Shown: positions 1 to 27,610, counted from the first letter of the stretch. The stretch is DNA of 27,610 bases from a virus (IMGVR_UViG_3300015360_000028:64001-91610), one strand, 5' to 3'. Notes: generated by a model from the sequence alone, not told the origin. Made by a program: numbers and translations.

Positions 1-520
1 CGAGCATCACGTTCGCCAGAGAAGGATCTAATAGAGCGCCTAAATCTACTCCTTTACCAAATCCTGTCCCGAATTTACCTTTTACTTTTTCACCTCTATC
101 ACGAGTATTAGTCAAGAACTGTTTAAGCATTTCACCAATGCTTTTGCCTTCACGCTTTTCTTCTTCGTGTTTGACTTCGTTCTTGTCTGCTAATTTCTGT
201 GCGTCTGTACGACCCATTCTCAATTCATCTGTGATCTGAAGGAGATTGCCATTGGCTTGCTTTAATGATTCATCCATTTTGTAAAAGAAGTTGACATTAG
301 AGCCCTTTGATATATCAGATAACCCACCTAGCAAATCTCTCTGCAAAGAAGTCTTCATCATCATGAAGCGCTTTTTAAAGAAATTCATATTGGATGTGGC
401 GATTAGATTGTAGTATTCACGAAGGTTTTCATTCAGATTATCAACCAATTTGGCTGTCGTGGGGCTAATTCCATCAGCAGTACCTGAATTGGGCAGCGGA
501 ATGTTTCTTTTCGTCACCAT
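1..520 (-). CDS. Partial ORF running off the window; candidate tape-measure/hub protein (gp29-like position)
   Basis: Manually translated, absent from the ORF track: ATG at 520, AGGAG RBS in the end of the upstream ORF, 173 open codons (MVTKRNIPLPNSG...ADKNEVKHEEEKREGKSIGEML...). Helical/charged composition. Function is inferred only from its position after gp26/gp51. Confidence 0.45.
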   Translation of the reverse strand, partial: MVTKRNIPLPNSGTADGISPTTAKLVDNLNENLREYYNLIATSNMNFFKKRFMMMKTSLQRDLLGGLSDISKGSNVNFFYKMDESLKQANGNLLQITDELRMGRTDAQKLADKNEVKHEEEKREGKSIGEMLKQFLTNTRDRGEKVKGKFGTGFGKGVDLGALLDPSLANVML

Positions 521-523
521 TTA

Positions 524-721
524 TTAAACTCCTGGGGCGAAGGGGATTGATTCGTGGAATATCTCTCCGCCTTTCTTTTTGTTCTTCTTTTCATCTTCTT
601 CTTTCTTAGCTATGAGAATGCCAAGATAGATATCACGTTCATATGGAACCATGTTGTCCCAATATTCCATTTCTTGTTTATGATCAAACATCAAATAATA
701 ATTTTCCATATATCGATTCAA
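524..721 (-). CDS. gp51: gp51-like baseplate hub assembly protein (short form); probably expressed as the -1 frameshift extension of gp26
   Basis: LMxxHK...NMxPxERDIY motif plus a charged C-terminal helix, typical of short gp51 in T4-like phages. Weak TTG start without a clear RBS. The frame is open upstream to 772 and the family-like sequence continues past the TTG. Confidence 0.75.
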   Translation of the reverse strand: MNRYMENYYLMFDHKQEMEYWDNMVPYERDIYLGILIAKKEEDEKKNKKKGGEIFHESIPFAPGV

Positions 722-741
722 TAAGGATGCATGACTAAGGC

Positions 742-1446
742 TTATGTAAAAAAATCCTTGAGCCCTCTGAGCTCATAAGTTTCTTCCTCTTTGCATTTCT
801 CGCATTTGTAGGTTAGTTTCAAACTCAAATATGGCATGTCTGCCAAGAAGCCTAAGAGTAGCTGAAGATGAGGTTCTGATAATGATTCGACCCAATCCCC
901 AATTTCTTTCTCGGTAAATTCTGCATGGAGTTCTTCACCGTCATAGATGCTCTCAATGCACGAGCCCACGAGTTTAAACAAACTCTGGACGTTCATTTCG
1001 TCTGCATTGATGGCGTGCTTTGGGGAAGGATAACGCATTGTAACTCCCATCTCTTCAGTAAGTTTTACAACTCTGGATGGGTTAGCTGGTTTTACTGTTT
1101 CAACCTTTCTTAGATCAACCTTAATCTTTTGGGCATGGTCGCAAGTGGTAGATTTTTGATGTCTGAGTGAGATCTCAGATATTTCACTAACTGATTTCAT
1201 TCTGAGATTGATAAATACCTTCTCCAAGTCAAAAGACGGAAGTTCTTCAACAACAATCCCGGGAGTGATGATACAATTCTGTATGATCTGAATAATGGAA
1301 TCGTTCATTTCTTTGGTGTCATTGCTTTCTAAAGCAGTGAGCAAAATCTTTTCTTCTTTGACCAGGAATGGTCTTAGTTCTATCTCTTGGTCATTTGAAA
1401 TAAGATTCATCTTAAACTTTGGATAGGATATTTTTGGAAGTGTCAT
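742..1446 (-). CDS. gp26: Baseplate hub subunit / assembly chaperone gp26
   Basis: N-terminal MTLPKI..P...RPFLVKEEKILL, FDLE..F..LR.KSV, C-terminal CxxC and GLxDFF ending, all characteristic of gp26. AAAGG RBS. Confidence 0.88.
   Translation of the reverse strand: MTLPKISYPKFKMNLISNDQEIELRPFLVKEEKILLTALESNDTKEMNDSIIQIIQNCIITPGIVVEELPSFDLEKVFINLRMKSVSEISEISLRHQKSTTCDHAQKIKVDLRKVETVKPANPSRVVKLTEEMGVTMRYPSPKHAINADEMNVQSLFKLVGSCIESIYDGEELHAEFTEKEIGDWVESLSEPHLQLLLGFLADMPYLSLKLTYKCEKCKEEETYELRGLKDFFT
748..754 (-). other. Candidate -1 ribosomal frameshift heptamer U UUU UUU (gp26 -> gp51)
   Basis: A7 run on + strand. 0 frame reads GAU UUU UUU ACA UAA; -1 frame reads GGA UUU UUU UAC AUA AGC..., which is the gp51 frame. 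Confidence 0.7.
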
Positions 1447-1449
1447 CTA

Positions 1450-1995
1450 TTACCTTTCATCTAAAAAGAAGCGATAGGCGAAGGTAACGTTTAATCTAAG
1501 CGCTTCCGTCCCTGCTTCCCATGATCTATTCACATCTCCAATATTTAGAGGATATGCTTCAATCAATTCTATTGTGTTCGTTATTTCGCCGGTGTCATCG
1601 TAAGAGTTGATACGAACGTTTCCAACGTAGTCATCATAAAAGCCGATCTTGAACATCGACTTATCTATTGCGCCAGTACGATATGTGCCGACAATTAAAT
1701 CCTGCCATTCGTGAAAGTAAGTCTTCTCTCTCAAATCTGCTGAGAGGATGAATGTCGCTTCTACTGGATTGAGGATTGAATCGTAACCGATCTTTTCTGC
1801 TACACCATAAAGTGAATATTCTGTTGTTTGAATATTTCTTCCTGGCATTGTGACGCTGTCGGCCCTGAACATCATATCACGTTCATTGTTTATGTCACCG
1901 ATACGGCCATGAACCTGAACTGAATAGTTCGAAGATTTTGCGATATTGCCGCGATCAATCTCGGCTAAGAATTCATTTATATTGAAACCTGACAT
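1450..1995 (-). CDS. gp54: Tail-tube-like protein, probably baseplate tail-tube initiator gp54 (gp19 paralog)
   Basis: Gp19/gp54 family motifs (SVTMPGR, EWQ..I, EAYP..IG, W......L.VTFAYR) and position in the hub cluster. Confidence 0.72.
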   Translation of the reverse strand: MSGFNINEFLAEIDRGNIAKSSNYSVQVHGRIGDINNERDMMFRADSVTMPGRNIQTTEYSLYGVAEKIGYDSILNPVEATFILSADLREKTYFHEWQDLIVGTYRTGAIDKSMFKIGFYDDYVGNVRINSYDDTGEITNTIELIEAYPLNIGDVNRSWEAGTEALRLNVTFAYRFFLDER

Positions 1996-2004
1996 TGCTA
2001 CCCC

Positions 2005-2493
2005 TTAAAATCCGTGCGACAAATCTTTTTCGGTCAGCACATGGAATTCATAACCACGTTTTCTACACCAAGCAGTTGCATGCATCCATTTATCGTAATT
2101 TTTCTGATAATCCATTGCTTCTTTAATGTATCTCTTGCCTTTACTTTTTGGTTCGATCGTTTGGGAATGGGGCTTGATCTCTATGACCAATATCCGTGTC
2201 TTTCCCGTTCTGTCTTTTACTTTCACAACGAAATCAGGAAAGTATCGTCTAATCTTTATTTTACCAGAGCGGGCTTCTTCTGCTGCGTCCAACTTAGTAC
2301 GATATTGGATAATCAATTCTTCAGAGGCCCAAGCGAGTATGCTTGACTGTTCATCAAATACTTTCATGAAACGCTTCTCTAGATTTGATCTAAAGATAAT
2401 TCCTTTGGCATCCCCGTCATACTTCTTTGGGTTTTTTGGAGCGAATATCCCTTGTCTGTATCGTGTGCTTCCAGTAAGAGTAGGTTTTTGCAT
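2005..2493 (-). CDS. gp4: Head completion protein gp4 (TnsA-like PD-(D/E)xK nuclease fold)
   Basis: QG.F.PKNPKKY.GD...I.FRS..E, WASEE..I.Y, YFPDF, IEIKP..QT motifs. Confidence 0.9.
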   Translation of the reverse strand: MQKPTLTGSTRYRQGIFAPKNPKKYDGDAKGIIFRSNLEKRFMKVFDEQSSILAWASEELIIQYRTKLDAAEEARSGKIKIRRYFPDFVVKVKDRTGKTRILVIEIKPHSQTIEPKSKGKRYIKEAMDYQKNYDKWMHATAWCRKRGYEFHVLTEKDLSHGF

Positions 2494-2505
2494 TCCGTTT
2501 TTCTA

Positions 2506-2513
2506 TATAAATA
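2506..2513 (+). promoter_or_regulatory. T4-type late promoter for the rightward baseplate operon
   Basis: Exact TATAAATA in the intergenic region, 38 nt before the gp48 start. Confidence 0.8.
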
Positions 2514-2530
2514 ATGAATAATATCGTTCT

Positions 2531-2538
2531 TATTTATA
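2531..2538 (-). promoter_or_regulatory. T4-type late promoter for the leftward gp4-gp54-gp26-gp51 arm
   Basis: TATTTATA on + strand (TATAAATA on -), 37 nt before the gp4 ATG. Confidence 0.8.
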
Positions 2539-2551
2539 AGGGATTTAGTGA

Positions 2552-3451
2552 TTGCCACCTCTTCCAATCAATGCCAGTCTAGAAACACCAGCTGCTACAG
2601 GCTCTAGTCTCAGATTTCCGTCTAAATTCGACGTTGAAAGCGGTCAATGGATGCTTTTCACCAGATATACCTATTCAAGACCAGACAAGAATTCGCCACC
2701 TGTTGAAAATAAGGCAGGAAACACTGTTTCACTTCCAATTCCAACCCAGTTGATGGCGGCTTATGGCGCGCAATGGGAAAACGTAGAGCTTGGAATGTTC
2801 GGGAAGAATATTTCTGCAGGGGTGGCCGGAGCAGTAAACGAAATCAAGACTAAAGCCGGGACGCTAGCTGATCAGCTAGCGTCAGGTCAGACGACAGCGA
2901 CGACTAAGATGAACATTATGATGAAAACCTTCACAGATAGTTTTTCGTCATTCTCTATTGAAGCGCTAAAGGGCGCGGGAATCGACTATGCCGCAGATTT
3001 GGCCACAGCCTCAGAAACATTTACAAAAGCCGGTTCATATCATGGCTTGGCTAGAAACCCTTTCAATGCCGTCCTTTATTCGGGACCAACCTTCAGAACG
3101 TTTGAATTTGAATGGAAGCTAATCCCCAAGAACAGAGCTGAAGCAACAGTCATTAAGAACATCATCCGAGAGTTTAAGATTGCCATGCATCCTTCATTCC
3201 TTAAAGGATTTGAAGACAACTTGTTTGAATATCCAGACATCTACAAAATCAACATGTCTAATTCAGCGCATACTTTCAAGATCGCTCATTGCGCCCTAAA
3301 AGACTTCTCAGTATCGTATGGAACTGAAGGAGCGACACCTAAATACTTCGAAGGGGACATTCCTTTCTCAGTCACTATGAGATGCCAGTTCCAAGAATTG
3401 ACAATCTTGACCAGAGAAGACATCCTTACAGCAGGAGATGGTGGATACTAA
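2552..3451 (+). CDS. gp48: Baseplate tail-tube cap gp48
   Basis: L.FP, LP.P..L...Y...W, NP....Y.GP.FRTF.F.WKL.PKN..E, F.YP, C.L.DFSV.Y, FQE..ILTREDI motifs. TTG start with AAGGGA RBS. Confidence 0.85.
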   Translation: MPPLPINASLETPAATGSSLRFPSKFDVESGQWMLFTRYTYSRPDKNSPPVENKAGNTVSLPIPTQLMAAYGAQWENVELGMFGKNISAGVAGAVNEIKTKAGTLADQLASGQTTATTKMNIMMKTFTDSFSSFSIEALKGAGIDYAADLATASETFTKAGSYHGLARNPFNAVLYSGPTFRTFEFEWKLIPKNRAEATVIKNIIREFKIAMHPSFLKGFEDNLFEYPDIYKINMSNSAHTFKIAHCALKDFSVSYGTEGATPKYFEGDIPFSVTMRCQFQELTILTREDILTAGDGGY

Positions 3452-4017
3452 TGGCTACATTCTTCACACCTTTTGAGAAGGTCGGTTATGATATGAATAA
3501 GTCTGGGATGACTTTCCAGGCCACGAATATTATGAAACGCTTTCAGATTAAAGAAGTAGTGCGTCAAATCGGATACATATACCATGATTATGATATAAAA
3601 GAAGGTGATAGACCTGACATCGTTTCTTATAAAGCATATGGAAAGGTCGATTTAGAATGGCTTATCATGCTAACGAACTCCATCATAGATCCTTATTTCC
3701 AATGGCCTCTGACTTACAATCAGCTCCAGGCTTACATGATTAAGAAATATGGAAGCATTCCGATCGCTTCCCAGACAGTTCATCACTACGAGCGCATTAT
3801 TCAGGACGCAGAAACATTATCAGACGGAACAGTAATTCCCCAGAAGACAGTCATCATTGATGCCGATGCCTACGCTCTTTTGGACGGCCCAGAAAGAATC
3901 TTGGTTTATAAATACGATCATGAGATCGCTTTGAACGAGAAGAGAGCACGTATTAAGATATTAGATCCTTCATACGTCCCACAAATCGTCAAGGAAATTG
4001 AAAGTATCTTTTCCTAA
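3451..4017 (+). CDS. gp53: Baseplate wedge protein gp53 (LysM-like)
   Basis: Y.IKEGDRPD.V....YG....WLI.L.N.IIDPYF.WP, HHYE and NE.R..I..L motifs. The true start is probably ATG 3451 (TAATG overlap with gp48), not 3382. Confidence 0.88.
   Translation: MATFFTPFEKVGYDMNKSGMTFQATNIMKRFQIKEVVRQIGYIYHDYDIKEGDRPDIVSYKAYGKVDLEWLIMLTNSIIDPYFQWPLTYNQLQAYMIKKYGSIPIASQTVHHYERIIQDAETLSDGTVIPQKTVIIDADAYALLDGPERILVYKYDHEIALNEKRARIKILDPSYVPQIVKEIESIFS
3907..3914 (+). promoter_or_regulatory. Possible internal late promoter upstream of the hub gene
   Basis: Exact TATAAATA within gp53, ~100 nt before ATG 4017. Could be a chance match. Confidence 0.45.
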
Positions 4018-5564
4018 TGGCAGAAGTAGCTACCGCTAAACTAGCAGCAGGTTCGATAAAGCTCGAAACTATTACAATCAAGAGTGAAGTGACAAAAGAC
4101 ACCATCGATTTGAAGTCTATCGTCACAGAATTTAATATCTATGAGTCTATCTCAGCTCCATTTATTACCGCCGATTTGGTAATAGGAGACGCGCTTGCTC
4201 TTACGACAAAGCTCCCAATCATTGGCCAAGAAGAGGTTGAGATTAAATTCAAGACACCTGATCCTTCTATATCTAATTCAATCAATTTAAAGCTCCGAGT
4301 CGTTCGTATCCAAGAACTCACCAGAACGAATCAAAGAACGATGCAGTATGTGATAAAACTTGCCTCTGAAGAATACTTCTCTGATTTAAACACTAAGATT
4401 TCCAAAGCATTTGTCGGTAAGACGATCTCAGACATGATTAAAGATATAGGAACTTATTCTCTCCAGATGGATAGAGGCAAGGTCCTTTATGCTTCAGAGA
4501 CAGAAGGCGAAAGAACAATTGTTATTCCAAACATGGCGCCAACTAAAGCAATCAATTTCTTATGCAAGGAAGCGAAATCACCAAGATATCCAGCATCCAA
4601 TTTTATCTTCTTTGAAAACTGCAACGGCTTTCAATTCAAAACAGTAGATGAACTTATCATTGCTCCATACCCAGATTTAAGAAATCCATCGACTCCAAAT
4701 ACTACTCCACCTGCAGATGGCTCTCCTGGGTCGAGCCCAGAGATAGGTGGCAATTCTCCAGAGTCAAGACAAACAAATATTGATTATTACTATGCAACAG
4801 ATAAAGACTTCAACAAAGGTGGCGCAGATTCAGTTGAATGGCGTGGCGGCGTTCAATCTAAGAAACCATTCGAGCTCCAGAAAATCAATGGCTTTAGATT
4901 CGTGTCTCTCTTTAACAATGATTTGACAACAATCAGAGGTGGATTTGAAACTAGATATATGTATCTGAACCCTGTGCTTTCAACATATGAAGAAAGAACA
5001 TACGATTATTTCAAGAACTTCTATGATCTCGAACATACAACAGCGACCAATGAAGGTCAGTTGCTTACCGACAAAAATTTGAATATATCCAAATCAGGTG
5101 ATTCGCATCAGATATTTGTTATGACGAACAAAGGTGAAACAGATACGATGCTTCTAGATCAGAAGACAGACTTCCTTCATCTCAAGGTTGGCTCTTTAGG
5201 ATTGCTTGAAGACATCGTAGTTGATGTCGACATTCCAGGAGACACCGACAGAAGAGCTGGTGATCTAGTCAGAATGCAATTCCCAGAATTTGGCGCAACA
5301 GACGACGTCAAAGGAAAAATCAATAAGTTCGTTTCAGGCGATTATTTGGTAGTGGCCATCCGTCATCATTACAACGGCGAAAACGGTTACCGCTGCATAA
5401 TGTCATGTATGAAGAATTGCTACGAAACAGATATTGAATCTTTGCCTCAGATACCACAGATTGATGAGGCCCCAGTACCAACAACAGCATTGCCGGCGAC
5501 AGAAACAGGATCAACACCTGAACCGCGTTCAGGCAGCATAAGAAGAAATAGAGGACAATTATAG
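4017..5564 (+). CDS. Baseplate hub protein (gp27/late-control-D-like)
   Basis: IYESI..PF.T..L.I.D, LP..G.E...I.F.TP, F.FFEN..GF.F, PGD..R.AGD.V...FP, SG.YLV..IRH pattern. Lies between gp53 and gp5, as hub genes do in T4-like phages. Confidence 0.7.
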   Translation: MAEVATAKLAAGSIKLETITIKSEVTKDTIDLKSIVTEFNIYESISAPFITADLVIGDALALTTKLPIIGQEEVEIKFKTPDPSISNSINLKLRVVRIQELTRTNQRTMQYVIKLASEEYFSDLNTKISKAFVGKTISDMIKDIGTYSLQMDRGKVLYASETEGERTIVIPNMAPTKAINFLCKEAKSPRYPASNFIFFENCNGFQFKTVDELIIAPYPDLRNPSTPNTTPPADGSPGSSPEIGGNSPESRQTNIDYYYATDKDFNKGGADSVEWRGGVQSKKPFELQKINGFRFVSLFNNDLTTIRGGFETRYMYLNPVLSTYEERTYDYFKNFYDLEHTTATNEGQLLTDKNLNISKSGDSHQIFVMTNKGETDTMLLDQKTDFLHLKVGSLGLLEDIVVDVDIPGDTDRRAGDLVRMQFPEFGATDDVKGKINKFVSGDYLVVAIRHHYNGENGYRCIMSCMKNCYETDIESLPQIPQIDEAPVPTTALPATETGSTPEPRSGSIRRNRGQL

Positions 5565-8083
5565 TGGAATTTCAAGACCAGATTAATTCATTCATGGGCA
5601 AAGGCAACTTTACTTGGTGGGTCGGCGTTGTAGAAGATACAGCAGATCCAATGACACTCGGCCGTGTTAAGGTACGCTGCTTCGGCTTCCACACACAAGA
5701 CAGAGGTGCCATCCCAACGACTTCATTGCCTTGGTCAACGGTTGTTCAGCCAACTACTTCGGCTTCTACATCAGGAATCGGTTGGTCTCCAAATGGTTTG
5801 GAAGCAGACTCTTGGGTTATTGGTTTCTTCGCTGACGGTGAAGAAGGTCAATATCCTATCGTAATCGGTACCCTCCCTAGAATCCACAGAGGTGCGGCTT
5901 CTAATGATCCTTATGGTGGTTCTAGTTCGGGATATCTTACTGATGACCCAACGATGGGTTCAGGGGTTGGGCCTCCACCATTCCATGGTCAGAGATCAAC
6001 TTCTCATGGACCAGACGTTGGGGGAGATCCAAGACCGAAGGGACCAACTGATCCATCAAATAATAGAATCACAGATCTTCCGCCTTCATCAGGAGCAGGA
6101 GAAGGAGCAGTAATCAAAGATGGCCACTCATACATTACGAACGCAGACATTCCAAATTGGCCCCTTCAATATTACACCTGGGATGCTGTCGGATCAAGAG
6201 GCGGTTGTGGCCAAGGCAGAGGCCTTGCGTCCTGTGGACCGCCAGGACGACCAAGAGGAGCTGTCTATACTCATAAAGCAACAGCGCTTGCTTTAGAAGC
6301 CCTTTCAAAAGAAATCAAAGGTGGGCCGTTCACAATCATCTCAGCATATAGATCACCTGAATATAACAAATATGTAGGCGGCAAAGGCGGGTCACAGCAT
6401 AAGAATGGAAGAGCGTTCGATATTGCTCTTAATTCAATCGGCGATCTTCAAAGATTCCTAACCGCAGCAGTGAAGCATGGCTTCGTTGGTTTTGGCCTTT
6501 ATCCTTCCTTCATTCACATCGATACGGGTTCAGGAAGAACATGGAATGACGCTACTCTCAAACTGATTCCAATTCTACGAGCCGCTGGATGGTATCATGA
6601 TAAACCAGGACTTTCAGGAATTAAAACAACTCCTGGACAACAAGCAGAAACTGCTCCAGAAAACCCAACGGTTACTACTGCAAGCACGACAACAGCAGAT
6701 TCAGGATCAGGCGCGGCAGGCGGCGCTACTTCAGGATCAGGCGCGGCAGGCGGCGCTACAGGGCAGCAGGCGTCTACACCAGAAGGGGGCGGGGACGAAG
6801 ATTCTATCGTAAGAACAATTATTGCAGAAGCCGGCGGAGAAGGTTCAGCTGGTATGCAAGGCGTTGCCAATGTTATCAAGAACAGATCAACCAAAGCAGG
6901 TATCACACCAGGTTCAGTTGTTTCAGAAACGAACAGAGGAATAAGGCAATTCACTGGTTATCATGATTCAAATTGGTATTCGGCAGATCCTAACTCAGCT
7001 CGATATCAACAAGCTCTGCAAATTTGGAGGGGTGTCAATACCGGTGCTCTTGGAGATATTACAGGAAACGCTGATCACTATCATGCAGATTATGTTAAAC
7101 CTTCATGGAGAAATTCTATGGACAAGACTGCAGTCATTGGCCGTCATATTTTCTATAATGCACACGGCGCTTTCGTAAGCAAGCATGGAACAAAGATAGG
7201 TTTTCAAGATCCAACTGGCGGCCTTCCATATGGTGAATATAAAGGTGGACCATCGACAAACGTTGCAGCTCGTGGTATCAATTCATATCAAGGTCAAAAT
7301 AATGCAATGACCGACCAAGCAGCAAGACAAGGATCTTATCCAGTAGCAGGTGATAAAGGAACATTCGGGGCCCCAGAATCTGGCTTTGCTCCTCAGTATC
7401 CATACAACAATGTCTATGCTACGAAGTCTGGTCATCAAATGGAATTCGATGACACACCAGGCGCTTCAAGAGTTGCGATGAGACATAACTCAGGAACAAG
7501 TTCTACAATGACTGAAAACGGTTCTAAGATCGATTCGGTCAAAGGGAACGCTTATAAGATGGTAGAAGGCGACTCGTTCAACTCAGTTGATGACAGTTAT
7601 TATCTTTCAGTTAAAGATGACATTAACATCCGTGCTACCTCAGATATGGTTATCCATGCCGACGGTGCATTGATTACAATTTCTAGAAATGATTCTTCTG
7701 AACACGTCTCAGGAAAGAAAGACATTAGCGTAGGTGAAGTATTCCAAGTTAAGGCAAATAAGATTATCTTAGAAGCTGCACAGATCGATTTCTACTCTAC
7801 AGGAACAATGAACTTCCATTCAGAAGGTGATATGAACTTGAAGTCAGCAGGTAAGGTGAAGATAAACGGCGCAACGATGCATCTTAAAGCAGGCACTGTT
7901 TTCATGGATGACGTAGTCAAAGCCGTTGAAGGCGCCGCCGAAACCGCAGCAGACGCAGTATCCTCAGATTTGGGTACTGCCGCACCTAGAGCAGAAATTC
8001 TTAAAGTCAACAAACCAAGAATATATCCTGACGTACACGTCACATCTGACGAAGGATTTACCCATTATGGAGGTCAAAGCTAA
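5564..8083 (+). CDS. gp5: Central spike gp5: OB-fold + M15 peptidase + SleB/Hydrolase_2 + beta-helix
   Basis: N-terminal WWVGVVED..DP..LGRVKVRC.G.H (gp5 OB-fold); SAYRS, SQHKNGRAFD, FIHID (M15, ~6260-6590); RTIIAEAGGEG..GM..VANVI.NR...HYHADYV.P.W...IGRHIFY (Hydrolase_2, ~6794-7160); YPYN.V..T.SGH..EFDDTPG..R and beta-helix repeats. GTG start with AGAGGA RBS. Confidence 0.92.
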   Translation: MEFQDQINSFMGKGNFTWWVGVVEDTADPMTLGRVKVRCFGFHTQDRGAIPTTSLPWSTVVQPTTSASTSGIGWSPNGLEADSWVIGFFADGEEGQYPIVIGTLPRIHRGAASNDPYGGSSSGYLTDDPTMGSGVGPPPFHGQRSTSHGPDVGGDPRPKGPTDPSNNRITDLPPSSGAGEGAVIKDGHSYITNADIPNWPLQYYTWDAVGSRGGCGQGRGLASCGPPGRPRGAVYTHKATALALEALSKEIKGGPFTIISAYRSPEYNKYVGGKGGSQHKNGRAFDIALNSIGDLQRFLTAAVKHGFVGFGLYPSFIHIDTGSGRTWNDATLKLIPILRAAGWYHDKPGLSGIKTTPGQQAETAPENPTVTTASTTTADSGSGAAGGATSGSGAAGGATGQQASTPEGGGDEDSIVRTIIAEAGGEGSAGMQGVANVIKNRSTKAGITPGSVVSETNRGIRQFTGYHDSNWYSADPNSARYQQALQIWRGVNTGALGDITGNADHYHADYVKPSWRNSMDKTAVIGRHIFYNAHGAFVSKHGTKIGFQDPTGGLPYGEYKGGPSTNVAARGINSYQGQNNAMTDQAARQGSYPVAGDKGTFGAPESGFAPQYPYNNVYATKSGHQMEFDDTPGASRVAMRHNSGTSSTMTENGSKIDSVKGNAYKMVEGDSFNSVDDSYYLSVKDDINIRATSDMVIHADGALITISRNDSSEHVSGKKDISVGEVFQVKANKIILEAAQIDFYSTGTMNFHSEGDMNLKSAGKVKINGATMHLKAGTVFMDDVVKAVEGAAETAADAVSSDLGTAAPRAEILKVNKPRIYPDVHVTSDEGFTHYGGQS
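6700..6759 (+). repeat. Perfect 30-bp tandem duplication encoding (SGSGAAGGAT)x2
   Basis: TTCAGGATCAGGCGCGGCAGGCGGCGCTAC at 6700-6729 and 6730-6759, in the linker between the two gp5 hydrolase domains. Confidence 0.95.
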
Positions 8084-8751
8084 TGAGCAAAGATTTCAAC
8101 AACGTAACCTATCCAACATATGAAGCCTCTGATAAAGACCCTGCTGTGCCAGAAGCTCATCTTGAATCTTCTCACGAAGGGCTCGCCTCAAATGTAAAGG
8201 GAGCAACTCATCCTTTATTCTCGAGCGAAGGTCTTATCCAAACGATCAATCAAGCGAGAAATATTAGCAACACATCAGAGCCACAGTTAAGCGGCGAAAT
8301 AAAAGAACAGTTCTTTGTTGACGTGGTTGCAGCAGCTCGTAAAACAAAATGCCCAGTCGACTTGCTCTTGTTCATGTGTGATTGGGAAAAAGATGTAACT
8401 TCAAGATCAGACGGTAAAGACGCTGAGGGGATTGCTAAGAAGATTGTATCGAATGTTTCTTCTCTCAGACAAACTCTTGGCCGCGATCCATTGCATGCTG
8501 AAGTATTTGCTGCCCACGTGGTAAAAGATGCAGGTAAGGTCAAGCAGATTTATGACGACAACAAAAATAAACCAGAAAAACCGTGCACTCCACCAGGATC
8601 TGATAAAGACCCGATCGTAACGAAGAAATTGCGTAACGCTAAAGAAGTTCTCAGAACCAACCGTGAAATGTATGATTTCTTCCACAAGAGATTTCCAACA
8701 GGAAAAGTTCTCTATAAACAGCTATTAGGAAAAGATAAATACACAGCATGA
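8083..8751 (+). CDS. Hypothetical protein, possibly a degenerate lytic-transglycosylase-like fold
   Basis: AAARKTKCPVDLLLFMCDWE and NVSSLRQTLGRDPLHAEVFAAH resemble SLT-like motifs (A...G.D..YL....ES; N...L...LGR.P...E.Y.AH). Recognised by eye only. Confidence 0.4.
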   Translation: MSKDFNNVTYPTYEASDKDPAVPEAHLESSHEGLASNVKGATHPLFSSEGLIQTINQARNISNTSEPQLSGEIKEQFFVDVVAAARKTKCPVDLLLFMCDWEKDVTSRSDGKDAEGIAKKIVSNVSSLRQTLGRDPLHAEVFAAHVVKDAGKVKQIYDDNKNKPEKPCTPPGSDKDPIVTKKLRNAKEVLRTNREMYDFFHKRFPTGKVLYKQLLGKDKYTA

Positions 8752-9326
8752 ACATAGACGCTTCAACATTTATTGATAAGGGTTTCCCCTTATCGAGAAA
8801 CTTCATCCTCGAACATCTTTCTTCTGGTGCCTATAATCAGATGCTGGGGCAATGGATGCCGAAGTTCTCGTCTAAGATTATTCCCAGAGCAACTGGTCAA
8901 TTCGGCTTTGATGGGAGCATACCTCTTTGGAAGGTTATTTCCAATCTTCAGGCAGGTGCAGAAGGCTTGCTTGAAAGATTTGTAGACGGCTTCGGTGGTG
9001 ATCTCCAGGTTATGGCAGGTTTCCTAAACAACGTATCTAAAACCAACATCAGCTCTGAACTACAGCATTTAGCTGGAGCGAGCTTTGACATCCAGATTGG
9101 TGGATATCAATCGAATATGTATAATGTAGCCAAGGAAATCCAAAAACTAAGCCGTGGCGCTTCTACGTTAGAGCTTATCCATTCGACAACATCTTCTTGG
9201 GTTCACGTCGGCTTTGACAAGAAAGCGCTGATCGATTCAATTAAAGAAACTCCACAATTCATGACCAGAGATTTGGTTTCTGGTATTGCTGAACAAGGAT
9301 TAACATCTTTGAGAGGTTTTGTTTAA
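8748..9326 (+). CDS. Peptidase M15A-like protein
   Basis: LSRNF.L..L, VISNLQA.A..LLE, QH-x6-D (H107/D114), WVHV (H153). The usual SG(Y/F)R motif reads AGFL. ATGA overlap with the upstream ORF. Confidence 0.65.
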   Translation: MNIDASTFIDKGFPLSRNFILEHLSSGAYNQMLGQWMPKFSSKIIPRATGQFGFDGSIPLWKVISNLQAGAEGLLERFVDGFGGDLQVMAGFLNNVSKTNISSELQHLAGASFDIQIGGYQSNMYNVAKEIQKLSRGASTLELIHSTTSSWVHVGFDKKALIDSIKETPQFMTRDLVSGIAEQGLTSLRGFV

Positions 9327-9844
9327 TTCAACGACTTGTAGAAATCGTTCGTGAAACTGCGATATTCTTTCTTACAAACCGCCCACCAGAGATCATAGTA
9401 GAAACTGCGTTCATCAGTTGCCGTCGGGCCGACTCCGGCTTTGATTGCTTCTGGGTCGATATATTGTGGACCGGGTCCTGGACCTTGTGGCATTAGATGC
9501 GAGGGCGTGTACGTTAAATCATCCGTCATCGCGGGATAATTGCAGACCACCTCATAGAACTCATGGTGCGGATAATTTGGGTAGGGAAGTTTTTTCGTGC
9601 TGCCGTCTGAATTCTTTGTGACGGTCTTAACCTTCACATCAAACCCCTCATCACCTTCGCTGCTGAAGGCTTTTTTCTTGACGATGAAGCCGTAAGTCAC
9701 AGACTGGATTCTTTCGAGGTTCATCGTAAATACAGGGAATACGGTGAACGCTTTTTCTGCGTCTTTGTGCTTGAAGTCAGTAGCTAACGCTGAAGACGTG
9801 GTTATCAGGAAGGCTACGCAAGTCGCTTTTACAATGTGTTTCAT
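9323..9844 (-). CDS. Secreted/periplasmic hypothetical protein (antisense insertion)
   Basis: From ATG 9844: MKHIVKATCVAFLITTSSALA|TDF, a Sec-type signal peptide with ALA cleavage site; two Cys in the mature part. ATG 9871 is an alternative start. Its stop codon overlaps that of the convergent ORF (TTAA at 9323-9326). Confidence 0.7.
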   Translation of the reverse strand: MKHIVKATCVAFLITTSSALATDFKHKDAEKAFTVFPVFTMNLERIQSVTYGFIVKKKAFSSEGDEGFDVKVKTVTKNSDGSTKKLPYPNYPHHEFYEVVCNYPAMTDDLTYTPSHLMPQGPGPGPQYIDPEAIKAGVGPTATDERSFYYDLWWAVCKKEYRSFTNDFYKSLN

Positions 9845-9850
9845 ATATCT

Positions 9851-9879
9851 AATATAATAGATGGATAGCATAAATACAA
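9851..9879 (-). promoter_or_regulatory. Sigma70-like promoter TTGTAT-N17-TATATT, probably giving a leaderless mRNA
   Basis: -35 at 9879-9874, -10 at 9856-9851, then 6 nt, then ATG 9844. No Shine-Dalgarno before that ATG. Confidence 0.5.
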
Positions 9880-9909
9880 GGTTTCAATAAAGTAGAGTTA
9901 AAGAACACC

Positions 9910-9940
9910 AAATAAAAAGAAACGACGGGTACGTCGCTTC
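9910..9940 (-). terminator. Rho-independent terminator
   Basis: Minus-strand RNA GAAGCGACG-UACC-CGUCGUUUC (9-bp stem, one G-U) followed by UUUUUAUUU. Confidence 0.7.
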
Positions 9941-10041
9941 AGTTTATGGCTTTCACAGATAGATAAGGTCGGTAGGGACTGCAGGGTGAACCGAAATCCC
10001 TACCGGTGCTAACCTCTTCGCCCAACTTTTCAGCAAAGGCA
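9912..10041 (-). ncRNA. Candidate ~130-nt small RNA
   Basis: Bounded by a sigma70-like promoter and an intrinsic terminator. Contains a perfect 9-bp stem CGGUAGGGA/UCCCUACCG, extended by GAGGU/ACCUU across a 6-nt bulge. No obvious ORF. No family recognised. Confidence 0.45.
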
Positions 10042-10047
10042 CGTATT

Positions 10048-10075
10048 ATCTTAACACTTTGGCGGCAGAAGTCAA
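10048..10075 (-). promoter_or_regulatory. Sigma70-like promoter TTGACT-N16-TAAGAT with extended -10 TG
   Basis: -35 at 10075-10070, TGn-TAAGAT at 10056-10048, pointing into the candidate sRNA. Confidence 0.55.
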
Positions 10076-10116
10076 TACCGATCTTAGGTTTCTAGAAATA
10101 AGTCAAGTGATTTCTG

Positions 10117-10124
10117 TATAAATA
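10117..10124 (+). promoter_or_regulatory. T4-type late promoter for the PAAR-gp25-gp6-gp7 operon
   Basis: Exact intergenic TATAAATA followed by GGAGG RBS and ATG 10140. Confidence 0.85.
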
Positions 10125-10139
10125 AACGGAGGGAAAAGA

Positions 10140-10424
10140 ATGGCAGAGTTGGTAGCAGTAAAAGACGATCCAAATACGCACGGCGAAGGCAAATTGCTAG
10201 CGTCGACGAATCCTGGATTGTTTTATATTAACGGAAAACTCCTTGTTACCGTTGAAAGCACAGCAACCCCTGATAATGCTGGCCACTCCCCCCATGATGT
10301 AAACTCGAAGGGCGGCTCTTCGAAATTCTTTGCTATGGGACTAGCCGTACACAGAAACAATGACGCCAGATACTGCGACGCCCTCACAGTCGTCCAGGGA
10401 CAGACAAAATTTACTTCGGGATAA
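10140..10424 (+). CDS. gp5.4: PAAR-like spike tip protein (gp5.4)
   Basis: 94 aa with degenerate PAAR repeats (FYING.., GSSKFF.MGLAVHR.ND...C) and candidate Zn ligands H14, H49/H52, C79. Located between gp5 and gp25. Confidence 0.75.
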   Translation: MAELVAVKDDPNTHGEGKLLASTNPGLFYINGKLLVTVESTATPDNAGHSPHDVNSKGGSSKFFAMGLAVHRNNDARYCDALTVVQGQTKFTSG

Positions 10425-10427
10425 GAG

Positions 10428-10829
10428 ATGCCATTAATTCCACTGAAAGAGATCATTTATAAAGATTTGGATTTGTCTTTCGCCAAGCATCCCGTAACGA
10501 ATCAGCCAGCCGTTCTAAAGAATGCCAACGCAATTAGCCGATCAATCAAGAATCTAGTTCTAACAAACAGATACGAAAGATTGTTCCAGCCTACAACTTA
10601 CAGCGATGTTGTCGCTACACTCTTTGAAAACTTCGATCCTATCACCGTCCAGATTCTAAAGAACGCAATTATCGACGTCATCAAGAACAACGAAAAAAGA
10701 GCTCAACTCGTCGATGTCATAATTAAAGAAGACTTTGATAATAACAGGCTTGAGGTGACAGTCGGATACATTCCACTCAATGCCCGCGAAATTGTAGAAG
10801 TCCAGATTTTTCTAGAGAGAACAAGATAA
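10428..10829 (+). CDS. gp25: Baseplate wedge subunit gp25
   Basis: YKDLDLSF..HPVT......N..AI.RSIKNLV.T...ER.FQP, I.N.E.R motifs. Confidence 0.93.
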   Translation: MPLIPLKEIIYKDLDLSFAKHPVTNQPAVLKNANAISRSIKNLVLTNRYERLFQPTTYSDVVATLFENFDPITVQILKNAIIDVIKNNEKRAQLVDVIIKEDFDNNRLEVTVGYIPLNAREIVEVQIFLERTR

Positions 10830-10830
10830 C

Positions 10831-12711
10831 ATGTCAATTGCTAATACATCCCTTAGAGTCACTGACCTCAATTTCAGAGATATCAAACAGAACCTCACAA
10901 CTTACTTGAAAGGTAAGTCAGAGTTTGCCGACTTTGATTTTAACGGATCGACACTCTCGACGATCCTAGACGTTCTTTCTTATAACACATATTACAATGC
11001 TTTCTACCTAAACATGGTAGCAAACGAAATGTATATCGATTCAGCTACACTCAGAGGCTCGGTATCTTCTCTCTCAAAAGCATTAAACTATCTTCCCAGA
11101 TCAGCAAGATCTTCAGTTGCAACTTTGAATTTGACCTTCGTCCCTAACAACTCTCCAGCAGAAATCATCATCCCTAAATACACCAGATTTGAAACAAGAA
11201 TCGATGGTGTAGTTTATGAATATACTACCAATCAAGCCTACACAGTTCTTGATGATGATGGCCTTTATAGAAAAACGATTGACGTCTATGAAGGTATCGC
11301 TTTGACATACACCTTCGGATTCATGACAGGACAGAGACCTTACTTTGTGATTCCATTGGAAAACTTAGACACGACCAGTCTAGTGGTTAGCGTTAGACCT
11401 TCAACTGGATCAACAGAAACAATTGAATATACCGTGGTTTCAGATATCACCGAAGTGGGTTCAACCTCGACGGTCTACTACGTTCAAGAAAATATCGATC
11501 AATTCTACGAAATCTATTTTGGGGACGGCGTTCTAGGCAAAGCACTTGCTAATGGAAACGTCGTGACAATCATCGCTAGAGAATGCAGTGGGTCAGCTCC
11601 AAACGGAGCGTCAGTATTCACAGCACTTGGTTATTCTGGATATAACAAGCTAACACCGACAACACGTTACACGGCAGATGTCTCATCAGTTAGCCAAACA
11701 GCAACCGATGGTGAAGAAAAAGAAACATTGGAATCAATCAAGTTCAATGCTCCAAGAAGCTACGAAACTCAAAATAGATTGGTTACAGAATCAGACTATA
11801 AGCAGTTCTTGCTGAACAACTTCTCTGATATTCAATCGGTATCGTTATGGGGCGGTGAAGAAAACGACCCCCCTTATTATGGAAAGGTTATTCTTTCGGC
11901 CAAACCTATCAGCGGATTCCTCTTGTCGAACACTCGTAAGACTACAATCATTCAGCAGATGAAGAAATATAACCCAATGTCAATTGACGTTCTGATTATT
12001 GATCCTTCATTTATCTACGTTACACCGACAATCAAAGTTTCGTATCAATCGACAGCAACAACACTTTCTGCCGATGCTTTGCTAGCATTAGTTTCGGCTA
12101 AGGTGCAATCGTATGAAACAAATCAACTTTCAATCTTTGGAAATAATTTCTATGCATCCAAATTCATTAAGACGATCGACGATGCTGACACATCCATTGT
12201 TTCCAACAAATCAACCTTTAGATTCGAGAAACGCTTCGTCCCTTCACTTAGCTCTCTACTCACATACAAGATCGATTTCAAAGCAGCCATCTATAATCCA
12301 TTCGAAGGATATCAAGGGGCAGTTGCTTCCACAGCATTTAACTTGGAAGGAACAACTCAAGAACTTTACTTGGATGATGATGGCTACGGCCGTATTAGAC
12401 TTTACTATCTAGATGGCAACACGAAGATCTTCACCAACACAGATGCAGGCACAGTAAATTATTCAACTGGCATCATCCAATTGAATTCTTTTATCTTCTC
12501 AGACTATGCAGGGGACGAAGTAAAAATCAATATTGAACCTCTTGAAAAAGATCTAACACCAACAAAATCACAAATCGTTCTTCTTTCTTATCCTCAGGTC
12601 ACCCTGTTCGACGTCTCAACAAGAGTTATCACCAAGATCTCATTGCTAGATGTTGTCGGGAATGACTCTCCGGTTAAGACAGATAGCGTCTTGAATACGG
12701 TTCTCGTCTAA
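10831..12711 (+). CDS. gp6: Baseplate wedge subunit gp6
   Basis: LNF.DIK.NL..YL....EF.DFDF.GS.LS..LDVL.YNT.YNAFY.NM..NE.Y.DSA.LR; ESIKFNAP..Y..QNR.VT..DY; WGGE.N.PP.YGKV. Confidence 0.95.
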   Translation: MSIANTSLRVTDLNFRDIKQNLTTYLKGKSEFADFDFNGSTLSTILDVLSYNTYYNAFYLNMVANEMYIDSATLRGSVSSLSKALNYLPRSARSSVATLNLTFVPNNSPAEIIIPKYTRFETRIDGVVYEYTTNQAYTVLDDDGLYRKTIDVYEGIALTYTFGFMTGQRPYFVIPLENLDTTSLVVSVRPSTGSTETIEYTVVSDITEVGSTSTVYYVQENIDQFYEIYFGDGVLGKALANGNVVTIIARECSGSAPNGASVFTALGYSGYNKLTPTTRYTADVSSVSQTATDGEEKETLESIKFNAPRSYETQNRLVTESDYKQFLLNNFSDIQSVSLWGGEENDPPYYGKVILSAKPISGFLLSNTRKTTIIQQMKKYNPMSIDVLIIDPSFIYVTPTIKVSYQSTATTLSADALLALVSAKVQSYETNQLSIFGNNFYASKFIKTIDDADTSIVSNKSTFRFEKRFVPSLSSLLTYKIDFKAAIYNPFEGYQGAVASTAFNLEGTTQELYLDDDGYGRIRLYYLDGNTKIFTNTDAGTVNYSTGIIQLNSFIFSDYAGDEVKINIEPLEKDLTPTKSQIVLLSYPQVTLFDVSTRVITKISLLDVVGNDSPVKTDSVLNTVLV

Positions 12712-12713
12712 TA

Positions 12714-14063
12714 ATGTCACAAGCAAACACCATATCAATTTTCGTTAAAAGTCAGTTCCCTGACAACTTCAATGTTGATGGTGCGCAACTTGTCAAATTC
12801 ATCGAATACTATTACGAATGGCTTGAGCAATATGAAAATCCTGTTTATGTCGCTCGTAAACTTCAAGAATATGCTGACGTAGATTTCATCCCCGACAAGT
12901 TCTTTGATTTTATCCGTGATGAGTTTATGAAGAACATTCCGACGCAAAACGTCGTTGATGACCGTTTACTTGTAAAGCACATCAAAGATTTCTATAGAGC
13001 GAAGGGAACTGAAAAATCCTTTAGACTCTTGTTTAGAATTCTTTTCAATGACGACATCGATTTCTACTACCCAGGCGAAGATATCCTCAGAGCCTCTGAT
13101 GGACGTTGGGTTGTCGAAAGATCGGTTATTGTTAACAGTTTGGTTAGTGACTTCACACCTTTTGTTTCTGTAAAAGGGGAAAACTCTGTAGCAACGGCAA
13201 AGATTGACAGGGTTGCAACATACATTCAGTCAAGCGTTGAAATTACTGAAGTCTATCTCACAAGCATCTTTGGAACATTCCAACAGAATGAATATTTGAT
13301 AGACACTATATCAGGAGACAAGATTGCCTATGTCACTTCAAACGGAGTGACAACTTATCCAGGCTCATGGGCAGGAACAAAAGGTTGGTTATCTTGGGAC
13401 AAATATCTTCAAGATAATTTCTACTACCAGGAATTTTCCTATGTTCTTAAAACTTCTAATCCGGTAAACAACTATCGTGATATCGTTGAAAAGCTAGTTC
13501 ATCCAGCCGGTACAAAACTATTCGGCAGCATTCTCATTATTCCTGATCTTAACCAAGGTCAGTTCTCGAACGTTGCATCCTTAACATCACTATCAGCTGG
13601 GGGTGGCTCGTTGGACTTGGGTGTCGGTGTCGAATCTATCTTAGGCTTCGCTGCAGTTGACGTTGGTACGTCAGGCGTATTCGTGTTCGAATTGATCGTC
13701 GATTCTTACCCGACCCCATTCTCAGCTAATTCATATATTTCAGTAGCCTCTTCAGCAAACGGAGCAGGAACCCTTTCAGTTCTAAATTCTCAGCTTATAA
13801 CTTTCTATGCTTCCAATACAATTTCTGAGCTAAGAGGACTTGAATTAAGTCACTTCTCAGGGGCGGCAAAGATTGTTTATGGAACTGGAACCGACTTCGA
13901 ACCAAGCGTAACCTCAGGGGATGCTCTTGACATCTACAACTCGAATGGCACCTTCCAAACTATCATTTCAAAGGTTTCTTCAGACAGATGGTTAGCACTC
14001 AAAGACGCTCACACATATGGAACAGTTACAGCGAAAACGTATAAATATTATAGCATAGCATAA
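12714..14063 (+). CDS. gp7: Baseplate wedge subunit gp7 (short form)
   Basis: F.EYYYEWLE, IKDFY.AKGT..SF..LFR.LF, LRASDG.W, QDN.YYQEFSY.LK, K.VHPAG..LFG motifs. Confidence 0.85.
   Translation: MSQANTISIFVKSQFPDNFNVDGAQLVKFIEYYYEWLEQYENPVYVARKLQEYADVDFIPDKFFDFIRDEFMKNIPTQNVVDDRLLVKHIKDFYRAKGTEKSFRLLFRILFNDDIDFYYPGEDILRASDGRWVVERSVIVNSLVSDFTPFVSVKGENSVATAKIDRVATYIQSSVEITEVYLTSIFGTFQQNEYLIDTISGDKIAYVTSNGVTTYPGSWAGTKGWLSWDKYLQDNFYYQEFSYVLKTSNPVNNYRDIVEKLVHPAGTKLFGSILIIPDLNQGQFSNVASLTSLSAGGGSLDLGVGVESILGFAAVDVGTSGVFVFELIVDSYPTPFSANSYISVASSANGAGTLSVLNSQLITFYASNTISELRGLELSHFSGAAKIVYGTGTDFEPSVTSGDALDIYNSNGTFQTIISKVSSDRWLALKDAHTYGTVTAKTYKYYSIA
14040..14047 (+). promoter_or_regulatory. T4-type late promoter upstream of gp8
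   Basis: Exact TATAAATA in the gp7 3' end, 28 nt before ATG 14076. Confidence 0.7.
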
Positions 14064-14075
14064 CAGGGATTAGAC

Positions 14076-15587
14076 ATGGCCGGTATTATTACTAAAAACT
14101 TTCGTCTTCACAACACGACACAGTTCAAGGAACAGTTTTCAGAAGCTGCAGCAACGAATATCTACTTATTCGTAGCCAGAAACAGATCTTGGCCAGACGA
14201 TAACAATCCTCCAGTGCCAACTGAAGTTCTTGATACCGTAGAATATGATATCTGGAACAATATGCTGGCTATGAAGCGCGTCAATGCTTCAGATGTTTCC
14301 TATGCTTCTCCCAGAATTGATTGGATTACCGGAACTGTCTATGCTCAATACACCGCTACAACAACCTATTCCGATGTCGCTCAATACTACGTCGTTACAG
14401 AAGATTATAATGTCTACAAATGTATTTCGAATAATCTTGGCGCCCAATCAACGGTTAAACCCACAGGAGCTCTAACGACTGTTTTTTCTACAGCAGATGG
14501 TTACAAATGGAAGTTCTTATTTGCCGTATCGGCAGCAGACGCCATCAAGTTCTTGACCTCTACTTATATTCCAGTGAACACGCTCACGGTCGACAACGGT
14601 TCATCCCAATGGGGTGTTCAGACTGCTGCAGCTAACGGTTCAATCGAAACCATTTCTGTTACATCTACAGGCTCAGCCTATAAATCACACGCAGGGGTTC
14701 TTGCAGCAGGCGGTACCACATCGGTCACACTTGCATCGGGGGCAGACGCAACAGACGACGTCTACAATTATTCTTCACTTTATATATCTTCAGGAACTGG
14801 AGCAGGGCAGCTTAGAAAGATTGTGAACTATGTAGGTGCAACAAAGGTTGCAACTCTACAGTCAGCATTTTCTCCAGCATTGGATACTTCATCGAACTAC
14901 ATTCTAGGTCCAACCGTAAACGTTACAGGAGATGGAACCTCTCTAACAGCATATGCAAACGTCAACTCAGGCGTCTTAAGATATGTGAACGTTATCGCCA
15001 GAGGTTCGAACTACTCTTATGCGAACGTTACAATTACAGCCAACGCTTCTTGGGGAACAGGCGCTGCAGTTGCTGCTCAGATTTCGCCAAAAGGTGGACA
15101 CGGCAAAGATGCAACCGCAGAACTCTACGCTCATAACTTGATCTTGAACGTAAAACTAACAGGCACAGAATCTTCAACATTCTTTACTTCAAATGATTTT
15201 AGAATCTTGGGGCTTGTAGCCGATCCAATTTCAAACGGTGCGGTATCAGCGGCAGCATCATACAGAATGACAAAAAGATACGTGGTTACTTCACCAGCAG
15301 GAACTCCAACAGCAGATGAAATCTTCACAGGTGGATCTTCGGGCGCTACAGGGTATTTCGTCGAAAAAGCAAACACCACGGTTCTTTTCTTCACAGGCGG
15401 AAGAGGAACATTTACAGCAGCCGAAATCATTACAGGTGGATCGTCAGGAGCAACGGCAACAGTGGCTTCGGTTATTCATCCATTGGTTTCTAAATACAGA
15501 GGCAAGATTATTTACTTTGAAAATAGAGCACCTATCGCCAGAGCATCAGACCAGGCTGAAGACATTAAATTGATTACAAGATTCTAA
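14076..15587 (+). CDS. gp8: Baseplate wedge subunit gp8
   Basis: IIT..FR..N...F, W.DD.NPP.P, W...TVY..Y, YYV.T.DYNVYKCI.N, DGY.WK.L, P.GGHG.D...EL.A, ENR.PI.RA.DQ.E.IKL. Confidence 0.93.
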   Translation: MAGIITKNFRLHNTTQFKEQFSEAAATNIYLFVARNRSWPDDNNPPVPTEVLDTVEYDIWNNMLAMKRVNASDVSYASPRIDWITGTVYAQYTATTTYSDVAQYYVVTEDYNVYKCISNNLGAQSTVKPTGALTTVFSTADGYKWKFLFAVSAADAIKFLTSTYIPVNTLTVDNGSSQWGVQTAAANGSIETISVTSTGSAYKSHAGVLAAGGTTSVTLASGADATDDVYNYSSLYISSGTGAGQLRKIVNYVGATKVATLQSAFSPALDTSSNYILGPTVNVTGDGTSLTAYANVNSGVLRYVNVIARGSNYSYANVTITANASWGTGAAVAAQISPKGGHGKDATAELYAHNLILNVKLTGTESSTFFTSNDFRILGLVADPISNGAVSAAASYRMTKRYVVTSPAGTPTADEIFTGGSSGATGYFVEKANTTVLFFTGGRGTFTAAEIITGGSSGATATVASVIHPLVSKYRGKIIYFENRAPIARASDQAEDIKLITRF

Positions 15588-15596
15588 GGAATATAA

Positions 15597-18500
15597 ATGG
15601 CCAATAACACCATCGATGCCAATAACTTCACGTTATCGACAGACTTAAACGTCGGTCCTTATTATGATGATTTCAATGCCTACAAAGATTTCTACAGAAT
15701 TCTTTATAAACCAGGTATGGCCGTTCAAGCACGTGAACTTACACAGATGCAAACGATGTTCCAGAAACAGATTGATCGTTTCGGTGAACACATTTTTAAA
15801 GAAGGCTCCATCGTAACTGGCTGCGCCTTCAACATCGATCTTAAAAGACCATTCGTTAAACTAAGAGATGCAAACTACGCGGCAGCAGCGGTGACAGTTG
15901 GCAACTTCGATGGCACTCTTGTTACAGGCGCGACGTCAGGTGTAAAGGCATATGTCTTAACCTCAAACACAGGTTCAGAAGCCGGGGCACCTGATTACAA
16001 AACTATTCATGTCAATTATACCGCATCAGGAACTAACACTCTAGCCTCTACCTTCATTGTAGGCGAAAGACTAAACGCTAACACAGGCTTCTCAGCTAAC
16101 GTTATTTCGTCAAACACAGGATTGGGGTATGGTTCATCCTTCACAGTTGGCGACGGCGTTATTTTCGCAAAAGAACATTTTATTAGAATTGCCGAGCAGA
16201 CAATTGTCCTCGAAAAATATTCAGTGACACCTTCATATAGAGTCGGTTTCAATGTTGTTGAAAGCATCGTAACCTATAACGAAGACACCTCATTAAACGA
16301 CCCTGCTCAAGGTTCTTATAACTACGCAGCACCAGGCGCCGATCGTTTGAAATTAAATGCAGTTCTTGAAAAAAGAGCTCTAACAGCGAACACAGCAAAC
16401 TTCGCTGAATTGTTCTTAATCGAAAACGGCGTTATCAAATCAAAAGCCCAAACGCCACAATACTCAGTTATTCGTGATGAACTCGCCAGAAGAACAGAAG
16501 ATGAATCAGGAAATTACACTGTTCGTGGCCTCGACGTTATCGTTCGTGAACACTTAAATTCTAACACAAACAACGGCGTCTACTATTCAGACGCTGGTGG
16601 TAATCCTTTGAAACTTGCTGCAGGTGTTGAACCCGGTAAGGCTTATGTCAAAGGTTATGATTACGAAAACCTCTACACAAGATATCTTGATATTGATAAG
16701 GGTATCGATTTCATTGATATCGAGCAGCAGACCATTTCAGCAAATTATGGCTCTTATGTATATGTCAACGACGTTTGTGGTTTCTGGGATGTGAACACCC
16801 AACCACTCGTTAAACTCTACAGCACAGCACAAAACAAAGTTTCAGGCAGCTCATATTCAACAGGTTCTGCCTCAGGAGCGATGATCGGTACTGCCAGAGC
16901 TAGAGCAATCGTTTATAATTCTGGAACTGTAAATAATCCAAACGCTGTCTACAAACTATATCTTCATGATATTAAAATGTCTAACGGCGCCTTCTCAGCG
17001 ACCCGCGCAGTCCTCCTAGATGGTGTGACAACAAAGGGCTTTGCTGACACAGTGTTGGTTTCAAACAACACAGTTCTTCAGGAAACTTCTTTTGACACCT
17101 CTGTGTTTATACTTCCTGCAAAAGCAGTGAAGAGAATTAGAGACTCCGCCGGCAACATTGACAACTCATTTCAGTTCTACAAATATTTCGACGTTACAAT
17201 CGCTTCGGGCGGAACATTCTCGATCGCTACCGGTGCAGTTGATGAAACGTTCCCGTATTCAGCAGGTTTATTGAACAACACTCAGATGCTAGCAGACATG
17301 TATGTAGTGACCAATGCTACTCAGCATACGGCTTCTTTGACAGGCACGATCAGCGTAAATTCTGGCTCCAATACATTCAACGGATTGGGCACAGCGTTCA
17401 CAACTCAGCTCGCAGTCGACGATCATATTAGAATCGGTGGCGGCACTATCTACAGAATTCATTCAATTACAAGCGCAAACACCTTAATCGTTACAACTCA
17501 GCCAGGCGGTAACCTGGCATCACAGGTTTATGTAAGAACTTATTATCAGGGCAAGATTATTGACTTCACAAGAACAGGAGCAACCGGTACATCTAGATCG
17601 GTAAACATCACCTCTGCAACCGGTGCAACATTCGACATGAAAGAAACCTTAGCAAGTACAGTATCTGCTACAGCAATCGTGAAGCTAAACAAAGTCGATG
17701 GCCAAGAAAAGAGAAAGGTTCTAAACGCTGACAAATATGTGAAGATCAGAATTTCAACACATCCTTTGACAACCACAGGACCTTGGACACTAGGTATTCC
17801 AGACGTATTCAATATCGTTTCAGTAAGAAGACATACAGCCAACTTCACAACCGTGAGTGATGGTACAGATGTGACTTCATATTTCACCTTGAACACAGGG
17901 CAAACAGATACTCTCTACAACCACTCATCTATTGTAAACTCAGGTGGATTGACTATTGCTTCCGGCGATTACTTACTGGTGAAACTTGATTACTTTGCAC
18001 ATGATACCTCTCAGGGGGTGGGTTACTTCTCAGTTGATTCTTATCCAGTTGATGATATCTCAGTAGCAAATACATCAGCAATAACCACCAAGGAAATTCC
18101 GAGATATACTTCGCCGACATCAGGCATTCTTTATGATCTAAGAGATTCAATTGATATTCGTCCGTCTGTTACGCTCACAGCAAACAGCGTTTCAACATTG
18201 ACCAACATCTCGCAGAATCCAGCAGAATCTACAACACTCGCAACGGTTACTGGTGGCCTCCACTATATGCCACCGAATTCGTATATGCTAGCTGATTTGT
18301 CTTATTATCTTTCGAGAAAAGATTTGGTTACTCTAAACAGCCGTGGTGATTATAAGGTAATTCGTGGCGTTCCTTCGAAATTCCCAATCACACCGACCGC
18401 GCCAGACGACTCGATGACTCTTTCAAAAATTGAAGTAAGTCCATTCCCATCCTTAACAACTTCCATTGCACAGGCATATGGTCGTCAGGACTTGTCAATT

Positions 18501-19346
18501 ACTTTGAAAAAGATTGAGAACAAGCGTTACACAATGAGAGATATCGGCGTCCTAGAAAATCGTATAAATAACTTAGAATATTATGTGACATTGTCATTGC
18601 TAGAAAAAGATACCAAAGATCTAGTTGTTCTAGATGGTAACGGTTTAGATAGATTTAAGAATGGTATCTTAGTTGATTCGTTCACTGGCCACAATATCGG
18701 CAACGTTTATGATGTGGATTACAAGATTGCAATTGACCCATCGTTAGGTGAAGCAAGACCTCAGTTCTTCTTGAACAACGTGGAATTGTTCTTCAATGCC
18801 GCCGTCTCGTCAAATTACGCACGTAGCGCGGCAGACGCAACAATAACAGTGGCCAGTACGACAGCATTCGTAATTGGTGAATCAATTTATCAAGGTGCTA
18901 ACTTCGGTGCAGCTACAGCAGTTGGCGTATTGAGAAGAAAGTCTTCGACAAATCTATATCTTGAACAGGTAACAGGAACATTCGCTGGTGCCACTGCTAC
19001 AAAAGGAAACACTTCTGGTGGATCATCAGTATCCTCAGCAGTAGCACTTCCAACACTTAGTAAGCTGGTGACGCTTCCATATACTCATGAAACACTAATT
19101 GATCAGCCATATTCTACAACCGCAAGAAATCCAGCGGGACTTTTTTACAGATGGAAAGGCGTATTGACGCTGAACCCAGATGCAGATTATTGGGTAGACA
19201 CGACACAGGTTCCAGACGTCCAGGTGAACTTCGACAATAACAAAGATAACTGGGTGCAGAATGTCGGCGTTTGGAGAACTGAATGGAACAACTGGCAGAC
19301 AAACGTTACAGGAACGGCGGGAGACAGAATAAATGAAAAGAGATAG
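15597..19346 (+). CDS. DUF4815/VrlC-like virion structural protein, N-terminal part
   Basis: LNV.PYYDDF....FYRIL.KPG.AVQARELTQ.Q, RT..ESG.Y.V, GKAYV.GY, NKRYTMRDIG.LE.RI.NLEYY..LSLLE, RFKNG..VD.F motifs. Ends at W..WQT, where homologues normally continue. Confidence 0.85.
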   Translation: MANNTIDANNFTLSTDLNVGPYYDDFNAYKDFYRILYKPGMAVQARELTQMQTMFQKQIDRFGEHIFKEGSIVTGCAFNIDLKRPFVKLRDANYAAAAVTVGNFDGTLVTGATSGVKAYVLTSNTGSEAGAPDYKTIHVNYTASGTNTLASTFIVGERLNANTGFSANVISSNTGLGYGSSFTVGDGVIFAKEHFIRIAEQTIVLEKYSVTPSYRVGFNVVESIVTYNEDTSLNDPAQGSYNYAAPGADRLKLNAVLEKRALTANTANFAELFLIENGVIKSKAQTPQYSVIRDELARRTEDESGNYTVRGLDVIVREHLNSNTNNGVYYSDAGGNPLKLAAGVEPGKAYVKGYDYENLYTRYLDIDKGIDFIDIEQQTISANYGSYVYVNDVCGFWDVNTQPLVKLYSTAQNKVSGSSYSTGSASGAMIGTARARAIVYNSGTVNNPNAVYKLYLHDIKMSNGAFSATRAVLLDGVTTKGFADTVLVSNNTVLQETSFDTSVFILPAKAVKRIRDSAGNIDNSFQFYKYFDVTIASGGTFSIATGAVDETFPYSAGLLNNTQMLADMYVVTNATQHTASLTGTISVNSGSNTFNGLGTAFTTQLAVDDHIRIGGGTIYRIHSITSANTLIVTTQPGGNLASQVYVRTYYQGKIIDFTRTGATGTSRSVNITSATGATFDMKETLASTVSATAIVKLNKVDGQEKRKVLNADKYVKIRISTHPLTTTGPWTLGIPDVFNIVSVRRHTANFTTVSDGTDVTSYFTLNTGQTDTLYNHSSIVNSGGLTIASGDYLLVKLDYFAHDTSQGVGYFSVDSYPVDDISVANTSAITTKEIPRYTSPTSGILYDLRDSIDIRPSVTLTANSVSTLTNISQNPAESTTLATVTGGLHYMPPNSYMLADLSYYLSRKDLVTLNSRGDYKVIRGVPSKFPITPTAPDDSMTLSKIEVSPFPSLTTSIAQAYGRQDLSITLKKIENKRYTMRDIGVLENRINNLEYYVTLSLLEKDTKDLVVLDGNGLDRFKNGILVDSFTGHNIGNVYDVDYKIAIDPSLGEARPQFFLNNVELFFNAAVSSNYARSAADATITVASTTAFVIGESIYQGANFGAATAVGVLRRKSSTNLYLEQVTGTFAGATATKGNTSGGSSVSSAVALPTLSKLVTLPYTHETLIDQPYSTTARNPAGLFYRWKGVLTLNPDADYWVDTTQVPDVQVNFDNNKDNWVQNVGVWRTEWNNWQTNVTGTAGDRINEKR

Positions 19347-19395
19347 AAACGGCAATCAAGTTGATTCTAACAGACCGTCTTCGTAAGGGCAAATA

Positions 19396-22191
19396 ATGGC
19401 AACGACACCTAAACAATTTAGAAGTTCAACAACGGCTGCGGCGGCGGCGGCGCCGGCGGCGGCAGACACAACGTCTAGAAGAATTACTGATATTAGAACT
19501 GGAACAAGAACTACCGTTGTTCCTGAAACTGTAAATCAGAGTCTTGGGGCAAAGGTAATAGACGTTTCAATTAGACCGTGGATTAGACCTAGAGAAGTTC
19601 AGTTCACCGCACATGGCATGAAACCCTCAACAAGATTGTGGGCATTTTTTGATGGCGAACCAGTAAAAGATTATATCATTCCAACGAACTCATCTTTCGC
19701 TAACACAGGAAGCCAAGGCTCGTTTCTAACCTCAAACTCTTTAGGAAGTGTCTATGGCATTTTCAAGATCCCAAACTCAGAAGCACTTCGTTTCAGAACA
19801 GGGCAGAGAATCTTTAGAATTTGTGATAGCATTGACAACTCACAAGAGTTGGGGCTTGTAAATACCTCAGCAGAATCAGAATACAACGCAGATGGTCTTC
19901 ATCAAACCGTACAAGACACAGTCATATCGACTAAAGTGCCAAGAATCGTAACAGAAACAGTTACTGAAACAAGAACAAGAGAGCCCCCCTCTGTAAATCG
20001 GCCGGGGCTCAATGATCGGGGGGGGTGTTGCTTCGATCCAAAATCATTGGTTACGATGGCAGATGGTTCCACAAAGCAAATTAAAGATGTAGTCATTGGT
20101 GATAGAGTGCAAGGTTCTACAATGATCAACACAGTTCTTGGAATTGATATTCCAAAACTCTTTTCTAGATATATGTGTTCTTTCAATAACAATTGGGAAT
20201 TCATTTCTGAAGAACACCCTATTATGACAGACAAAGGATGGTCGGCATTTGAACCAGAAAGTCCATATGTAGATTACATGTTCATCGGCAAACTAGCAAA
20301 ACTAGACATCGGTTCTAAAGTTCTAAAGTTAGATGGATCTTGGGAAGAGGTCGTGACGATAAATTACATCGAACAGCCAGAAGATATGGATATTTATAAT
20401 CTTCTATTAGACGGTGATCACACCTATTATGTCGAAGGGTATTCAGTTCACAACAAAGGCTCTGATCCTATAGCACAATCATTCACAATACCGGATGAAA
20501 TTGACAATAACCCAGTTCAGATTGGTGTGTTCGTTACGAAGATCGATTTGTTCTTCCAACAGAAAGACGCAACTCTTCCGGTCATTGTTGAACTCCGTGA
20601 AATGTCTGGTGGTATTATTCTTTCGTCTAGAATGTTGCCTTACTCGCAAGTCATATTATTCCCAGCAGACGTGAACGTTAGTGAAGATGGTTCTGTGGCT
20701 ACACAGTTCGTATTTACAGCACCAGTGTTTCTATACTCGAGGACTGAATACGCATTCGTCGTAAAGCCAGGTGGAACAAATCCGAACTATAAAGTTTGGA
20801 CCTCTAAATTAGGAGAAGAAGATCTTCTAACTGGTTTCAGAATTAATCAGCAGCCAGCAACAGGTGTTCTACTTGCTTCTTCTAACGATTCGACTTGGTC
20901 GGCCGTACAAGATGAAGATATCAAGTTCACACTTTATAGAGCTGAATTCAACAACACTGTGACAGGAAATATTTATCTTGTTAATGAGGGCAAAGACTTC
21001 CTTACTGCCAACAACTCAACTGGATTGTTTGATCTAGAAGCAGTAAGAGGCGAAACAAGATTGACAGTAGGTGCATTAGCAAATGGTACACCAATAGTCG
21101 GGCAAAAGATTTATGGTCTAACTTCTACAACATATGGAACAATCACTAATATTGCCGGCGGTGTTTATAGATTAAAGGACGTCTCGTTTGGAAAAAACTT
21201 CACAGCAGCTGAAGTCCTTCGTTTCAGATACTCAAACAATTTCAACACAGGTGCAACTGGTACTGCAACATCTTATACCCAGCCAACTGGCAAGATCAAT
21301 TTTTATGATATCTATTCCTCAGCAAACACTCTGATTCATATCGCCAACACAGCAGGTGGTTACATTGCAGGCGAATGGATTCAAGGGATGAGCTCAAATA
21401 CTCAGGCCCTAATCCACTCTATCGATGATCTCCAGGTAAACGTATTCCAACCAGATGTGAACTACATCGAGTTTGCTAACACAAACGTTGATTGGTATGC
21501 GAAGACAACTTCAACTGGTCATGCACTTGGATCGACATTCGATCTAATCAATATGGCCGATAACAATGAAACAGCCACAGAAAAAAGAGTTGTTTCTAAA
21601 TCTAAAGAAATCTCAGATATGACCTCGAACAAATCTTTCCAAATCAAGGGAATGATGACGTCAGAATCAAGCCTCTTGTCTCCAGCAATTGATTTGTCGC
21701 TTGCAGGTGTAACCTTAGTCGGTAATATCATAAACAATGTTTCAACAAACGAAACAGGTAAGACAGGTGGAGATGCTAAGGCCAGATATATCACAAGAAT
21801 CGTGACACTCGATGAAGGTCAAGATGCAGAAGATTTGAAGGTCTATGCAACTGTTTACAAACCAGCCGGAACTGATATAAAAGTCTACTATAAGATTCTA
21901 CATGCTGAAGACTCAGATGATTTCTCAGACTTCTCATGGGTCGAAATGGGACAAGACAACACTTCAACATTGGTTTCAGATAATGTCGATAAGTTCGACT
22001 ATAAAGAATTCTCATGGTCGGTTCCAACAGCTAAATTGACAGGGCCGCTTGGTCAGGTTCGTTACACAAACTCAGCCTCGGTTGTCTTTACTGGGTTCAA
22101 AAGATTTATGATTAAAGCAATTCTTCTGGGTTCTGATACATCAGTCATTCCTAGAATGGCCGATATTCGTGTCCTAGCAATGCAGAAATAA
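19396..22191 (+). CDS. DUF4815/VrlC-like virion structural protein, C-terminal part, containing a Hint domain
   Basis: P.IRPR.V.F.A.G.KP.TR...FFDG, DP.AQSF, K.DLFF..KD, W...Q.EDIKF.LYRA.F, F..F.IK..L...D....PR..D.R..A. AAGGG RBS and ATG. Confidence 0.85.
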   Translation: MATTPKQFRSSTTAAAAAAPAAADTTSRRITDIRTGTRTTVVPETVNQSLGAKVIDVSIRPWIRPREVQFTAHGMKPSTRLWAFFDGEPVKDYIIPTNSSFANTGSQGSFLTSNSLGSVYGIFKIPNSEALRFRTGQRIFRICDSIDNSQELGLVNTSAESEYNADGLHQTVQDTVISTKVPRIVTETVTETRTREPPSVNRPGLNDRGGCCFDPKSLVTMADGSTKQIKDVVIGDRVQGSTMINTVLGIDIPKLFSRYMCSFNNNWEFISEEHPIMTDKGWSAFEPESPYVDYMFIGKLAKLDIGSKVLKLDGSWEEVVTINYIEQPEDMDIYNLLLDGDHTYYVEGYSVHNKGSDPIAQSFTIPDEIDNNPVQIGVFVTKIDLFFQQKDATLPVIVELREMSGGIILSSRMLPYSQVILFPADVNVSEDGSVATQFVFTAPVFLYSRTEYAFVVKPGGTNPNYKVWTSKLGEEDLLTGFRINQQPATGVLLASSNDSTWSAVQDEDIKFTLYRAEFNNTVTGNIYLVNEGKDFLTANNSTGLFDLEAVRGETRLTVGALANGTPIVGQKIYGLTSTTYGTITNIAGGVYRLKDVSFGKNFTAAEVLRFRYSNNFNTGATGTATSYTQPTGKINFYDIYSSANTLIHIANTAGGYIAGEWIQGMSSNTQALIHSIDDLQVNVFQPDVNYIEFANTNVDWYAKTTSTGHALGSTFDLINMADNNETATEKRVVSKSKEISDMTSNKSFQIKGMMTSESSLLSPAIDLSLAGVTLVGNIINNVSTNETGKTGGDAKARYITRIVTLDEGQDAEDLKVYATVYKPAGTDIKVYYKILHAEDSDDFSDFSWVEMGQDNTSTLVSDNVDKFDYKEFSWSVPTAKLTGPLGQVRYTNSASVVFTGFKRFMIKAILLGSDTSVIPRMADIRVLAMQK
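19435..19464 (+). repeat. (GCG)n-rich microsatellite encoding AAAAAAPAAA
   Basis: GCT GCG GCG GCG GCG GCG CCG GCG GCG GCA in an otherwise A/T-ending codon context. Confidence 0.85.
20029..20454 (+). other. Hint (intein-like, BIL-A/pretoxin-HINT type) domain, 142 aa, no homing endonuclease
   Basis: CFDPKSLVTMADG...IKDV.IGD.V (block A), SEEHP (block B), IYNLLLDGDHTYYVEG (block F), terminal VHN. The +1 residue is Lys. Confidence 0.9.
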
Positions 22192-22193
22192 TA

Positions 22194-22421
22194 ATGCGAG
22201 CAAAAATAGAAGGTGAGACGGGATATGTAAAGGATTTCGGTTCTAGAGCAATCCTAGCAGAATCGGGAAATAAGAATCTCGAAGCATATAAGAAAAGAAA
22301 AGCAGAAATGAGGAAGAGAGAAGACCTCGAAGAAAAGGTCGCCTCTCTTACAGAAGACGTATCTGATATGAAGAAACTGCTTCTAGAGATCAAAGAATCG
22401 CTTATAAATAAGAACAGTTAA
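22194..22421 (+). CDS. Small conserved virion-associated coiled-coil protein
   Basis: K.EG....V.D..S.AI....Y..RK...L..DV..MK.LL pattern, of the kind that follows DUF4815 genes in T4-like phages. Confidence 0.65.
   Translation: MRAKIEGETGYVKDFGSRAILAESGNKNLEAYKKRKAEMRKREDLEEKVASLTEDVSDMKKLLLEIKESLINKNS
22403..22410 (+). promoter_or_regulatory. T4-type late promoter upstream of the fibre gene
   Basis: Exact TATAAATA, 32 nt before ATG 22443. Confidence 0.7.
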
Positions 22422-22442
22422 TCTAGAGAGAAGAACACCCGA

Positions 22443-23939
22443 ATGACTATCACCTTAATGGATGTTTCCAATACCAGCCCTGTCACAGTTCTACAGCAGG
22501 CGGTAAAGATTAATGAAATTGCTAACACCGTCAACATTATGGGTGCTGGTGGTAATCTAGTTTCTAACACTTACGCACAGGTAACATTCGCGAAATATGG
22601 CGCCACGCAGACCATTTCTGGTGCGTGGACATTTACAGCAATACCAACGATGAACAACGTCGTTCTTCGTTTAGCGAATGGTACGGCATCTCTTCCTTCT
22701 CTATCAAGAGCATCTGATACAAACAACGGTATCTATTTTCCAGGAACTGACGCAATAGGCTTTGCCCACAATGGCGTGCAGTATATGGTTTCCAATACTT
22801 CAGGTGTCTTCAACAAAGGCATCAATTTCTACGTGGGCCATGGTTTAACCACAGCAAACGCTACACTTGAAGTTGGTACTGGTAGATCAGGATCTGGTTT
22901 CTCAAGAATTGATCTCGTCAGCGATACAACTTACACAGACGCCGGTCTTAGAATTCAAAGAGGCAACACAGGTGCCAATTCAAATACGGCCTTCGTCCAC
23001 AGAGGAACTGGTGAATTCCAGATTAATGCCTTTGATGCAGCCGGTTCAATTGGATTCTATGGAGCTAGCACTAGAAGATTGCAGATGGACACAGGTGGTC
23101 ATTTCGCCATTGGTTCAGGCAATCCAGAAGCCGGCACAGCCCTTTATATCACAAAGACAATGTCGGCTAACGCAACGAGCTATGGTTTCAGAGCAACCCC
23201 GACACTAAGTTCAACGATTACTGAATGGAATGGTTTTTATTCAGGATTCGCAACGCAAGCAACCCCATATGTTATTCAGAACATTTACAACTTCAGAGCA
23301 CGTGGTGCCGAACTTGTAGGTGGTGGTTCTTCCATGGTAAACCAATATGGCTTCTATGTTGGAACAAATCTTACCAATGCTTCAAACAACTTCGCATATT
23401 ATGGCGGTCTTACACACGCTAATAAGCGTTGGAATATTTATATGGCCGGCACCGCCAGAAACTATCTTGAAGGTAACACCGGCATTGGCACGATAACTGG
23501 CCTAGGCACTTACAAGCTAGCAGTTGGCGGTGACATCAACTTCACAGGAAATCTTTATAAAAACGGTTCCTTGTTCCAATCAGGCGTCCTTCTAAACGCC
23601 AACAATCAATTCACAAAAGCGCAAAGAGTAACAGTTGCTACATTAGCTGATGCTCCAACAATCACCCCAGATTTTACTGCGTCTAACTATTTTTACTTGA
23701 ACTTAAAGGGAAACAGAACGATTGATAATCCTTCAAGTATGGCTGCTGGCCAAACTGGAGTTATTGAAATCAAGCAAGCGAACACAGGAAGCAAAACACT
23801 TTCTTGGGGTTCACAATGGAAGTTCCCATCTAACACAGCACCTATCTTAACCGCAACCGTTGGAAGAAGTGATCTTGTATCATACTTCGTATCGAACGGC
23901 ACATTCATCTTCGCACAATTAAAGAACGATTTTTACTAA
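22443..23939 (+). CDS. Tail fibre protein
   Basis: N-terminal anchor-like segment; G.A..PS....D...G.YFPG.D.IG fibre motif; C-terminal NNQFTKAQR...GNRTI.NP....GQ.G.I...Q...GS.TL.WG..WKFP...AP.LT domain, often found before Gly-rich adhesin genes. Confidence 0.72.
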   Translation: MTITLMDVSNTSPVTVLQQAVKINEIANTVNIMGAGGNLVSNTYAQVTFAKYGATQTISGAWTFTAIPTMNNVVLRLANGTASLPSLSRASDTNNGIYFPGTDAIGFAHNGVQYMVSNTSGVFNKGINFYVGHGLTTANATLEVGTGRSGSGFSRIDLVSDTTYTDAGLRIQRGNTGANSNTAFVHRGTGEFQINAFDAAGSIGFYGASTRRLQMDTGGHFAIGSGNPEAGTALYITKTMSANATSYGFRATPTLSSTITEWNGFYSGFATQATPYVIQNIYNFRARGAELVGGGSSMVNQYGFYVGTNLTNASNNFAYYGGLTHANKRWNIYMAGTARNYLEGNTGIGTITGLGTYKLAVGGDINFTGNLYKNGSLFQSGVLLNANNQFTKAQRVTVATLADAPTITPDFTASNYFYLNLKGNRTIDNPSSMAAGQTGVIEIKQANTGSKTLSWGSQWKFPSNTAPILTATVGRSDLVSYFVSNGTFIFAQLKNDFY

Positions 23940-26900
23940 TGCATTTTTTTAATAATCAATTTTCTAATTATAACCGCAAGGTAACTTATCGTCTTGGCAG
24001 CATTATTGACAAATTCACAGCAATTGTTCCGCCTGGTGCCTCTGCCCTAAGATTAAAAATATGGGCAGCTGGTGGTTCTGCAGGTGGCTGGAATACGACT
24101 GCAGATCGTCTTGGTGGCGATGGTGCTGGCGGTGGTTTCTTTTCAGGGACTATGTCAGTTACCACAGGAGGCAGTTTCTCTGTATGGCTTTCTGGCCCAC
24201 AAACTTCACCTGTTGCTGGGCGCGGCGGTGCCGGCGGCGGTCATGTTCAAATTTATTATGCTGCTGCAGGAGTCTTGGCAGGAGGTCCCTCAATTGCAGT
24301 CGTTGGCGGTGGCGGCGGCGGTGGCGGCGCTGGGCAAAACGCAACCAGTTCTGGAGGTGCCGGCGGTGCCGGCGGCGGTTCTACCGGAGGATCAGGTAGT
24401 TTAAGCCAAGACGCTACATCTAATTTTGGTCAAGGTGGCTCTCAAATCGCGGGTGGTGTTGGCGGCGCCGGCGGAGCAGGTACGGATGGTGCAGCAGGTG
24501 GATCAGTTTCTGTAGACCCTGCGGGCGGTGGCGGCGGTAATGGTGGTGCTTCTGGTACAGGTGGTGCAGCTAATGCCGGGTCTATTGGCGGTGCTGGTGC
24601 TGGGGGTTCGATCACGTCGGGTCGTGGTGGCGGCGGCGGTGGTGGCGGCGGCTATTATGGCGGCGGTGGCGGCGAAGGGGGCCAAACATCAGGCAATGCC
24701 GGCGGCGCCGGCGGTGGAGGCGGCTCAACATGGCATGATACAGCTTATTTCACAAAAGTAGTTTCTACTCAGGGCTCAGGATCTAACGCAGCGAATATGA
24801 CAGACGTAGATTATATATCTGGCGTGGGTATGGGTGGTATATCAGTTCTAGATCAAGTCGGTGGAATGACTGGTGGAGATGCTATAGCAGTTTTTGAATG
24901 GGTCATGTCTGATCAGCCTACAACAAAAAAACACATTTTTTATGAACCAACAAGTGGTTCGGCGTTTCAAGTTCCAGACGGTGTTACAAGATTAGACGTA
25001 AAATTATGGGGAGCAGGGGGAGCTTCTGGAAGCCTCGGTGCTGCATTAGGAACTTCTGGCGCAGGCGGTGGCGGCGGAAACGTTAATGGATGGTTCGCAG
25101 TAACTCCTGGCGAAACCATTATGATCATCGTTGGCCACGGCGGCTTTGCCGTTCCAGCGGGTTCAACTGGTGGAGGAAGAGGCGGAAACGATACCAGCAT
25201 CTATAGACTTAAGATGCCGCCAACAAATTATCATGAGGCTGGAATCCAGCGTCTAAACACATATAAATGGGTCCCAATAGCTTTTGCTGGTGGAGGCGGC
25301 GGTGGAGGCGGCGTTGCTAATGTTGGAACTGGCGTAACTGCCGGTTCAGGTGGACCCGGCGGTGGCACAACAGCCATAAGCGGCGGAACGTCTACAGGAG
25401 GAACATCTAATGGTGTCGGTGCTTCTGGTGGCGACTCATCTGCCGGGGGTGCTCCTGGAGCAGGTGCCGGAACAGGATTAATAGGTATCACTGGCGATAC
25501 TTCTGCCGTATATGAAGGTGGCTCTGCTGGTGGCACATTATTACCTTCTACTGGCGTAAGAAGTGGCCAGCATAAATCCGGGGGCCTCACAAACGCTGAT
25601 ACTGCCACAGTAGGTGGCGGTGGCGGTGGCGGCGCAGGATATCATGGCGGTGGCGGTGGCGGCGGCGGTGGTCATGCGACTCTTGCTGCAGGCGGCGGTG
25701 GCGGTGGCGGTGGATCAAGCTACACAGGCCTCTTGTCAGGGGTAACCAGTACACAGGGATCTGGAACAGATCCCGCTGGATATGGAGATGCAGATTATAT
25801 TTATCCGGCTGGAACGGGCGGCGCGGCAATCGTGACAACCGCATCAGCCGCTAATGCAGGGAACCATGGCTTATGTGTTATCACACATGCTATTCCGGCA
25901 AAGAAAATAATAAAAAGAATTTTCGCCCATCATCTCGCTTCTTACAGAAATGTTAATTGGATAGTTCCTAAAGGTGTGTCTTCAGTGACCTTCAAAGTTT
26001 GGGGACCGGGAGGCAGTTCTGGTAATATATCGACAGGGTCCTCGATAAATGCCGGTGGCGGTGGCGGTGGTGGTTTCGCCCAAGGAACATTGGCAGTCAC
26101 ATCTGGCCAAGTATTTCAAATTCTTACATGCGTTAGATCTAGAAGATTATTCGCTAGTAACTCTGTTAGCGGTGGCTGTGGCGGTGCTATGGCTGCTGTC
26201 AGTCTTTATAGTGACGGCTCCTCCGGCTTAGCCGTAGCAATTCCTTATCTTATCGCTGGTGGTGGTGGTGGTGGTGGCGCTTCAGGAACCGTCGCCTCAG
26301 GATACGGCGGCGACGGTGGACCAGGTGGCGGCAGCACAGGCGGCGCAGGTGGAAATTCAAATGGTAATTCGGCCTTCGGCGGCGGGGGTGGAACTCAAGT
26401 AGCAGGCGGCACCGGCGGCACCGGCGGCGCAGGTGGTGATGGGGTAGCAGGAACCGCACAGCATGGTGGCGATGGTAATGGCACTCTGACTACTGCTGCA
26501 GCAGGAAATTTTAATGACAGTTATGGCAACGTCGGGGGGGCCGGCTCCGCCGGCGGCGGCGGAGGCGGCGGAGCCGGTTATTATGGCGGCGGCGGCGGCG
26601 AAAGTGCTTCACCATCTGGTGGCGGTGGAGGCGGCGGAGGATCTAACTTCCTTCATGCTTCTCTAACAAGTACCATAAGCACACAAGGTTCAGGCAGTAC
26701 TCCTGCTAACAACACAGATGAAGATTTTATAGACAGTGGTGATTATGGTTATGGTGCAAGACAAAATATAGTGGCTTCAGCTATTCCAGGAAATATGGGG
26801 TCGCAAGGATATGTAGTTGTCATTTATGATCAACGAGTCAGTGTCCCAGATTTTAATGCGAGTTATGAATTCGCACCAACAACTTCACAATCTTGGGTTG

Positions 26901-27610
26901 TTCCAAATAATTGTAGATATATATCAGCAAAACTTTGGGGAGCTGGCGGCGGCGGCGGCAATCATGGCGGAGTAGATGGCACAGTCAGTGATACTATCAC
27001 AAACGGATCATTCGGAGGATTGGGCGGAGGCGGAGCATTCCTTCATACTATGATTTCAGTTACACCAGGTGAAACTCTTACCATGAAAGTTGGTGGAGGT
27101 GGTCATGTAACGACCGGTGGCGGTGGAGGTGGCGGATATACTGCTATCTATCGTAGCTCTGTTCTATTGGCTATGACTGGAGGCGGTGGCGGTGGCGCCC
27201 AATCTGGCACCTTCGTATCCACGACCGGCCTATTCCACGGCGGTGGCTGTGGCGGTGGCGGTGGAATTCTTTCGGGAAATGGCGGCGAACATGCCAGACC
27301 TCACGCTTCAGGCGGTTCTCCTGGAACTCAAATAGCAGGTGGATTGACAGACAGTACATCTGGGGACGTGGGAACTTCTGGTTCTTCTCTTCAAGGAGGG
27401 CAAGGAGCCGGCACGGGAGTAGCAAGTTCAGGTGGATTTAATGGTGGTGGTGATGGTGGCAAAGCAAGTGGTGTGTCAGCCGGTGGTGGTGGCGGCGGTG
27501 GCGGCTATTATGGCGGAGCCGGCGGCAATAAAGCATCATCAGGAACTGACATGAGTGCAGGCGGTGGTGGCGGTTCTGGGTATCTTGGAGGCGATGTTGT
27601 CTTGGCCGAA
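23939..27610 (+). CDS. Giant glycine-rich adhesin (gp38-like/polyglycine-II modules, at least 4 in tandem), partial
   Basis: Manually translated, absent from the ORF track: ATG 23939 (TAATG overlap), open for 1224 codons to the window end. Repeated VP.G.....K(I/L/V)W(G/A)(A/P)GG...GGGGG(Y/H)GGGGG...STQGSG modules. Confidence 0.85.
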   Translation, partial: MHFFNNQFSNYNRKVTYRLGSIIDKFTAIVPPGASALRLKIWAAGGSAGGWNTTADRLGGDGAGGGFFSGTMSVTTGGSFSVWLSGPQTSPVAGRGGAGGGHVQIYYAAAGVLAGGPSIAVVGGGGGGGGAGQNATSSGGAGGAGGGSTGGSGSLSQDATSNFGQGGSQIAGGVGGAGGAGTDGAAGGSVSVDPAGGGGGNGGASGTGGAANAGSIGGAGAGGSITSGRGGGGGGGGGYYGGGGGEGGQTSGNAGGAGGGGGSTWHDTAYFTKVVSTQGSGSNAANMTDVDYISGVGMGGISVLDQVGGMTGGDAIAVFEWVMSDQPTTKKHIFYEPTSGSAFQVPDGVTRLDVKLWGAGGASGSLGAALGTSGAGGGGGNVNGWFAVTPGETIMIIVGHGGFAVPAGSTGGGRGGNDTSIYRLKMPPTNYHEAGIQRLNTYKWVPIAFAGGGGGGGGVANVGTGVTAGSGGPGGGTTAISGGTSTGGTSNGVGASGGDSSAGGAPGAGAGTGLIGITGDTSAVYEGGSAGGTLLPSTGVRSGQHKSGGLTNADTATVGGGGGGGAGYHGGGGGGGGGHATLAAGGGGGGGGSSYTGLLSGVTSTQGSGTDPAGYGDADYIYPAGTGGAAIVTTASAANAGNHGLCVITHAIPAKKIIKRIFAHHLASYRNVNWIVPKGVSSVTFKVWGPGGSSGNISTGSSINAGGGGGGGFAQGTLAVTSGQVFQILTCVRSRRLFASNSVSGGCGGAMAAVSLYSDGSSGLAVAIPYLIAGGGGGGGASGTVASGYGGDGGPGGGSTGGAGGNSNGNSAFGGGGGTQVAGGTGGTGGAGGDGVAGTAQHGGDGNGTLTTAAAGNFNDSYGNVGGAGSAGGGGGGGAGYYGGGGGESASPSGGGGGGGGSNFLHASLTSTISTQGSGSTPANNTDEDFIDSGDYGYGARQNIVASAIPGNMGSQGYVVVIYDQRVSVPDFNASYEFAPTTSQSWVVPNNCRYISAKLWGAGGGGGNHGGVDGTVSDTITNGSFGGLGGGGAFLHTMISVTPGETLTMKVGGGGHVTTGGGGGGGYTAIYRSSVLLAMTGGGGGGAQSGTFVSTTGLFHGGGCGGGGGILSGNGGEHARPHASGGSPGTQIAGGLTDSTSGDVGTSGSSLQGGQGAGTGVASSGGFNGGGDGGKASGVSAGGGGGGGGYYGGAGGNKASSGTDMSAGGGGGSGYLGGDVVLAE

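Follow-up and report, generated by a model that had tools for sequence, protein, structure and literature searches.

In class 1 inteins, transesterification needs a Cys, Ser, or Thr at the +1 position. A-type BIL/PT-HINT domains, such as BIL4 of Clostridium thermocellum (PDB 2LWY), have no such residue. They possess the Hint fold with Cys1, a block-B His, and a terminal His-Asn, carry no endonuclease, and lie in hypervariable linkers of non-enzymatic proteins, their hosts being secreted bacterial and toxin proteins. BIL domains have been described as inserted in variable linkers (PMC7765530). In BILs without a +1 nucleophile, cleavage at the N and C termini is the main activity and cleaved products predominate, and one mutation can convert such a domain to splicing (PMC7664689, PMC4031507). 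Splicing at a low level is possible for A-type BILs through a freed alpha-amine (PMC4031507). A different chemistry has been reported for BIL2 of Tetrahymena thermophila BUBL1 (PDB 6Y75 and 6TMM), a eukaryotic domain flanked by ubiquitin-like domains. According to the depositors of its structure, BIL2 forms an isopeptide bond between the epsilon-amine of a lysine and a C terminus, as a ubiquitin-dispensing platform (PMC8616854). The C-terminal autoprocessing domain of Hedgehog (PDB 1AT0) uses the Hint fold for N-terminal thioester chemistry.

We analyzed a window of 27,610 nucleotides that forms the end of a 91.6-kb IMG/VR contig (IMGVR_UViG_3300015360_000028:64001-91610) whose source is an uncultured T4-like phage. 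It encodes a Hint domain with the A-type BIL features listed above, but the host is a virion protein. The phage domain family also differs from A-type BILs in having a near-invariant Lys (or Arg) at +1 and in commonly forming tandem arrays without spacers. Our main reading, to which we assign a probability of roughly 55%, is that the domain is a BIL-A-like, endonuclease-free, single-turnover self-cleaving module in the linker between two modules of the virion protein. The features of the locus are as follows.

15597..19346, + strand: gene 1 of a split VrlC/DUF4815-type protein, P0002, 1,249 amino acids (Pfam DUF4815, E = 1.7e-58; phrog_358, E = 8.5e-258)
19347..19395, + strand: gap separating the two genes at the fission; an AAGG ribosome-binding site precedes the ATG, as read from the sequence
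19396..22191, + strand: gene 2, P0001, an open reading frame (ORF) of 931 amino acids matching the C-terminal part of phrog_358
19396..20028, + strand: N-part of gene 2, residues 1 to 211, ending in a variable linker and Cys211 (-1); it aligns with residues ~1062 to 1214 of single-ORF relatives
20029..20454, + strand: mini Hint domain, C212 to N353, 142 amino acids (Pfam, family profile, AlphaFold2, Foldseek)
20029..20031, + strand: Cys1 (C212), predicted to be the nucleophile that forms the thioester; no exception in alignments A1 and A3
20206..20217, + strand: block B, S271-E-E-H274, its His invariant in A1 and A3
20392..20433, + strand: block F, IYNLLLDGDHTYYV, from the alignment
20449..20457, + strand: block G, H352-N353, plus K354 (+1); HNK is invariant in A1 and A3
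20455..22191, + strand: C-part, K354 to K931 plus stop, a predicted released chain with homology to stand-alone proteins of relatives
20464..20484, + strand: DPIAQSF motif opening the C-terminal module, conserved in Hint-less relatives

P0002 and P0001 are the two halves of a large baseplate-associated virion protein of the VrlC/DUF4815 type. Genes similar to those of the baseplate wedge proteins gp6, gp7, and gp8 lie upstream of them. P0002 matches single-ORF relatives colinearly over their first ~1,000 residues, and the two proteins together are colinear with single ORFs of 1,778 to 2,221 amino acids in ~20 IMG/VR relatives. Ochrobactrum phage vB_OspM_OC (Kyanoviridae), the closest cultured relative, has a single ORF of 1,942 amino acids after gp7 and gp8, and this ORF is colinear with P0002 and P0001. 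In most relatives, the host protein is unbroken and Hint-less, with about 1,800 to 2,200 amino acids. An upstream gene fission, as the sequence-only reading had proposed, is thus borne out by the colinear single ORFs and by stops in both frames: the upstream frame has TAG at 19344 and TGA at 19359, and the downstream frame has TAA at 19384. Because of these stops, a single frameshift cannot unite P0002 and P0001, and joining by a single frameshift or readthrough was ruled out.

The C-part is 30 to 31% identical over its full length to stand-alone proteins of 565 to 567 amino acids in relatives. Its homologs occur in 1,693 GenBank phage records, where they are named VrlC, structural protein, or (putative) adsorption-associated tail protein. 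None of these 1,693 records carrying the host protein has such a Hint. A megablast search of positions 19000 to 21000 against GenBank phages gave no match, and the sequencing runs containing the window are microbial-mat metagenomes only, with no RNA data set among the runs listed. The presence of the Hint at this site was checked in an independent assembly. A Logan contig (15.6 kb, word depth 11.5), which probably originates from the source sample of the window, covers 19300-20900 including both Hint junctions and is identical, with 0 differences. Within the Hint, 198 nucleotides also match a contig of a second study. The GC content across the Hint, 0.37 to 0.38, is within the range of its gene and is therefore uninformative on recent acquisition.

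P0001 reads ...NDRGG-C211 / C212-FDPKSLVTMADGS ... SEEH274P ... IYNLLLDGDHTYYVEGYSV-H352-N353 / K354-GS-DPIAQSF. All parts of the Hint anatomy claimed by the sequence-only reading (C212 to N353 with Cys1, SEEH as block B, block F, HN, Lys at +1, Cys at -1, and no endonuclease) are present, and the span first noted, 20026-20466, corresponds exactly to C211 to D357. With only 142 amino acids, the domain has no room for an endonuclease. It occupies the end of a hypervariable linker, with three residues between N353 and the conserved DPxAQ(S/T)F motif. Its flanks are rich in Pro, Gly, or Asp and vary from relative to relative. Compared with the ORF of a single-ORF relative (L004), the domain is a clean insertion between the residues corresponding to 1214 and 1217 and costs the host protein no residues. 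The Cys at -1 is conserved in the clade with a CCFDP start, and C211 was considered as the true Cys1. We rejected it and placed Cys1 at C212, because the family alignment keeps the CF start (271 of the 279 domains among the matches listed begin with CF) while the -1 residue varies across the wider family.

Four Pfam Hint-clan models match the domain. Isolated, it scores 31.8 bits against Vint, which passes the gathering score of 27. The PT-HINT model (PF07591) has a gathering score of 27.7 bits; the whole protein reaches 20.1 bits and the isolated domain 23.6, and the match is confined to the C-terminal half of the model. Searching NCBIfam returned no useful family, and a single-sequence phmmer search against the PDB found nothing at E ≤ 0.001; the solved BILs were reached by the family profile only. 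With a 21-member profile, solved BIL and intein chains were matched at E values from 1e-11 to 1e-7, and N353 aligned with their terminal Asn. The best match both by profile (E = 1e-11) and by fold (TM = 0.76) was BUBL1 BIL2, to which identity is only ~19%. BIL4 (2LWY) was matched by the profile at E = 5e-10 and ranked 8th in Foldseek, while the Hedgehog domain was distant at rank 27. The AlphaFold2 model of the Hint has a mean pLDDT of 91.5 and a pTM of 0.86. The residue block containing K354 has a mean pLDDT of 94, and the residues beyond drop to 43. All 50 PDB matches listed by Foldseek are Hint folds with a probability of 1.00, and the assignment to the Hint fold is far beyond chance.

A BIL-A-like character had also been proposed. 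Judged from its sequence, the domain would be described as an A-type BIL (PMC4031507, PMC7765530): it has Cys1 and His-Asn, lacks both a +1 nucleophile and an endonuclease, and is located in a variable linker. It fails the Pfam PT-HINT threshold, however. The label "pretoxin" is not supported: PT-HINT is below its cutoff, and the C-terminal part, with counterparts in ~1,700 phage records, is a conserved structural domain and not a toxin.

We investigated how far the domain is distributed. Among the first 29 family domains found, 28 end in HNK. In a profile search of 1.84 billion representatives, 4,829 proteins matched at E ≤ 1e-10, 845 of them at E ≤ 1e-30. The proteins retrieved contain 279 full-length domains, and among these matches 214 end in HNK, 15 in HNR (K or R at +1 in 229), and 20 in HN followed by Cys, Ser, or Thr, counts that carry a top-150 bias relative to all 4,829 matches. 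Selection bias from the Lys in the query profile is small, because one column adds few of the at least 175 bits. The Lys at +1 is no oddity of this one copy; it is a near-invariant signature of the family, and an invariant one in the close clade. This clade, with the pattern GCCFDP...VHNK, was found in 17 viral contigs with 51 to 66% identity.

Family domains occur singly, in spacer-less tandem (HNK followed directly by CF), or at the extreme C terminus of large metagenomic phage proteins. Among the matches listed, up to 7 full-length tandem copies are found per protein. In 27 cases the domain lies ≤3 residues from the protein C terminus, and some members end in HNK plus one residue. The N-terminal flank is typically Pro-rich and the C-terminal flank Gly-rich. 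Only two partner domains recur, DUF4815 and a glycine-rich one, and no toxin domain is among the partners. Proteins of the DUF4815 type are a major host, with 23 proteins and 33 domains from several Hint subclades. A tblastn search of the Hint and its flanks against 50,697 phage records found only 8 distant Hints (24 to 32% identity), belonging to helicase inteins and a T7-like phage protein. The A3 scan of species-representative prokaryote genomes gave one weak partial match only (a Tepidisphaeraceae MAG); it was pattern-limited and is therefore not evidence of the absence of the family from bacteria. No Pfam model captures the HN-Lys end at its threshold, the only names in UniProt are automatic ones ("Hint domain containing protein") given to proteins of uncultured phages, and no paper describing the family was found in the literature consulted on DUF4815, tail-fiber Hint domains, and isopeptide-forming intein-like domains. 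The family is large, and its lysine signature, tandem arrays, and phage-virion context are apparently undescribed.

Surveying the occupancy of the site in homologs, we found six natural states at the boundary just ahead of DPxAQ(S/T)F. In the first and commonest, seen in the majority of relatives, the protein is unbroken and without a Hint. In the second, one Hint is fused on both sides, as in the window and in L039, P0006, P0011, P0017, and P0185. The third has Hints in tandem, two or three per protein (P0082 and P0077). In the fourth, the Hint is followed by a stop ~30 residues on, and the next gene starts from (D/N)PIAQ(S/T)F (L001, L002, and 13 IMG/VR loci). In the fifth, the gene is split at the same boundary without a Hint (L061 and L062). 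In the sixth, a Hint of the same clade has a Cys at +1 (GCCFDP...VHN / CDKGDPIAQSF) within an ORF of 2,221 amino acids (L055). A gene boundary directly after the Hint is thus found in at least 15 related phage loci. The relatives split there form essentially one clade, so these loci do not represent many independent events. In split relatives, the DPIAQSF motif stands at or near the N terminus of a separate gene product. Since the gene is split both with and without a Hint, the C-part works as a separate polypeptide, and the module boundary tolerates separate chains. These states are natural controls with which the interchange of self-cleaving domains and gene fission, and the role of the Lys at +1, can be tested.

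The Hint is the best-conserved segment of the protein. Against P0007 and P0069, identity is 66% in the Hint, 33% in the N-part, and 31% in the C-part. In relatives with a C-terminal Hint, dN/dS is 0.08 to 0.17 in the Hint versus 0.15 to 0.44 in the adjacent 200 residues of the N-part. The conservation and low dN/dS indicate that an activity of the Hint is under selection.

From the anatomy, fold, family-wide conservation, and purifying selection, we infer the following chemistry for self-cleavage. C212, together with the block-B His274, would convert the C211-C212 peptide bond into a thioester. Transesterification is precluded by the lack of Cys, Ser, or Thr at +1, so the thioester would be resolved mainly by hydrolysis, which would release the N-part (residues 1 to 211). 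Cyclization of Asn353, with His352, would break the N353-K354 bond and release a C-part starting with KGSDPIAQSF. Three chains, namely P0002, the N-part, and the C-part, would thus make up the virion component, and the Hint would be discarded. The residues needed for thioester formation and Asn cyclization are all present and invariant in the family (A1 and A3). A gene split right after the Hint is expected to be neutral if the Hint already severs the chain, which favors cleavage on both sides. Cleavage rather than canonical splicing had been preferred from the start, and gene boundaries lying exactly there in relatives, with and without a Hint, support that preference. Two points are less easily accommodated. 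Since most relatives are single chained, continuity of the N- and C-parts is probably ancestral and ligation might be wanted; and since HNK is invariant even before a short tail or a single residue, release of a C-terminal chain alone does not explain the Lys. If the domain is self-cleaving, BIL-type autoprocessing would extend from secreted bacterial proteins to phage virion assembly.

Amine-mediated ligation is a tentative alternative. Here, the epsilon-amine of Lys354, or the alpha-amine freed by Asn cyclization, would attack the thioester, so that the N- and C-parts are rejoined and the Hint leaves; by the epsilon-amine route, their junction would be an isopeptide bond. Because BIL2, the closest solved relative, makes Lys isopeptide bonds (PMC8616854), ligation through lysine is a live alternative. 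Like the phage Hint, BIL2 lies between two independently folded domains, although the flanks of the phage Hint are VrlC/DUF4815 structural modules and its Lys354 is a candidate nucleophile only. The near invariance of Lys or Arg at +1, its retention even in copies with almost no downstream sequence, and the high confidence of the modeled block containing K354 are consistent with such a role, as are the alpha-amine splicing of A-type BILs (PMC4031507) and the single chain found in the majority of relatives. However, joining is not required, since relatives split the gene after the Hint or split it there without one. Furthermore, BIL-A products are reported to be mostly cleaved, and the Lys could instead be structural or aid Asn cyclization.

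A broader version of this idea, which we think unlikely, is that the family forms a "lysine class" of Hint domains, in which a nucleophilic Lys at +1, by its epsilon-amine, or else a Lys of a neighboring protein would receive the Cys1 thioester, and Asn cyclization would then free the Hint. If true, virion proteins would be joined or cross-linked by isopeptide bonds without ATP, and the retention of HNK at the extreme C terminus and in spacer-less arrays would be explained. A domain with lysine as its nucleophile would be a compact, ATP-free isopeptide ligase, useful to protein engineering.

Transfer in trans, as in Hedgehog or BUBL, is improbable in our judgment. A nucleophile of another molecule, such as a Lys of a neighboring baseplate protein or an amine of the cell envelope, would attack the C211 thioester and anchor the N-part covalently. 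The C-terminal placement of the Hint in many family members is Hedgehog-like. In 15 relatives, a C-terminal Hint is followed by a low-complexity tail only, yet it is under strong purifying selection; other members that end in HNK plus one residue have a Hedgehog-type architecture, and BIL2 has been described as conjugating its N-terminal flank to several substrates. But the acceptor is hypothetical, self-removal suffices to explain the selection, and His-Asn is conserved although it is needless for pure N-terminal transfer. The Hedgehog domain itself has no His-Asn and has a sterol-recognition region, whereas the phage Hint has His-Asn and nothing similar to that region after it.

One could also take the Hint for the inactive remains of a decaying intein, retained as a spacer, or for an artifact of assembly. 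The missing +1 nucleophile, the Cys at +1 in the sister copy at the same site, and the metagenomic origin of the contig might suggest this, but it is very unlikely given invariant catalytic residues, a Hint more conserved than its flanks with a dN/dS (about 0.1) below that of the host protein, and the support of the two additional contigs.

The phage Hint shares its fold and its blocks A, B, F, and G with class 1 mini-inteins such as the cyanophage-like gp41-1 (PDB 6QAZ). Class 1 mini-inteins transesterify, however, a step that the Lys at +1 excludes. The phage Hint lies in a variable linker and appears to adjoin a conserved motif rather than interrupt it. At the same host site, the sister copy in L055 ends in HN-Cys and resembles a canonical mini-intein. 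As a self-removing module, the Hint under the self-cleavage reading has a functional analog in the Peptidase_S74 intramolecular chaperone domains of phage tail fibers and spikes, which are unrelated in fold and chemistry (a Ser-Lys dyad protease) and have no sequence similarity to it. Proteins of the Peptidase_S74 type are encoded two or three genes downstream in L001 and L002.

The gene for the host protein of the Hint domain, a DUF4815/VrlC-type protein, is broken exactly before DPLAQ(S/T)F in two relatives that lack the Hint (L061:1980-8446 and L062:3-4125), with stop and start codons overlapping at the split in L061 (TAATG). At 15597-19395 of the window, the first gene break comes after residue 1249 of P0002, the upstream part of the split protein, whereas in L001 and L002, relatives with a gene boundary shortly after the Hint, it comes after residues ~1025 to 1039, a position that corresponds roughly to residue 958 in P0002. 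Because these first breaks differ in place, the host-protein family has been split more than once.

An unsplit DUF4815/VrlC-type protein of 2,221 amino acids (L055:1735-8397) carries a Hint at residues 1425 to 1580. This copy belongs to the GCCFDP clade, as does the Hint of the window, occupies the identical site, and ends in VHN|C followed by DKGDPIAQSF. It has the look of a canonical mini-intein with Cys at +1. HN-Cys copies are also found within other proteins, in L047 to L050 and L059.

Small Cys-led domains of unknown function directly follow HNK, the His-Asn end of the Hint with Lys at +1, in P0030, P0015, P0090, L041, and L045; P0034 and P0092; and P0108. Three kinds occur, with the sequences ICTKLHELG.LP..IY.ADE, CVIATH...WCE..LHDKW.G, and CCWVARKVYGEDNPDW. 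These domains could be released payloads.

Many Hint arrays close with a degenerate final Hint lacking His-Asn (P0005, P0073, P0078, L042, L051, L052, and L056 to L058), with the pattern ...TVNG(Y/F)GT(T/S)S..GDGG... and then a conserved helical, LVEQGHIT-like segment; it may represent a distinct type of terminal processing. Four giant proteins of 3,300 to 4,100 amino acids (P0070, P0080, P0088, and P0091) contain two to five tandem HNK Hints, preceded by a hydrophobic Ala/Gly-rich segment and followed by Gly linkers and repeated domains.

No second Hint was found across the 91.6-kb contig containing the window. Downstream of the Hint gene lies a giant glycine-rich open reading frame (23939-27610), and PF21722, a Pfam glycine-rich domain, co-occurs with the Hint family in other proteins (P0005 and P0030). 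The cultured, T7-like Providencia phage PSTNGR1 (MW145136.1) encodes a 317-amino-acid protein annotated as hypothetical (QPB11246.1; L025:2554-3507), with a C-terminal Hint that begins CFTEDCLVLMADGS and lacks His-Asn.
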